Source: Nitrospinales bacterium (GTDB lineage: Bacteria > Nitrospinota > Nitrospinia > Nitrospinales > VA-1). Taken from it: DNA of 64,000 bases. Where the stretch lies: the NCBI GenBank assembly GCA_965262115.1, contig OZ253496.1, positions 192,001 to 256,000 of the forward strand, written 5' to 3'. A program made the position numbers and the translations under genes. This document shows, piece after piece, positions 1-64,000 of this stretch (the first letter of the stretch is position 1; each line of letters opens with the position of its first letter). The notes under the pieces are model-generated. The model had not been told where the DNA came from. It ran no database searches and saw nothing but the letters and a program-made list of their open reading frames with translations.

Positions 1-918
1 AAAAGCGCTCAGGAAATTTTTAAACGTATTGCCCGGGTAGAAGCTGCGATCCATAAAACAACCATAGAAAAAATTCATTTTCATGAAGTTGGAGCCGTGG
101 ATTCGATTGTAGATATTGTTGGCGGCGTGGTCGCCATTGAATCCTTAAAGCTCGACAGGATTTATGCCTCTCCTCTCAATGTGGGTGAAGGCTTTGTTCA
201 ATGCGCCCATGGTTATCTGCCTGTTCCTGCTCCCGCCACGTTGAAACTTCTGAAAGGTGTCCCCATTTTCTCCAGTGGGGTTAAAAAAGAGCTAACCACT
301 CCAACAGGTGCGGCTATGATCGGCTTTTATGCCGATTCTTTTGGATCCCTGCCGACCATGAAAATTATCGACGATGGATATGGGGCAGGGGACCACGTCA
401 TCCCGGAAATGCCAAATATGCTTCGGGTTGTTCTGGGAGAGGTTCATGGGGAGCCGGGTGAAGAACTTATAATGATCGAAACCAATATTGATGACATGAA
501 CCCGGAGCTTTATGAAGGAGCCATGGACTCATTATTTAAAGTCGGCGCTTTGGATGTTTTTTTTAACCCGGTCATCATGAAGAAGAGTCGCCCTGCCAAC
601 AAAATTTCTGTTCTTTCCACCGAGAGTGATAGGCAGGCATTGACCGAAATCCTTCTTCAGGAAACATCCAGCTTTGGTGTTCGTTATTACAAAGTTGGAA
701 GGACAGTTTTAGAGCGAGAAATGAAAACCGTCAAAACCTCTTGGGGTCCCATCAAAATTAAGATCGGGAAATTGAACGGAAAGATTATACAAGCTTCCCC
801 CGAGTATGAAGATTGTAAGAAGCTCTCCATTAAAAAGAAAGTATCTGTTAAAATTATCCACGATGAAGCCCATTCCCTGGCAGTTGAACTGATTAACCAG
901 TTTAATTCCACCCCCTAG
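1..918 (+). CDS. larC: Nickel insertion protein LarC (5' end outside the window)
   Basis: Motifs IHFHEVGAVDSIVD, CAHGYLPVPAPAT, ELTTPTGAA, ETNIDDMNPE, PEYEDC; the frame is open to the window edge. Confidence 0.92.
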   Translation, partial: KSAQEIFKRIARVEAAIHKTTIEKIHFHEVGAVDSIVDIVGGVVAIESLKLDRIYASPLNVGEGFVQCAHGYLPVPAPATLKLLKGVPIFSSGVKKELTTPTGAAMIGFYADSFGSLPTMKIIDDGYGAGDHVIPEMPNMLRVVLGEVHGEPGEELIMIETNIDDMNPELYEGAMDSLFKVGALDVFFNPVIMKKSRPANKISVLSTESDRQALTEILLQETSSFGVRYYKVGRTVLEREMKTVKTSWGPIKIKIGKLNGKIIQASPEYEDCKKLSIKKKVSVKIIHDEAHSLAVELINQFNSTP

Positions 919-969
919 CAAGTTTAAAGTCTAATAGGGAAGTTTTTTTCTAGCAAGCCAGCACCATCC

Positions 970-1017
970 CCAGCACCCCGGTATGGGTCTTTTCAGGCCT
1001 CGGGGTGCTGGTTTTTT
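970..1017 (+). terminator. Probable intrinsic terminator after larC
   Basis: 11-bp stem ccagcaccccg/cggggtgctgg followed by T6. Confidence 0.6.
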
Positions 1018-1181
1018 CCAAATCCACCGCGCCACAGTCCCCATCCACGTAATATGTTTTAAAGTAAATTATTAGCAGACTCATGTGTTGGCTGCTAAAT
1101 GTGCTTCTAAGTAACTTTGAACATTGAAATTATTTTGTTTTATGTGAACCTGTATGGGCGAGATTTTAAAAGGAGGTTCTC

Positions 1182-1835
1182 ATGCCAGTTCACTTCACTT
1201 ATATTGAGGATCAGGAAACGGACACCACAGAATCCTATTTCTCGGACCATTTCTTAAGAGCGCGGATCGGTGACAGTAAACCCTCCAATAATGAATACGA
1301 TCCTATTTTTGAAGAAGGAAGAAGCGAAACATGGATTCAGTCTCACGAAAAAGAAATCAAGCGAAATAATCTGGAGTATGAAGAGGATGTCAACCAATAC
1401 ATCAGCTTGATGCTTGCCGGAATGGTGAACCCGAAATCGACGGTTTTGGCGCAACAGTATCTGGTGGGGACCGACTCCGATGCAGGTCAAATCGCCATTG
1501 ACCTGAAACTCCAATCCCAGAAATACCAGGTTTTCAGGATCAATGCGGACTTTCTGCTTTTTCATTTAGGGTTGTTCAGTTCTGAGACTAATATTTTGGG
1601 TGAAAAATATTTTGATAAGGGAGGGTCGTATTACAACGCCGCCGCCTGTAGCTTGAGGAATGCCCGGGGAGGGCGTTCGGGGTTGTCCGATGTATTGGAA
1701 AAACTTTCTTTAAAGTTTGGGAAATATGTGGAAATTTTAAGGTATATGAAAAACCAGTCCTCAAACTACTTCAGCTTTCATTTTAAGTTTTCTGAAGAAG
1801 AATTGGCCCGGCTTCAAAAACAATCGATCAAGTAA
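1182..1835 (+). CDS. Hypothetical protein
   Basis: 217-aa ORF with a strong RBS (aaggagg); function not recognised. Confidence 0.75.
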   Translation: MPVHFTYIEDQETDTTESYFSDHFLRARIGDSKPSNNEYDPIFEEGRSETWIQSHEKEIKRNNLEYEEDVNQYISLMLAGMVNPKSTVLAQQYLVGTDSDAGQIAIDLKLQSQKYQVFRINADFLLFHLGLFSSETNILGEKYFDKGGSYYNAAACSLRNARGGRSGLSDVLEKLSLKFGKYVEILRYMKNQSSNYFSFHFKFSEEELARLQKQSIK

Positions 1836-1894
1836 AACTTGAACGAATTTGGTGTTGCCGACTCGTTTATTGACCGAAAAGTGGGAATAAAATA

Positions 1895-1942
1895 TTGACA
1901 ACCATGATCTATAGTTCCTATATTGCTAATTCAATAGCAATA
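1895..1942 (+). promoter_or_regulatory. Sigma70-type promoter with an overlapping 8-6-8 inverted-repeat operator
   Basis: TTGACA (1895-1900), 18 nt, TATATT (1919-1924); TATTGCTA-N6-TAGCAATA at 1921-1942. Confidence 0.55.
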
Positions 1943-1958
1943 ATTTTAATTTACAGAT

Positions 1959-2378
1959 ATGTCATTCATGAGAAGCATATTGATTATGGTTTTGATGTGG
2001 GTTCTTTTTGGAGCCACCAATGCGCTGGCCCAGTCCTATCAGCATGGGGAGCACCAGCACCATCAAAGCCCTGTAGTCTCGCCTTTTGACGGGCCGAAAG
2101 GAGTTCAATCTTTACACTGTCTCCTGAGAGGCCACAATCATCGGGTATTTTGCCCTCATTCAAAACCTGATAGGAGTCAGACCACCAATATCGCTATAGA
2201 TTGTGGCGGTAAAACATCAGGTTCAATTCCAAGTACCACATCGTTCAGCAAAGATTTTGCGGAAATGGATTTTCTTTTGCTGATTCATCATGCGCCAGAG
2301 GAAAAACTGGCACCTTCAATATTGCTTACCTTTCATCGTTTCACAGGCGCACTGGATCCTCCTCCTAGATTTATCTAA
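1959..2378 (+). CDS. Exported His/Cys-rich protein, DUF2946-like leader
   Basis: Signal peptide, HGEHQHH, HCLLRGHNHRVFCPH, C-terminal LDPPPRFI. Confidence 0.65.
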   Translation: MSFMRSILIMVLMWVLFGATNALAQSYQHGEHQHHQSPVVSPFDGPKGVQSLHCLLRGHNHRVFCPHSKPDRSQTTNIAIDCGGKTSGSIPSTTSFSKDFAEMDFLLLIHHAPEEKLAPSILLTFHRFTGALDPPPRFI

Positions 2379-2533
2379 TTAAAATCTCACTAGTTTAAAA
2401 TTTCAGGTCGGTGCGTGGCTCCTCTATCAGGGGCTATGCGTAATTTGTGTTTTCTTTTTTTGTGTTCTTGAAATAAGAGAATACCTTTTGCTTCCGGGCA
2501 ACTAAAAATAATTGATATCTCTGAGGAGCCACA

Positions 2534-3526
2534 ATGTTAAACAGATCTAGATTGAGAGCCATTCATGCAATATTTTTATCCATTGTATGCCTATTGAGTT
2601 TCAATCCAATTGCTGAGGCGGCTTGCGGAGGAACGAACTGCGCTCTGATTGTTGGATCTCAGGATGGTGTGTTGGGTAAGGACAAGTTTGTTATGGATTT
2701 ATCTTACCGTTATGTCCTTGCGGAAAACCACCACCGTGGTTCCAGTAGTACAAATGAGGCGAAGGTTCCAAAAGTAAACTTTGCAACAAAAAAGATTGAG
2801 TCGGAAGAACATACGGAGTTGCGAACGATAAACAAGCTCGTCCAATTTGACGTCAGTTATGGTGTGACAGACAAATTAACTCTTTCCTTAAATGTGCCCT
2901 TTTTAAATGACCGTTATCACGAACATAAGGAAGGGACAAGGTTTAACAATACTAGTGGGACAACAGGATTTGGGGACATCACTTTATTGGCGAAATATGC
3001 CTTGTGGCAAACAACGAAACATATGTTTGTCGGTGGGGTCGGGATAAAATTTGCCACAGGAGATTATAAATTAAATGATAGTAAGGGGGCTATCAATGAA
3101 CAAACATTGCAGCCTGGTACAGGGTCTTACGATGCAATTCTTTCAGGAATTTATAATTACTCCGCTATTCCTAATAAGCTAAACATTTTCACATCTGTGT
3201 CACACAGGTTTACAACAGAAAATGATCTGGATTATCTTTTTGGTGATACCACACTCATTGATGCTGGCGTGGGTTATGTGCTGACAAAAAAAGTCAGTGT
3301 AAGCGGTCAATTGAATTTGAGGATTTCCGGGCGTGACGAATTTGTTAATTTAGATGTGCCAAGCACAGGTGGCGAGTTTTTATTCTTCACGCCGGGAGTC
3401 AGGTTTGCTGTATCTGATGATGTTTCTTTTTATTCGCATGTTCAGCTCCCTATATACCAGAGAGTCAATGATGAAAACCTGGTAACTGATTATGGAATAA
3501 TGCTGGGTGTTTCATATAACTTTTAA
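2534..3526 (+). CDS. Outer-membrane beta-barrel 'transporter' (MetA-pathway/phenol-degradation-like family), putative metal uptake
   Basis: Signal peptide, N-terminal CGGTNC, GFGDITL, QPGTGSYD, terminal YNF. Confidence 0.75.
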   Translation: MLNRSRLRAIHAIFLSIVCLLSFNPIAEAACGGTNCALIVGSQDGVLGKDKFVMDLSYRYVLAENHHRGSSSTNEAKVPKVNFATKKIESEEHTELRTINKLVQFDVSYGVTDKLTLSLNVPFLNDRYHEHKEGTRFNNTSGTTGFGDITLLAKYALWQTTKHMFVGGVGIKFATGDYKLNDSKGAINEQTLQPGTGSYDAILSGIYNYSAIPNKLNIFTSVSHRFTTENDLDYLFGDTTLIDAGVGYVLTKKVSVSGQLNLRISGRDEFVNLDVPSTGGEFLFFTPGVRFAVSDDVSFYSHVQLPIYQRVNDENLVTDYGIMLGVSYNF

Positions 3527-3536
3527 AAAATAAACA

Positions 3537-4058
3537 ATGTTTAGATTAATTATATTTGTTTTTTTCAGTTTCTTTTTGTCGGGTATGGCTGGGTCTCCTC
3601 CTTTTGTAGGAGGGCTAGCCCCGACGTTTGAGTTAGAGGCCACAAATGGAAGGATTTTAAAATTATCCGATTTGAAGGGTAAAACCATTATTCTAAATTT
3701 TTGGGCTACATGGTGTGTGCCATGCATTAAAGAAATGCCATCTCTAAGAAAAGCATACCCTTCACTAAAGAACAAAGATGTTGAGATCGTAGCAATAAAT
3801 TTTGCAGAATCTAAAGAGCGTGTGGAAAAATTCGTCTCCGAACATCATTTGAATTTTCCTGTTTTATTGGATAGCTATGGGGATACATCACAAGATTATA
3901 GGGTTAGAGGTTTGCCTGTAACTTATTTCATTACTCCAGACGGTATCGTAGGGGATGAAATAGTGGGTGGTGGTCTAACTCTGGAGTTGATCGAAGAAAA
4001 GCTCAGACATTTAGCTCATCCAATGCCACCCCAGAGCGCAACATTGCAATCCAATTAA
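3537..4058 (+). CDS. TlpA/ResA-family thiol-disulfide oxidoreductase
   Basis: NFWATWCVPC, and GLPVTYFI carrying the cis-Pro. Confidence 0.9.
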   Translation: MFRLIIFVFFSFFLSGMAGSPPFVGGLAPTFELEATNGRILKLSDLKGKTIILNFWATWCVPCIKEMPSLRKAYPSLKNKDVEIVAINFAESKERVEKFVSEHHLNFPVLLDSYGDTSQDYRVRGLPVTYFITPDGIVGDEIVGGGLTLELIEEKLRHLAHPMPPQSATLQSN

Positions 4059-4145
4059 GTTGGCGACTAGCAGTCTGCAAAGGATTTAATCTTCCTGTGA
4101 TACTGGGTTTGAGTTTCTAGGAGTCGGGGAAGGGTGCCCGGAAAT

Positions 4146-4421
4146 TTATCGGCCCTGTTTGTTCATGAATTCATCAAAGTGTTTCTGATACATGATGTCC
4201 CATTCTGGTGATCCTTCACGAGGCCCCTTGCTATAAGTGTTTAATATTCGGCGGGATTCTGCATCGGCCTTATCATCAAGTTGGAGAATGTCAGTCATCA
4301 CCCGGGTAATTTCCAGACGGATGTCATTGAGTTCGACTTTGTAATCCAGTTCATCACGTTTGGCAAAATCGCGGACGATGAGACTGCTGATATGGTTGAT
4401 TTTTTCTCGGCTGATTTTCAT
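4146..4421 (-). CDS. DUF507 family protein
   Basis: MKISREKINHIS...EGSPEWDIMYQK; paralogous to the neighbouring gene. Confidence 0.75.
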   Translation of the reverse strand: MKISREKINHISSLIVRDFAKRDELDYKVELNDIRLEITRVMTDILQLDDKADAESRRILNTYSKGPREGSPEWDIMYQKHFDEFMNKQGR

Positions 4422-4433
4422 AATTTACGGGGT

Positions 4434-4715
4434 TTAAAGAATAAGCCCTCGTTCACGCACTAATTTTGATTTCACCATCTGGAACACTCGCCCGTAATCC
4501 ATAATACTTCTTTCATACTCTTCGGTTTTGGAATCAAGCAAAGTTTTTACTTCTTCGTTGAGCCGGTCTTCAACCATGAGGTCTTCAGTAATAATATCAT
4601 TGATGACGGATTGCAGTTTTTCAGGTGGTTCCTCCCAGACAATCAAATCCTTATCCATCAAGGATTTGACAATTTTTTTGGCGAGAAGTTCGGTAAGGTC
4701 TTTAGGAATACGCAT
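4434..4715 (-). CDS. DUF507 family protein
   Basis: EDRLNEEVK...DYGRVFQMVKSKLVRERGLIL. Confidence 0.8.
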   Translation of the reverse strand: MRIPKDLTELLAKKIVKSLMDKDLIVWEEPPEKLQSVINDIITEDLMVEDRLNEEVKTLLDSKTEEYERSIMDYGRVFQMVKSKLVRERGLIL

Positions 4716-4748
4716 TATTTGAACAATTAGGTTTTAATTTTATTAAAG

Positions 4749-4821
4749 AGCGGGAGACGGGGTTCGAACCCGCGACATTCAGCTTGGGAAGCTGACACTC
4801 TACCAACTGAGCTACTCCCGC
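4749..4821 (-). tRNA. tRNA-Gly (CCC), CCA not encoded
   Basis: Reverse complement GCGGGAGTAGCTCAGTTGGTAGAGTGTCAGCTTCCCAAGCTGAATGTCGCGGGTTCGAACCCCGTCTCCCGCT folds as a cloverleaf. Confidence 0.97.
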
Positions 4822-4828
4822 CTGATCG

Positions 4829-5017
4829 TCAGTCAGAGCTTTTTTCACCCAGAATCAAAAAACAGTTTGTATCGGTCACCTGTATGTCTATGATTGGAAT
4901 TTTCTGCTGGTGCATCTCCTGAATGAGCTTATTAACCATGCTATCTATCGCCGCAGCGCCTTCTTCGGCAATATCGAGGACTCTGATACCTGTGACTATT
5001 TGGTTGTTAAGGGACAT
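4829..5017 (-). CDS. Small hypothetical protein
   Basis: 62-aa protein-like ORF ending 7 bp before tRNA-Gly on the same strand. Confidence 0.5.
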   Translation of the reverse strand: MSLNNQIVTGIRVLDIAEEGAAAIDSMVNKLIQEMHQQKIPIIDIQVTDTNCFLILGEKSSD

Positions 5018-5472
5018 TCAATTAAAAGCCGACCCGGCTACCCGCCTGTCCATAGACCATTACCCCTTGAATTTAAAGGGGAAACAAGTTTTACGGTGTG
5101 ACCAAATTTTCAGGCATTATCCACTATTTACCTCTTGTAATCAATACTAATTGGAGAATCCGCCTAAAAACAGGAGTACTTCTGTAGTTCATACAACATT
5201 TTACGGGGCGGATTCGACTGGGAATGTCGCTCTTTATTCAGTGAAGGCCCAAGTTGATCTAGGGGGTTATGTTTTTAATATGACGCACTATCGGCGCGAG
5301 GCACTTAATTGCATCGAGCAAGGAAATGACATAACTTGCGACTTTAAACCACGTTTAAATTAGCTTTTTCTTGTCGATCAAAATTTGATGAGCGTCGGGT
5401 TATAATATTTCCGCAAAAACTGAGCTCCTCATAAGGACTTTTTAAGAATGACCTAGCGGCTAAAATTATTTG

Positions 5473-5502
5473 AATGTCCGCTTCCGACCCAAAGCGGACA
5501 TT
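5473..5502. repeat. 30-bp hairpin site, left boundary of the PHP-ATPase cassette
   Basis: AATGTCCGCTT-ccgaccca-AAGCGGACATT (perfect 11-bp IR); related copy at 8017-8046. Confidence 0.8.
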
Positions 5503-5536
5503 AGTTCTGTATTAGATAATGGAGATTGTGAGGTAT

Positions 5537-7681
5537 ATGAAAATAGATATTCATGTACATACAAAAAAAACGAAGCAAGGTGATGCTGCGACACGAGAAA
5601 TTGAGGCGAAAAGATTTCACAGAATCATCTCATCTACTGAAGTAAAGATAGTCGCGATTACCAATCATAATGTTTTCGATTCGGCTCAATATAAAGAGTT
5701 CGTCGAGGCCGTAGGCAACGATTTTCAAATATGGCCAGGTGTAGAGCTTGATGTCCTTGAGGATGGCCGTAAAGGCCATCTAATAGTGGTGGTATCGCCA
5801 GAACATGCAAACCAATTAGAAGAGACTATCGTAAAAGTTTCCAAAGATAAAAGTCCTGACAATTTCAATATTTCTATCAGTAAAGTTATATCTAATTTTT
5901 ACAAGCTAAACCCACTTTATATCGCTCACTATCAACAGAAAAAACCCCATTTGTCAGACGAAGATATTGAGCAAATTATTACAAGCACATCGAACAAAAA
6001 TAGAATGCTAAAGGAAGCAACCAATGCAGTTTCTGCCGGAATTTTTATTAGTCATGGTCACGCTTCCATTTATGGTTCTGATCTGCAAGATTGGGAGAAA
6101 TATCAATCAAATTCGGAAAATCTTCCTGATCTCAGGTTGCCAGTTGAGAGCTTTGAGCAATTTTGTTTGCTGCTTGATAAAGATCAGAAGGCCATTGACA
6201 CTCTTTTGGACAAAAAATCCCACGAAAAAATTCTTATAGAACCTTTTAAGGATGATCCGCCGCTAGAGCTGATTGTTTATGACGATATCAATATATTTTT
6301 TGGAGCAAAAGGAACAGGAAAATCAGAAATATTAACTGCTATAGGAAATTATTATTCTAACAAAGGAATAGCATGCAGGAAGTTTGAGGCTGGGTCTGAT
6401 ACGTTGGAAGAAATATATGATTTTAGCGGAAAGAATTTAAAGCTTGACCTAAATGATTACGATATTAATTATTGTCTCAAAGAAATTGAATTAATCAAGA
6501 ATGCCCAAGAGGTAAGCATAACTAGTTTATCAAAATACATAAATTTTCATAAAGGAAGTCTAACCAATAAAAAGGCAAAAAAAATAAAGATTAAGGATTT
6601 TTCGAAGGTGGATACCAAGAATTCCGAGAGACAATTTAAAAAGATACAAATTTCTGATAGGAAAGTAAAAGAATTTAAGGAATTCATAGTACAAAATACT
6701 GTTATTAAAGAAATCCTAACCGAAGAAAAAATCGGTACTCTAATCGCGATATTGACGGAAGCCATTCAAGGACTTGAAGAAAAAAGTTTTGAAGAATTCT
6801 CGAATGAAAAAACAGCTCATCTTTTTAATGGAATTATTGAAAAATTTAAAATGGAGGTTTCTATAAAAACCGGAACCCCTACCAAACCTAGTGAAACTGG
6901 ATTCCGTAAATACGCCGAAAACCGAATAAATATCGAAATGGCAGCAAAAACCATAACGGACAATATCAATAAAAAAATTGAGCCCACTAAAGAGTATGTA
7001 GGAAACCTAGATGAAAAAGGTGATCTATGCTGCAAAACCGAGATCGTGATCCAGAATGGTAAAATTAGTGATAGTAAATTTAAAACAATTAACAAATCAA
7101 TTAAAAAAAATCCGCAAAAAGACTTCTCAAAGAAAATTGCAAACATCAGAGGCAAGGTGTATACCCACGACCTTTTCGAGGAAATTTCGGAGCTGAATCA
7201 ATTAGAGGACATAGACAAAATCCCAACCATTCTTGAGCTTTTAATTTTCAATAAAATTTTTACAATTAAAGATAGTGAGTACAAGCCATCAACAGGAAAG
7301 GCTTCAATGATATTGCTTCATAAAGAGCTAAGTGAAGAGAAGGATGTGTATATTTTAGATGAGCCTGAAAAAAGCTTGGGCAATGAATATATCAACAACG
7401 TAATTGTTCCCCTAATTAAAGAAAAAGCAAAAATCGGGAAAAAATTATTTATTGCGACACACGATGCCAACATTGCAGTTAGAACCTTACCATACAACTC
7501 GGTTTATCGGCACCATAGTCAAAAGGGATATGAGACATATGTAGGCAATCCATTTTCCAATAATCTTGTGTATATCAAGGGATCGCAGGAAAATTTGGAT
7601 TGAAAAAATATAAGCATGAGGACATTAGAGGGTGGAATAGAAGCTTTTGGAGAAAGGGACCAAATATATGGTAACCCATGA
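5537..7681 (+). CDS. PHP-domain phosphoesterase fused to an ABC/SMC-type ATPase (Ppl/TrlF-like, putative anti-phage); in-frame TGA at 7601-7603
   Basis: PHP motifs DIHVHT, ITNHN, PGVEL, GSD; Walker A GAKGTGKS, Walker B ILDEPE, H-loop IATHDAN. The frame continues past TGA as KNISMRTLEGGIEAFGERDQIYGNP*. Confidence 0.85.
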
Positions 7682-7973
7682 AGCAGAGATAATCGAAGTT
7701 GAAAAGGAGTATTTGCTTGCTTTAAAAATGCCGGATAATACGCTCAAAATAGCTATTACCCAGGATGTGCCCAATGATGTTAAAAAGGTTTTTAATGAGC
7801 TGATCGTATCCCTTAAAAATGGAGTTTTTAAATTTGCATTAAAAGAGGTAAAGGATAAAGATATTTTTTATCATGTTGCAGAGGAATATATTTCCCAATT
7901 AAACTCGGAGCTGGATGTAATTTATAAGGAAATGGAAGAATATAATTTGTTAGGCCCAGATAATAATGAGTAA
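7668..7973 (+). CDS. Small acidic hypothetical protein, partner of the PHP-ATPase
   Basis: ATG at 7668 overlaps the full-length ATPase 3' end; same AT-rich composition. Confidence 0.7.
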   Translation: MVTHEAEIIEVEKEYLLALKMPDNTLKIAITQDVPNDVKKVFNELIVSLKNGVFKFALKEVKDKDIFYHVAEEYISQLNSELDVIYKEMEEYNLLGPDNNE

Positions 7974-8016
7974 AGCGGATGCGGATTCATATTGCTATAA
8001 AAAATACTAGAGAGAG

Positions 8017-8046
8017 AATGTCCGCTTATGGCCGAAAGCCGACATT
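8017..8046. repeat. 30-bp hairpin site, right boundary of the PHP-ATPase cassette
   Basis: AATGTCCGCTT-atggccga-AAGCCGACATT; same length and orientation as 5473-5502. Confidence 0.8.
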
Positions 8047-8389
8047 GATCCCTCCTTTAATGGCTAGACAGAGTAATACCGGGTTACATCCTTATGTCAC
8101 AGAATTGACGCATTTCCGGGATATGGGGTTTTGCATCTGAGGTGTCTTTTTTTTGCAAATGAGCTGCGCGGTTACACAATGAAGGATAACATCCCATAAA
8201 ATTGACACGCCAAGTTGCGATTTTGGGATTTTTGTTTGCGAAAGGTTATTGAAATTATTCTACCAATTGAGTAAGATGGCAAATTAAAATAACTCATGAA
8301 AACACAAAAAGTTGCGGGAACGTGGCGATTTTCCAGGTTCCCACTTTTTGTTTGGATTTGGGCTCAAAAACGCTCCAACGAGGGAATTT

Positions 8390-9235
8390 GTGGTTAAAGA
8401 AATAGATTTTAAGGAAAAAATACCTGTCACCCATCACCTGATAGAGCTTAAAAACAGGTTGGTGCATGTAGGAATTGTTGTTGCGCTATTTTTTGGTGTT
8501 TGCTTTTTTTTCGTGGACTTTCTCTTGTTATGGCTGGAAGACCCTCTGCCGAAACAATATAACGACCTTACCTTTATAACACCCACAGAACCCTTTTTTA
8601 CTGCTATGAAGGTCTCCTTCATGGGGTCCATATTCATCTCCATGCCATGGATTTTATATCATGTCTGGGGCTTTATCGCTCCCGGTTTAAAGGTGAAAGA
8701 GAAAAAGATCACCGCATTGTTTGTTGCCTTCGGAACGTTGTTCTTTCTCTTTGGCGGTTTGTTTTGTTATTTTTTGGTTGTTCCTCTGGGGTTAAAATTT
8801 TTACTGAATTACGGCACGACCTGGTGGAAAATGCAGGTCACCATTGGTTTTTATTTCTCCTTTGTGGTGAAGATGATTTTGGCTTTTGCCTTTGCATTTC
8901 AAACTCCGCTCATCATGGTTTTGTTGACCAAGTTTGGGGTGATCAATACTGTCAAAATGAAGCTCTACCGCAAATGGGCATTTCTCGGGATGTTTGGCCT
9001 GGCCGCAGTTTTAACCCCACCCGATATCATCACTCAGTTGTTATTGGCATTCCCGCTTTATGCCTTGTATGAATTTGGTGTGATTGTATCCCGATTTTTC
9101 GAGGATCCCAAAAACCGAGAACTGGCATTCAAACAAATGAAAGCGGAGGCGGCTGCAAAGAAAGCCGCTAAAGAAGCGGCTCAAAGGGCGGCGATGGCCA
9201 GTAAAGCCAAAAAGAAAACCCGCAAAGCCTCCTGA
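8390..9235 (+). CDS. tatC: Twin-arginine translocase subunit TatC
   Basis: HLIELKNRL, FIAPGLKVKEKK, LTPPDIITQ; probable GTG start at 8390. Confidence 0.93.
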   Translation: MVKEIDFKEKIPVTHHLIELKNRLVHVGIVVALFFGVCFFFVDFLLLWLEDPLPKQYNDLTFITPTEPFFTAMKVSFMGSIFISMPWILYHVWGFIAPGLKVKEKKITALFVAFGTLFFLFGGLFCYFLVVPLGLKFLLNYGTTWWKMQVTIGFYFSFVVKMILAFAFAFQTPLIMVLLTKFGVINTVKMKLYRKWAFLGMFGLAAVLTPPDIITQLLLAFPLYALYEFGVIVSRFFEDPKNRELAFKQMKAEAAAKKAAKEAAQRAAMASKAKKKTRKAS

Positions 9236-9251
9236 TTTTCTGATTCCCTGA

Positions 9252-9899
9252 TCAAACAAAAAATACCAGAACGGAAATTAATCGTGGGTAGTGAAGCACG
9301 ATTAAAATTTCTGCAATGGTGAAACCCATATGCACCAGGATCGGAACTATTATTGAGCCTGTAGCTCTTAATAATCCCGCCGATATCATCCCCAGAAATA
9401 AATTTCCCAAACTCGGTTTGAAATGAAACAGGCTGTAGAGCAGGCCACCGCCAATAATAGCGGTGTTTTGTTTCTTCAACAAATTATTGACAACAAGACC
9501 CGTCACGAAAACCTGACTGAGAAATGGGATTACAAGGACGCTGGAAATGTTTCCTGCGATAGAGGTATTAAATCCCATCTCCTCAGGCACTCTTAATTCT
9601 GCTCCTGCAAATAATTCTGCCTGCGACAGCCCTGCTTGGACCAGTAAACTGTCCATTAAGACTACACCCACGACAGGGAGCGTTCCTAATAGAGTGCCTA
9701 TTGCCAGTGTTTTGCTGATATTGTTGAAGCCTAATTGTTGCAGGGAGACGCGCTTTAAGGCAAGAACGAGTGCCAGGGCCGAGGCAAAATAAAAGATGTG
9801 CCAGAACTCATAAATAAACCTGTTACCGGAAAAAACAAGGTGTACCGTTGGAAAAAGAAACAGGAAATAGAGGGCCAGAATGGGGGTGAGAATTTTCAC
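9252..9899 (-). CDS. CPBP/CAAX-family intramembrane protease-like protein
   Basis: Multi-TM; YSLFHF and GSIIVPILVH motifs. Likely GTG start at 9899, since the longer ORF runs through repeat DNA. Confidence 0.7.
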   Translation of the reverse strand: MKILTPILALYFLFLFPTVHLVFSGNRFIYEFWHIFYFASALALVLALKRVSLQQLGFNNISKTLAIGTLLGTLPVVGVVLMDSLLVQAGLSQAELFAGAELRVPEEMGFNTSIAGNISSVLVIPFLSQVFVTGLVVNNLLKKQNTAIIGGGLLYSLFHFKPSLGNLFLGMISAGLLRATGSIIVPILVHMGFTIAEILIVLHYPRLISVLVFFV

Positions 9900-9998
9900 A
9901 CCACTCGGCGCCAGCGTGACGCTGGACCCAAAGAGTAATAGCCTATTGGGGTATTGTTGTTCGAGTGATAGATCATTGCTAGTTGCCCCCACGGCTAG

Positions 9999-10127
9999 GA
10001 GACCTTTGCATAACCCAATATTCTTCGTTGCAATAGCTCCTCAGAATGAAAAAATAGCCTTTTATTGTCATGCTGAGCTTGTCGAAGCATCTCGCTTTTT
10101 TGCTTTATAGACTTACGCAAAGGTCTC
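9999..10127. mobile_element. 129-bp MITE (IS5-type TIRs), copy 1
   Basis: GAGACCTTTGCATAA...TTACGCAAAGGTCTC; 9-bp TSD CACGGCTAG at 9990-9998 and 10128-10136. Confidence 0.9.
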
Positions 10128-10492
10128 CACGGCTAGTGGGCGGAGGTTCTCCGCATTGCAGGAAATTTTAGGGTTGGGTTTTTGCTGGTGTGATCAAACC
10201 AGAAATATGCGCCGAAGATTCTGTTTCCGATATTTGACCACTGATATGCATATCCGGGTTGTATGAAGTTGCTAGGCCACTGATATGGCTCAAAGAATTC
10301 TTATTGTCATCAGAATAAAGTTCATCCTGCAAAAGCGTGGCGTTGAGATAAAACCCCCTGAATATAAGGGCGGAAAGTATGCAGGACTCAAGAAAGATGT
10401 TTTTCCACATAACAGGCTGGTTAAATTGGTCATATCCACAGCTAGTTTAAAATTTTTTACTGGTAATTACAACTTAATAGCTACCTGTCTGG

Positions 10493-10521
10493 TTGACAAA
10501 ACCTGCTTCTTTATTTAGTAT
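10493..10521 (+). promoter_or_regulatory. Sigma70 promoter upstream of rpiB-glyA-nrdR
   Basis: TTGACA-N17-TAGTAT. Confidence 0.55.
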
Positions 10522-10629
10522 CTCGTTTGAGTTAAACTATCCCTAGCCTCCCACCCGGGCGCATATTTCATCATTCAGGGCCAACCATTCTCCTCAATCT
10601 TTAAGGCAATCTTTTAGGCTGAAAATATC

Positions 10630-11094
10630 ATGAAAAAAATTGCTATAGCCTCTGATCATGGGGGATTCGATCTAAAGGAAAGTGTCATCGCCCACCTGTT
10701 AAATACCGGTTGGGAAGTGGATGATCTGGGTCCGCATAGCGGAGATTCTGTGGATTATTCGGACTACGGCATCAAGCTTGCCGAAGCGGTCGCTGAGAGA
10801 AAAGTCGAACGCGGGATCGTGATTTGCGGCACGGGTATTGGCATGTCCATTGTGGTCAACCGCTATCCGGGGATTCGTGGGACTTTGTGTTCAGACGTTT
10901 TCACCGCTAAATTATGCCGCGAACATAATGATTCAAATATCCTGATTATGGGGGGTAGGGTGATCGGTAGGGGGTTGGCCGCTGAAATTGTCAATACTTG
11001 GCTCAGCACGCCTTTTGAAGGAGGGCGCCACCAAAGGCGACTCGATAAAATCAATCAAATAGATGCTTCTATAAAGTCCAAAGAAAAACATTAA
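10630..11094 (+). CDS. rpiB: Ribose-5-phosphate isomerase B
   Basis: [24 protein letters not shown]. Confidence 0.96.
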
Positions 11095-11113
11095 TCCTAA
11101 GGAGATATTTAAA

Positions 11114-12361
11114 TTGTCACTTGCTGATTTTGATCCGGAGATCGCTCAATCCATTAAAGATGAAACCGAGCGGGAAAATAATACTCTTGAGATGATCGCC
11201 TCTGAAAATTTTGTCAGCCCACAGGTGCAGGAAGCCCAAGGCTCGGTCATGACCAATAAATATGCCGAAGGCTACCCGGGTAAACGTTATTACGGCGGTT
11301 GTGAATTCGTGGATGTTGCTGAAAGCCTCGCCATTGAGAGGGCCAAAAAAATATTCTCCGCCGAGCACGCCAATGTCCAGCCTCATTCCGGCTCCCAGGC
11401 TAATATGGCGGTTTATCATACTGTCCTTCAACCGGGAGATACCATCCTGGGAATGAATTTATCGCATGGTGGGCACCTGACCCACGGTAGCCCGGTGAAC
11501 TTTTCCGGATACACTTATAATGTTGTCGCCTATGGAGTCAGCCAGGAAACGGAACTTATTGACTATGACGAGGTACGAAAACTAGCCGTTGAGAACAAAC
11601 CCAAATTGATCGTGGTGGGGGCGAGCGCTTATCCAAGAGTGATCGACCCTGTTAAGTTTCGGGAAATTGCTGATGAGGTCGGGGCAAAAATTATGACCGA
11701 TATCGCCCATCCTGCAGGCCTGGTTGCGGCAGGACTCTATCCCTCCCCAGTACCCCATTCAGACTTTGTCACCACCACCACACATAAAACCTTGAGAGGT
11801 CCTCGTGGGGGAATGATTTTGTGCCGGGAAGAATATGCCAAAGAGGTCAACAAAAAGATTTTCCCCGGAATTCAGGGCGGACCCCTCATGCATGTGATTG
11901 CTGCAAAAGCCGTGGCTTTTAAGGAGGCGTTGAGTGCAGATTTTGTGACCTACCAGAAGCAGGTGATTGCCAACGCACAATGCCTGGCTCAATCATTAAT
12001 CGATCAGGGATATAAAATTGTCAGTGGTGGAACCGACACGCACCTGATGCTGGTCGATTTGCGTCCTCAAGATATAACCGGTAAGGATGCCGAGGCAGCG
12101 CTCGAAAAAGCTGGCATCACGGTCAACAAAAACACCGTGCCGTTTGAGACCCGCAGCCCGTTTGTGACTTCCGGAGTTCGGATTGGTACCCCCGCGCTGA
12201 CCACTCGAGGAATGAAAGAAAATGAAATGCGTAAAATCGGAGAAATGATTGTCCAGACACTGGAAAAAGTTGAAGATGATAGTTTCCACGCCCAAACCCG
12301 TAAAAAAGTTCGTGAACTCTGCGACCAGTTTCCGCTTCATCTGGAACTCACCAATAAGTAA
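11114..12361 (+). CDS. glyA: Serine hydroxymethyltransferase
   Basis: [34 protein letters not shown]. Confidence 0.98.
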
Positions 12362-12364
12362 GCT

Positions 12365-12853
12365 ATGAAATGTCCCGGTTGCTCCGGCATGGAAAACAAA
12401 GTCATTGATTCCCGCTTGAATAAGGAGGGGACTGTTATACGAAGGCGAAGAGAATGCCTGAGTTGCTCCGACAGGTTCACCACCTACGAAAAGCTGGAGC
12501 GGTCTTTACCCATGCTGATTAAAAAGGACGGTCGGCGGGAAGAGTTTGATCGCGACAAAGTTATTGAAGGAGTCAGGAAGGCCTGCCAGAAAAGACCCGT
12601 GAGTGTCAAAGATATTGAAGACCTTGTAGACCGTGTGGAACAATATATTCAGGAACTGGGTGACAAGGAAGTCTCTGCCGTGAAGGTGGGCGAAAAAGTC
12701 ATCAGCGAAATTTATAACCTGGATGATGTGGCCTATGTGCGTTTCGCTTCCGTTTACCGTTCCTTCAAAGACGTGAATGAGTTCATGGTTGAGTTGAAAG
12801 AAGTCCTCAAGAACAAAGAAGGCAACAACCCCCCCGGCAGTCACCTGCGGTAG
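12365..12853 (+). CDS. nrdR: Transcriptional repressor NrdR
   Basis: Zn ribbon CPGC...[12 protein letters not shown] cone, [10 protein letters not shown]. Confidence 0.97.
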
Positions 12854-13296
12854 TGGAGAGCCTCCCAATTATGATTTTTACAGATTATTCTCTTAGATTA
12901 TTCCATTCTCCACTAGATATTTTCGTCCTCCCTTAATGCTATACCCTACTGGATTTTTATCCCAAATCGAAGATTTTTTATCAATTAAATTATATCGAGA
13001 AGTCTATCAAGGAAATATTTAGTTTTCACATCTGATTCTTGAATATGATTAGAAATCTAGTTATGGGATTTTGCCTATACCAAGATGATGTGATAGTGCG
13101 TCAATAAATTCTCTAGTAAGTTTCTTACTCTAACAAAAAAACTTCCAGAACAAGTTCTTTCTTCCCTTTTAATTCATCAAGCACATTACGCATCAATGGG
13201 CATATCACTCCTTAGCTTCAACTGCTCCGGTTTTTTTTACAGGGCCTGATGCTAGTTCCTACAACGGAATCTTAACACACAGGATACAATTTTGAG

Positions 13297-13425
13297 AGGA
13301 TTAGGGTTTGGTGGGGTCGTCATCGCGAGCCGCGAAGCGGCGTGGCGATCCAGATTTTATAGCAAACCTACTAGATTGCCGCGTCGGCAAAGCCTCCTCG
13401 CAAAGACGGCGAACCCAAATCCCCT
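13297..13425. repeat. RPE/REP-like palindromic element
   Basis: gtcatcgcgagccgcgaagcggcgtggcgatc...gattgccgcgtcggcaaagcctcctcgcaaagac, inside an outer imperfect IR (ggattagggttt/aacccaaatcc). Confidence 0.65.
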
Positions 13426-13480
13426 GACCACATTGAAAATAAGATTAAACCACCCTCACCTCATTCCTCTCCCTTCAAGG

Positions 13481-13962
13481 GAGACCTTTGCATAAGAGGG
13501 TATTGCGGTAATTTTCATTAAACGGTGTTGAAGTTGAGAGTGAAACGCTATTGTTTGAGTAATGTTCTTTGACGCATATGGTTTTTATTGCTATTCGCTT
13601 TGCCGTTTTCCGTGTTCCCCAGGTGCTTTCCTCTCTCAAGCCAGAGTTTCCCGTGTTGGCGCTAAAACAAGACGCCGTTTCATATTCATGGCCATGCAAA
13701 CCAGGGTGATTTGAACCGCTGTCCGCGTCAACCCGATATAGCGTGCCCTGCGCAACCGGTAATGGTTCTTGAGGATACCGAAGACATGTTCTACGGGAGC
13801 GCGTAATTTAGTCATCCGTTTGTTGAATGCGGTCTGAGCAGGTTTCAGGGGATGATACTGATTGGGCCGATGCATAATGCCAACAAAAATACCGCGTTCC
13901 TGAAGTTCCTTGCGCCGGGAGTGTTTGCCATAAGCCTTGTCTGCATACACTGCTTTCTCGTT
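13481..13962 (-). mobile_element. IS5-family (IS1106-like) remnant: transposase C-terminus plus one TIR
   Basis: EKAVYADKAY...RAPVEHVFGILKNHYRLRRARYIGL (DDE C-terminus); TIR GAGACCTTTGCATAA at 13481; 5' part missing. Confidence 0.88.
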
Positions 13963-13997
13963 AGAAATCGAAAAATCCCACTGTTGAATAGTTCAAG

Positions 13998-14336
13998 TCA
14001 CACGTGCAACGCGGCTACTTCTCGGGTAGATTTTCTTGGGCGAGGGCGGACTTTAACTTTCACGTCCACTTGTTGATCGAATTTGTTCAGAATAGAAATA
14101 AGACGATCTGCCGTAAAGCGTCCTAACTTAACATTGCGAATGCGGGAAAATTCGCTTGCCTTCACCCCTGTTTGTTCTTCGGCCTTGCGCACAGAGAATT
14201 TCTTTTTATCGAGAATGTCAATGATCCTGGCGGCGAGAATGCATTTCAATTGCTCGGTGTCGGCATTGGGGTCTCCAAAATCCCGAAAGACATTGCCACT
14301 ACCATGTACTATTTCTATTTTTTCATCCTTCTTCAT
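13998..14336 (-). CDS. XRE/HTH antitoxin (HigA-like)
   Basis: GSGNVFRDFG, HTH, FTADRLISIL; ATGA overlap with the upstream toxin stop. Confidence 0.85.
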   Translation of the reverse strand: MKKDEKIEIVHGSGNVFRDFGDPNADTEQLKCILAARIIDILDKKKFSVRKAEEQTGVKASEFSRIRNVKLGRFTADRLISILNKFDQQVDVKVKVRPRPRKSTREVAALHV

Positions 14337-14678
14337 TTTAAAAAGTCCTTTAAATCTTTAATCCTCTTTTTGATCAGGTCTATATCCTGCTTCGGGGTTT
14401 TAATGCCTGTTCTTGATTTTTTCTGGAAGGCATGGACGACCCAAATAGCTTCCCCAATTTGCAAAGCATAAACAACTCTGTAAGAATCGGCCCGGTATTT
14501 AAGAGCGATTTCTAAAACACCCGCACCAAGCCCTTTCAGGTTTTGCGTTTTCTGTTTTAGCTCCTTCTGCGGCCACGGTGAGAGTGCGCCTTATCTCCAG
14601 TTGTGCTCCTTCAGGAAACTTTTGATAATCCTTTAAAGCTCCTTTCACCCATGAAACAGGTCTTGTGTCTCTAATCAT
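14333..14678 (-). pseudogene. RelE/ParE (HigB/Gp49-like) toxin, frameshifted near 14540
   Basis: MIRDTRPVSWVKGALKDYQKFP...ENAKP, then another frame LKGLGAGVLEIAL...YRVVY...HAFQKKSRTGIKTPKQDIDLIKKR. Confidence 0.85.
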
Positions 14679-14999
14679 CGCAATATGTTTACAAATTTGT
14701 CAACGCCTGTCAATGCCTTTAATTTTTGGATTGTTTTTTCTATCTAGAGTAGAGAGGCGGTATTATTAGAATTTTGCCGATTTCATGTAGTGCGTCCATC
14801 TCGCCCATATCTCCTGCCCGAAAGGTAATATATTTGGTCCTTTTATAAGCGTAATAATCGAGGCAAGAGTGGATGACTCAATAAGCTCTTGTCACCGGCC
14901 CCAAGCCCAGTGGTGGCGAAGAGTTGAATGGGAGAAAACAAAATGTTACGATACCTCTCAAGCTTCTAAAATTACGGTTTTCTGCACCCTTGGTCGGCC

Positions 15000-15791
15000 A
15001 TGGATAAAATTTCGTTCAATCTGTCTTTATTGAGTTATCTCATGGCGTCTTTAGGGTATTTCGTTTATCTGGCATACAGGAGGCCTCTGGTTGCGACGTT
15101 GGCGGGGTGGACGGTGGCATTTGGTCTGCTTTGCCAAACTGTCACCATAGGAATCCGGTCGAGCCAAACCGGTCACGGGCCTTACACCACTTCTTTTGAG
15201 GTGGCGTTGTTTCTGGCCTGGTTGATGGTGGTGGTTTATTTTTTGACCGAATGGAAATACAAAATTAAGGATCTGGGGGCTTTTGTCATCCCTCTGGTTT
15301 TCGTTGTTCTGTTGTTTTCAGCCTTTCTTTCAAAAGAGTCGGCCCTGGTCCCCGAATCGGAGGTGCGATTCTGGCTGACCATGCACAGGACCCTATCGAT
15401 CATGGGCTATGCGGCGTTTTCTATCGCATTCGCCGCCGGAATCATGTATTTGATTCAGGAACATCAGGTCAAAACGAAAAAACTGGGAATGATGTATTTC
15501 AGGATGCCGTCTCTTGAAGTTCTGGATGATTTGAATTTCAAGGTGATCACAATAGGGTTCCCGTTGTTCACCCTGGGTTTTATGACCGGGTCCATTTGGA
15601 ACACGCAAATGGACCTGCCATTTTTCTCGTGGGATCTGACCCGCACCCTGCCGCTGGTGATAACATGGCTGATCTATTGCCTGGTGTTTTTTGGAAGAAT
15701 GACAGTGGGAATGCGAGGTAAGAAAGCCGCTCAGGGGGCGATTCTTGGATTTATAACTGTAATAGGAACTTATTTTCTACACATATTATGA
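15000..15791 (+). CDS. ccsA: Cytochrome c biogenesis CcsA/HemX-family membrane protein
   Basis: Multi-TM; MH...AAF, PSLEVLD, GFMTGSIW; overlaps hemA. Confidence 0.8.
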   Translation: MDKISFNLSLLSYLMASLGYFVYLAYRRPLVATLAGWTVAFGLLCQTVTIGIRSSQTGHGPYTTSFEVALFLAWLMVVVYFLTEWKYKIKDLGAFVIPLVFVVLLFSAFLSKESALVPESEVRFWLTMHRTLSIMGYAAFSIAFAAGIMYLIQEHQVKTKKLGMMYFRMPSLEVLDDLNFKVITIGFPLFTLGFMTGSIWNTQMDLPFFSWDLTRTLPLVITWLIYCLVFFGRMTVGMRGKKAAQGAILGFITVIGTYFLHIL

Positions 15792-17068
15792 TATCAACCG
15801 AGCCAAATCTTATTCTGGTGGGGGTCAACCATAAGACCACTCCTGTGGAAATCAGGGAGAAGCTCGCCTTTAATCAGGTCAAGCTGGAAGCCTCTCTGGA
15901 GCAATTGGTCCGTTGCCCGGAAATTGCCGAGAATATAATTCTCTCAACCTGTAATCGGGTCGAAATTTATGCCCGTGTCAATAATGCCGACCAGGGTATC
16001 CAGCTTCTTAAAGATTTCATTTGTGACTACCACGGAATATCGCGGGGCAGTCTGGATGAGTATTTTTACAGCTACACAGATAATCAGGCCGTTGAGCATC
16101 TCTTCAGAGTTTCGGCGAGTTTGGACTCGATGATTCTGGGGGAAGCTCAAATTCTGGGGCAGGTGAAGGATGCCTACAGCACCGCCCGCGCGTTAAGTTC
16201 TACCGGTCTGGTTCTCAACCAGCTCTTTGAGAAAGCCTTTAATGTTGCTAAAAAAGTAAGGGAAGAAACCGGGATTTCCGAGCGCGGGGTTTCTATCAGT
16301 TCCGCCGCTGTGGAGCTGGCAAAAAAAATCTTTGAGGATCTGGAAAATCACTCGGTCATGCTGGTGGGAACGGGTGAGATGGCCGAACTTGCCGCGAAAC
16401 ATCTTATAACTTATGGTGTTAAAACCGTGTATGTGGCCAGCAGAACTTATGAGTGGGCCATTTCTCTTGCCCAGACCTTGAACGGCTGTGCTCTGGACTT
16501 TAAAGCTTTTAAGGAAGAGTTGTACCGGGCAGACATTGTTATTACTTCGACTGCCGCACCGAATTTTATCATTCATAAAGATATGATCGAGCAGGCCATT
16601 CATAAAAGAAAAAACAAACCTATATTCCTCATAGATATTGCGGTTCCCCGGGATGTTGCCCCGGAGGTGAACGATTTGGAAAATGTGTATTTGTATGACA
16701 TTGATGATCTGCAAAACGTGGTGAACGCGAACATGGAAGAACGGCAAAAAGAAGCTGAAAATGCCATGGAGATTATCCAGGAGGAAGTCACAAAATTTAA
16801 CAACTGGTTTTCCACGCTCGACGCGATTCCCACCATTATTGAAATGCGAAACCGTGCTGAGGAGATGCGCATCACTGAAGTGGATAAAACACTCAAGACC
16901 CTCACCCATCTTTCTGATAGTGACCAGAGGGCAATCCATCAACTGACGCAATCATTGGTCAACAAAATTCTGCATAAGCCCACCATCAATCTAAAAAAGA
17001 AAACTCAATCTATGGATGGACACGTATATTTGAAGGCCATTCGCCACTTATTCCATTTGGACGACTAG
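15788..17068 (+). CDS. hemA: Glutamyl-tRNA reductase
   Basis: LSTCNRVE, LDSMILGEAQILGQVK, DIAVPRD. Confidence 0.97.
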   Translation: MISTEPNLILVGVNHKTTPVEIREKLAFNQVKLEASLEQLVRCPEIAENIILSTCNRVEIYARVNNADQGIQLLKDFICDYHGISRGSLDEYFYSYTDNQAVEHLFRVSASLDSMILGEAQILGQVKDAYSTARALSSTGLVLNQLFEKAFNVAKKVREETGISERGVSISSAAVELAKKIFEDLENHSVMLVGTGEMAELAAKHLITYGVKTVYVASRTYEWAISLAQTLNGCALDFKAFKEELYRADIVITSTAAPNFIIHKDMIEQAIHKRKNKPIFLIDIAVPRDVAPEVNDLENVYLYDIDDLQNVVNANMEERQKEAENAMEIIQEEVTKFNNWFSTLDAIPTIIEMRNRAEEMRITEVDKTLKTLTHLSDSDQRAIHQLTQSLVNKILHKPTINLKKKTQSMDGHVYLKAIRHLFHLDD

Positions 17069-18007
17069 ATGGAACCCCGAAAAATTAAGATCGGCAGCAG
17101 GGGGAGTCCCCTGGCCTTGTGGCAGGCCAACTGGATCAAGGACCAGTTAGAATCTTTGCATCCTGAGATTCCGGTAGAGATTGTCGTCATTAAAACTTCC
17201 GGCGATAAGATCCAGGATGTCCCGTTGGCTAAAATCGGCGGCAAGGGTTTGTTCGTTAAGGAAATAGAAGAAGCCCTGTTGAAAAAAGATATCGATTTTG
17301 CTGTTCACAGCATGAAGGATATGCCCATAAAATTTCCCTTTGCCTTGTGTATTGCGGCGGTTACAAAAAGGGAGAATCCTTTTGACGCTTTGATTGCAAG
17401 AGACAACATTAAGCTGAACGATCTTCCAAAAGGCGCCAAGGTCGGGACAGGCAGTTTAAGAAGGATGTCGCAGTTGCTGCATTATCGTCCTGATCTAAAT
17501 CTGGTTCCTCTTCGCGGCAATCTTGAAACGAGGATCAAAAAACTGGAAACGGAAGGGTTGGATGCGATCATTCTTGCCGCAGCAGGCCTTATTCGCATGG
17601 GGTGGGATGATAAAATCACAGAAATTATCAGTCCCGAAATTTTATTACCGGCAATGGGGCAGGGCACCGTCGGGATTGAAGCGCGAAAACATGATGTCGA
17701 CAATCAGATCCTTCTAGCCGATATGGATGATGAAAACACGCATCTGGCTCTGGACGCTGAGAGAGCAGTCGTCACTCAACTTGAAGGCGGTTGCAACGTT
17801 CCCATTGGCGCATTTGCGACGACCGAGAAAGACCAAATGACGTTGAAAGGGCTGGTCGCAAGCCTTGATGGAAAAATCTTGCATAAAAAAGAACTAAAAG
17901 GTAGGATGGTCGACGCTATTGCCATGGGAACAGAGTTGGGCAATGCGTTATTGGAGATGGGCGGCGATAAAATCATGCGGGAAATTTATGGGCATAATTT
18001 GATGTGA
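17069..18007 (+). CDS. hemC: Hydroxymethylbilane synthase
   Basis: GSRGSPLALWQA, GGKGLFVKE, AVHSMKD, LEGGCNVP. Confidence 0.97.
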   Translation: MEPRKIKIGSRGSPLALWQANWIKDQLESLHPEIPVEIVVIKTSGDKIQDVPLAKIGGKGLFVKEIEEALLKKDIDFAVHSMKDMPIKFPFALCIAAVTKRENPFDALIARDNIKLNDLPKGAKVGTGSLRRMSQLLHYRPDLNLVPLRGNLETRIKKLETEGLDAIILAAAGLIRMGWDDKITEIISPEILLPAMGQGTVGIEARKHDVDNQILLADMDDENTHLALDAERAVVTQLEGGCNVPIGAFATTEKDQMTLKGLVASLDGKILHKKELKGRMVDAIAMGTELGNALLEMGGDKIMREIYGHNLM

Positions 18008-18135
18008 TATGCTACCGCTTAGTTTGCTATGATTAATGTTTTTCTTTGTCGCTGTCGCTAATGGAACGGTTTTATCTACTTTTGTTTGTTTCTTAATTTT
18101 TGGGTGTTATATTATGACTAGGGTTAATGAATTAA

Positions 18136-21100
18136 ATGATTCAAAAATTGGCGGCGTATCTACGTTGTTGCCAACCCCACCCCCCATTTCCTGGCCCCAT
18201 ATTGAGCCGTGTGGGCAGGCTCTGCGCCGCGACCTTTTTTGCCTTGATGCTCTCGGTCACTGCGGCCAGTGCACAGATCTCCTTTAGTCTGAGTGGTCCT
18301 CAAACCATTGTCGGGGGATCAAGTCTGACCATCACTGCTACTACGGTCCCTGGTATTGATTCTAATAGCCTTGCTCATTTGTGGAGTATTGAAGGTAATC
18401 CGGATGGTATCACTGGTGTCACTCTTTCTGGTGAGAGAACCGCATCTTTAAACCTCTCCGTGTCTAGTGATTTCGTCGGCATGGTACTGTTTCGCCCTGT
18501 GCTTATAATTGATGGCTTCTCCACTAGTCCTTTCGAAAGGAGATTCAGTGCACCCCTGTTGACCGCCACCGGAGGAAACTCTGTGCCGGTGATCACCGGC
18601 ACACCGGAGACCACGGTGGATCAGGGTGTGGAGTACAGCTTCATGCCTGTAGGTGCGGATGATGACGGCGACACGTTGACCTATTCGATCAATGGGAGGC
18701 CGTCCTGGGCAACGTTTGACCCTGTCACGGGTCGTTTGAGCGGCACGCCTGGCAACGACGATATCGGCATCACGTTGGGGATTTTGATCTCGGTTTCTGA
18801 CGGCAGCCTGAGTGCGGCGTTGCCTGCGTTTGATCTCACCGTGGTGTCTGCTCCTTTCTCGGTCGCTGATGCCGGGCCAAATCTGTTCGATGTGTCTGAG
18901 GGAGTCGATGTGACCCTCAACGGTAGCAACAGTTCCGATTCCGAGGGCAGGGATCTGATCTATTCCTGGGCACAGGTGTCCAATGGTGCTCCGACGGTGG
19001 ATCTTACCGGGGCCGATACCGCCATGCCGACTTTCACTGCGCCGGATCAGCTGCTGTTCGATTTGTCTCAAGACAGAGGCAGGGCACTGGTTTTCAGCCT
19101 GACCGTGACGGATGAAACAGGTTTGAGCTCGCAACCGGTAACGGTGAGCATCAGCGTCGAAGCCGGGGCTGACCAGAGCAATGTGATGGCGGGCACGATG
19201 GTGACCCTGGACGGCAGCGGCAGTTCCGATCCGGAAGGCGAGACCTTGGATTATTTGTGGGCGCAATCAGGCGGCATGCCGAGAGTTATCCTGAGCGATG
19301 TCCTGGCTGTCAACCCGACCTTTACCATGCCGGTGGTGGGCGATGGCGAGGCCCTTGAGTTCACCCTGTTTGTGCTGGATTCGGTCAACAGTGCGCAGGA
19401 CACTGTCAGGATCTACGGCGCCATACCGATAGCGGATGCCGGGTCGGATCAGACCGTCGCCGAGGGCGCTACGGTCATCCTTGACGGCAGCGGCAGTTCC
19501 GATCCGGAAGGCGGGACCCTGGATTATTTGTGGGCGCAATCGGGCGGTTCCCCAGTGGTTGACCTGACTAGGGCCGATACCGCCAGCCCGGCTTTCACCG
19601 CGCCGGCGCAGTTGCTGGCCGATGCCGAACTGGAGTTCAGCCTGGTTGTGACCGGTGGGGGCGGTCTGCTTTCAGTTGTCGACACGGTCACCATCACCGT
19701 GACGGCCATGAACAACGCCCCCACCGCCGATGCCGGATCGGACCAGAATGTGGCTGTGGGCGCGACAGTGACCCTGGACGGCAGCGGCAGTTCCGATCCC
19801 GAAGGCGCGACCCTGGATTATTTGTGGGCGCAATCAGGCGGCATGCCGAGAGTTATCCTGAGCGATGTCCTGGCTGTCAACCCGACCTTTACCATGCCGG
19901 TGGTGGGCGATGGCGAGGCCCTTGAGTTCACCCTGTTTGTGCTGGATTCGGTCAACAGTGCGCAGGACACGGTGGTCATCCGTCCCGACCTGGCGCCGGT
20001 TTTCGATGATTTACTAACTGACCAGATTTATATTATAGGTACAGCGATTACTAACCTGATCCTACCCGTAGCCACAGGTGGCAATGACGCGCTGACCTAC
20101 ACCCTGACGCCGGAGTTGCCAGCAGGTCTGGTATTCGATGCGACCACCCGCCAGCTCAGCGGCACCCCGACCGCCACCGCCAGCACGGACTACACCTATA
20201 CGGTCAGCGATGCCGACAGGGACAGCGACAGCAGGATATTCAACATCAGCGTGAGGACCAGTAATGACCCGCCCACCGGCGGCGTCACCATTTCTGGCGC
20301 GCTGACGCAAGGCGAGACCCTGACGGCGGATACCACCGGCATTATGGATGCCGATGGTCTGGGGCTCTTCAGCTATCAATGGCAGGCAGACGATGCGGGT
20401 ATTTCAGGGGCCACCTCTGCAACCTATACCCTGACCCAGGCCGAGGTGGTGAGTTATACCGATAGTGGCGGCACCACTGAGAGCGTGGAGAGCGTTGCCA
20501 CGGCGGCGGTCACCAGTGAGAGTGTTACTGGCTCCATTTCGGTTGATGGGACTGAGAGAAGGGTTATTGTTGCCACTTCTGAAGATGACATAACAGATGG
20601 TCTGGCAATCGAGAGTTTTAGTGTTACTCCCGTAGGGAATGTCATTACTTTTGAAGAAGACCTCGGTAACGTCGACTTCATCTCAGAGAATATTGATAGT
20701 GCTGCCCTTCTGATAGGATCAGCTGTTGATATTAGCGTCAACTCTAGCGCGTGCTCCGAAACCAAACCCTGTAAAGTCACTTTATCCTACACAGATCAGG
20801 ACTTGGTTGAATTAGAAAATATAGCTGCGGATCAATTGGCCATATTCCACTATATTGACAGTCAGTGGGAAGAATTAGAGGTAATAAGACGTGATCAAAG
20901 CGGAAAAACCATTACCGCCAAAACCAGCAGTTTCTCCCCCTTTGCGCTCGGTGCCGTTATCCTTAACGCCACCAATGCAAGGTTTGCTGATCTCAATACC
21001 GTGATCCTGCCTGAAGTGGCGCGTGCCATAGCAGACCAGACGGTGAGTGCGATAACACAACGCATCGACCAGGCCCGGAGCGGCGGTAGCGCCCGGTCTG

Positions 21101-22306
21101 TCACTATCGCCGGGCAGTCCACATTGACCGGGGCGGCATCTGCCCACGGGCAGGCCATAGCCGATGGCACGCTGAGTCTGAAGGATGTACTGGGTAACTC
21201 CGACTTTGTACTGCCGCTGGATAATGTGGACGGCATGGGTAGCGGAGTCCTGTCCTCCCTGACTTTCTGGGGCGGGGGCGGCTACCGCAATTTCGAAGGT
21301 TCCAGCGGCGGGGCCGTGGACTTCGACGGCGACCTGTTCAGCGCCCATCTGGGACTGGACGCCCGACCGCGCGACGATCTGCTGATCGGTCTGGCGGCAT
21401 CCTGGAGCCAGAGCGATCTTGACTACAGAGGAGGCCTCGACCTGAACGGCGAGCACAAGCTGGATATTACCAGTATCCATCCCTACGCGAACTGGGAGGC
21501 TCTGACTGGACAACTGGACCTGTGGGTCACTTGCGGGCTACGGTTGGGGTGACCTTGAGATCACCGATGACGGGCAGGGCCGGGCATCGAGCGATGTCGA
21601 GACGCGGACTGTGAGTGTGGGCGGTGATTATCAGTTGCCGCAGACAGGATCGATCACGTTCCATCTCAAGGGTTCAGCCCTGCTGACGGAACTGGAAGTG
21701 GAGGCCAGCCTGTTGCGCATGGTCCTGGAAGGGGCTCATAAACACATGTTGTCTGACGGGGCTTATGTGGAGCCGAGCTTGGAGGCTGGAGTGCGGTATG
21801 ACGGCGGCGATGGCGAGACCGGTTTCGGGGCCGAACTGGGCGCCGGTTTCCGCTACACCGATCCGGTTGCCGGCCTGACCTTGGAAGGCAAAGCTCGCGC
21901 CCTGGTGGGACGGGACAACTATGAGGAATGGGACGTTTCCGGCCTGATTCTCTTGGAGCCGAGCAGAAACGGACGGGGATTGTCGTTCAGCCTGAGTCCC
22001 GGTTACGGCAATACAGACAGCGGCACGCAAAAACTATGGCAGCAGGGACTGCGCGACGAGACCAGCCGGGATTACGGCGCGCGGATGGACGTGCGTCTTG
22101 GTTACGGGCTGACCGCTCCCGGCGGACGAGGACTGCTGACTCCTTACAGTGAGATGACCTTCGGCGGCTATTCCCGGAGTTACCGCCTGGGGATGAGATG
22201 GGAACTTGATGCGTTGTTTGACCTGAACCTGACCGGTGAGCGCAGAGAGAGTAACAGCAATGTTACTGATCACGCCATCATGCTGAAAGGCGATATCCGG
22301 TTTTAA
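18136..22306 (+). pseudogene. Large Ig/PKD/He_PIG-repeat autotransporter, frameshifted at about 21532
   Basis: Signal peptide, repeated ADAGSDQ..VTLDGSGSSDPEG domains, C-terminal barrel ending IRF. One extra T in act-t-gcg-ggc-tac breaks LWVTAGYGWGD; removing it joins the two ORFs. Confidence 0.85.
19201..19970 (+). repeat. Near-identical 203-bp internal direct repeat (19201-19403 and 19768-19970)
   Basis: Both copies encode VTLDGSGSSDPEG.TLDYLWAQSGGMPRVILSD...VLDSVNSAQDT; offset 567 bp. Confidence 0.9.
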
Positions 22307-22314
22307 AGATTGAT

Positions 22315-22437
22315 CCTCCCTTCTCATGAGGGGAGGCAAGGCGTAGCCGCGGAGGGGTGTGGATTGTTTTACGGAATTCATAATCCAACCCTCCCCTGGC
22401 CCCTCCCTATGAAGGGAGAGGAAGTTCCTGCTTTCGC
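22315..22437. repeat. REP-like doublet of about 120 bp, duplicated inside the adjacent MITE
   Basis: ctccc.tctcatgaggggaggcaagg...ccctatgaagggag...ttcctgctttcgc recurs at about 22487-22609. Confidence 0.85.
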
Positions 22438-22451
22438 CTTTTTCTCAAAGA

Positions 22452-22633
22452 GAGACCTTTGCATAACCCCGAGATTCTCATTGACACTCCCCTCTCATGA
22501 GGGGAGGCAAGGCGTAGCCGCGGAGGGGTGTGGATTATTTTTACGGAATTCATAATCCAACCCTCCCCTAACCCCTCCCTATGAAGGGAGGGGAAATTCC
22601 TGCTTTCGCAATGATGACTTATGCAAAGGTCAC
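22452..22633. mobile_element. 182-bp MITE-like element (same IS5-type TIRs, different interior), copy 2
   Basis: GAGACCTTTGCATAA...TTATGCAAAGGTCAC; no TSD seen. Confidence 0.75.
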
Positions 22634-22735
22634 GCGCCTGGGGGTTAGGGGTTGCATCAGTTATTCTGTTTCTTCTCTGCTGTGAGGCTGATAAAATGGT
22701 TAAAGTTTTAATACCACTTTGACCGCTAAAACAAG

Positions 22736-23602
22736 ATGCCGAATAAACCTCTCAGGGCTGCGGATATTGAGTCCCTCATCGTCACCACCCTGGAAGAAGA
22801 CATCCAAAGTGGTGATATCACCACTCGAAATATTATATCCCAGGGGCAACTCCGCGAGGCGGAACTGACTGCCAGAGATGATTTGATCCTATCCGGATTG
22901 GAAATATTTAAGGCCCTGTTCCTGAAACTGGATTCTGGCGCTGTGTTTCTCCTGGAACCTTTCAAGGATGGAGACTCTGTCGCAAAGGGTTCCGAAATCA
23001 TCAAGTTTCGGTGCGACGGCGTCAAGCTGCTGGAGGGGGAGCGGTCTGGATTGAACATTCTGCAATGGTTGAGTGGAATTGCAACGCTGACCCGCAAGTT
23101 TGTCGAAGCGGCACACCCTGTAATCGTTTTGGATACCCGTAAAACCACTCCCGGACTGAGAGTTTTTGAAAAATACGCAGTGCGCTGCGGCGGTGGTTCC
23201 AATCACCGATTCGGATTGTATGATGCGGTAATGATTAAAGACAATCATATAAAATCTGCAGGAAGCATTTCTCAAGCGGTGGAGAAAGTGCGCAGCGCAT
23301 TGGGTCAACAAAATAAAGTTGAAGTCGAAACCCAAAACCTTGATGAGGTTCAAGAAGCTCTGCAGCAGCAGGTCGACATCATCATGCTGGACAATATGGC
23401 TATTGATAGGATCCTGGAAGCTGTGGAACTCATCGATGGCCGGGCAAAAGTTGAAATCAGCGGCGGCGTAAATTTGGAAAGCTTGAACGAGATATCCAGG
23501 ACCGGGGCCGATTTTGTGTCGGTAGGAGCGTTAACGCATTCTGCTCCATCGGTGGATATCAGTATGGATATTATTGCCCCTTTGGGTGAGAAAGCTAAAT
23601 AG
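22736..23602 (+). CDS. nadC: Quinolinate phosphoribosyltransferase
   Basis: DTRKTTPGLR, NHRFGLYD, IKDNH, MLDN, SVGALTHS. Confidence 0.97.
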   Translation: MPNKPLRAADIESLIVTTLEEDIQSGDITTRNIISQGQLREAELTARDDLILSGLEIFKALFLKLDSGAVFLLEPFKDGDSVAKGSEIIKFRCDGVKLLEGERSGLNILQWLSGIATLTRKFVEAAHPVIVLDTRKTTPGLRVFEKYAVRCGGGSNHRFGLYDAVMIKDNHIKSAGSISQAVEKVRSALGQQNKVEVETQNLDEVQEALQQQVDIIMLDNMAIDRILEAVELIDGRAKVEISGGVNLESLNEISRTGADFVSVGALTHSAPSVDISMDIIAPLGEKAK

Positions 23603-23665
23603 AATGCCGTCTGTTGGTGTTAATATGAATCTCGTCACCACTTTGGACGAGGAGGCTAATTAGAG

Positions 23666-24088
23666 ATGCCTTGCAAAGATACAACATCCCGGATAACGGT
23701 CATCCTTGATGAAAATGACTGCCTGGTCAATTTTGATTTTTCAAAATTAACCTGCCAGAAACCCGTCGGAGGGGGAACCGGTTTTGTGGAATTTTGCTAC
23801 GGTAAACACGTTGATGAAGTGATCAGCTTGGAGTTCAGTGATTTGGTTGGGGATCTAGGGCTGACCGATTCGGAAGAACAATTTTTATTGTATTTGGAAT
23901 GGGATGCTTTGGGAGCCGCTCTCAATCAATATCAGGGCAGTGCGCACGAAGTGGATCGGGACCGATATCAAATCGCCACCATTGCCTATGAATCCGATCA
24001 GGTGGAAATCCGGCAAATGGTAGCACCGCCGGAAGAAATGCCGAAGCTTATACCCTGTAGAAAACGAGCCGGAGAGAAAACTCCCTAA
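23666..24088 (+). CDS. Hypothetical acidic protein with several Cys
   Basis: 140-aa ORF with RBS gaggagg. Confidence 0.65.
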   Translation: MPCKDTTSRITVILDENDCLVNFDFSKLTCQKPVGGGTGFVEFCYGKHVDEVISLEFSDLVGDLGLTDSEEQFLLYLEWDALGAALNQYQGSAHEVDRDRYQIATIAYESDQVEIRQMVAPPEEMPKLIPCRKRAGEKTP

Positions 24089-24510
24089 TCATCCGGGTAA
24101 AGCCGAACCAGGCGAACATATCCCTGGGAATAGTCCTGATCGAATTGTTGCGCGTTGCCTGACGAATAGGAAAAATAGAACGCCGCCTGCTGGTCAAAGG
24201 GCAAACACCAAGACGCATTTCCTCCACCTGTTGCAAATAACGGGTGGAGGTGAATTTCGCTGTTGGACCTGGCCATAATGGTGCTATCCGAAATAAAAAT
24301 CTTTTCGATTTCTTCCCTTTCTGGAATACGCCAGTCGTGGTACCCGAGATAATCTTTCTTGTTCATTTCATCGACAAATGCAAGCGCTTCCTGGAAAGTC
24401 AACCAATCCTGCGCCACCGGCCAGGAGTCCTCTTTGGACCACACCAAACCGGAATCATGGTCTAACAGGGTTCCATCCCCTTTATCTTCAAACCTGCTGG
24501 TTTCATTCAT
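24085..24510 (-). CDS. DUF1566 (Lcl C-terminal) domain protein
   Basis: RFEDKGDGTLLDHDSGLVW, GYHDWRIP, YVRLVR. Confidence 0.85.
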   Translation of the reverse strand: MNETSRFEDKGDGTLLDHDSGLVWSKEDSWPVAQDWLTFQEALAFVDEMNKKDYLGYHDWRIPEREEIEKIFISDSTIMARSNSEIHLHPLFATGGGNASWCLPFDQQAAFYFSYSSGNAQQFDQDYSQGYVRLVRLYPDD

Positions 24511-24822
24511 TTGCAAAAACTCCAAAAATTCACGGACCCGTGAACATCATAAAAGATGAAAGTTAAGGGCACCTTTAAAAATCGCATTTGGCTATGAGCG
24601 GCCCTTATTTTATAGGGGCACGCGAATGGCCTGCAAGTAAAACTTTGAATTATTAGAGACCCGCTAAAAATATTAACGCAGCTGAATTGTTCTGTGAAGC
24701 CTTATTTTGATAGAAACCAGGAGCTGATTAAATTGCTGCTAGAAATCCCAGCCTTAATTTGATACAACCCGTTGATTGCCTGTAGCAGGTGGTTGTTTTA
24801 ATATAACTGAATTTGGGATCTG

Positions 24823-25371
24823 ATGAGTAATAAAACCAATCTAATAGTTTTGTCGATATTTATTTTACTTTCGGCGCCGGGTGTTGCTTTTGGGCAAATG
24901 TCCTGCGGAGAGAAAATTCCCGCCTTGGGGATTTTTGAACAGATTTCCCAATATGCGTTATGGCTGGCTTTGGCCCTCATGATTCCGGGTATTCTTTTCG
25001 ATCACAAATTCTGGAAGAAAGCCTTACTGATATTGGCAGTGCTTCCTTTTGCAGGTTGGGCCTATGTTAATTTTTTTGTGGACTACAACAGCCTGAAAAA
25101 AGAAATCTTCAACTACAATGCCATGGCCGAGGCCACACTGGCTAATATTGCCGAAGCCCAGGATAGATATAAATCAGAACAGGGAACCTATATCGGTGAT
25201 CTTAGAAAAATTTATTCCCATATCGGCGGAGCAGGGGGCATGAACGAGTGCGTCAAAATATTAAATGTGCAGGCGGGGTTTGATCATTGGCGCGCCGAGG
25301 CAGGGCATGTGTCGAGCCCGGACACTGTGATTTGGGACAGCCGGGCAGGAACCTCAATGAAGAAAGGTTGA
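24823..25371 (+). CDS. Membrane protein with a pilin-like C-terminal domain
   Basis: Signal peptide plus 2 TM segments, then AEATLANIAEAQDRYKSEQGTY. Confidence 0.6.
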   Translation: MSNKTNLIVLSIFILLSAPGVAFGQMSCGEKIPALGIFEQISQYALWLALALMIPGILFDHKFWKKALLILAVLPFAGWAYVNFFVDYNSLKKEIFNYNAMAEATLANIAEAQDRYKSEQGTYIGDLRKIYSHIGGAGGMNECVKILNVQAGFDHWRAEAGHVSSPDTVIWDSRAGTSMKKG

Positions 25372-25431
25372 AAAATCAGTTATTATAGACCCGTCAAACC
25401 TTCATCTAAATATTAGAACGTAAGGATAAAT

Positions 25432-25974
25432 ATGAGTTCAGAGGAATTGAATCAGGACGAGTTGGATCAGGATGCTTTGAATAAAGAGATGATCCTGGAG
25501 ATATTTTATAATACCAAAGGAAATATTGATGATATCAACGCGGCCATAGATGCCAGGCTGTTTGGTACCCAAACCCGGAGCATCACATTATTTGAGAAAT
25601 TTGTGCGGGCTCGTTTATCCCTCAACCCAAAGGTTCTTCGGTTGGTTGAACTGGAGTTAACGTGGTTTGAAGCCGTTTATTTGAGTCAATATCTGGGTTT
25701 GGAAAATGTCGAGGATCTGGATTTAAGAAAAAATCAATTGGGGGATGAGGGGTTGGATGCTCTGTTGTCATCTGAAAAGCTAGGTAATATCCGAAAACTG
25801 GATTTGAGAAACAATCAAATCACCCGCAAAGGAATGGAAATTCTGGCGAAGTCGGAAAAACTGGGGAAGTTGGAAGCACTGGATCTGAGGTCAAACAGGC
25901 TTGGAAAGGCCTGGGAGAGTAAGCTTAAATTAACTGGAGGATTTCCAAACCTCTCTTCGTTGAAAATAGCTTGA
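25432..25974 (+). CDS. Leucine-rich-repeat protein
   Basis: LDLRKNQLG, LDLRNNQIT, LDLRSNRLG. Confidence 0.85.
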   Translation: MSSEELNQDELDQDALNKEMILEIFYNTKGNIDDINAAIDARLFGTQTRSITLFEKFVRARLSLNPKVLRLVELELTWFEAVYLSQYLGLENVEDLDLRKNQLGDEGLDALLSSEKLGNIRKLDLRNNQITRKGMEILAKSEKLGKLEALDLRSNRLGKAWESKLKLTGGFPNLSSLKIA

Positions 25975-26165
25975 GCCAATAGGCGCCCGGTTTGTTCAAA
26001 AAACTTTATAGAATCAGGTGGTTTTTGTTTTCCCTGATTTTTTGAGCTATTTTGTCGGCAATTTCATTAGCTTTCACCTCGTAAGAACCATTTTTCAAGA
26101 TATCGCGGAACTTGTAGGAAGTCCTAAGCCAGGACTCATGTTTAACCAGAATTATCAGGGATATA

Positions 26166-26378
26166 ATGATGCGAAAAGTTTTGAAAGTAGAGGGAATGAC
26201 TTGCCAGCATTGTGTGCAAACCGTGAGTGAAGCAGTGACTAAGATGGCAGGCATCCAAAAGGTAGAGGCCAGCCTGGAAGAGAAAGAAGTGATTGTGGAC
26301 TTTGATGAATCACAAACTAAAACGGAAGATATATCTGCTCAGATCGTCGAGGCGGGGTTTGAAGTTATCACAAATTAG
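26166..26378 (+). CDS. copZ: Copper chaperone CopZ (HMA domain)
   Basis: GMTCQHC, EAGF. Confidence 0.88.
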   Translation: MMRKVLKVEGMTCQHCVQTVSEAVTKMAGIQKVEASLEEKEVIVDFDESQTKTEDISAQIVEAGFEVITN

Positions 26379-26498
26379 CAGCCACTCCCGTGGGCGGAGT
26401 GCCTCCTCCGGTAATGATAAATGCCTCCTCATGCCGAGATAACTCTTTGTTCGCCGAAAGAGTTATTGCAAGGGGTGAATTGTGAGGGGTAGGGTGAC

Positions 26499-27668
26499 TC
26501 AGGAACTCATTTTTCCGATCTTGATTCGGAGCGTCTTTTCCTGTCCGTCCCTGAATATTTTTACGGCAACCATTTTGCCAATAGCTGTATCGGCAACCAG
26601 CTTTTGCAAATATTTCAAGCTGGAAATGGTTTTGCCATCGAACTGGATGATAATATCGCCCTGACGCATCCCCCCTGACTGGGCGGGGGTTTTGTTTGCG
26701 ATACTGTTGACCAGAACCCAGACATCCGGAATATTCAAGCGGAAAGTAGCTGCCAGTTCAGGAGTCAAATCCTGAATTCCGACTCCCAACCAGCCTCTCT
26801 CGACGGATCCATTTTGGATCAGTTGGTTTGCCACTTTCAGCGCCATTTCTACAGGGATAGCAAAACTCACTCCGGCGCCGATCGCCGCTACAGCCGTATT
26901 GATACCTACAATTTGTCCATCCAGATTAATCAATGGGCCTCCGCTGTTGCCCGGATTGATCGAAGCATCGGTCTGGATAAAGCTTTCAAAGTGGCTGATG
27001 CCCAGGTCTGTACGGCCCGTTCCACTGATTACGCCTACGGTGACGGTGCCTTCCAGCCCATAGGGATTTCCAATAGCCATTACCCATTCACCGGCCCTCA
27101 AGGTCTTGGACTGTCCAAATTCCGGTTCCGGGAGCCGCCGCAGGGTAGAAATTTTCAAGGTTGCAAGGTCAGTATAGGTGTCATAGCCGATGACCTTGGC
27201 AAAATATTCTTTTCCATCAGATAATTTGATCAGGATCCTATCGAGTTTTTCAATAACATGAAAATTGGTCAAAATATAGCCGTTGAAATCCAGAATAATG
27301 CCCGATCCTACACTTTCAACGCGATATTTTCGGCCCTTCAGGTTTTGAGCGAACCAGTTTCTGATCGGGGCATACCAGGGCGCTGAGCCGTGCGGCTCAT
27401 ACCATGATGATTTTTCCACCAACTCCTTGACCTTATTCACACTGACTACAGAAGGCTTAATTTTTTTTGCATTGCGTATGAACGCGTTTTGCAAATCCAG
27501 CAGGTTTTTATAGTCCTGACTATCTTCCAGACTACCGGGAATGACCTTCTTCGGATAGGAGGGGGTATAACTGTCCAGAAATAAACTTGTGTTAATAAAC
27601 ACAAAAGCAAGAATCAAGCAACCCCATGCAAGATTTCGAAAACGATGAGTGGGTTTTGAGTCAGGCAT
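26499..27668 (-). CDS. DegP/HtrA-family serine protease with PDZ
   Basis: LTNFHV, QTDASINPGNSGGPL, RGWLGV. Confidence 0.93.
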   Translation of the reverse strand: MPDSKPTHRFRNLAWGCLILAFVFINTSLFLDSYTPSYPKKVIPGSLEDSQDYKNLLDLQNAFIRNAKKIKPSVVSVNKVKELVEKSSWYEPHGSAPWYAPIRNWFAQNLKGRKYRVESVGSGIILDFNGYILTNFHVIEKLDRILIKLSDGKEYFAKVIGYDTYTDLATLKISTLRRLPEPEFGQSKTLRAGEWVMAIGNPYGLEGTVTVGVISGTGRTDLGISHFESFIQTDASINPGNSGGPLINLDGQIVGINTAVAAIGAGVSFAIPVEMALKVANQLIQNGSVERGWLGVGIQDLTPELAATFRLNIPDVWVLVNSIANKTPAQSGGMRQGDIIIQFDGKTISSLKYLQKLVADTAIGKMVAVKIFRDGQEKTLRIKIGKMSS

Positions 27669-28401
27669 GTTTGGATCCGGTATAGATGGTTGTGATTCCG
27701 AAAGTCAATTCCTTGAAACTGACTGACCCGAATCCGGCTTCTTTCAGGATAGAAGCAAATGCCTCACCCTTTGGAAAAGCCCCCACCGAATCGGGCAGAT
27801 AAGAATATGCGTTCCTGTGGCCGGAAATTAAGCGTCCCATAACAGGTAAAATCATCTCAAAATATAAACGATAAAGCCATTGCAAAAATCCATTCCGGGG
27901 AAAGGAGAATTCCAGAATCACTATTTTACCGTTGGGTTTTAAAACCCGGTGAATCTCACGAATTGCATGATCTATATTGGAGAAATTCCTGGCTCCAAAG
28001 GCAGAGATTGCGCCATCAAAGCTATCGCTTTTCAGGGGCAGGCTTTCAGCCGCCCCTGGAAATAATTGAACAGACGATTGCATGTTTCTGGCGTTCACCT
28101 TGTTTTTTCCCAGTTCGAGCATGGCGGCGCTGAAATCGACACCAATAACCCGGGCCTTGCCCCGAAGAGCCAACTCCAGAGCAAGGTCAGCGGTCCCCGT
28201 TGCGACATCAAGGAAAAGCCGGTTCGCCACAGGTTCCAGTTCATCGACCGCTGTTTTTCGCCAGTACCTGTCGCGACCTGAGCTCAAGAGTCCGTTGATA
28301 AAATCGTATCTCGGCGCAACGGCGTTGAACATAGCCTGAATTGGATTTATCCTGTCAGCCGGAACACTAAGTTTAACTTGAGAAGGTGCCATGTCCAACA
28401 T
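27661..28401 (-). CDS. ubiE: UbiE/MenG C-methyltransferase
   Basis: RYDFIN, LDVATGTAD, RVLKPNG, AYSYLPDSV. Confidence 0.9.
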   Translation of the reverse strand: MLDMAPSQVKLSVPADRINPIQAMFNAVAPRYDFINGLLSSGRDRYWRKTAVDELEPVANRLFLDVATGTADLALELALRGKARVIGVDFSAAMLELGKNKVNARNMQSSVQLFPGAAESLPLKSDSFDGAISAFGARNFSNIDHAIREIHRVLKPNGKIVILEFSFPRNGFLQWLYRLYFEMILPVMGRLISGHRNAYSYLPDSVGAFPKGEAFASILKEAGFGSVSFKELTFGITTIYTGSKHA

Positions 28402-28540
28402 ATTGATTTATATAGAAGATAGAACCAGCAGTTTAGCATCAGTGGCTATAGGGCACAAGAAAGACTTGCGCTGACAATAGGAGAAACTGTTATAGAATCC
28501 CTTTATAAAGAATCAATAATATTTTTAATGGAGTTTCGTT

Positions 28541-29092
28541 ATGAAAACGGTTTTGGTTCCTCTGGCAACCAGGCTTTGAGGAGATTGAAACGATCACCAT
28601 TGTTGATATCCTGAGACGGGCAGGGGCCAAAGTAACCCTCGCGGGAACGAAGGAAGGTCCTCTTGAAGGTTCGAGGGGTATCCATGTTCTGCCGGATGAA
28701 CAACTCGATAATATCCTGGAAAATGACTTTGATCTGATTGTTTTGCCGGGAGGGCAACCCGGAACGGACAATCTTAAAAATGATGCCCGAGTCACCCAAC
28801 TACTAAAAAAGATGGACGGGCTCAATAAAAATATTGCCGCAATCTGCGCTGCTCCATTAGTTCTAAAGAATGCGGGAATTCTGGAAAATCGCTGTGTATA
28901 ACCAGTCATCCCTCTGTTCAAAACGACCTGCAGGGCATCACTTATAAGGAAGACAGGGTGGTTGTGGATGGACATATCGTCACCAGCAAATCTCCCGGCA
29001 CGGCCATGGAATTTTCCTTCAAACTCGTTGAAATTATTTTTGGCAGCGAACGTAGAGACGTGGTGAATAAAGGAGTTTTGGCAAAGATCTAG
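28541..29092 (+). pseudogene. DJ-1/PfpI (YajL-like) protein with two frameshifts
   Basis: MKTVLVPLA(+1)PGFEEIET...LPGGQPG...AAICAAP...NRC(+2)ITSHPS...IVTSKSPGTAMEF; not in the ORF track. Confidence 0.85.
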
Positions 29093-29207
29093 CACCCTCG
29101 CAAGTGTAGGAATTTTTTGAAACTATTTTGCCAAATCCCCATCCAAGTAGGTGAGAAAATAGTACGTAACCCTTTAGATACTTGTAGTTTGATCGAGGCT
29201 GAACCCG

Positions 29208-29426
29208 ATGAACATTTCCTACAGTCAGCTTTTAGTCAGTAAAATGCGGATGAAACGCCGGGTGAAGAAAAAAGTGGGAACTAAAAGCCGTTGCAATCAT
29301 TGTAGTGGCGCGTTCAGGGGATCTGATGAAATTGAGACCTGCCTGATGTGCGGTCGAGAAAAAGGCCATGTTTGCTCAAATTGTTTATATGCCCCCGACG
29401 AAAAGCAGGAAAAAAAGCGATCCTGA
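29208..29426 (+). CDS. Small basic Cys-rich (Zn-finger-like) protein
   Basis: CNHC, CLMC, CSNC. Confidence 0.6.
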   Translation: MNISYSQLLVSKMRMKRRVKKKVGTKSRCNHCSGAFRGSDEIETCLMCGREKGHVCSNCLYAPDEKQEKKRS

Positions 29427-29433
29427 AAATCCT

Positions 29434-30303
29434 CTACGGCTCAAGGTTCATACAGCCGGTGAAGACCGACTGGCATTGCCCACCCACACGAATTTTTTGA
29501 ATTTCCTGTTTTGACACCTCCACATAGATCAATGAAGGACGTTGCATTTCATATCCCTGCTCAATGACCATAGTGATCTTCTCGTTATTATCTAGACTTG
29601 CCCAATAAGCGCCCATGGCCCCCGCTACACTTCCTGTCGCCGGGTCTTCTGGAATGCCACACCCCGGAGCAAAGGCGCGGACATGAACCGTGTTTTTCGC
29701 ATTGAGAGTTTCCCGGCAGAAGGGATAAATCATATCGATTCCCAGTGCTTCTAATACCTCATTTAAAATCTGGATATTAATATTTATACATTTGATTTTA
29801 TTGATAGAAATGATCGGAACTATCAGGGCTGGAAAGCCCGTTGAGACGACTTGTACTGGAAACTTTTTGTCCAAGTCGTTGAGAGTAAGGCCTAGTGTCT
29901 GGGCAATTTTCTCGGATCGATCCAGTTCATGCAGGGTTTTGGCTGGCGGGTGTTGCATGAAACTCTTGTCCTTTTCCTCCCATACAGAAATTATTCCAGC
30001 CTTGAACTTTAATCGAAGTGGATTTGCAGTCACCGCGCCGTTCTTTCTCAGAACGAATGCGGTGCCGAGGGTAGGGTGGCCGGCAAAGGGAATTTCCCGT
30101 GTCGGGGTAAAGATGCGCACGTCGAAGTCCGCCTCATCCGTCGAAGGAGGATAAACAAAAGTGGTCTCGGACAAATTCATCTCCCGCGCCACTTTTTGCA
30201 AATCCTCTTCCTTAAAGTTCTGGCAGTCGGTGAAAACAGCTAAAGGATTGCCACCAAAAATGTGGTCGGTAAAAACATCGACCTGATAAAAAGGGATTTC
30301 CAC
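29434..30303 (-). CDS. PhzF-family isomerase
   Basis: FGGNPLAV, EMNLSETTF, EIPFAGHPT, EDPATGS. Confidence 0.93.
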   Translation of the reverse strand: MEIPFYQVDVFTDHIFGGNPLAVFTDCQNFKEEDLQKVAREMNLSETTFVYPPSTDEADFDVRIFTPTREIPFAGHPTLGTAFVLRKNGAVTANPLRLKFKAGIISVWEEKDKSFMQHPPAKTLHELDRSEKIAQTLGLTLNDLDKKFPVQVVSTGFPALIVPIISINKIKCININIQILNEVLEALGIDMIYPFCRETLNAKNTVHVRAFAPGCGIPEDPATGSVAGAMGAYWASLDNNEKITMVIEQGYEMQRPSLIYVEVSKQEIQKIRVGGQCQSVFTGCMNLEP

Positions 30304-30375
30304 TTCGTTTGCCTGCGGAGACTCTCCGCTTCAAGAAAGGTTTTTATTGATCCAGGATTTCAACACATACAGCGC

Positions 30376-30597
30376 CTAGGGCCTCGGCCATGAAACCCGG
30401 CCGGAAAGAAAATCACTCCACACTTTTTCCACCGCCTGTTGGGTTACCAGACCTTCGAGTTGTTGTAGCGGGGATAATAACACGGACTCGATCTCAGGCC
30501 GCAGGGTACCGCGCATCCATATCTCGAAGGGGAAGGTGAATCCCATCTTCTTTCGGCACCAGACATTTTCCGGTAGCAAGGATTTCATCGGGGCCAT
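30376..30597 (-). pseudogene. Asparagine synthase (AsnB-like) C-terminal fragment
   Basis: LLPENVWCRKKMGFTFPFEIWMRG; the rest of the gene is absent. Confidence 0.65.
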
Positions 30598-30802
30598 GAG
30601 TGTTTCCGATGTTGTGACCGGAACTCATCTTAGTTGAGCAAGTTTATGAAGTTGTGCGTGCGAGAATTTTAAAAAGCAGGTGTATTAATTGTGGTAACTT
30701 TGATATTTCAGGAAATAATTAGATTCCTATAACATACCAAATTTCTTGAGGATTAAGGGTTTATCGCCCGTCTACCCCTTCGGAGCACGAAAGTTGTGAA
30801 TG

Positions 30803-30946
30803 ATGTCTAATAAAAACGGGAATGTTAAATGGCCTCATTTCATAACGACCATTATCGGCTTGATACTAATTATAATCACCTACAGCGTATCAAAATCGGA
30901 GTTTTCCCAGTTTGAAAAACGACTTGATGAAAACATGGCCCGATAA
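30803..30946 (+). CDS. Putative 47-aa single-TM protein
   Basis: MSNKNGNVKWPHFITTIIGLILIIITYSVSKSEFSQFEKRLDENMAR; below the ORF-track size cutoff. Confidence 0.35.
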   Translation: MSNKNGNVKWPHFITTIIGLILIIITYSVSKSEFSQFEKRLDENMAR

Positions 30947-31399
30947 AATGCCTTTCAGTCGGTTGGTTGATTAGTGAAACCCGCAAAATGAAAGCCTTAG
31001 CCCCTAATATTGGTAATGTTGCCGCAACAAACCATCAAGCCTGTAGCATATTCAAATCCCAAAACGAAGCATTCTAGGCCAGACCAAGCTGAAAGAAGTG
31101 TGATGAAATTAATTACTAAATCTTTCTACTAATTCCTTTGCGATTTCTTCTGCCGCCTCATTGACATTTTGGGACATAACATTATGAGCGATAGAGCCAT
31201 ACCCCACCCCACCCGGCTTGCCAGGAAACACCTGCCAATAATTCTCCTGTATATGTGCTGGATAATCTAGCACTTACAGAACTTGGTTTACCATCAGTCA
31301 TTAAAACTGACTTAACAGTTAAGTAACCATCAATATCAGAATCCTTTAAAATCCTAAGATTTTTTCTTCCTAAAAACTTCAAATCTGCTAGGCTGCCTC

Positions 31400-31443
31400 A
31401 CCAAAGTCAAAAATGCAATGGCGGAAGCATTTTTGACTTTGGT
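31400..31443. repeat. Perfect 17-bp inverted repeat abutting dif
   Basis: ACCAAAGTCAAAAATGC-N10-GCATTTTTGACTTTGGT. Confidence 0.85.
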
Positions 31444-31468
31444 TCCCATAATACATATTATGTCAACT
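31441..31468 (+). other. dif: dif site (XerC/XerD chromosome-dimer resolution)
   Basis: GGTTCCCATAA-TACATA-TTATGTCAACT versus E. coli GGTGCGCATAA-TGTATA-TTATGTTAAAT; intergenic; KOPS polarity converges here. Confidence 0.85.
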
Positions 31469-31549
31469 AAGAAAGGCCGGGCCTAAAAGGCAGTGTTTAA
31501 AGGGATTTATGGATGATTTTTAAGGAATTAAGGGCTATACCCTGCCAAA

Positions 31550-32473
31550 CTACTTTAAGGTATCCTTAACAGCTTGAGCGATGTGGTTGGCAGACAGACC
31601 GTATTTCTCGAAGAGCTCCGGTCCGGTTCCTGTTTCAGCGAACTGGTCTTTAACGGCGATGCGTTTGAAGGGTTTGGAAATCTGCGCGTCGAGCAGAACT
31701 TCGCCGACGGCGTCACCCAATCCGCCAATCAAATTATGATCCTCAGCCGTGATGACGGCTTTATGGCTGGATGCCATTTCTATAATGAGGTCGCGGTCAA
31801 TGGGTTTCAGCGTTGAAATATTCACCAGCGTGACTTTGTTTCCGTCGAGCATATCCATTGTTTTCAGGCTTTCCTGCACCATGATGCCGGTGGCAAAAAT
31901 AACCAGGTCAGAGCCTTTTTTCACCACCCTGCCCTTGCCGATCTCGAACTTATAGGAACTGTCAAAAATAGCTTTGACTTTAGGTCTTCCCAGGCGGAAA
32001 TAAGCCGGCCCTTCATACTCAGCCAAAGCGCGGGTGGCTTGAATTGTTTCTTCCCAATCTGCCGGTTGCACAACAACCATGTTGGGGATGGCCCTTGTGT
32101 AGGCGATATCGACAATCATTTGAGCGGTGGGGCCGTCTTCACCCACAGCCAGACCGGTATGTGTTCCCACCAGTTTCACATTAGTCCTGGAATAAGCGAT
32201 GCTGACGAGGACCTGATCCATGGTTCTACCTAATAGAAAGCAGGCGAAACCAGTCGCGAAGGGGATTTTCCCGGTGGTGGCGAGACCTGCGGCGGTGCAG
32301 ACCATATCTGCCTCGGCAATCCCCATATTGAAAAATCGTTCCGGATATTTTTCGCCGAATTTTTTCGAGCGGGTGCTGTCACTGACTCCCGCATCGAGCA
32401 CAACAATGCGCGGATCAGCCCCTATATCTACCAGTGCTTGTCCGTAGGCATCGCGGGTGGGTGCGTCTTTCAT
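31550..32473 (-). CDS. Transketolase C-terminal subunit
   Basis: RFFNMGIAEA, VGEDGPTAQ, AEDHNLIGGLG. Confidence 0.93.
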   Translation of the reverse strand: MKDAPTRDAYGQALVDIGADPRIVVLDAGVSDSTRSKKFGEKYPERFFNMGIAEADMVCTAAGLATTGKIPFATGFACFLLGRTMDQVLVSIAYSRTNVKLVGTHTGLAVGEDGPTAQMIVDIAYTRAIPNMVVVQPADWEETIQATRALAEYEGPAYFRLGRPKVKAIFDSSYKFEIGKGRVVKKGSDLVIFATGIMVQESLKTMDMLDGNKVTLVNISTLKPIDRDLIIEMASSHKAVITAEDHNLIGGLGDAVGEVLLDAQISKPFKRIAVKDQFAETGTGPELFEKYGLSANHIAQAVKDTLK

Positions 32474-33306
32474 ACCAGTTCCTTTAAGGCTTTGTCATAA
32501 TCTTCTTGTGATGGAGCCACACCGTGCCAGGCGGTTTTGCCTTCCATAAAACTAACGCCCTTGCCTTTAATCGTGTCGGCGATGATGACGCGGGGTTTTT
32601 CCGGGTGAAGCGGAAGCTGAAGCACTTCGGTAATGGCTTTCATATCATGTCCGTCAATTCTATGGACATCCCAGTTAAAGGATTTCCATTTATCTTCGAG
32701 AGGCTCCAGGTCTTTCAGGTCTTTGGTAATACTGTCTTGTGCAACCTTGTTGTAATCGACGATCGCAATCAGGTGGTTGGATTTAAATTTGTCGGCGGAC
32801 ATGGCGGCTTCCCAGATTTGTCCTTCGTGCAGCTCACCATCTCCCAGAATGACATAAACTTTGGAGTCATAACCATCCAGCCTGGTTCCGATGGCTATTC
32901 CATGCGCCACGCTCAATCCCTGCCCCAAACTTCCTGAGGCAATTTCGATTCCGGGAGTTTTAGGGTGAGGATGTCCGGAGAGAAAACGTTCGCTGTTAAT
33001 TTTCCGGTAACTGTCGAGATCGGACTCAGAAATATATCCTGCCTTGGCAAGCACCGAATAATAAATCCCCGTTACATGACCCTTGCTGAGCAGAAACCGG
33101 TCTCTTTTGGTGTCGTTAGGATTTTTTGAGTCGTGATTTAAGATTCCACCAAAAAACAGCGCGGCCATTAAATCTGCCGCGGAGAAACTGCCTCCGGGGT
33201 GCCCCGATCCAGCCTGAAAAATGATTTTCAGGGCAAGCCTTCTTAAGTCGAGAGCTATTTTCTCAAGCTCGGTAATGTCTGGGATGGTCCATTGGCTTTC
33301 ATTCAT
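32470..33306 (-). CDS. Transketolase N-terminal subunit
   Basis: SGHPGGSFS, LSKGH, GSLGQGLS, GDGELHEGQIWEA. Confidence 0.94.
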   Translation of the reverse strand: MNESQWTIPDITELEKIALDLRRLALKIIFQAGSGHPGGSFSAADLMAALFFGGILNHDSKNPNDTKRDRFLLSKGHVTGIYYSVLAKAGYISESDLDSYRKINSERFLSGHPHPKTPGIEIASGSLGQGLSVAHGIAIGTRLDGYDSKVYVILGDGELHEGQIWEAAMSADKFKSNHLIAIVDYNKVAQDSITKDLKDLEPLEDKWKSFNWDVHRIDGHDMKAITEVLQLPLHPEKPRVIIADTIKGKGVSFMEGKTAWHGVAPSQEDYDKALKELV

Positions 33307-33443
33307 AAAAATTTTTTATCCGGGAACAAAATTGTGCTCCTGCTTATATCATAACCCTTTTAGTTTTGCGAATTGAAAAGAATAATTTTTCAGAGGGGAA
33401 ATGGTTTTGACTTGGAAGACTAAAACCGCATGCAGTGGACCTA

Positions 33444-34070
33444 TTAAAGGAGTTTGGGCTCTTCAAGGAACTCACTGCAAAGCGACAGGAGGTTTTCAAA
33501 ATTAACCGGTTTGGCAAAGAATGCATTGGCCCCGGCTCCAAGAACTTCAGTTTCTGTATATCTCAAGTCCCCGGAAATCGCGATAATATTAATATTTTTT
33601 GTTTTTTCATCACCTCGGAGATCCTTGCAGACCTCCAAACCATTGATGCCGGGAAGTGTGATATCAAGAATCATAATCGTAGGCTGAAACTGGGCGGATT
33701 TTTTTCCTGCTTCCCATCCGTCATAGGCGGTTTCAACGACAAAGTCGTTCTTCTGAAATATTTTTTTAAGAAGATCACAAAATTTTCTTTCATCATCCAC
33801 CACGAGGACTTTACGACTGGATTTTTCCTTTTCTTCCTTCTCAAGAATTTCCTTGATCATGGAAATGGTGTATCCCTTTTTTTGCAGGGCATAAACCTGT
33901 TTACACCGTTCCTCGACCCAGGCGGGATAATAACCGACAATACCCTTACCTCCCGGATGCCCTTCTTTCACAGGATCTGGGAAAAACCGATATTTTTTCT
34001 GCCACAACCAAAGTGTTTTACGCGTAATCGGAACCACTTTTAAAATATCAGCCGCTGTAATTCTTGTCAT
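33444..34070 (-). CDS. MerR-like HTH plus C-terminal receiver-domain regulator
   Basis: N-terminal TRKTLWLWQKK winged HTH; VLVVDDE, ILDITLPG, FFAKP. Confidence 0.8.
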   Translation of the reverse strand: MTRITAADILKVVPITRKTLWLWQKKYRFFPDPVKEGHPGGKGIVGYYPAWVEERCKQVYALQKKGYTISMIKEILEKEEKEKSSRKVLVVDDERKFCDLLKKIFQKNDFVVETAYDGWEAGKKSAQFQPTIMILDITLPGINGLEVCKDLRGDEKTKNINIIAISGDLRYTETEVLGAGANAFFAKPVNFENLLSLCSEFLEEPKLL

Positions 34071-34525
34071 ATCTTACTTTCTGAAAATGATTTTGATATA
34101 TAGGTTTTACCTGACCCGCTTGACCAGCGTTTGAAACGATAAACCAATTTGCAAAATTATACCACAGTTAATGTAAATTTTGTCCAACCAACCTGCTTCG
34201 AAAATCGGAATTAAAATAAAAATATGAATAAAAAAGTTATTTACTTATGAATTTATGTTACTTTTATTAAAGTAAAGAATTTCTTTATTTTGCTTGAAGT
34301 AATTTGCAGTGATTGCAAGTATCTATCACTTTTTCGCCGGCAGAAACTTATCAAGCCAATCCCCCAAAAATCCGATAAAATATTGATAATCTGACAATTT
34401 ATAAGACTGCCTGATGTTTTCATTCTTGAAAAAATCTGGAAACGGACACTTATTAGGCGTTTCTTTTGGCGAGCCCTTTAAATATAATGATTTTACCCTT
34501 TCATCCTTTTAGAGTCCTGCGGTTC

Positions 34526-36052
34526 ATGAAGAATATTTTGTTTCCCAAACTCCCCGTTTATTTATCCGCCCTCTTTTTTATCTCTGTTTCCTTGGTGCAA
34601 GCCAGTGAGCCTTTGTCTCTAACATTAAAGGAAACGATTGAGAGAGTTTTAAAAAATAATATCAGTATTTCTGTTCAAAGTTATAACTCCAAAATCAACG
34701 AACAATTTATTTTTAATAAGAAAGCGGACTTTGATCCGACCATCGATTTTGAATTCACGCTCAGCGAAGAAACCCGTCAAAGAGCATCAACTCTTGCTTA
34801 CGCGAAATCCAGAAATAAGGATTACGACTGGGATTTATCTATTTCCCAAAAATTTGTCACTGGCGGAGATTATGAATTTTCTATGGATAGTAACAAGAGT
34901 GAGACCAGTTCGTCCTTCACCTTACTCAACCCCGTGTATTCGGCAGATTTGGAACTGACAGTCACCCAGCCCCTGCTCAAGGATTTTGGCATAGATCTCA
35001 ATAAGCGGGAAATCTATATTGCCAAAAACGATCAAAAGATTTCTGACCATCAATTCACCGAAAAAATCATTGATACCCTCACTGAGGCTGAAAATATTTA
35101 TTGGGATCTGGTTTTCCGTATCGAAGACCTGAAGGTCAAGGAGACCTCTCTGCAAAGAGCCCGGGATCTGGAGAAACGGGTCAAAGCCCAGGTCGATGTG
35201 GGAACCCTTGCGGAGTTGGAAATTCTTCAGGCCAAATCGGAGGTGGCCTCAAGAGACGAGCAACTTTTGAACGCGCAAAACCTGATTGAAGATAATGAAG
35301 ACAACCTTAAGAGTATCCTCAACGTATCCTTTGATTCAGAGGAGGGTTTGAAAAAAATAATTCCCGCAGACAGCCCTGTCTTTGAACCGGGCAATAAAAA
35401 ATCTTTAGAAGAAGCATTAAAAGCCGCCCTCACCCACCGGCCCGATATGCTGGCCAAGAAAAAAGAACTGGATAATAGAAATATTGAAGCTAAATATAAT
35501 GAAAACCAAATGCTCCCGACGCTGGATCTGGTTGGGAGTCTGGGCCTGAACGGTTTGAGCGGCGATTCCGGAACAACTGATGGCGCTTACGATACTGCCT
35601 TGTTCGAGGCGTTCTCAACAGAGTTTGGTTTATGGGGGGTTAGCATCAACCTGAGTTATCCACTTGGAAACCGGGCGGCGAAAAGTCAGTTGGCGGCAAA
35701 AAGGCTGGAAGTGGCTCAGTCATTACTGGATATCAAAGATTTGGAAAAAAATATTGTGGTGGAAGTCCGCGAGGCTCATCGCCAAATTGAAACAGACATC
35801 AAAAGGGTTCAAGCCACCCGGGTTGCGCGAAAACTTGCTGAAGAAAAATTGAATGCCGAGGAGAAAAAGTTTGAGGTTGGATTGTCAACCAGTTTCAATG
35901 TGCTGGAGTTCCAGGAAGATCTAGCTGAAGAACAGAGCAATGCGATTAAAGCTGTTATCGATTACAACAAATCTCTTAACCGGTTGAACCAAGTCATTGC
36001 CCGGACTTTGGAGGCGCATGATATAAAACTGGTATCCAGCGAAGACTCATGA
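34526..36052 (+). CDS. TolC-family outer-membrane efflux protein
   Basis: QPLLKDFG, AENIYWDL, KFEVGLSTSFNVL. Confidence 0.9.
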   Translation: MKNILFPKLPVYLSALFFISVSLVQASEPLSLTLKETIERVLKNNISISVQSYNSKINEQFIFNKKADFDPTIDFEFTLSEETRQRASTLAYAKSRNKDYDWDLSISQKFVTGGDYEFSMDSNKSETSSSFTLLNPVYSADLELTVTQPLLKDFGIDLNKREIYIAKNDQKISDHQFTEKIIDTLTEAENIYWDLVFRIEDLKVKETSLQRARDLEKRVKAQVDVGTLAELEILQAKSEVASRDEQLLNAQNLIEDNEDNLKSILNVSFDSEEGLKKIIPADSPVFEPGNKKSLEEALKAALTHRPDMLAKKKELDNRNIEAKYNENQMLPTLDLVGSLGLNGLSGDSGTTDGAYDTALFEAFSTEFGLWGVSINLSYPLGNRAAKSQLAAKRLEVAQSLLDIKDLEKNIVVEVREAHRQIETDIKRVQATRVARKLAEEKLNAEEKKFEVGLSTSFNVLEFQEDLAEEQSNAIKAVIDYNKSLNRLNQVIARTLEAHDIKLVSSEDS

Positions 36053-37374
36053 AAAAAGCCCTGGTTTTTGTCGGGGTGGCGTTTCTCCTGACTGGCATAT
36101 ATTTATTTCTCTATGATTCCAACGGTACGAGGGAAGCCGCAAAGCCTGTTTTCAAAACCTCCCAAGTACTGCAAGGTGACCTGGCTGTAAAAATTTCAGC
36201 TACCGGCATTGTTGAACCTAACTTTAAGGTAGAAGTTAAATCAAAAGCCAGTGGTGAGGTTCTATCCTTTCCCTTTGAGGAAGGCGACTGGGTTAAAAAG
36301 GTAGCACTTCTCTTGCAACTGGATAAATCCGATGAACAGCGAAATGTTGCCAAGGCCCACGCAGAATTATCCAGTTCATCGGCGAAATATAAAAAAGCGG
36401 AAACTGGGCTCCTGCTGCAAAAAACCAAATACGATACCGATATAAAATCCTCCCAGTCAGAAATTAAAACCGCCCTTGCCAACCTCAAGGAAGCGGAAGA
36501 CAAACTGAAACGCCAAATTGGATTGTTTGAGAAAAAGTTTGTCTCACAGGAATCTTTGGATGCGGCCGCAACTCTTTTTAAAGTAAACCAGGAAAATCTC
36601 GTTCAAGCGCAAACCCGGCTTCAGACAGCCGAGGATTCCATTCACGATATCACGATGAAGGAAAATGAGATCGAGCTGGCCCAGTCTGAAGTCAAGCGCT
36701 CTGAGATTGCCATGGATGAGGCAGAAGAAAGGTTGGATGAAACGGAGATATTTGCCCCCATTGATGGAGTTATCATTGAAAAACTTGTCGAAGAGGGCCA
36801 GATCATCGCTTCGGGAATTTCAAATGTGAGTGGCGGGACGGCAATCGCAACCATCGCCGACATGTCACGATTATTCATCATTGCAGATATTGATGAAACA
36901 GATATAGGGTCTGTTAAAATAGGCCATAACGTGCGGATTACGGCGGATGCTTTCCCCGATGAAGTTTTTAAGGGCAAGGTCACGCGCATAGCGCCACAAG
37001 GACTTATCGAAAACAGCATCACCATTTTTAAGGCCAAAATTGAAATCGCGGGTTCCGGGAAGACCCTGCTCAAACCTATGATGTCTGCAAATATAGATAT
37101 CGTTACCTATCAGGTTAAGGGCACGGTGTACGCCAGCCGCGCCGGAATTCGCAAGGATGACGAAGGGGAGTTCGCGGTGGTATTAAGAAATGATCAACCG
37201 GAAAAAATAAGAGTGAAGACGGGAATCAGGAATCCGATTCATGTCCGTATTATTAGCGGGTTGAGTGCGGGTGAAGAGTTGATCCTGGGGGATTGGGAAA
37301 AAATTCTCGAGGAATCTAAGAAAAAGAAAAGTTCTTCTCTCAGAAAAATTCTCTGGATGATTCGCTCGAAGTGA
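36049..37374 (+). CDS. MacA-like periplasmic adaptor
   Basis: VEVKSKASG, IFAPIDG, DIDETDIG. Confidence 0.9.
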   Translation: MKKALVFVGVAFLLTGIYLFLYDSNGTREAAKPVFKTSQVLQGDLAVKISATGIVEPNFKVEVKSKASGEVLSFPFEEGDWVKKVALLLQLDKSDEQRNVAKAHAELSSSSAKYKKAETGLLLQKTKYDTDIKSSQSEIKTALANLKEAEDKLKRQIGLFEKKFVSQESLDAAATLFKVNQENLVQAQTRLQTAEDSIHDITMKENEIELAQSEVKRSEIAMDEAEERLDETEIFAPIDGVIIEKLVEEGQIIASGISNVSGGTAIATIADMSRLFIIADIDETDIGSVKIGHNVRITADAFPDEVFKGKVTRIAPQGLIENSITIFKAKIEIAGSGKTLLKPMMSANIDIVTYQVKGTVYASRAGIRKDDEGEFAVVLRNDQPEKIRVKTGIRNPIHVRIISGLSAGEELILGDWEKILEESKKKKSSSLRKILWMIRSK

Positions 37375-37381
37375 GGTTGCT

Positions 37382-38065
37382 TTGATTGAAGTCGAAAAGC
37401 TCTCTAAGATTTATCAAATGGAAAGGCAACAGGTATCGGCCTTGGCCGGGGTCACTTTCAGGATTGAAAAAGGGGAGTTCGTTGCCATCATGGGGCCTTC
37501 GGGCAGTGGTAAATCCACTCTCATGAATCTTATAGGATGCCTGGATATCCCCTCTTCCGGTAGTTATCGTCTGGAAAATCTCGATATCCAGGACATGAAT
37601 CCTAACCAGTTGGCAGAAGTTCGCAACCGCAGGATCGGTTTTGTTTTTCAGAGTTTCAATCTTCTGCCTTGCGCCACAGCATTGGAAAACACCGAACTGC
37701 CCCTGCTCTATGGCCGGGTTCCCAAAGCGACTGAAATCGCCCTACAGGCCCTTGAACGCGTTGGCTTGGCTCACCGCGCCAAGCATAAGCCCACCGAATT
37801 GTCCGGAGGGGAATGTCAGCGAGTCGCCATTGCCAGAGCCCTGGTGAATAGCCCTGCTATCATTCTGGCAGATGAACCAACGGGAAACCTTGATTCCGTA
37901 ACGGGCAAGGAGATCCTTGACCTTTTTCAGGAATTGAATCAGGAAGCGGTGACCCTGATTCTGGTGACCCATGAACAGGAAGTTGCGCGGCAGGCAAAAA
38001 GAATCATGCAGATGAAAGATGGAAAAATCATAGCTGACACGTCTAATGGAGCGGGACTATGCTGA
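37382..38065 (+). CDS. MacB/LolD-type ABC ATP-binding protein
   Basis: GPSGSGKST, LSGGECQR, ILADEPTGNLD. Confidence 0.95.
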   Translation: MIEVEKLSKIYQMERQQVSALAGVTFRIEKGEFVAIMGPSGSGKSTLMNLIGCLDIPSSGSYRLENLDIQDMNPNQLAEVRNRRIGFVFQSFNLLPCATALENTELPLLYGRVPKATEIALQALERVGLAHRAKHKPTELSGGECQRVAIARALVNSPAIILADEPTGNLDSVTGKEILDLFQELNQEAVTLILVTHEQEVARQAKRIMQMKDGKIIADTSNGAGLC

Positions 38066-39267
38066 TATGGGATTTGTTTAAAATGGCTCTTAGAAGCCTG
38101 GTGACCCACAAGCTCAGGACGTTTTTAACCGCTCTGGGAATTATTATTGGCGTGGCATCGGTGATTTCGATGATCGCTATCGGCGAAGGGGCCAAGCGCC
38201 AGGCTCTGAACACGATTTCCAAGTTCGGCACAAACATCATCACTATCAAGCCGGGACAAAAGAAATCCCGACATGTGACATCAGGCAGGGTCGACACCCT
38301 CACTCTGGATGACGCGAATTTCATCGAAGAAAACATTCCTCTTATCACTGGTGTCGCGGCGCAGGTTTACCGATCCGCCCAACTTAAATTTGAGAATAAG
38401 AATACCAACACCACGGTCAGGGGAACGGGAGCCAGTTACGCGCGTTTAGCTAATTTCGAAATGGATCGGGGGCGTTATTTCAACAATGAAGAAATAAGGT
38501 CTGCGAAAAGAATTTGTGTCGTGGGTTCTACAGTAGTGAAGAATCTTTTTGAAGGCCGGAATCCGTTGGGCAAAACTATTAAGGTGGATGGGAAGAACTT
38601 TTTAGTCATCGGCACCACGGTGCCAAAAGGAGCACTGAGTTGGTATGATCCTGACGATCAAATTTTTATTCCGGTCACCACGGCGCAAAAACGGGTTTTC
38701 GGGATGAAGCATGTCCAATCCATTGACGTGCAGGCTGGCCAAATTGATGATCTGGAAATTATTAAAGAGGATATCTCCCGGATTCTCCGGCAGAAACATA
38801 ATATTGCTGAAGGCAAGGAAGACGACTTTTATGTGCAGAATTCTTCCCAGTGGCTGAACAGCTGGGGGGATGCGGCCAAAACGTTCACTTACCTGTTGGG
38901 GGGCATTGCCGCAATTTCTCTCATGGTTGGGGGCATTGGAATTATGAATATTATGCTGGTTTCTGTTACCGAGCGCACCCGGGAAATAGGCATCAGAAAG
39001 GCTATTGGCGCCAAGAAAAAAGAGATTCTGGCGCAATTCCTGATAGAATCCGTTTTGATTAGTTTTCTGGGCGGTGGCATCGGTATTTTGTTGGGGATAG
39101 GAATCTCTCGTGTTGTTTCAGACCTTGGAGATTGGGAGACCATCGTCTCTACCCAGTCCATTATCCTGGCTTTTGGTTTTTCGGTAGCAATTGGTGTTTT
39201 TTTCGGTTTCTACCCCGCCAATAAGGCGGCTAATCTGAACCCTATTGACGCACTTAGATATGAATAA
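38059..39267 (+). CDS. MacB-type ABC permease
   Basis: GGIGIMNIMLVSVTERTREIGIRKAIGA, PIDALRYE. Confidence 0.95.
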   Translation: MLIWDLFKMALRSLVTHKLRTFLTALGIIIGVASVISMIAIGEGAKRQALNTISKFGTNIITIKPGQKKSRHVTSGRVDTLTLDDANFIEENIPLITGVAAQVYRSAQLKFENKNTNTTVRGTGASYARLANFEMDRGRYFNNEEIRSAKRICVVGSTVVKNLFEGRNPLGKTIKVDGKNFLVIGTTVPKGALSWYDPDDQIFIPVTTAQKRVFGMKHVQSIDVQAGQIDDLEIIKEDISRILRQKHNIAEGKEDDFYVQNSSQWLNSWGDAAKTFTYLLGGIAAISLMVGGIGIMNIMLVSVTERTREIGIRKAIGAKKKEILAQFLIESVLISFLGGGIGILLGIGISRVVSDLGDWETIVSTQSIILAFGFSVAIGVFFGFYPANKAANLNPIDALRYE

Positions 39268-39448
39268 CCCCCTAGCGAGGGAGGCAGCACAGCATTCCCA
39301 CATTGCGGACTGAGCACTCAAGCGCAAGACTTTAAGGGTTTCCCCGACCGGCGGGCTTGCTAACAATATTAAAACATTGCTCATTGTACCCCTGCGGGGC
39401 ATGAGGGCTAATGAATGACAGCACAACCCCAGCGTCACGCTGGTTAAA

Positions 39449-40928
39449 TATGGATATCCTGCCCGATAAAAATACATTTATGCGATTGGGGGCATCTTCA
39501 TCGCGTATCCCCGTCTGTGGGCAGGAAAAAATTCCCGGTCTGGACCTTTCCACTTTATTTCAGAAGCTTTTTCCTCAAACTGCAAACTCCTTCCTGTTCG
39601 AAAGCGCAAACGGGCCGGAGGAGACAACCCGATACTCCTTAATGGGAGGAGGCTGTTCAAAAATATTAGAGATTGCAGAGCAACGGGCAAAACTATTTCA
39701 GAAAGGTCAGTTGGTTTCAGAATGGGATCAGCCAGGTCCCGCCATTGATCTGTTAAATTTTGAACAAAATGTGCGTCCCATGGATCACCTGCCCCATTTC
39801 TGGGGCGGCTGGGTGGGATTCATCGGTTACGAAGCGGGTGCATGGTTTGAGTCTCTGCCTGTCAAGGAATCGCGCAATTTGACCGACTTGATGTTCATGG
39901 AGGTGGAGCGATTATTTTTATATGACCATATCACTGAAGAATTAAAATTCGTTCTTTCTCCAAAAACAAACGGAACAGAGAATGACTATGATGAACTCTG
40001 TCAGGAAATTCAAAGAGCCTGGAAAGATATTTATCGGGCTTTGGAAAATATCGGCGAAAGATCGGAGTCAGAGATTCTCAACTCCCCATCATCCTCCCGT
40101 TCCTCTAATGGTCTGAGATCCAATTTAAGTGAGACGGATTATACCGAACGGGTAGAAAAGGCTAAAAACTATATCCGCGAAGGAGATATTTATCAGGCCA
40201 ATCTCGCGCAAAAATTCACAACACCGTTTACAGGCAGTCCCTTCGAGCTTTATGGTAAGCTCCGGCAGGTCAACCCTGCCCCTTTTTCAGGGTATTTAAA
40301 TTTTCAGAAGTTTTCACTGGTCAGTTCATCTCCCGAGCGTTTGGTAAAAGTTCATGAACACCGGATTGAGACACGACCCATAGCAGGCACCCGGCCTCGT
40401 GGGTTAAAAGATGAGGAAGATAAGGCTCTCTCTCTGGAATTGTTGTTGAATCCGAAGGAGCGTGCCGAACATTTGATGCTGGTTGATTTGGAGCGCAACG
40501 ATTTGGGACGCATCTGCCAAGCCGGATCGGTTTGTGTGACCGATTTCATGTTTCTGGAAAAATATTCGCATGTGAGCCATATCGTCTCTAATATAACGGG
40601 GAATCTTAAACCTGAGATCGGTGTTTATGATATTTTGAAATCTGTCTTTCCCGGAGGGACCATCACAGGTTGTCCCAAGATTCGTTGCATGGAAATAATT
40701 TCTGAATTGGAGCCGGTTATGAGGGGCCCTTATTCCGGCTCATTTGGATATATCGGTTTCGGCCCTTATATGGACTTAAACATCATCATTCGTTCTATTG
40801 TGATCTGTGATGAGACAGCCAGTTTCCATGTGGGAGCAGGTATTGTGGCAGATTCCAACCCGCAAAAAGAGTACCAAGAAACCTTGGACAAGGCCGCAGC
40901 AATGATAGAAGCCTTATCACACCACTAA
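39449..40928 (+). CDS. pabB: Aminodeoxychorismate/anthranilate synthase component I
   Basis: GDIYQANL, SSPERL, RPIAGT, AEHLMLVDLERND, FPGGTITGCPK; lies beside a class IV aminotransferase. Start codon uncertain. Confidence 0.8.
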
Positions 40929-41067
40929 CCCTGTAGGTGTGAGCAAGAACTCATTATACCTTGGGCTTTTAGGCACGAAAGCTAATGGAGAATATCACTT
41001 GATACTAGCCCCACGCCGAGTGGTTGCAAGTCATTAGCGGAGGTTCTCCGTAGATTGAGAGGGGCGG

Positions 41068-41934
41068 ATGCAAAACTCTATTGTTTACATAAACGGATTG
41101 TTCACCCCGCTTGAAAAGGCAAATGTTTCCATATTGGACCGGGGCTTCTGTTACGGAGATGGCCTGTTTGAAACCATGCGTGCCTGTAAGGGAAACATCT
41201 TCAGGCCCGATCGCCATTTGGAAAGACTGTTCGAATCCCTGCCATTAATTTTTATCGATTTACCCATGACCCGGCAGGAGGTTAAGGCTGTGGTGCAGGA
41301 AACTCTCGACCGGAACAAGTGTAAAAATGCCATCATTCGTTTGACCGTCACCCGTGGTATCAACGAGCCAAATTTTCAGATAGACCCAGAATCCCCACCC
41401 ACTTTAGTAGTGCATGTCAGGCCTCACCAACCTCTGCCGAAAGCCATTTATCGCAAAGGGGTTCAGATCACCCTGCTGACCATGTCGGCACCCGTTTTGC
41501 CGGGCGTGAAAAAGAACCTTAAGACTTGCAACTTCCTTTCTAATATTCTGATCCGGGAAATTTCCCGGCGCCGAGGAAGTATGGAGGGGATTATTGTAGA
41601 TCCTGTTCTGGGCGTGACAGAGGGTGCCACCAGCAACCTGTTTATTGTGAAAGAGGGGGTGCTTAAAACTCCGGCCGTCAATAATAGTGTGCTGGAAGGA
41701 ATCACCCGCCGGGTTGTCCTTGAAATCGCCAGGGATCATAAAATCCCTATTGAAGAAGGCCTGTTGCTTACAGAAGATGTTCTAGCTGCAGATGAGGTGT
41801 TCATCACCAATTCCGGGATTGATATTGTTCCTGTGATTCGGGTGGACGATACATATATTGGCAACAGAAAACCGGGAATCCTGACCTGCTTTTTGCAGGA
41901 TAAATTTTTAAAATGCGTTGAAGAAGCCCGTTAA
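41068..41934 (+). CDS. Class IV aminotransferase (PabC/IlvE-like)
   Basis: DRGFCYGDGLFET, EGATSNLF, LEGITR. Confidence 0.88.
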   Translation: MQNSIVYINGLFTPLEKANVSILDRGFCYGDGLFETMRACKGNIFRPDRHLERLFESLPLIFIDLPMTRQEVKAVVQETLDRNKCKNAIIRLTVTRGINEPNFQIDPESPPTLVVHVRPHQPLPKAIYRKGVQITLLTMSAPVLPGVKKNLKTCNFLSNILIREISRRRGSMEGIIVDPVLGVTEGATSNLFIVKEGVLKTPAVNNSVLEGITRRVVLEIARDHKIPIEEGLLLTEDVLAADEVFITNSGIDIVPVIRVDDTYIGNRKPGILTCFLQDKFLKCVEEAR

Positions 41935-41976
41935 ACGTGATAGCTTTCCATTTCTTTTATTCTGGATACTATATTT

Positions 41977-42405
41977 ATGAGCGAACAAAACCGTTTTCAT
42001 GACAACCCGTCAGGGATGATTACCGACACTAAATATAATACGCATTGGCTTCCCAAAGATTCATGGGGAGACTTGGGCCAGTGGAGAACTTTTGACGAGG
42101 CGCTGGCATATGTCCGGTTGATGAATCAGGTTTATGCGGGAGGATTCAGCGATTGGAGGCTTCCAACAAAGCAGGATGCCGAGAATTTTTATGATGCGGA
42201 CTTGAACCAGATAGACTGGGAGGAAGAAGTTATCCACATCGACTCATTATTTGTCACAAAATGCGCCAATTTCATGTGGATCCAAGAAACTAATGATAAT
42301 AAGGAAGTCGGCCGGATCAACTTGAGAGATGGTGAGGTGGACTTCGTTGACCGCAATACCCGGGAACACCAGTCAGCAAGGATGGTGAGGGATATCAGAT
42401 CCTAG
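41977..42405 (+). CDS. DUF1566 domain protein
   Basis: GGFSDWRLPT, ARMVR; paralog of 24085-24510. Confidence 0.8.
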   Translation: MSEQNRFHDNPSGMITDTKYNTHWLPKDSWGDLGQWRTFDEALAYVRLMNQVYAGGFSDWRLPTKQDAENFYDADLNQIDWEEEVIHIDSLFVTKCANFMWIQETNDNKEVGRINLRDGEVDFVDRNTREHQSARMVRDIRS

Positions 42406-42592
42406 CCCACATATTGCATGAGTAAACAAGTAAAAAAGCAGGCTTGATCTTTATTATCCCCCTCATCCTAACCTTCTCCCTCCAGGGGAGAAGGGATTTT
42501 TTGCTTCCTCTCCCTTGAGGGAAGAGGATTGAGGTGAGGGTGGTTTAATAATACTTCACCCTGCGCACAGCAATACTCATGCAATATGTGGG
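42406..42592. mobile_element. 187-bp MITE, second family, enclosing a REP doublet
   Basis: Perfect 19-bp TIR CCCACATATTGCATGAGTA/TACTCATGCAATATGTGGG with CTAG on both sides; interior cccctcatcctaaccttctccc...gggaagaggattgaggtgaggg. Confidence 0.8.
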
Positions 42593-42608
42593 CTAGAATT
42601 CAGGACCG

Positions 42609-43007
42609 CTAGGATTTCTTTAACCCCCAGACTTTGTGCCAGAATTCCCTGGAATTCATATTTTCGTATTGGCCCGTTCTGTAAGTTTCCCCGCAAATTG
42701 TTTTTTCTTCGATCCTTTCATGGTCAGACCTGACAATGAGGACATCTATGTGTTTGGTGAGGGTAAAGCCATTGAATAGAGTTCCAGAAAGCGTAGGTTC
42801 AAGATAAAGAGGAAACTTCCGGGCATATCTGATTTCCCGGCACGGTTCATTTAGATCAACACACAGAAAATTTCTATCTACCCAGCACTCGATGGTTTGA
42901 TCTTCGTCTTTTCCCGTGGCGAATATTTTATCTCCTGTCCGCACGGCATGGGCCGGGCGGGCGAATCCCTTACACCAGACTTTTCCTGAATCCTGAATCT
43001 TTTTCAC
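42609..43007 (-). CDS. Hypothetical protein
   Basis: 132-aa ORF filling the gap. Confidence 0.55.
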   Translation of the reverse strand: MKKIQDSGKVWCKGFARPAHAVRTGDKIFATGKDEDQTIECWVDRNFLCVDLNEPCREIRYARKFPLYLEPTLSGTLFNGFTLTKHIDVLIVRSDHERIEEKTICGETYRTGQYENMNSREFWHKVWGLKKS

Positions 43008-43139
43008 AGGCTGAGAGTATTATTGTTAGTAGCAAAAAGCTATTGCTTTTGGGTCCAGCGTCACGCTGGTTTTGACTTGCGGCCCAATTTATACCATAAT
43101 TTTGGCAATGATGACCCTTCCAACAAGGCATGAAATTCC

Positions 43140-44276
43140 TTGAGCGAACACTTTTTTAATCGTCTTGAAGATGAATTAAATTCCAGCCGGGATAAACATC
43201 TGTTTCGGGAGGTTCGGCTTTACCCTGAATGCCGGATTAACTTATGTTCTAATGATTATTTCCAACTACGGCATGACCCACGCGTTATAGCAGGTGCTAA
43301 AGAAGCCTGTGAAAAATATGGGACGGGGAGTGGCGCCTCTCCCCTCCTATCGGGTTTTCTTCCCTGCCATCAAAGTTTGCTCGACCAGCTTAAAAAATGG
43401 AAGAAAAAATCTTGTGGACTGCTCTTCAATGCTGGCTTTCTGGCCAATCAGGCAGTTCTCAAACATTTGCCCGGCAAGAATGATCTCGTTCTTGCAGACA
43501 AACTGATCCATCACTCCATGGCCCAAGCTCTCACGCAAGGTTTGGCGCGGTTCAAACGTTACCATCATCTGGATTTAGACCATCTACAGGAATTTCTGGA
43601 TGCCCATTGTAAGGACTATGAAACCATTTTTGTGGCTACGGAAAGTGTTTTTAGCATGGATGGGGATTATCCTGATTTAAAAAAACTGGTCGAATTGAAA
43701 AAACACTATCCTTTTATACTGATTTTAGACGAAGCTCACGGAACCGGTGTGTTTGGTGAAACAGGTGCAGGCCTTGCGGAAGAAATGCAGGTGCAGGATC
43801 AGGTGGATATTATTATTGGCACGTTGGGGAAATCATTGGCCAGTATGGGGGCGTATGTTCTTTCAAATTCATTAACCGTCATTGATTTTCTTGTTAATCG
43901 AGCGGGGGAGTTTATTTATTCTACATTTTTGTCTCCACCCCAAGTGGGTTCTGCTGAAATCGCGCTGAAAATTTTACAATCCGCAGAAGCTGACCGCAAA
44001 CACCTTCATGAGATGTCCACAAATTTCAGGAAAATCATGAAATTGAAGGAACAGGAAGAAACGCCCTCACCCATTGTCCCGGTAGCGATTGGCGATCCTG
44101 TCAAGACATTGGAACTGAGGAACACTCTTCTGCAACAGGGTATTATGGTGGGGGCAATCCGACCACCGACCGTTCCACCTCAAACTTCGCGACTGAGGAT
44201 ATCCCTGCACACAGGGGTCACCCGGCAAACCCTGGAGGAATTAGGGGGAATACTGGATCCATGGATAGCACCATAA
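43140..44276 (+). CDS. bioF: 8-amino-7-oxononanoate synthase
   Basis: CSNDY, ESVFSMDGD, LDEAHGTG, GTLGKS, AIRPPTVP. Confidence 0.92.
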   Translation: MSEHFFNRLEDELNSSRDKHLFREVRLYPECRINLCSNDYFQLRHDPRVIAGAKEACEKYGTGSGASPLLSGFLPCHQSLLDQLKKWKKKSCGLLFNAGFLANQAVLKHLPGKNDLVLADKLIHHSMAQALTQGLARFKRYHHLDLDHLQEFLDAHCKDYETIFVATESVFSMDGDYPDLKKLVELKKHYPFILILDEAHGTGVFGETGAGLAEEMQVQDQVDIIIGTLGKSLASMGAYVLSNSLTVIDFLVNRAGEFIYSTFLSPPQVGSAEIALKILQSAEADRKHLHEMSTNFRKIMKLKEQEETPSPIVPVAIGDPVKTLELRNTLLQQGIMVGAIRPPTVPPQTSRLRISLHTGVTRQTLEELGGILDPWIAP

Positions 44277-44914
44277 CAGCTGTTTCCGGATGGGCACTCC
44301 CACCAAAGTGGTTTGCTGAAGAAGTCGCTGGTGCTTTTCCTGGCTCGCGAATCCAAATAATTTATCCTGAGACCCCGGAAAGTCCTGAAGAAGCGGAAAT
44401 TTTATTATGCCGATATCCTGCCGATCTCTATATAGGTTATTCTCTTGGAAGCCTGTGGTTGCTGAAATATAAGCATTTATTGCCTGATACCTGTATAAAG
44501 GCTCTGCTGGCCCCTATTTTATCATTTCTGGGAAAAGATGGATTGGGTGGCACCACAACGGAAACACAATTGAAATACCTGTCCAGAAGTTTGAAGCAAG
44601 GGTCGGATCAATCTATCGCTATAAAGAATTTTTTTTTATATTGTGATCTGCCATTTCCGGAAAAAATGATTGAAGAGATACCCGGCAGAGAGATATTGCT
44701 GAGGGGGTTGAATTTCCTGCTGACATACCAGGCAAAAGGAGAAGACGCCAAAAATTTTTTGTCCATCGTGGGAGAAAATGATATTTTCATTGATGGAGAC
44801 GTGCTAAAGAAGCATATTCCTGATGTGGATATTATTCAAGGCGTTGGACATGCTCCAGGGAACTTGCTAAGGCATCTGGCAAACCGATTAAATTGGAAAA
44901 CTCATAATTCATGA
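44261..44914 (+). CDS. Alpha/beta hydrolase, putative pimeloyl-ACP methyl ester esterase (BioH-like role)
   Basis: SGWA, GYSLG, GENDIF, GHAP; overlaps bioF and lies upstream of bioC. Confidence 0.7.
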   Translation: MDSTITAVSGWALPPKWFAEEVAGAFPGSRIQIIYPETPESPEEAEILLCRYPADLYIGYSLGSLWLLKYKHLLPDTCIKALLAPILSFLGKDGLGGTTTETQLKYLSRSLKQGSDQSIAIKNFFLYCDLPFPEKMIEEIPGREILLRGLNFLLTYQAKGEDAKNFLSIVGENDIFIDGDVLKKHIPDVDIIQGVGHAPGNLLRHLANRLNWKTHNS

Positions 44915-45414
44915 AAATATTTGGCATAAATTTTAATCATTCGCCCAGCCAAAAAAAAACCAATCACTGTCGCGATTTGTGATTTTAAGAAAAGCCAAGG
45001 GTTGTCTGTATCAAAGGTAGAGTCTTTATACAGTTTAAAGGAGTTTGATGCCTTTTTAAAACAAAAGGGCCTCTGGGGTTTGCCGGGGTGAACTTTCCTC
45101 TGGGCCAGCCAAATCTTTTTTTAAAAAAAATGCACCTGCCTGACAAATGGAACGGTTATATAAAAGGTATCAATCGTTGGAAGCTGGAGGGGTTTGAAAA
45201 AAAGGTAAAACAGTTTAAGACCAAATGGCCTTCCGGAACCAAAGAACCTTTGCGCCTGACTGATACCATGGCTGGGGCAGAAAGCCCGTTAAAACTAAAT
45301 CAAAAGCAATTGGCCATGCAGTTTTATGAAGGTGAAGGGTCAACTTTCACCATAGAAATGTCCGTGAAGGTTGCACCCAAAGCCACCCTTCGACGGCGGG
45401 CCAGCGACCGATAA
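44911..45414 (+). pseudogene. DUF429-like remnant, frameshifted and fused to a histidine-kinase tail
   Basis: MKIFGINFNHSPSQKK(A9 shift)PITVAIC...NFPLGQP...AGAESPLKL, then EGEGSTFTIEM. Confidence 0.55.
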
Positions 45415-45488
45415 TATCCTGTTTCTTTCCATTTTGATTCTACCGTATTCCGCATCAGAGTCGAGTCTCAAAAATCAGGAAGTGCTCT

Positions 45489-46250
45489 TTGAATACCCAG
45501 CATTTATTGAATGAAGAAAATTTGATAGATAGTTTTTCCAAGCATGCAAAAACATACGACCGTTATGCGCAACTCCAGAAATCGATGGCGGAAAGGCTCG
45601 CCTCACTTCTTCCCGTCCCATTGCCCGACAATGTTCTTGAGATCGGATGTGGAACAGGACTATTTACGAGACATCTGTTAACACAATCCGTAAAGCAACT
45701 TATTCTCAATGATATTGCGCCAGGAATGCTGGAAATCTTGAGCAACTCTATCACGTTGCCCTCAAGCACAAAAATATTCTCTGGAAATGCAGAGCGGATT
45801 CATTTTGAAAAGGTAGACTTGATTTGCGCGAATGCGGTATTTCAATGGTTTCGAAACCCAAAGGAAACCTTGAAAAAATTAAATCAGGCTTTATCGAGTA
45901 ATGGAAATTTGATCTTTAGTATATTTGGTCCCGAAACACTTGTAGAGTTTAGGCAGGCCGCAAATTTATTGAGTCCTATTAAACTTTACAAAAAAGAAGT
46001 CTGGGCGAGAATGATTCGTGATTCGGGTTTTTCTATCAATTTATGTGATGTGGAAATTCGGAAAACATTTTTCCCCAGTACCATGACACTTTTAAAAAAT
46101 CTGCAACAAATTGGTGCAGCGCCAGTCCAAATGGTAAAAACTGGAGAGCTTAGAAAATTGATGCGTGACTATGATGCCAGATTTTCAACAACACAAGGTG
46201 TTTATGCAACCTGGGAATTGTATTATTTTTCTTTGACCCGGAAAAATTGA
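45489..46250 (+). CDS. bioC: Malonyl-ACP O-methyltransferase
   Basis: FSKHAKTYDRYAQLQ, LEIGCGTG, NAVFQW, ATWE. Confidence 0.88.
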   Translation: MNTQHLLNEENLIDSFSKHAKTYDRYAQLQKSMAERLASLLPVPLPDNVLEIGCGTGLFTRHLLTQSVKQLILNDIAPGMLEILSNSITLPSSTKIFSGNAERIHFEKVDLICANAVFQWFRNPKETLKKLNQALSSNGNLIFSIFGPETLVEFRQAANLLSPIKLYKKEVWARMIRDSGFSINLCDVEIRKTFFPSTMTLLKNLQQIGAAPVQMVKTGELRKLMRDYDARFSTTQGVYATWELYYFSLTRKN

Positions 46251-46310
46251 CCGGAATTGCCCCTGTTCTCCCAATAGTAAAGACCCATTCCTTTAAATGA
46301 AATGTGTGAA

Positions 46311-46760
46311 ATGAGTAATTCCTTTCTAAATAGAAATCTTGCATCGTTAAAGAAAAAGGATTCTGCCTTATTTGAAAAAATCACCTCTGTCAAGAGTTCA
46401 AATTTTTAGGCAGTGACAAAATCCAAATCCGGCTCCCCTGCCCTCATTCATATTGATAGTGAGGGCCGTAAAAAGCAAATCGATAGTAATTATGATCCCG
46501 TGGGTGAAGCAGCCCGTTACTTGGGAAAATTTAAAATTTGTGAATCGATTAATTTTATTGCTATCGGGTTGGGTTTGGGCTATCAGGTTTCTGAGATCAT
46601 TCAGCAAACTTCGAAGCAGGCAAAAATTTATATATTTGAAAAAGATAAGGATTATTGTCTGTTGGATGAAGAGTTTGCACGGGATCTGAAATTTTTGGAT
46701 GTTTTGTCAGATTCTGTGGAGTATTTGCGTGTTAATTTTGAAAAGTCTCTGTCCCCCTAA
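46311..46760 (+). pseudogene. Maf/DUF115 (motility-associated factor-like) N-terminal remnant
   Basis: MSNSFLNRNLASLKKKD...NF*(TAG 46407)AVTKSKSG...SNYDPVGEA...IGLGLGY...IYIFEKD; truncated. Confidence 0.6.
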
Positions 46761-46766
46761 ATGCAA

Positions 46767-47750
46767 TCAAAATTTTACCGCTTCAATCACACTGCTTCCC
46801 TGCCCCAATTCACAATATTTGAACTTTCCGAAGCCATTCTTCTTCAAGAGTCTCTCGGTTTCCTTAACGGTATAAGTTTTTCCTGTAGCCGTGAATAGCA
46901 ACATGGTTAAAGAGAAAAGAGCGGCATCAAAGGGTTCTGTGCGATTATTCTTCAAAAACAAATCAACCAGAACGAACCGACCACCCTGCTTGAGAGATTG
47001 GTGGATTTTTTTAAACATTTTTGAGTTTTCTGATTCATTATAAATGTGGAGAATGTTTGAATACAAAATGGTATCCACATCCTCTCCAAACCCCACCTTA
47101 AACAGGTCCCCGGCTACGAAATCGAACCTTTTTATGACCGCTGAATTTTTTAAAATTGTTTTTGCGACTTTAAGGCTGGCTTGCCGGTCTATCAATACAG
47201 CTCGTGCGGATTTATCGTTTTTTAGAATTTCAGCCGAATAGGAACCCGGTCCCCCGCCAATATCAACCAGTCTGCCAACAGGTTTGCGCGTTACAAATTG
47301 TGCAAGTGGTTTAGAAAATTTCTTGCTCCTTTCATGCATTGCATGGGTGAAAGGTTCGCGGAAATTTGGGTCGTCATTCTCAAGTTCTGGTAAGTTCCTG
47401 CCATTTTTAATAACATTAATCAAATCGGACCACTCGTCCCGGTTCGCCTTACGTAAAAATACCGTTCCCCTCTTGTAGTGAGGACTTTGTTCACAGAAAT
47501 GCTTGAAGCTCTCGGGGGTATTGGCGAAAGCTTTGCCCGTTTTCTTTATAGCGCCCATAGAAGCCAGTGCATTCAGCAAAGCCTCGGCCCCTCCAGAATG
47601 AAGGTGGGCTTTTTTTGCCAGAGCCTGGTACGTTAAAGCCTTCTTCCCCAAGTGAGTGAATATCCTGAATTCCAACGCGGCAATAAGAATATTGGCTTCT
47701 TCTAATTGGTCAATTTTATCAACAAACTGGTTAAAACTTAAAAAGGCCAT
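46767..47750 (-). CDS. SAM-dependent O-methyltransferase (dimerisation plus Methyltransf_2)
   Basis: LVDIGGGPG, AGDLF, SNILH. Confidence 0.88.
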   Translation of the reverse strand: MAFLSFNQFVDKIDQLEEANILIAALEFRIFTHLGKKALTYQALAKKAHLHSGGAEALLNALASMGAIKKTGKAFANTPESFKHFCEQSPHYKRGTVFLRKANRDEWSDLINVIKNGRNLPELENDDPNFREPFTHAMHERSKKFSKPLAQFVTRKPVGRLVDIGGGPGSYSAEILKNDKSARAVLIDRQASLKVAKTILKNSAVIKRFDFVAGDLFKVGFGEDVDTILYSNILHIYNESENSKMFKKIHQSLKQGGRFVLVDLFLKNNRTEPFDAALFSLTMLLFTATGKTYTVKETERLLKKNGFGKFKYCELGQGSSVIEAVKF

Positions 47751-47820
47751 AGTGTTCCAAGCGTCTCAACTTTCTTATTCCTCACCTTAATAAATAAGTA
47801 TACAGAAAAAACTGATCTGC

Positions 47821-48489
47821 TTAATAAGACAAAAGCTTTTCCACTTCCTGCTCCAGACCATAGCCGGAACCAAACCACTTTCCTCGCAAAATCCCATTTC
47901 GATCAATCAGCAGAGTTGAGGGGGTTCCTTTGAGTTGATAAGCCTCAAACGTTTTTGCTTCATATTCTTTCTTTTTCAAATAAGACATCACCTGATTCAA
48001 AATGAGCTTCTGGTTTTTTTCCGGAAATGAATCAAATTGAGGAAAATCTTTTTTAATGAAATTGTGTGTGTCCAGTAAATAATCAGTTGAATGATACGGA
48101 ACCACCCTGTCCCAAGCCACCGGAAAAGGTATAGAATACTCCAGGTGATTATTATTAAGCAGACCTCTGGAATTTAAAACCTCATGAGTTTCTCCCACCA
48201 CTTCTCCAGAAACAATCAGTTTTTTTAAATTATCAAAATTATTGAGATGAAAATCTTCGAATGCAGTGGCCAATCCCCAGGTCAATAAGGGGGAGTTTCT
48301 AAATTTTTCCCGGACTTCAAGAACTTCAGGGAATCCATGAGTGAAGCAACCAGGGCAGTTAACCTGAAATACTTTTATAAGAATAGGTTTTCCAAGCTCA
48401 TTACTGATATTATTTGCGGGGCCTCCCATCCATTCCTCAACATCTAAATCAAGGGCGGGAGAATTAACCTGCGGCATATGAGGGTTCAT
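47821..48489 (-). CDS. Thioredoxin-fold redoxin
   Basis: FQVNCPGC, LKGTPSTLLID. Confidence 0.8.
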   Translation of the reverse strand: MNPHMPQVNSPALDLDVEEWMGGPANNISNELGKPILIKVFQVNCPGCFTHGFPEVLEVREKFRNSPLLTWGLATAFEDFHLNNFDNLKKLIVSGEVVGETHEVLNSRGLLNNNHLEYSIPFPVAWDRVVPYHSTDYLLDTHNFIKKDFPQFDSFPEKNQKLILNQVMSYLKKKEYEAKTFEAYQLKGTPSTLLIDRNGILRGKWFGSGYGLEQEVEKLLSY

Positions 48490-49295
48490 CGTTAACAATG
48501 TCAATCAGACGATGGATTATATTTTGCATTTTTTATGGCGGGTTTTTACCAAGGGCTTCTTCAAGTAAAAAAATAGCGCGGCTTTTTTCTCCCTGGAGAT
48601 TATGAATGACCCCCAACATGAAATAAGAAATAAACCTTTTATCACCCTGGGCATAATTATACAGTATTTTCTGGAAATGTTTCGTAGCCCTGGGATAATT
48701 TTTTAAGCGGTAATAGGCAGATCCCAAGCCAAATTGGATATTGTCCTGCAAAAACTTGGGGGGGGGGGTTCTGTTTGTTAAGCTTCAAAAATATTTTGAG
48801 ACTTTTTTTGAATTGACCATCCCGAAAGCTCTTCATCGCTGAGTTGTAGCCAGAGATTGAAAAAATAATAGGTGCTTTCACTTTTGTTAATTTTTTAAAT
48901 CTTGTTTCCGCATCCATAAATCCGGATTTTGACATTTCGAGATCTTTCTGCATTCGTTTTCTCCGCTCCTGTTCACTTTCGATACGCTGGCCAAATTTTG
49001 AATTCATCGCGCTGATTTGAGGATCAAGCTGATTCGTGGATTCAAACAGGGCAAGTTCTCGATTTGAAAAGGTGGCATGGTTCACGAAAAGAATGCTGAT
49101 TTCTTCGGTCAAGGCGTCCATCTGTAATTGTTGGGCCCTCCTTGCAGATAAAGCGCTTTTGTCAGGGGGGTACCAGGAATGCCTCTCCTCCGGATTTATG
49201 GGCCAATGGGTCTTTTCTATCGGCAGATAGCCACCGCAGGCACCCAAGAGGAAGGCCAATAATATTATGAGATAATTTTTCACTGCACTTTTCAT
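48464..49295 (-). pseudogene. TPR (YbgF/CpoB-like) lipoprotein, frameshifted at a C11 tract, with a further TAA at 48533
   Basis: Lipobox LGAC and coiled coil; G11 at 48758-48768; the TPR continues in another frame KFLQDNIQFGLGSAYY. Confidence 0.75.
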
Positions 49296-49373
49296 CTACT
49301 GGCGTATATAATATTTATAAGTCATCCAACAATAGATTATCTAATTACTCCTTATTTATCAATCTATTAGCAT

Positions 49374-50279
49374 ATGAAAAACTACTATTCCGTTTTAGGC
49401 GTTCCCCAAGGCGCTTCTGACGAAGAAATTAAAAAAGCTTATCGTAAATTAGCCAGGCAATACCATCCCGACCGAAACGCAGAAGATAGTAGCGCGGAAG
49501 AGAAATTTAAGGAGGTCAGCGAGGCTTATGCGGTTTTAAGTAACAAAAAGAAGCGAAGCCAGTATGACCAGTTTGGCTCTGAGGGCTTTCACCAGAAGTT
49601 TTCTCAAGAGGATATTTTTCGAGACTTTGATATTAATGAAATCCTTAAAGGCTTCGGATTTGGGAGTGGTGGAGGAAACCCCTTTCAGGGGCAAGGAGGG
49701 GGTTTCGGCGGAGGTGGATTTGGCAATCCATTTTCTCGAGGGCGGCCCCCACAGCGCGAACCCCGGATTCCTCCGCTGAAGAAGGAATTCTCGGTCACTT
49801 TTGAGGAAGCGGCATTGGGTTGCCAGCGTACCATTTCCATTGCCAGAAATGGGGTCCATGAAGAAACCAATGTGAAAATTCCGTCTGGAATTGCACATGG
49901 AAAAGTTCTGCGTTTACAGGGTAAGGGGCATACCTCTCCCGCTGGAAACCGGCGTGGTGATTTGCATCTCCTCATCAATGTTCTTTCACATCCTCTTTTT
50001 CGGAGGGAAGGCCGGGATGTGGTGGTGGAAGCTGAAATAAAATTAACCCAGGCACTTTTGGGGGCTACGATCGAGGTTGAAACTTTGGATGGAATCAAGT
50101 CGGTCAAGATTCCTACTGGGACCCAAAATAATACCAGGCTGAGATTGAAAGAGGTCGGAATCCAGTTCCCATCCAGAGTTCGGGGTGATCAGTTGGTGCG
50201 AATTGTCATTAAGATTCCCAAAGAACTGACCCAGGAGCAAATTCCACATATCCAGTTTTTGCAGGACACAGGAATTTGA
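49374..50279 (+). CDS. DnaJ-class co-chaperone lacking the Zn finger (CbpA-like)
   Basis: J-domain YHPDRN, G/F region, C-terminal domain. Confidence 0.92.
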
Positions 50280-50369
50280 CAGGGTGAAAAATCATTTTTC
50301 CTTCAGATGGGCGAATCCTATAGAGGTTTCCTGGCATCTTTTAAAATATCGCTTTTAATGGAGTCGTTT

Positions 50370-50666
50370 GTGGCGCGCGTTAACTTTAAAACAGACAATA
50401 TAACCCATGAAGTAGAGGATGGGACTCCCCTTATAGATTTTTGTGATGAGGTTGAGGTTTCATTATCCTTCGGTTGTACAGAAGGAACCTGCGGGGTTTG
50501 CGAAGTTACGGTGGTGGAAGGAATGGAGAACGTGTCTCGCGTAACGGAAGAGGAAAAAGATTATTTGTTGCCGGAGGACCTGGAAGAAGGAATGCGTTTG
50601 GGTTGCCAGGTTAAAATTCGTAAAGGAGACGTGACGTTAAGCTGGAAAAAAGTAAAAGCAAAATAA
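50370..50666 (+). CDS. 2Fe-2S ferredoxin
   Basis: CTEGTCGVC...RLGCQ. Confidence 0.9.
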   Translation: MARVNFKTDNITHEVEDGTPLIDFCDEVEVSLSFGCTEGTCGVCEVTVVEGMENVSRVTEEEKDYLLPEDLEEGMRLGCQVKIRKGDVTLSWKKVKAK

Positions 50667-51940
50667 CAGGAGGCCTGCAAACCACTGTCTTTAATTTCAC
50701 TCCCAACTCTTTTTACCATCCATTCCTTGATCACCTCATCCAATTTTTTAAGATTCACATCAATTGACCCTGAACAGATTTTACCGGCCATTTCCCCATA
50801 ATTTAAGGCCTCGATGGTGTCTCCTGACTCCTGGCACGTTTTGGACATGTTCCAGACGGCCTTTGCTTCCATATATTGGTCGGCACTCTTTTTCCCAAGT
50901 GAACGTGAATGGCGAAAACAGATCAAGGATTTCTCAAAGCGGCTTATTTCCAAATAGGCGTTCCCAAAATTTTCCAATAAAGAGTACTCAAGAGAAAGGA
51001 CAGCAAACTTTCTAATTTTTGGAAGACCGCGCTCGTACTTTTCAATTGCCTTGTCGTATTCCTTTAAGCTTCGATGATAATCCCCTTTATCTTTATCTTT
51101 ATCTTCCTCTAGTTCAAAATCGCCTTCGGGTTTCAGCAGTGCTTTTTCTTCGCGGAGCCCCCGGGTCATCATTTCCGGGGGCAGATCGGGGTTCTCTTTT
51201 AAATATGAGCCCACAAGAGAAATTGCCAGCGGGGAATATCCGCAAAAATTATTGATCTCAGGCGCTGAATGTTTTGAATTTGGAGCCAGGAAAAAAAGAA
51301 GAAGCTCTGCTTCATCCGGAAAAAAGCTTTAAAGGGCTTGGCATACGATCCTGGGCTCGAAATTTTACTGGCAGAGGTAAAGATAATCAAGCTTGATTTT
51401 CCAGGCAACAGACGTTTGATCTGGCTTGGTTTGGAGACATTTTCAAGTAGCATTAAAAATCTCTTACCTTTTAATGCGGAGGCATAGCGCTGTGTCAGTT
51501 CAGCAGGGTCATGCGGGATAGTTTCTTTCGGAAATAATGCACGCAGTACATGCCCCATTGCCTTGTTGACAGGCAAAGCTTTATCGCCCACTCCCTTCAT
51601 ATCGATATAAAACTGAGCATCCGGATATTTCGGGGCCAACTGGTGGGCAAGCTCAACAGCCAGGGCAGTCTTTCCGGTACCCTTTTCTCCATACAGGCAA
51701 ATCGGGCCACCCCCGTCCCAATTTATTCCCATTACTTCCAGGACAATGTCCTTTCTGCCAAAAAATGCAGAAACTTTCTTGGGAAGCTGGTTTCGAGACA
51801 ATGCTGGAAAACTGCGGACAATGCCAAGATATATCATCAACATTTTGCCATTTTTCATATTTTACATGAAATTTCAATAATTTGTACCCATTTTTGGCCC
51901 CTCCCCCCATTTGCGGGGGATGTGGAAGAGTGTAAATCAA
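50561..51940 (-). pseudogene. NB-ARC/STAND ATPase plus TPR protein, degraded
   Basis: FFGRK, GEKGTGKT, LMLLENV; frameshift at A6 near 51320 restores CGYSPLAISLVG; TPR tail. Confidence 0.7.
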
Positions 51941-51997
51941 AAATCTTGCTCATTGTATTTGGTTGAAAAACCGTTAATAACCCTAAAGAAAACTAGC

Positions 51998-52150
51998 TTG
52001 ACTTACAGCTTGGAATTCATTATAGTTTGCTTATTACACTCTTTAAGATAGTCCTGTGAGGCTATCAAGGGGAAAAGCGATGTTTGTATTAAAAAATATG
52101 TTATTTACCTCCCGCTTCGGCTTTATTTAGCCTTTGGGAGGTTTTTTTTT
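51998..52150 (+). promoter_or_regulatory. Promoter plus PyrR-binding attenuator leader
   Basis: TTGACT-N17-TATAGT; binding loop GATAGTCCTGTGAGGCTATC (52047-52066); terminator ACCTCCC...GGGAGGT9 (52107-52150). Confidence 0.88.
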
Positions 52151-52165
52151 GCCTGTTTTCCACTT

Positions 52166-52702
52166 ATGAGTTCAACACTTCTAAATACAAAAGATATTTC
52201 CCGCGCAGTCAGCCGCATATCTCATGAAATTCTGGAACGCAATCATGGTGCCGGAAACATAGCCCTGGTAGGAATTCGAACCCGTGGTGTTGTCCTGTCC
52301 CAGAGGCTGAAGGAGAAAATAAAGGAAATAGAGAATGTGACGGTTGACCACGGGGTTCTGGACATCACGCTTTACAGGGACGATCTGGCAGTAGGAATTC
52401 ATAAACCAGAATTGAAAAAAACTGACATTTCTTTTGCTCTGGAAGACAAGCACATCATTCTCTGTGATGATGTTTTGTTTACCGGAAGAACGATTCGCGC
52501 AGCTATTGATGCCCTCATGGATTTCGGGCGTCCCTCTTCTGTCCAATTAGCGGTGTTGATAGACCGGGGTCATCGAGAATTGCCGATCAGGCCAGATTAT
52601 GTAGGCAAAAATATTCCCACGGCCAAGTCGAAACGCGTTCAGGTTCTATTTAATGAGGAGGATGGTGAAGACAAGGTAATTATTCAGGAGCAGTCCAACT
52701 GA
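52166..52702 (+). CDS. pyrR: PyrR regulator/uracil phosphoribosyltransferase
   Basis: LDITLYRDD, DDVLFTGRT, DRGHRELPIR. Confidence 0.97.
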   Translation: MSSTLLNTKDISRAVSRISHEILERNHGAGNIALVGIRTRGVVLSQRLKEKIKEIENVTVDHGVLDITLYRDDLAVGIHKPELKKTDISFALEDKHIILCDDVLFTGRTIRAAIDALMDFGRPSSVQLAVLIDRGHRELPIRPDYVGKNIPTAKSKRVQVLFNEEDGEDKVIIQEQSN

Positions 52703-53637
52703 TGCTTCTTTCAACTAAAAGCATATTAGACACAAAAGAATTGACGAAGCAGGATATCCAGCAAATTCTGGATACCGCAGAATCTTTTAAAGAAATATCT
52801 ACCCGTGCCATAAAAAAAGTTCCCACCCTTAGAGGCAAAACCATCATCAATCTATTTTTTGAGCCCAGTACTAGAACCAGAACTTCATTCGAGATTGCCG
52901 GAAAGCGTTTGAGTGCTGATGTGATAAATATATCCGGCTCTACGAGCAGTACCGTAAAAGGGGAAAACTTGATTGACACGGCTCGAAACCTGGAAGCGAT
53001 GAATCCGGATATACTGGTGGTTCGGCATCATTGTTCAGGCGCTCCTGCACTGTTGTCACAATTTGTGAACAGCCCGATCATCAACGCCGGCGATGGGTCG
53101 CATGAACATCCCAGTCAAGCATTGCTGGACCTTTTGACAATCCGCTCTCATAAGGGAGATTTGGAAGGCCTCAAAGTTGCGATTGTTGGCGACATCAATC
53201 ATAGCCGGGTGGCTCGTTCCAATATTAAGGCTATGCAAACCATGGGTATGAAAGTCCGCGTTGTTGGCCCTCCACCACTTATTCCTGTTGGTATGGAGCG
53301 TCTAGGTGTGGAGGTGAGCCACAATCTTTCTGAAGCCATTAAGGATGTGGATGTAGTCATGGTTCTTCGTATCCAGTTGGAACGGCAAAACCAGGGACTC
53401 CTGTCAAGCCTGCGGGAATACTCAAACTATTTTTGTCTGACTTCTGAAACTCTGGCTAAAGCGCGTGATGATATTCTCATAATTCATCCTGGGCCGGTCA
53501 ATAGAGGGATAGAAATTGCCCTGGATGTGATGGAGGGGCCCCGCTCTCTAATATTGAATCAGGTTACTAATGGGGTTGCTATCAGAATGGCTCTTTTTTA
53601 TTTATTATTGGGGGAGAATAATGCAAACCCTAATTAA
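52702..53637 (+). CDS. pyrB: Aspartate carbamoyltransferase
   Basis: FFEPSTRT, HEHPSQALLD, HPGPVNRG. Confidence 0.97.
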   Translation: MLLSTKSILDTKELTKQDIQQILDTAESFKEISTRAIKKVPTLRGKTIINLFFEPSTRTRTSFEIAGKRLSADVINISGSTSSTVKGENLIDTARNLEAMNPDILVVRHHCSGAPALLSQFVNSPIINAGDGSHEHPSQALLDLLTIRSHKGDLEGLKVAIVGDINHSRVARSNIKAMQTMGMKVRVVGPPPLIPVGMERLGVEVSHNLSEAIKDVDVVMVLRIQLERQNQGLLSSLREYSNYFCLTSETLAKARDDILIIHPGPVNRGIEIALDVMEGPRSLILNQVTNGVAIRMALFYLLLGENNANPN

Positions 53638-54916
53638 AAATGGCCAGGTCATTGACCCTGCAAACCAGATCGACGGTTCCTTTGATATTCTGATCAACAA
53701 CAGAAAAATCGAAGCTGTTGCGCCTCGGGGGAAAGTTCCTGCAAGTAAAATAAAAGATGCTCAAGTCATAGACGCAAAAGATTGTGTGGTTGCTCCGGGT
53801 TTCTGTGATATGCACGTGCATTTCAGGGAGCCGGGTCATGAATATAAAGAGACGATCGAAACCGGTAGTGCCTCGGCGGCGGCTGGAGGGTTTTCCACCG
53901 TAGCGGTTATGCCCAATACATCACCCGTCAACGATAGCCGCTCGGTTACAGAATTGATCTTCTCCAAGGCCAAGAAAACAGGCTTGGTCAATGTTCTTCC
54001 CATTGGAGCGATCACCAGGGGTTTAAAAGGTGAAACCTTGTCGGATATGGGCGAGTTAAAAGAATCTGGATGCATTGGTTATTCTGATGATGGAAAACCT
54101 GTCATGGATAGTGAACTGATGCGGAGGGCATTAGAATACAGCCGAATGTTTGACCTCCCATGCATACAGCACAGTGAAATCCTGGATTTGACGCGCGGGG
54201 GGAGCATGAATGAGGGCATTGTCTCTACAGAATTGGGATTAAAAGGAATGCCGGTTGAAGCAGAAGACATCATGGTGTTTCGCGATATTTGCTTGCTCCA
54301 AAAAACAGGTGGGCGACTTCATGTGGCGCATATAAGCAGTGGTGGGGCTGTGGATTTGGTTCGCCAGGCCAAGGCCAAAGGTCTTCCTGTTACTTGCGAA
54401 GTTGCTCCGCATCATTTCACCCTCACGGAAGAAGCCTGCCGCAATTATGATACCAACGCAAAAATGAGCCCTCCGCTGAGAACCGATGAGGATATGGAGC
54501 TGATTAAGGAAGGTTTGAGAGATGGAACCATAGATATGATTGCTACAGATCACGCTCCCCATGATCTTGCCGACAAACAAGTGGAGTTCAGCAATGCTTG
54601 TTTTGGAATCGTTGGTCTGGAGACCGCTCTTTCCCTGACGCTTAAATTAGTCGATGAAAAAGTAATCACATTGCAAAAAGCGGTGGATCTTCTCACCCAA
54701 CAGCCTTGCCGTGTTTTCAATTTAAATAAAGGAACTCTAGGGGTTGGAAAAGATGCGGACATTGTTATTGTTAATCCCGATACCCAGTACACCATAGACC
54801 CTGCAAAGTTTAAGTCTCGCAGTAAAAATTCCCCTTACAAGGGATGGAAGGTAAGAGGCAAAGTCCTTCATACCCTGGTGGCGGGGAAAACCGTATATTC
54901 TGCCCATAGTGAATGA
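53621..54916 (+). CDS. pyrC: Dihydroorotase
   Basis: DMHVHFREPG, MPNT, ATDHAPH. Confidence 0.96.
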   Translation: MQTLIKNGQVIDPANQIDGSFDILINNRKIEAVAPRGKVPASKIKDAQVIDAKDCVVAPGFCDMHVHFREPGHEYKETIETGSASAAAGGFSTVAVMPNTSPVNDSRSVTELIFSKAKKTGLVNVLPIGAITRGLKGETLSDMGELKESGCIGYSDDGKPVMDSELMRRALEYSRMFDLPCIQHSEILDLTRGGSMNEGIVSTELGLKGMPVEAEDIMVFRDICLLQKTGGRLHVAHISSGGAVDLVRQAKAKGLPVTCEVAPHHFTLTEEACRNYDTNAKMSPPLRTDEDMELIKEGLRDGTIDMIATDHAPHDLADKQVEFSNACFGIVGLETALSLTLKLVDEKVITLQKAVDLLTQQPCRVFNLNKGTLGVGKDADIVIVNPDTQYTIDPAKFKSRSKNSPYKGWKVRGKVLHTLVAGKTVYSAHSE

Positions 54917-54938
54917 ACATAGATCGAATTCCTGAAAA

Positions 54939-56066
54939 ATGAAGAAAGCATATTTAGCTCTGGCCGATGGAAAAGTCTTTGAAGGTGACCATTTTGGAGC
55001 CGAAGGAGAAGCTGACGCAGAAATTGTGTTCAATACCTGCATGTCCGGTTATCAGGAAGTACTCACCGACCCTTCCTATTGTGGTCAAATGGTGCTGATG
55101 ACCTATCCGCTTATTGGCAATTATGGCATCAACCCTCAGGACTTTGAGTCGGACCGCCCTCACCTTTCCGGTTTCATCATTAAAGAATTGAGTGGCATCG
55201 CCAGTAATTGGAGATCAAGAGAAACGCTGGATGAATTATTGAAAAAATTTGGCATCATTGGTATTCAAGGAATCGATACGCGTGCTTTGACCCGGCGTAT
55301 TCGTGAAAAAGGGGCTCAACAGGCAGTGCTGTCCACGGTACCCCAAGACCCAATAGAACTGGTTCGTAAGGCGCAGAATTCGTCAGGGTTAGTGGGCAAG
55401 GACCTGGTGAAAGAAGTGACTTGTCAGGAAGCCTATGACTGGGAGGAAGGAGAATGGGAAATTCTTGACGGCAAAACCTCTCTCAAGCCCGCGGTGGATA
55501 AAAAGAGCTTCGTGGTTGCCTACGATTTCGGAATAAAGAGGAATATATTAAGAAAGCTTGCGGATGCCGGTTGCCGTGTTCGTGTTGTTCCTGCATCTAC
55601 TCCGGCCAAAGAAGTGCTGGCTTTAAATCCGGGCGGCGTATTCTTGTCCAATGGACCGGGCGATCCAGCAGGTGTTCCCTATGCCATTAACAATATTAAA
55701 TTTCTCCTGGGTAAAGTTCCAATTTTTGGTATTTGTCTGGGACACCAAATTCTTAACCTGGCCTTAAACGGAAAAACATTCAAACTTCGGTTTGGGCATC
55801 ATGGAGGAAATCAGCCCGTAATGGATATCCCCTCGGGGAAAGTAGAAATCACTTCCCAGAATCACGGGTTTGCCGTTACCCATGATTCTGTTGAGTCTTC
55901 CATAGATGTGACGTCGGTCAATTTAAATGATCAAACAATTGAAGGCATTCGCCATAAAGAGTGGCCCGTTTTTTCCGTTCAGTATCATCCTGAAGCCTCG
56001 CCGGGGCCACATGATTCCAGCCATCTTTTTCAACAATTCACACAACTCATGAAAGTGGGAGATTGA
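54939..56066 (+). CDS. carA: Carbamoyl-phosphate synthase small subunit
   Basis: [25 protein letters not shown]. Confidence 0.97.
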
Positions 56067-56941
56067 TGCTCAAGGAAAATTTAGAGCAACTTTTCGAATT
56101 TATTGCCCAGCATATTCCCTCTGAACAAATCATGGAGGCAAAAAAAGAATACCAGAAGACCACTGGGAAAATCTACGAGGATGACAAGTCATACAATACG
56201 CGAATGGCCCTGTTTCTGGAATGGTACCTGCTAGATAATTATGTATCGGGGACTCACAACACTATCCTGGAAAATATAATTGAGGGAAACCAATCTGCAT
56301 GGACTCCTGACCGCCTGGAAATTTGCAAAAACATCTCCAATAATATTCAGGCACTTTTTGAGGTTAAAAAAGTTCGCGACAACTCGGTAACGGTTTTAGA
56401 TCTATTCAAAGATGAAAGGCACATGATTGCTGAGGAAGATTCAAAATTGGTATTTAGAAAAAATGATATTTTTCAAGGCCGGATTGTCCCTCATCAAGGC
56501 AAGTGGCATTTTACAGGATACTTCTGCTTTCACCCCAGTAAAACCCACCGATACATAAGAGGTGAAGTAAAAAAATTCTTTTTGCTCCAGAAATCCTGGG
56601 GAAAAGAACTTGCTGGTCTTGAAAAAGAATTATTAAAAAAGCAAAAAGGCTCTTTGAAAAATTCTAAATATATTGAAAAAATTAAAAGTAAAATCGAGCG
56701 CAGGGATTTTGACGCAAAGAAAGAGAGGTTAATAAAGGAACTATTGGCTCTGGAAGAAAATAGCAAAGAAATTGAAACCAGGACTCAGGAAACGGACAGA
56801 AAAATTGACCAGTTAAAAATTGAAACAATAAAGCTTGAAGGAAGAAGGTTGATTTCAGAATTGATCAATCGATTGGCTTATATGAATTTAAAGTGGGAAC
56901 GCTCCCGGCAAATAGAAATTTCTGATATTTATAAAAACTAA
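56063..56941 (+). CDS. Hypothetical protein with a coiled coil
   Basis: 292-aa ORF overlapping the carA stop and the carB start. Confidence 0.8.
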
Positions 56942-59900
56942 TGCCCAAACGAACGGATATAAAAAAAATTCTTCTCATTGGGGCTGGCCCCATTGTTATC
57001 GGCCAGGCTTGCGAATTTGACTATTCAGGGACCCAGGCCTGCAAATCGCTAAAAGAAGAGGGTTATGAAATCATTTTGGTAAATAGCAATCCTGCCACCA
57101 TTATGACTGACCCTGAGTTTGCGGACCGCACTTATATAGAGCCGGTCACTCCCGAGGTGGTTGAAAAAATTATTGCGCGTGACAGACCGGATGCTTTACT
57201 TCCAACAATGGGCGGTCAGACTGCCTTGAATGTGGCTTTGGCTCTTGCTGAAGGTGGAGTTCTGGAAAAATATAGTGTGGAAATGATTGGTGCCGATGTT
57301 GACACCATCAACAAAGCCGAGGATCGAAATCTTTTCAAAGAAGCCATGTTTCGCATCGGGCAGAAAGTTCCACCCAGCGGACATGCCGAATCGTTGGAGG
57401 AGGCTTGGAAGATTGTTGAGGATACGGGCTTTCCTGCCATCATCCGTCCGTCCTTCACATTAGGGGGAACAGGAGGGAGTGTCGCCTATTCCAAGGATGA
57501 TTTTGGGACACTGGTTGAGTTTGCGCTTAAAGCAAGCCCTGCCACTCAGGTGCTGATCGAAAAATCTCTCATTGGCTGGAAAGAGTATGAATTGGAAGTA
57601 ATGCGGGATCTGAAAGACAATGTGGTCATAATCTGCTCAATAGAAAACCTGGACCCCATGGGTATTCATACTGGTGACAGTATAACAGTGGCCCCCGCTC
57701 AGACGCTTACCGACAGAGAATATCAAATAATGCGAAACGCAGCGATCGACATTATCCGTGAAATTGGTGTAGAGACGGGCGGCTCCAATATCCAGTTTGC
57801 CGTCGATCCCGAGACTGGAGAGATGATAGTCATCGAGATGAATCCGAGGGTATCCAGAAGTTCGGCTTTGGCATCCAAGGCTACCGGTTTTCCCATTGCA
57901 AAATTTGCAGCAAAATTAGCGGTGGGCTATTCTTTGGATGAAATTAAGAATGATATTACACGGGTCACTCCGGCTTCTTTTGAACCGACCCTGGATTATT
58001 GTGTGGTTAAAATTCCACGTTTCACGTTTGAGAAATTTTTAAAAACTGAACCTATTTTGTCGACACAAATGAAATCGGTTGGTGAGGTCATGTCCATTGG
58101 TCGTACTTTCAAAGAAGCCCTGCAGAAATCTATCCGATCCATAGAAACCGGGCTTTATGGTTTTGAGGAGAATTTCCGTTTCAGTCTGAACCAGATTGGT
58201 TTGTCCCCGGAACAACAAAAAGAAAAACTTCTGGCTGCTCTGATTCTGCCATTTTCAGATAGGCTTTGGCATGTTGCCGCCGCTTTGCGAAGGGATATCT
58301 CCATCGACCAAATCCACCAGATTACGGGCATTGATCCCTGGTTTCTCGATAATATCGATTGCCTCATCAGTTTTGAGAAAGAAATAATACAATTGGATGA
58401 AGTTTCTAACTTGGATGATGAAACCCTTTTAAGTGCAAAGAAAATGGGTTTTTCTGACATCTATCTGGCAAGGCTTCTAAATTGTAATGAAAAGGATATT
58501 TTTCATCGTCGAACTGAGGCGGAGATCTATCCCGTCTTTAAGAGAGTGGATACCTGTGGAGCCGAGTTCGAGGCTTTTACGCCCTATTTGTACTCCACCT
58601 ATGAGGAGGAGTGCGAAGCAGATGTGACTGCAAGAAAAAAAATCATGATTCTTGGTGGGGGTCCCAACAGAATTGGACAGGGGATCGAGTTTGACTATTG
58701 CTGTGTTCATGCGTCTTTTGCTCTTAAAGAAGATGGTTATGAAACGATTATGGTCAATTGCAATCCGGAAACCGTGAGTACCGATTACGACACCTCCGAC
58801 AGGCTTTATTTTGAGCCTGTGACCTTCGAAGATGTCATGAATATCGTAAGGGTGGAAAAACCGGATGGTGTGATTGTTCAATTTGGAGGTCAAACTCCGC
58901 TGAAACTGGCGCTGGATTTGAAGAATGCTGGAGTGCCTATTATCGGGACAAACCCCGTCGATATTGATCGCGCTGAAAATAGAAAACTATTTAAAGAAGT
59001 TTTGGAAAAACTGGGACTCCGCCAACCTGCGAATGGAACCGCTGTTTCCTATCAGGAAGCCCGTGAAATTGCTGACGAAATTGGCTATCCAGTGGTCGTC
59101 CGCCCTTCTTATGTATTGGGTGGCCGGGCTATGGAAATTGTTTATAGCCAGGATCGCCTGGAATATTATATGCAACATGCGGTCAATGCATCTCCCGAGC
59201 ATCCAGTGCTTGTCGACGACTTCCTGGAAGACGCCATAGAAATAGATGTGGATGCCATTTATGATGGACAGGATGTAGTGATTGGTGGGGTGATGGAGCA
59301 TATCGAAGAGGCTGGAATACATTCTGGTGATAGTGCTTGTTCCCTGCCCACATTTTCCCTTTCATCCACAACGATTAATGAAATAAAAATACAAACCTGC
59401 GCACTGGCACGGGAACTTAAGGTTATCGGATTGATTAATATTCAATTCGCAGTTAAGGATGAAGCTGTTTATATTATTGAAGTGAATCCGCGCGCTTCGC
59501 GTACAATTCCTTTTGTGAGTAAAACTATCGGGGTTCCTTTGGCAAAAATTGCCGCCAGAGTTATGGCCGGAAAAAGCTTGCAGGAATTAGGTTTTACCGA
59601 GGAAATTTCCTTTCCTCATATCGCTGTGAAGGAGTCCGTCTTTCCATTTAATAAATTTCAGGATGTAGATGTCTTGTTAGGTCCTGAAATGAAGTCCACC
59701 GGCGAGGTTATGGGAATTGATACTCTTTTTGGCCGGGCTTTTGCGAAATCTCAATTGGCAACTGGGGTTAAACTCCCCTTGGAGGGCACTGCTTTTATCA
59801 GTGTTAAGGATTCTGACAAACCAAAAACCGTTGCTATTGGCAAAAGACTTCAGAAGTTGAGCTACAAAATAATCGCGACACGCGGCACTGCCGATTATCT

Positions 59901-60183
59901 GGAAAAAAATGGGGTTAAAGTATCACCCATCAATAAAGTTAAGGAAGGCTCCCCGCATATTGTAGAAGCCATTGAGGCAAAACAGGTCGATATTGTTATC
60001 AACACAGTATTTGGCGAACAGTCGATCAAGGATTCATTTTCCCTACGGCGAAGCTCGCTGAACCTGAATTTACCCTATTGCACGACTATAGCGGGAGCAT
60101 CGGCTCTAATGGGTGCTTTGAAATGTATCACGGAGAATGATCTAACGATTACCTCCATACAGGAGTATGGGGCGACATCTTGA
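56941..60183 (+). CDS. carB: Carbamoyl-phosphate synthase large subunit
   Basis: [15 protein letters not shown], duplicated ATP-grasp domains, MGS domain. Confidence 0.98.
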
Positions 60184-60430
60184 ATTTACTTCTGTCAGTT
60201 TACCTTTCTACCGACACCAAGAGTTGCACTTACAACTTGAATTCAAGAATAATTTCAGCCAAATTTTATTTTTCATGGGTTTTATGGATTTTAAAAGGCT
60301 TAAGTTATATTACATATCGACAGATTCCCTTAAATCTATATCCCCATTCCGGAAATTTTTAATCTGAGACGATGTGAACTTCTTATCTCATTACTTGACC
60401 CAACCTTTTTCAACCAGTACAATCCATCGG

Positions 60431-61168
60431 ATGAAAAATGCTACTCCCATAATTATGTTGCTTGCCATGTTTTTCTTTCCTCATGTCCTTTTTGGTGCGG
60501 AGCCACCCTCGGATATGGTCCGAATCCAAGCTGGGTGCTTCATTATGGGTACCAATGACAACTATCTATATGAAGATTATGATGACAACACCAGGGAAAA
60601 ACCAGCCCATAAGGTATGCCTGGATGCATTTTATATGGACCGATTTGAGGTCACGCAACAGAAATGGGATGCAGTGATGAAAATGAATCGTTCTGTTTTC
60701 CACAATCCGGAACAACCTATTACGCATATGGACTGGCAGGAAGCGCAAAAATACTGCCAAAAAGTGGGTCGAAGACTCCCGACAGAGGCGGAGTGGGAGT
60801 ATTCTGCTCGTGCCGGGAGCCAGGCCCGTTTCCCTTGGGGGAACGAGATCGACGATGACTATCTTTGGTATGCAGGAAACTCACCTCGGAAACCTGCAAG
60901 TGTTGGCAAAAAAAAGCCCAATGCATGGGGGCTCTACGACATGGTTGGCGGGGTTTGGGAATGGGTGGAGGACTGGTTTTCCCTCCACTATTACCAAAAT
61001 AGCCCGGCGAAAAATCCCGCAGGTCCCCCTCGTCAAAGTTTTAGGGTTATTCGAGGTAATTCATGGATGAGCGAAGAACAACATTTGCGTATTACGGCCC
61101 GTCATCGGGGCATGTCTGATCCGACTGAATCCTATTGGGTGGGTGTCCGGTGTGCAATGTCTCCCTGA
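60431..61168 (+). CDS. FGE/SUMF1-family exported protein
   Basis: RLPTEAEWEY, NAWGLYDMVGGVWEW, GVRCA. Confidence 0.9.
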   Translation: MKNATPIIMLLAMFFFPHVLFGAEPPSDMVRIQAGCFIMGTNDNYLYEDYDDNTREKPAHKVCLDAFYMDRFEVTQQKWDAVMKMNRSVFHNPEQPITHMDWQEAQKYCQKVGRRLPTEAEWEYSARAGSQARFPWGNEIDDDYLWYAGNSPRKPASVGKKKPNAWGLYDMVGGVWEWVEDWFSLHYYQNSPAKNPAGPPRQSFRVIRGNSWMSEEQHLRITARHRGMSDPTESYWVGVRCAMSP

Positions 61169-61179
61169 AGGGCTAGAAA

Positions 61180-61815
61180 ATTAATAAGTCTAATATAAAC
61201 CGCCTATACCAAAAGCTTGCCAGAAACCTTTCTGAAGCAAAATCGGAGCTCGTATTCAAAAATCATTTTGAGCTTCTGATTGCGGTCATTTTAAGCGCCC
61301 AATCGACAGATCGAACAGTCAATAAAGTTACGCCCACCCTTTTTTCCTCATGCCCCACACCAGTCGAAATGCTGGCTCTGGGGCAGTCCAGGCTTGCAGG
61401 AATCATCAAACCCATAGGATTGGCCCCGGCTAAATCTAAAAATATTATAAACACCTGTAAAATTCTCATGGAGAAACATGATGGGCAGGTTCCTGGGTCC
61501 CGGGAAGAGTTGGAGCATCTGCCAGGCGTAGGCCGCAAAACAGCTAATGTAGTGTTGAATGAAGGATTCGACAAGCCTACAATCGCTGTAGACACTCATG
61601 TTTTTCGGGTCGCAAACCGAACGGGATTAGCCTACGGAAAAACTGTATTGGCGACCGAATTAAAACTTTTAGAGGTCACTCCTGAGAAATGGTTGAAAAA
61701 TGCCCATCGTTATCTAATTCTCCATGGAAGATACACCTGCACGGCCAAGAATTTTGATTGCCAAAAATGTGTTATTGAAAAGGAATGTGGTTTTACTGAA
61801 AAAACGGCCGTTTAA
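61180..61815 (+). CDS. nth: Endonuclease III (apparent ATT start)
   Basis: FELLIAVILSAQSTD, LPGVGRKTANVV, VDTHVFR, C-terminal Cys cluster. Homology extends 189 nt upstream of the track's start. Confidence 0.92.
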   Translation: MNKSNINRLYQKLARNLSEAKSELVFKNHFELLIAVILSAQSTDRTVNKVTPTLFSSCPTPVEMLALGQSRLAGIIKPIGLAPAKSKNIINTCKILMEKHDGQVPGSREELEHLPGVGRKTANVVLNEGFDKPTIAVDTHVFRVANRTGLAYGKTVLATELKLLEVTPEKWLKNAHRYLILHGRYTCTAKNFDCQKCVIEKECGFTEKTAV

Positions 61816-61823
61816 AAAAAGTC

Positions 61824-62726
61824 ATGAATTCTCCGCTGAATAATGTTGAAATAATTTTTAACAGAATAGGCAAGCAGTTGTCTGCTGAAAATGGGTTTGC
61901 CGCAAACCATTCTTTAGAAACACCGGATAAGAAATATTCTCTGGTTAAATTTATTCTGGGAGGAGGAAATCGGCTTAAGGCATTGATCTCAGCAGGAATT
62001 CATGGTGATGAGCCCGGGGGTGTGGAGGCCATCTGTGCTTTTCTTGAAAACAACCAGTTTGAAAAATTTGCAGATGAATGGGAGTTAACCTTTTTGCCCT
62101 GCCTGAACCCTTATGGCTATGAATATGGATCCAGGGAGAACCATGAAGGTAAAGACCTGAATCGACTATTCAAACATGATGCCCCGCCTTATGAAGTAGA
62201 GCTTTGCATAACCCGAGATTCTTCATCGCGTACGCTCTTCAGAATGACAAAATAGCTCTTTATTGTCATGCTGAGCTTGTCGAAGCATCTCGCTTTTCAG
62301 GTTTTTCGACTTATGCAAAGGTCTCCTTATGAAGTAGCATTTGCGAAATCTATTTTTGACAAATCTTATGATCTGACAATTGAGCTTCATGAAGACTTCA
62401 TGAGTCCCGGATACTATCTGTATCAAAAGGGTACCCATCCAGAGGATGATCATTTGGGTAAAAAAATCATACAAACCGCAAAGGACATCATGCCGATAAA
62501 TCTAAATAGAGAAATAGATGGTCGCTCTGCGCAAGAAGGAATTATGGTTCAGGAAACCGATTTCAAGTCCATGGATTGGTGGCCCATGGCTTTATATTCG
62601 TTCTTCAAAGGAACTAGAAGGTGCCTGACATTAGAAACCGCTACCAGCTTTTCGATGGATGTGCGGGTAGAGGCCCATTTAGTGGCTATTGATACAGCGT
62701 TGAATTATTTTTCCAGGAAAAAATAA
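61824..62726 (+). pseudogene. M14-family metallopeptidase/deacylase interrupted by a MITE
   Basis: AGIHGDEPGG, PCLNPYG, DLNR, ELHED, TLET; the halves are in the same frame, separated by a 138-bp insertion containing a stop. Confidence 0.88.
62197..62325. mobile_element. 129-bp MITE (IS5-type TIRs), copy 3
   Basis: TAGAGCTTTGCATAA...TTATGCAAAGGTCTC; TSD CTTATGAAG at 62188-62196 and 62326-62334; interior matches copy 1. Confidence 0.9.
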
Positions 62727-62729
62727 AAC

Positions 62730-64000
62730 TCAGGCGTTTTTATCTTTAGGAATAATGACAGGAATGACAATAGGCTCCCCAACGGAAAGCGCCCTAATAT
62801 CTTTATCAGAGTTGTAGCTGCTCAACAGCCAAAGAGGAATGGTGTAATTCTCGTTGCGCATCTCCCATAAGGTCTCACCCTTTTCAACACTCCGAATGGT
62901 CAACTTGCTGATTTCGTAATTATTGAAAAAGTATTCCTGAATCGCCTTATGGTATTCCTGCCTTTTTTCTTCAAATTTGTCGGGGAGAGTCTTGGAAAAA
63001 TTAACGCGAAGCTTATCGTTGACCGATATGTTACCCCGTTTCCCAATACGGTTTATCCTTCTCAATTCCCTTACCGAAAGTAGCGACCACTCGGCGTAAT
63101 GGCTGAGTGTTTCATCAAAGTCAACGGTGATGGTTCCCATCCGCGAATCAGAATTTTCATCAGGAGAAAACGATACCGGTTTGAAAGCAGAACGATTTCG
63201 ATTGATCTTATCAGTAGTGTTTCGGGCTACTCGAAGAGTACCTGATGAAACGGCTCTTCCCGTTTTAACTGTTGTAGGTTTTTTCGCGGTTTTTGAGGAT
63301 TTTGCAACCTGCGAGCGATCTACCGTTAATTTAAAGTTTCGGGATGTTACAGTTTTAGATGTCAACTGAACTTTGTTATCAATAATCTCCTGACCGGGAA
63401 CCTTTATTCTTTGCCCAGGATACAGAGCGTCAGGGTTCCGAAACCGGTTAATGCGGGTAAGATGCCTCACATCGGTATCAAAATGTTTTGCAATCTTGGA
63501 AAGATTGTCGTGTCTTCGAACTTTGTAAAACACAAGTTTTACGCGAACATTACTGGAATCCAGTTTAGCCAGCCGGAATGAAGGCTGACGCCGGGATTTT
63601 CCTTTTGGTAATTGAAGTACTTGGCCGATATAAATGCGATTGCGTCTTCCTATATTGTTGTAGCTCTTCAAGGATCTTACCGTTGTCCCAAAACGCAAAG
63701 CAACTCCCGACAGGGTGTCCCCTCTTCTGACGGTATACCATTTGGATCGCAATTGACTGCCATACTTTACTTTTTGTGGGATCTGGCCATAGCGCGCGAC
63801 CATATTTTTCACCTTCCTGGCAGGAGCCTGGAAAACAAATCCTCTTGGAATCCGTTTTTCCCCATTTAAAACCGGGCGCCTGAGAGCAGGGTTTGCTTCT
63901 GCTATTTCTTCCCGCGACATCTTAAAGTGATTCATCGCAGTTCGAATGTTGATATAGTCAGGCAACCTGAAGGAAACCTTGTTGATCGGTCTTTTTATAA
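62730..64000 (-). CDS. LysM-domain protein, probably an MltD-like lytic transglycosylase (5' end outside the window)
   Basis: YTVRRGDTLS, YKVRRHDNLS, ANPAL. Confidence 0.8.
   Translation of the reverse strand, partial: IKRPINKVSFRLPDYINIRTAMNHFKMSREEIAEANPALRRPVLNGEKRIPRGFVFQAPARKVKNMVARYGQIPQKVKYGSQLRSKWYTVRRGDTLSGVALRFGTTVRSLKSYNNIGRRNRIYIGQVLQLPKGKSRRQPSFRLAKLDSSNVRVKLVFYKVRRHDNLSKIAKHFDTDVRHLTRINRFRNPDALYPGQRIKVPGQEIIDNKVQLTSKTVTSRNFKLTVDRSQVAKSSKTAKKPTTVKTGRAVSSGTLRVARNTTDKINRNRSAFKPVSFSPDENSDSRMGTITVDFDETLSHYAEWSLLSVRELRRINRIGKRGNISVNDKLRVNFSKTLPDKFEEKRQEYHKAIQEYFFNNYEISKLTIRSVEKGETLWEMRNENYTIPLWLLSSYNSDKDIRALSVGEPIVIPVIIPKDKNA

Follow-up and report, generated by a model that had tools for sequence, protein, structure and literature searches.

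We analysed a stretch of DNA of 64,000 nucleotides (hereafter the window; the insert described below and its parts lie on the forward strand) and found in it two 30-bp palindromes which, in the reading that we hold to be the probable one, are double-stranded recombination sites, termed L and R, of a PHP-ATPase cassette that occupies the right-end cargo slot of a decayed Mu-like prophage. Their 11-8-11 layout resembles that of lox or dif core sites. The L site (5473-5502) is made of an 11-bp arm, an 8-bp L spacer (5484-5491) and an 11-bp cargo-side arm, and the R site (8017-8046) of a cargo-side arm, an 8-bp R spacer (8028-8035) and a backbone-side arm. The cargo between them is AT-rich (34.1% GC vs 44.8% for the window), the L site lying 34 bp 5' of the ATPase ATG at 5537 and the R site 43 bp 3' of the stop of a small ORF at 7973. 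An earlier note on this DNA had claimed that matching palindromes bracket a two-gene AT-rich block and that the window holds no further copy; the positions and both spacings proved exact, and a search of the whole window with up to three mismatches gave no third copy. The palindrome had no match in 100 dinucleotide shuffles of the window.

The two sites are not equivalent as hairpins. Compared with shuffled sequences, site 1 (L), which forms a perfect 11-bp stem with a weak terminator-like score, folded clearly better (z about -4), and site 2 (R) gave no clear gain (z -1.1 and -2.2). No sigma-70 promoter match was obtained between 5150 and 5600, and the sole match above threshold in an Rfam scan was a tRNA, the sites belonging to no Rfam family. 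The loops had been described earlier as different from one another. They do differ, but they are not free to vary: among relatives the 8-bp loops form two conserved, family-wide spacer classes, L being YYGACCCA and R being TTGGCMSA, and in the window the L-class spacer stands before the cargo and the R-class spacer after it.

The sites belong to a widespread family. The L half-site was present in 65/120 genomes of the phylum, with only scattered single matches in the controls; the backbone-side arm of L is degenerate and was kept outside the search pattern. The exact site pattern was recovered at no fewer than 132 loci in Alpha-, Beta- and Gammaproteobacteria and a few other phyla, the sequence being near-constant across phyla, and some genomes contain dozens of dispersed copies. 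Among the fetched loci, a co-oriented ORF was located 3' of 51 of the 71 L sites (within 250 bp in 45 cases) and 5' of 32 of the 41 R sites (within 150 bp in 25). The genome from which the window comes (G000) has six sites in two foreign clusters, namely the window pair and four sites near 1.940-1.943 Mb. The second cluster (L251, G000:C1:1,939,840-1,943,125) reads L, AriAB-like ATPase, R, GNAT-like gene (a label given by eye), R, Rieske-like gene, R. Its ATPase, of 527 aa, corresponds to a PARIS AriAB fusion (PADLOC E 9e-64), and the same slot carries other cargo in G013 and G019. Of 12 site-bounded genes scanned from loci other than the window's, this AriAB fusion included, 5 matched PADLOC models. 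The motif had been expected to mark off unrelated ORFs and indeed does so, at the edges of unrelated foreign genes, in arrays and at homology breakpoints. Among the IMG/VR loci, L146-L154 (including L149, L151 and L154) are small 'viral' contigs with terminase-like genes and site triplets, and two IMG/VR viral contigs carry a FimB-like recombinase of 200 aa near the sites.

Palindromes that lie between genes may also be ordinary terminators, REP-like repeats or binding sites for a regulator, and both the weakly terminator-like character of site 1 and the intergenic position of nearly all sites would fit such a role. We find this explanation hardly credible in view of the small number of copies in the genome, confined to two foreign clusters, of the exact coincidence of the sites with breakpoints, and of the recurrence across phyla of one sequence that has no Rfam family. 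A REP/BIME system with its RAYT was considered separately and rejected: PF01797 (Y1 HUH) was not found in G000, a 94% complete genome with six copies of the site only.

Comparison of related loci showed that homology is gained or lost at the sites. When the backbone is the same and the cargo differs, homology between the window and G019:C18 starts at 8016 (95% identity), and that between G012 and G014 restarts at the first base of R. When the cargo is the same and the backbone differs, the copy in G015 shows 90% identity starting where the L spacer ends (5490), R being lost, and a copy about 95% identical in a marine metagenome (run X5) aligns from 5485 up to 8040, although its left contig begins only 12 bases before 5485. 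Moreover, in 5/13 aligned right ends, all that is present of R is its outer arm preceded by the last bases of the spacer. Because identity switches at or inside the sites, we infer that the crossover takes place in or next to the spacer and that the cargo-side arms move with the cargo. At the locus of the second cluster, G013 has the outer arm and spacer of L joined to the R-type downstream flank, making this junction a candidate for the empty hybrid site that LxR excision would leave. Counting against the model, G015 and the loci L157 and L158 carry the cargo but lack either R alone or both sites. Assembled contigs showed no recombination product; run X1 yielded two low-depth joints of which only the short sides are known, and which may come from other organisms.

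The cassette lies within a larger insert (5184-8176, 2,993 bp) that is absent from relatives, as judged by blastn against 20 orthologous loci. The closest empty relatives align to 5183 and resume at 8177, the empty allele having 2-3 extra bases, and no target-site duplication was detected when the insert was compared with the empty allele. The earlier note had implied that relatives would have, between the ORF at 4829 and tatC, an empty site marked by a single hairpin. This prediction failed: all 20 orthologous tRNA-Gly/tatC loci (20/20) lack the whole of 5184-8176 and have no hairpin there, which argues that the block arrived as the end of a Mu-like prophage and not through recombination at the hairpins.

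Two segments of the insert connect it to such a carrier. The right end (8047-8176), which finishes with ...GGTTACA, aligned over 88 bp at 84% identity with its counterpart in a G020 prophage; it was matched in 12/70 family genomes (the window's own included), and the flanks that follow ...TTACA are unrelated. The second segment (5411-5451) is a conserved backbone element before the cargo hotspot, which shares 81-84% identity with the DNA found 5' of the cargo in both the G020 prophage and a G019 remnant; in the former it lies upstream of the right-hand slot. The G020 prophage is about 40 kb long, with TG..CA ends and a 5-bp duplication, it possesses transposase, MuB, Gam, terminase, portal and head genes, and it contains two slots of L/R-bounded genes. 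As both the right end and the 5411-5451 element are common to this prophage and the window, the latter appears to hold the right arm of a Mu-like prophage, of which the insert would be a remnant, the left part having presumably been lost by deletion. The window copy has neither a left end, nor a duplication, nor any phage gene, and a search of G000 for the transposase, MuB and left end of the G020 prophage gave no match. Around six other right ends, matching duplications were found at chance level only.

Several features of these ends and of the surrounding DNA were recorded in passing. In the left 230 bp of the insert (5184-5410), positions 5343-5410 resemble the sub-terminal part of a related right end in G007, and the insert starts with TGTAG like the left end of the G020 prophage, then diverges at once. 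At the locus L238:2660-2740 (G020:C119), four bases separate a right end that has an L-bounded gene from another Mu-like prophage, which starts there with its left end. Mu-like right ends were located just upstream of a flgB-like gene (a label given by eye), at slightly different positions, in L233, L237 and L247 (G049, G011 and G003), which suggests a preferred target. Elsewhere in the window, a transposase DDE fragment and an HTH_37 gene follow an nrdR-like gene (13636-14336), in an interval that varies among relatives, and DUF507 is split (4146-4715) into two adjacent genes that correspond to the two halves of the Pfam model; in most of the relatives that match, the first half is a separate frame of about 93 aa.

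The first cargo gene (5537-7603) encodes a fusion of a PHP phosphoesterase and an ABC-type ATPase, which is PDC-M49A-like (PADLOC, E 4e-28) and TrlF-like, the latter NCBIfam match being below the cut-off. What it shares with PDC-M49A is the N-terminal PHP domain fused to the ATPase; it departs from that system by its moderate score, by a 101-aa partner and, in the window copy, by a premature stop. We take this class of PHP-ATPase to be a Ppl-type defence candidate, and the pair is predicted from HMM similarity to be anti-phage. The partner gene (7668-7973) gave no match in Pfam, PADLOC, NCBIfam or PHROG. It is also found directly 3' of the ATPase gene in L157, L158 and G015, and the association looks obligate. 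In the window, a conserved tryptophan codon has become TGA (7601-7603), which shortens the protein by 26 residues, the tail staying in frame to 7681; the same letters were read in contigs of runs X1, X3 and X4, of which X1 and X3 possibly derive from the source sample. Given this premature stop and the conservation of the lost tail, whose LEGG motif is kept in 114/115 full-length homologues, the window copy of the ATPase is probably impaired.

Sites of this family also form arrays. On a contig of a Dyella japonica isolate, 17/17 solo L sites are co-oriented and 398-2734 bp apart, with mostly one small ORF between sites and a GC content below that of the flank. The contig G090:C3 displays 68 typed sites over 74 kb (8,700-82,800) that share a single orientation; 35 are of the R class, 32 of the L class and one of a third, 'middle' spacer class (CGGGGGTA-like), which occurs between R and L. 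A GC jump at 84 kb indicates that this MAG contig may be chimeric; its array cargo includes repeated transporter-like genes. The length of the R-L junctions is fixed, at 45 or 91 bp, in 64/96 cases. In arrays of the alphaproteobacterial type and in phage P2, the cargo is found in either orientation, and this counts against the model.

Single-gene arrays of co-oriented sites have an integron-like look which, together with the perfect stem of site 1, would suit an integron-like or HUH-type processing in which the enzyme would read single-stranded DNA, folded either as each hairpin or as an R-L junction; moreover, exchange of one strand followed by replication would tolerate differing spacers. 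This was the mode of recognition put forward in the earlier note, and we now judge it quite unlikely. There are no canonical attC boxes (RYYYAAC/GTTRRRY) near either window site, a point on which the note was right, and a search of G000 for a Y1 HUH gene gave no match, so that the HUH-type enzyme which the note had named as an option finds no support. In addition, neither of the two fused R/L junctions (0/2) folds into one clean long stem, the backbone-side, outer arms are often degenerate, the spacer is conserved, and the outer bases of paired sites do not covary in 96 junctions and 100 cargo intervals. The R'/R'' logic of integrons, taken as covariation or complementarity of the outer bases, was likewise rejected, as it appeared nowhere in the same set. 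The absence of covariation counts against the integron logic and adds nothing in favour of the double-stranded-site model.

The enzyme associated with the sites is a tyrosine recombinase of about 205 aa whose catalytic R-K-H-R-H-Y residues are invariant in 9/9 sequences. On a metagenome contig, a homologue of the ATPase (70% identical) is divergent from a gene for a tyrosine recombinase of 214 aa, and an L site separates the two. Foldseek comparison of the predicted model (pLDDT 71.6) retrieved XerA, XerH and Cre (E 1e-6 to 1e-4), and the score with TIGR02249 (IntI) was 17.8 bits for a cut-off of 265. The protein is devoid of the usual N-terminal core-binding domain, profile matches starting at residue ~43, and this counts against a model in which it reads the arms. 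The family is present on 364 plasmids, and none of the tyrosine recombinase subgroups compared from PMC8138268 fits a catalytic-domain-only enzyme.

We then asked how the recombinase gene is placed relative to the sites. A full-site weight matrix caught only 5/22 recombinase loci, because these loci carry half-sites. With half-site matrices trained on non-recombinase loci and a threshold of at least 10 bits, a reverse-complement R half-site was detected downstream of the gene in 11/36 loci vs 19/1380 control windows, and an L half-site upstream in 6/30 vs 17/1380 controls, several of the positive loci being close kin; the score was sub-threshold (<10 bits) in 25/36 loci downstream and 24/30 upstream. 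The best matches clustered at +27 to +46 in 20/36 loci and at -73 to -94 in 13/30, in bands that were chosen after the data had been seen. The arms that face the gene are, by eye, element-specific inverted repeats, and the recombinase gene therefore sits in the R-L junction, where its sense is opposite to that of the phylum's cargo genes. The half-site enrichment ties the sites to the small recombinase, in agreement with the proposal that a tyrosine recombinase encoded elsewhere acts on them. This recombinase was not found in G000; it occurs in 2/70 family genomes and 8/250 genomes of another class, though the sites are common. Of the four PF00589 matches in G000, two are Xer-like genes; the others are a fragment and a degenerate frame. 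A tyrosine-recombinase-like frame of 277 aa, with degenerate catalytic residues and an early stop, was noticed at G000:C1:2,164,564-2,165,397.

The frequent presence of sites where the small recombinase was not found could mean that a host enzyme, XerC/XerD or another resident recombinase, acts on them in a pdif-like manner, the small recombinase being only a frequent cargo. Both Xer-like genes of G000 are full-length, and a recombinase gene carried as cargo would be flanked by sites in the same way. We consider this very unlikely, for the arms are unlike XerC/XerD arms and the spacer is 8 bp long instead of 6 (by eye, against Table 1 of PMC13141974), the sequence is near-constant across phyla, and the recombinase gene lies in the junction, in the opposite sense to the cargo, facing arms that are specific to each element.

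The position of this gene raises another possibility, namely that the mobile unit is the junction itself. A tiny IS/MITE-like element of the form R-(middle site or recombinase gene)-L would then insert into palindromic targets, and the 'cassettes' would be the stretches between insertions. The fixed junction lengths of 45 and 91 bp, the dozens of dispersed copies in some genomes, and the flanking of the recombinase gene by hybrid sites that carry the gene's own inner arms would fit such an element. It is nonetheless an unlikely account, as in the window, the G020 prophage and P2 each of L and R stands alone at its own end of the cargo and is followed outwards by phage backbone, as the cargo-side arm moves with the cargo in G015, and as the Dyella array has one site per gene.

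We therefore return to the model of L and R as double-stranded sites. In this scenario, the ~205-aa recombinase, supplied in trans, would bind the arms and cross over in the spacer, the cargo carrying both cargo-side arms and the backbone retaining the outer arms. With the former travelling and the latter staying in place, L and R would behave like attL and attR. Phages, plasmids and chromosomes would thus be likely to exchange cassettes with no integron involved. Since the L and R spacers differ, replacement of the cargo would most likely take one crossover between L sites and one between R sites (LxL and RxR), along the cointegrate route of pdif modules, and rarer LxR events would give a single hybrid site. 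As for the carrier, the prophage end would have reached the tRNA-Gly/tatC interval by Mu-type transposition, the left part being deleted afterwards. The window copy is probably an immobile relic by now, since neither the recombinase nor a Mu transposase was found in G000 and the ATPase is truncated.

The same site core is already annotated in P2. In this phage and in 3/3 annotated records of its Z-region, a 24-bp core, GTCYGCTY-N8-RAGCRGAC, occupies the cargo-facing edge of both repeats; in AJ512677, AJ512683 and AJ512685 this core coincides exactly with the end of the left repeat and with the start of the right one. The inverted repeats of the P2 Z/fun region were reportedly treated by Nilsson, Karlsson and Haggard-Ljungquist in 2004, with no enzyme named. 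The left spacer is R-type, a class shared with our system, and the cargo is likewise AT-rich and swappable; however, the right spacer is of a third type, the outer sequence of the ~90-110-bp repeat is P2 backbone, and the carrier here is a Mu-like prophage of another phylum. The P2 Z-region is presented in PMC13748975 as a hotspot of accessory gene cassettes.

Other known systems offer partial parallels. The pdif (dif) modules of Acinetobacter plasmids also have short two-arm sites at their edges, and single modules are replaced via a cointegrate when left spacers match left and right match right, according to PMC13141974. However, pdif sites are 11-6-11, with distinct XerC/XerD arms and a host enzyme, whereas the sites described here are near-palindromes of 11-8-11 layout, their spacers fall into two fixed classes, and the associated recombinase is small and separate. 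Integrons likewise form arrays of single foreign genes, often defence-like, with co-oriented sites, and these arrays persist without the enzyme; in contrast, the present sites are 30 bp long, occur as L/R pairs or solo, and come with no R boxes, no IntI and no R'/R''-type covariation. With Mu-like phages, the window has in common a right end homologous to that of a transposable prophage with TG..CA ends, the difference being that the accessory slots described here are bounded by recombination-type sites.

A literature search by title and start of abstract, with subscription papers and bioRxiv supplements outside its reach, gave no description of the sites together with their enzyme, and the matches listed for the motif string were apparently unrelated primers. 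This non-integron site-specific system is probably undescribed, as the earlier note had suggested, in so far as the association of site and enzyme is concerned; the claim does not extend to the site core, which ends the annotated repeats of the P2 Z-region. Whether it amounts to a third natural system of gene cassettes, next to integrons and pdif modules, is, in our opinion, evenly balanced. Such a system, present in several phyla, would rely on a catalytic-domain-only tyrosine recombinase and on 30-bp sites with two fixed, non-matching spacers; it would be a natural form of recombinase-mediated cassette exchange, with arrays tens of kilobases long, stocking the defence hotspots of unrelated temperate phages (the P2 Z-region and the Mu-like right end).

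The rapid swapping of defence genes in prophage hotspots is given as an open question, for cos-adjacent hotspots, in the discussion of PMC9122126. For the P2 Z-region and the Mu-like slots, the sites, the region of the crossover and a candidate enzyme can now be named. The sites can also serve to locate new defence genes in sequence data, and the ~205-aa recombinase, with its built-in non-matching sites, could be a compact tool for genome engineering.
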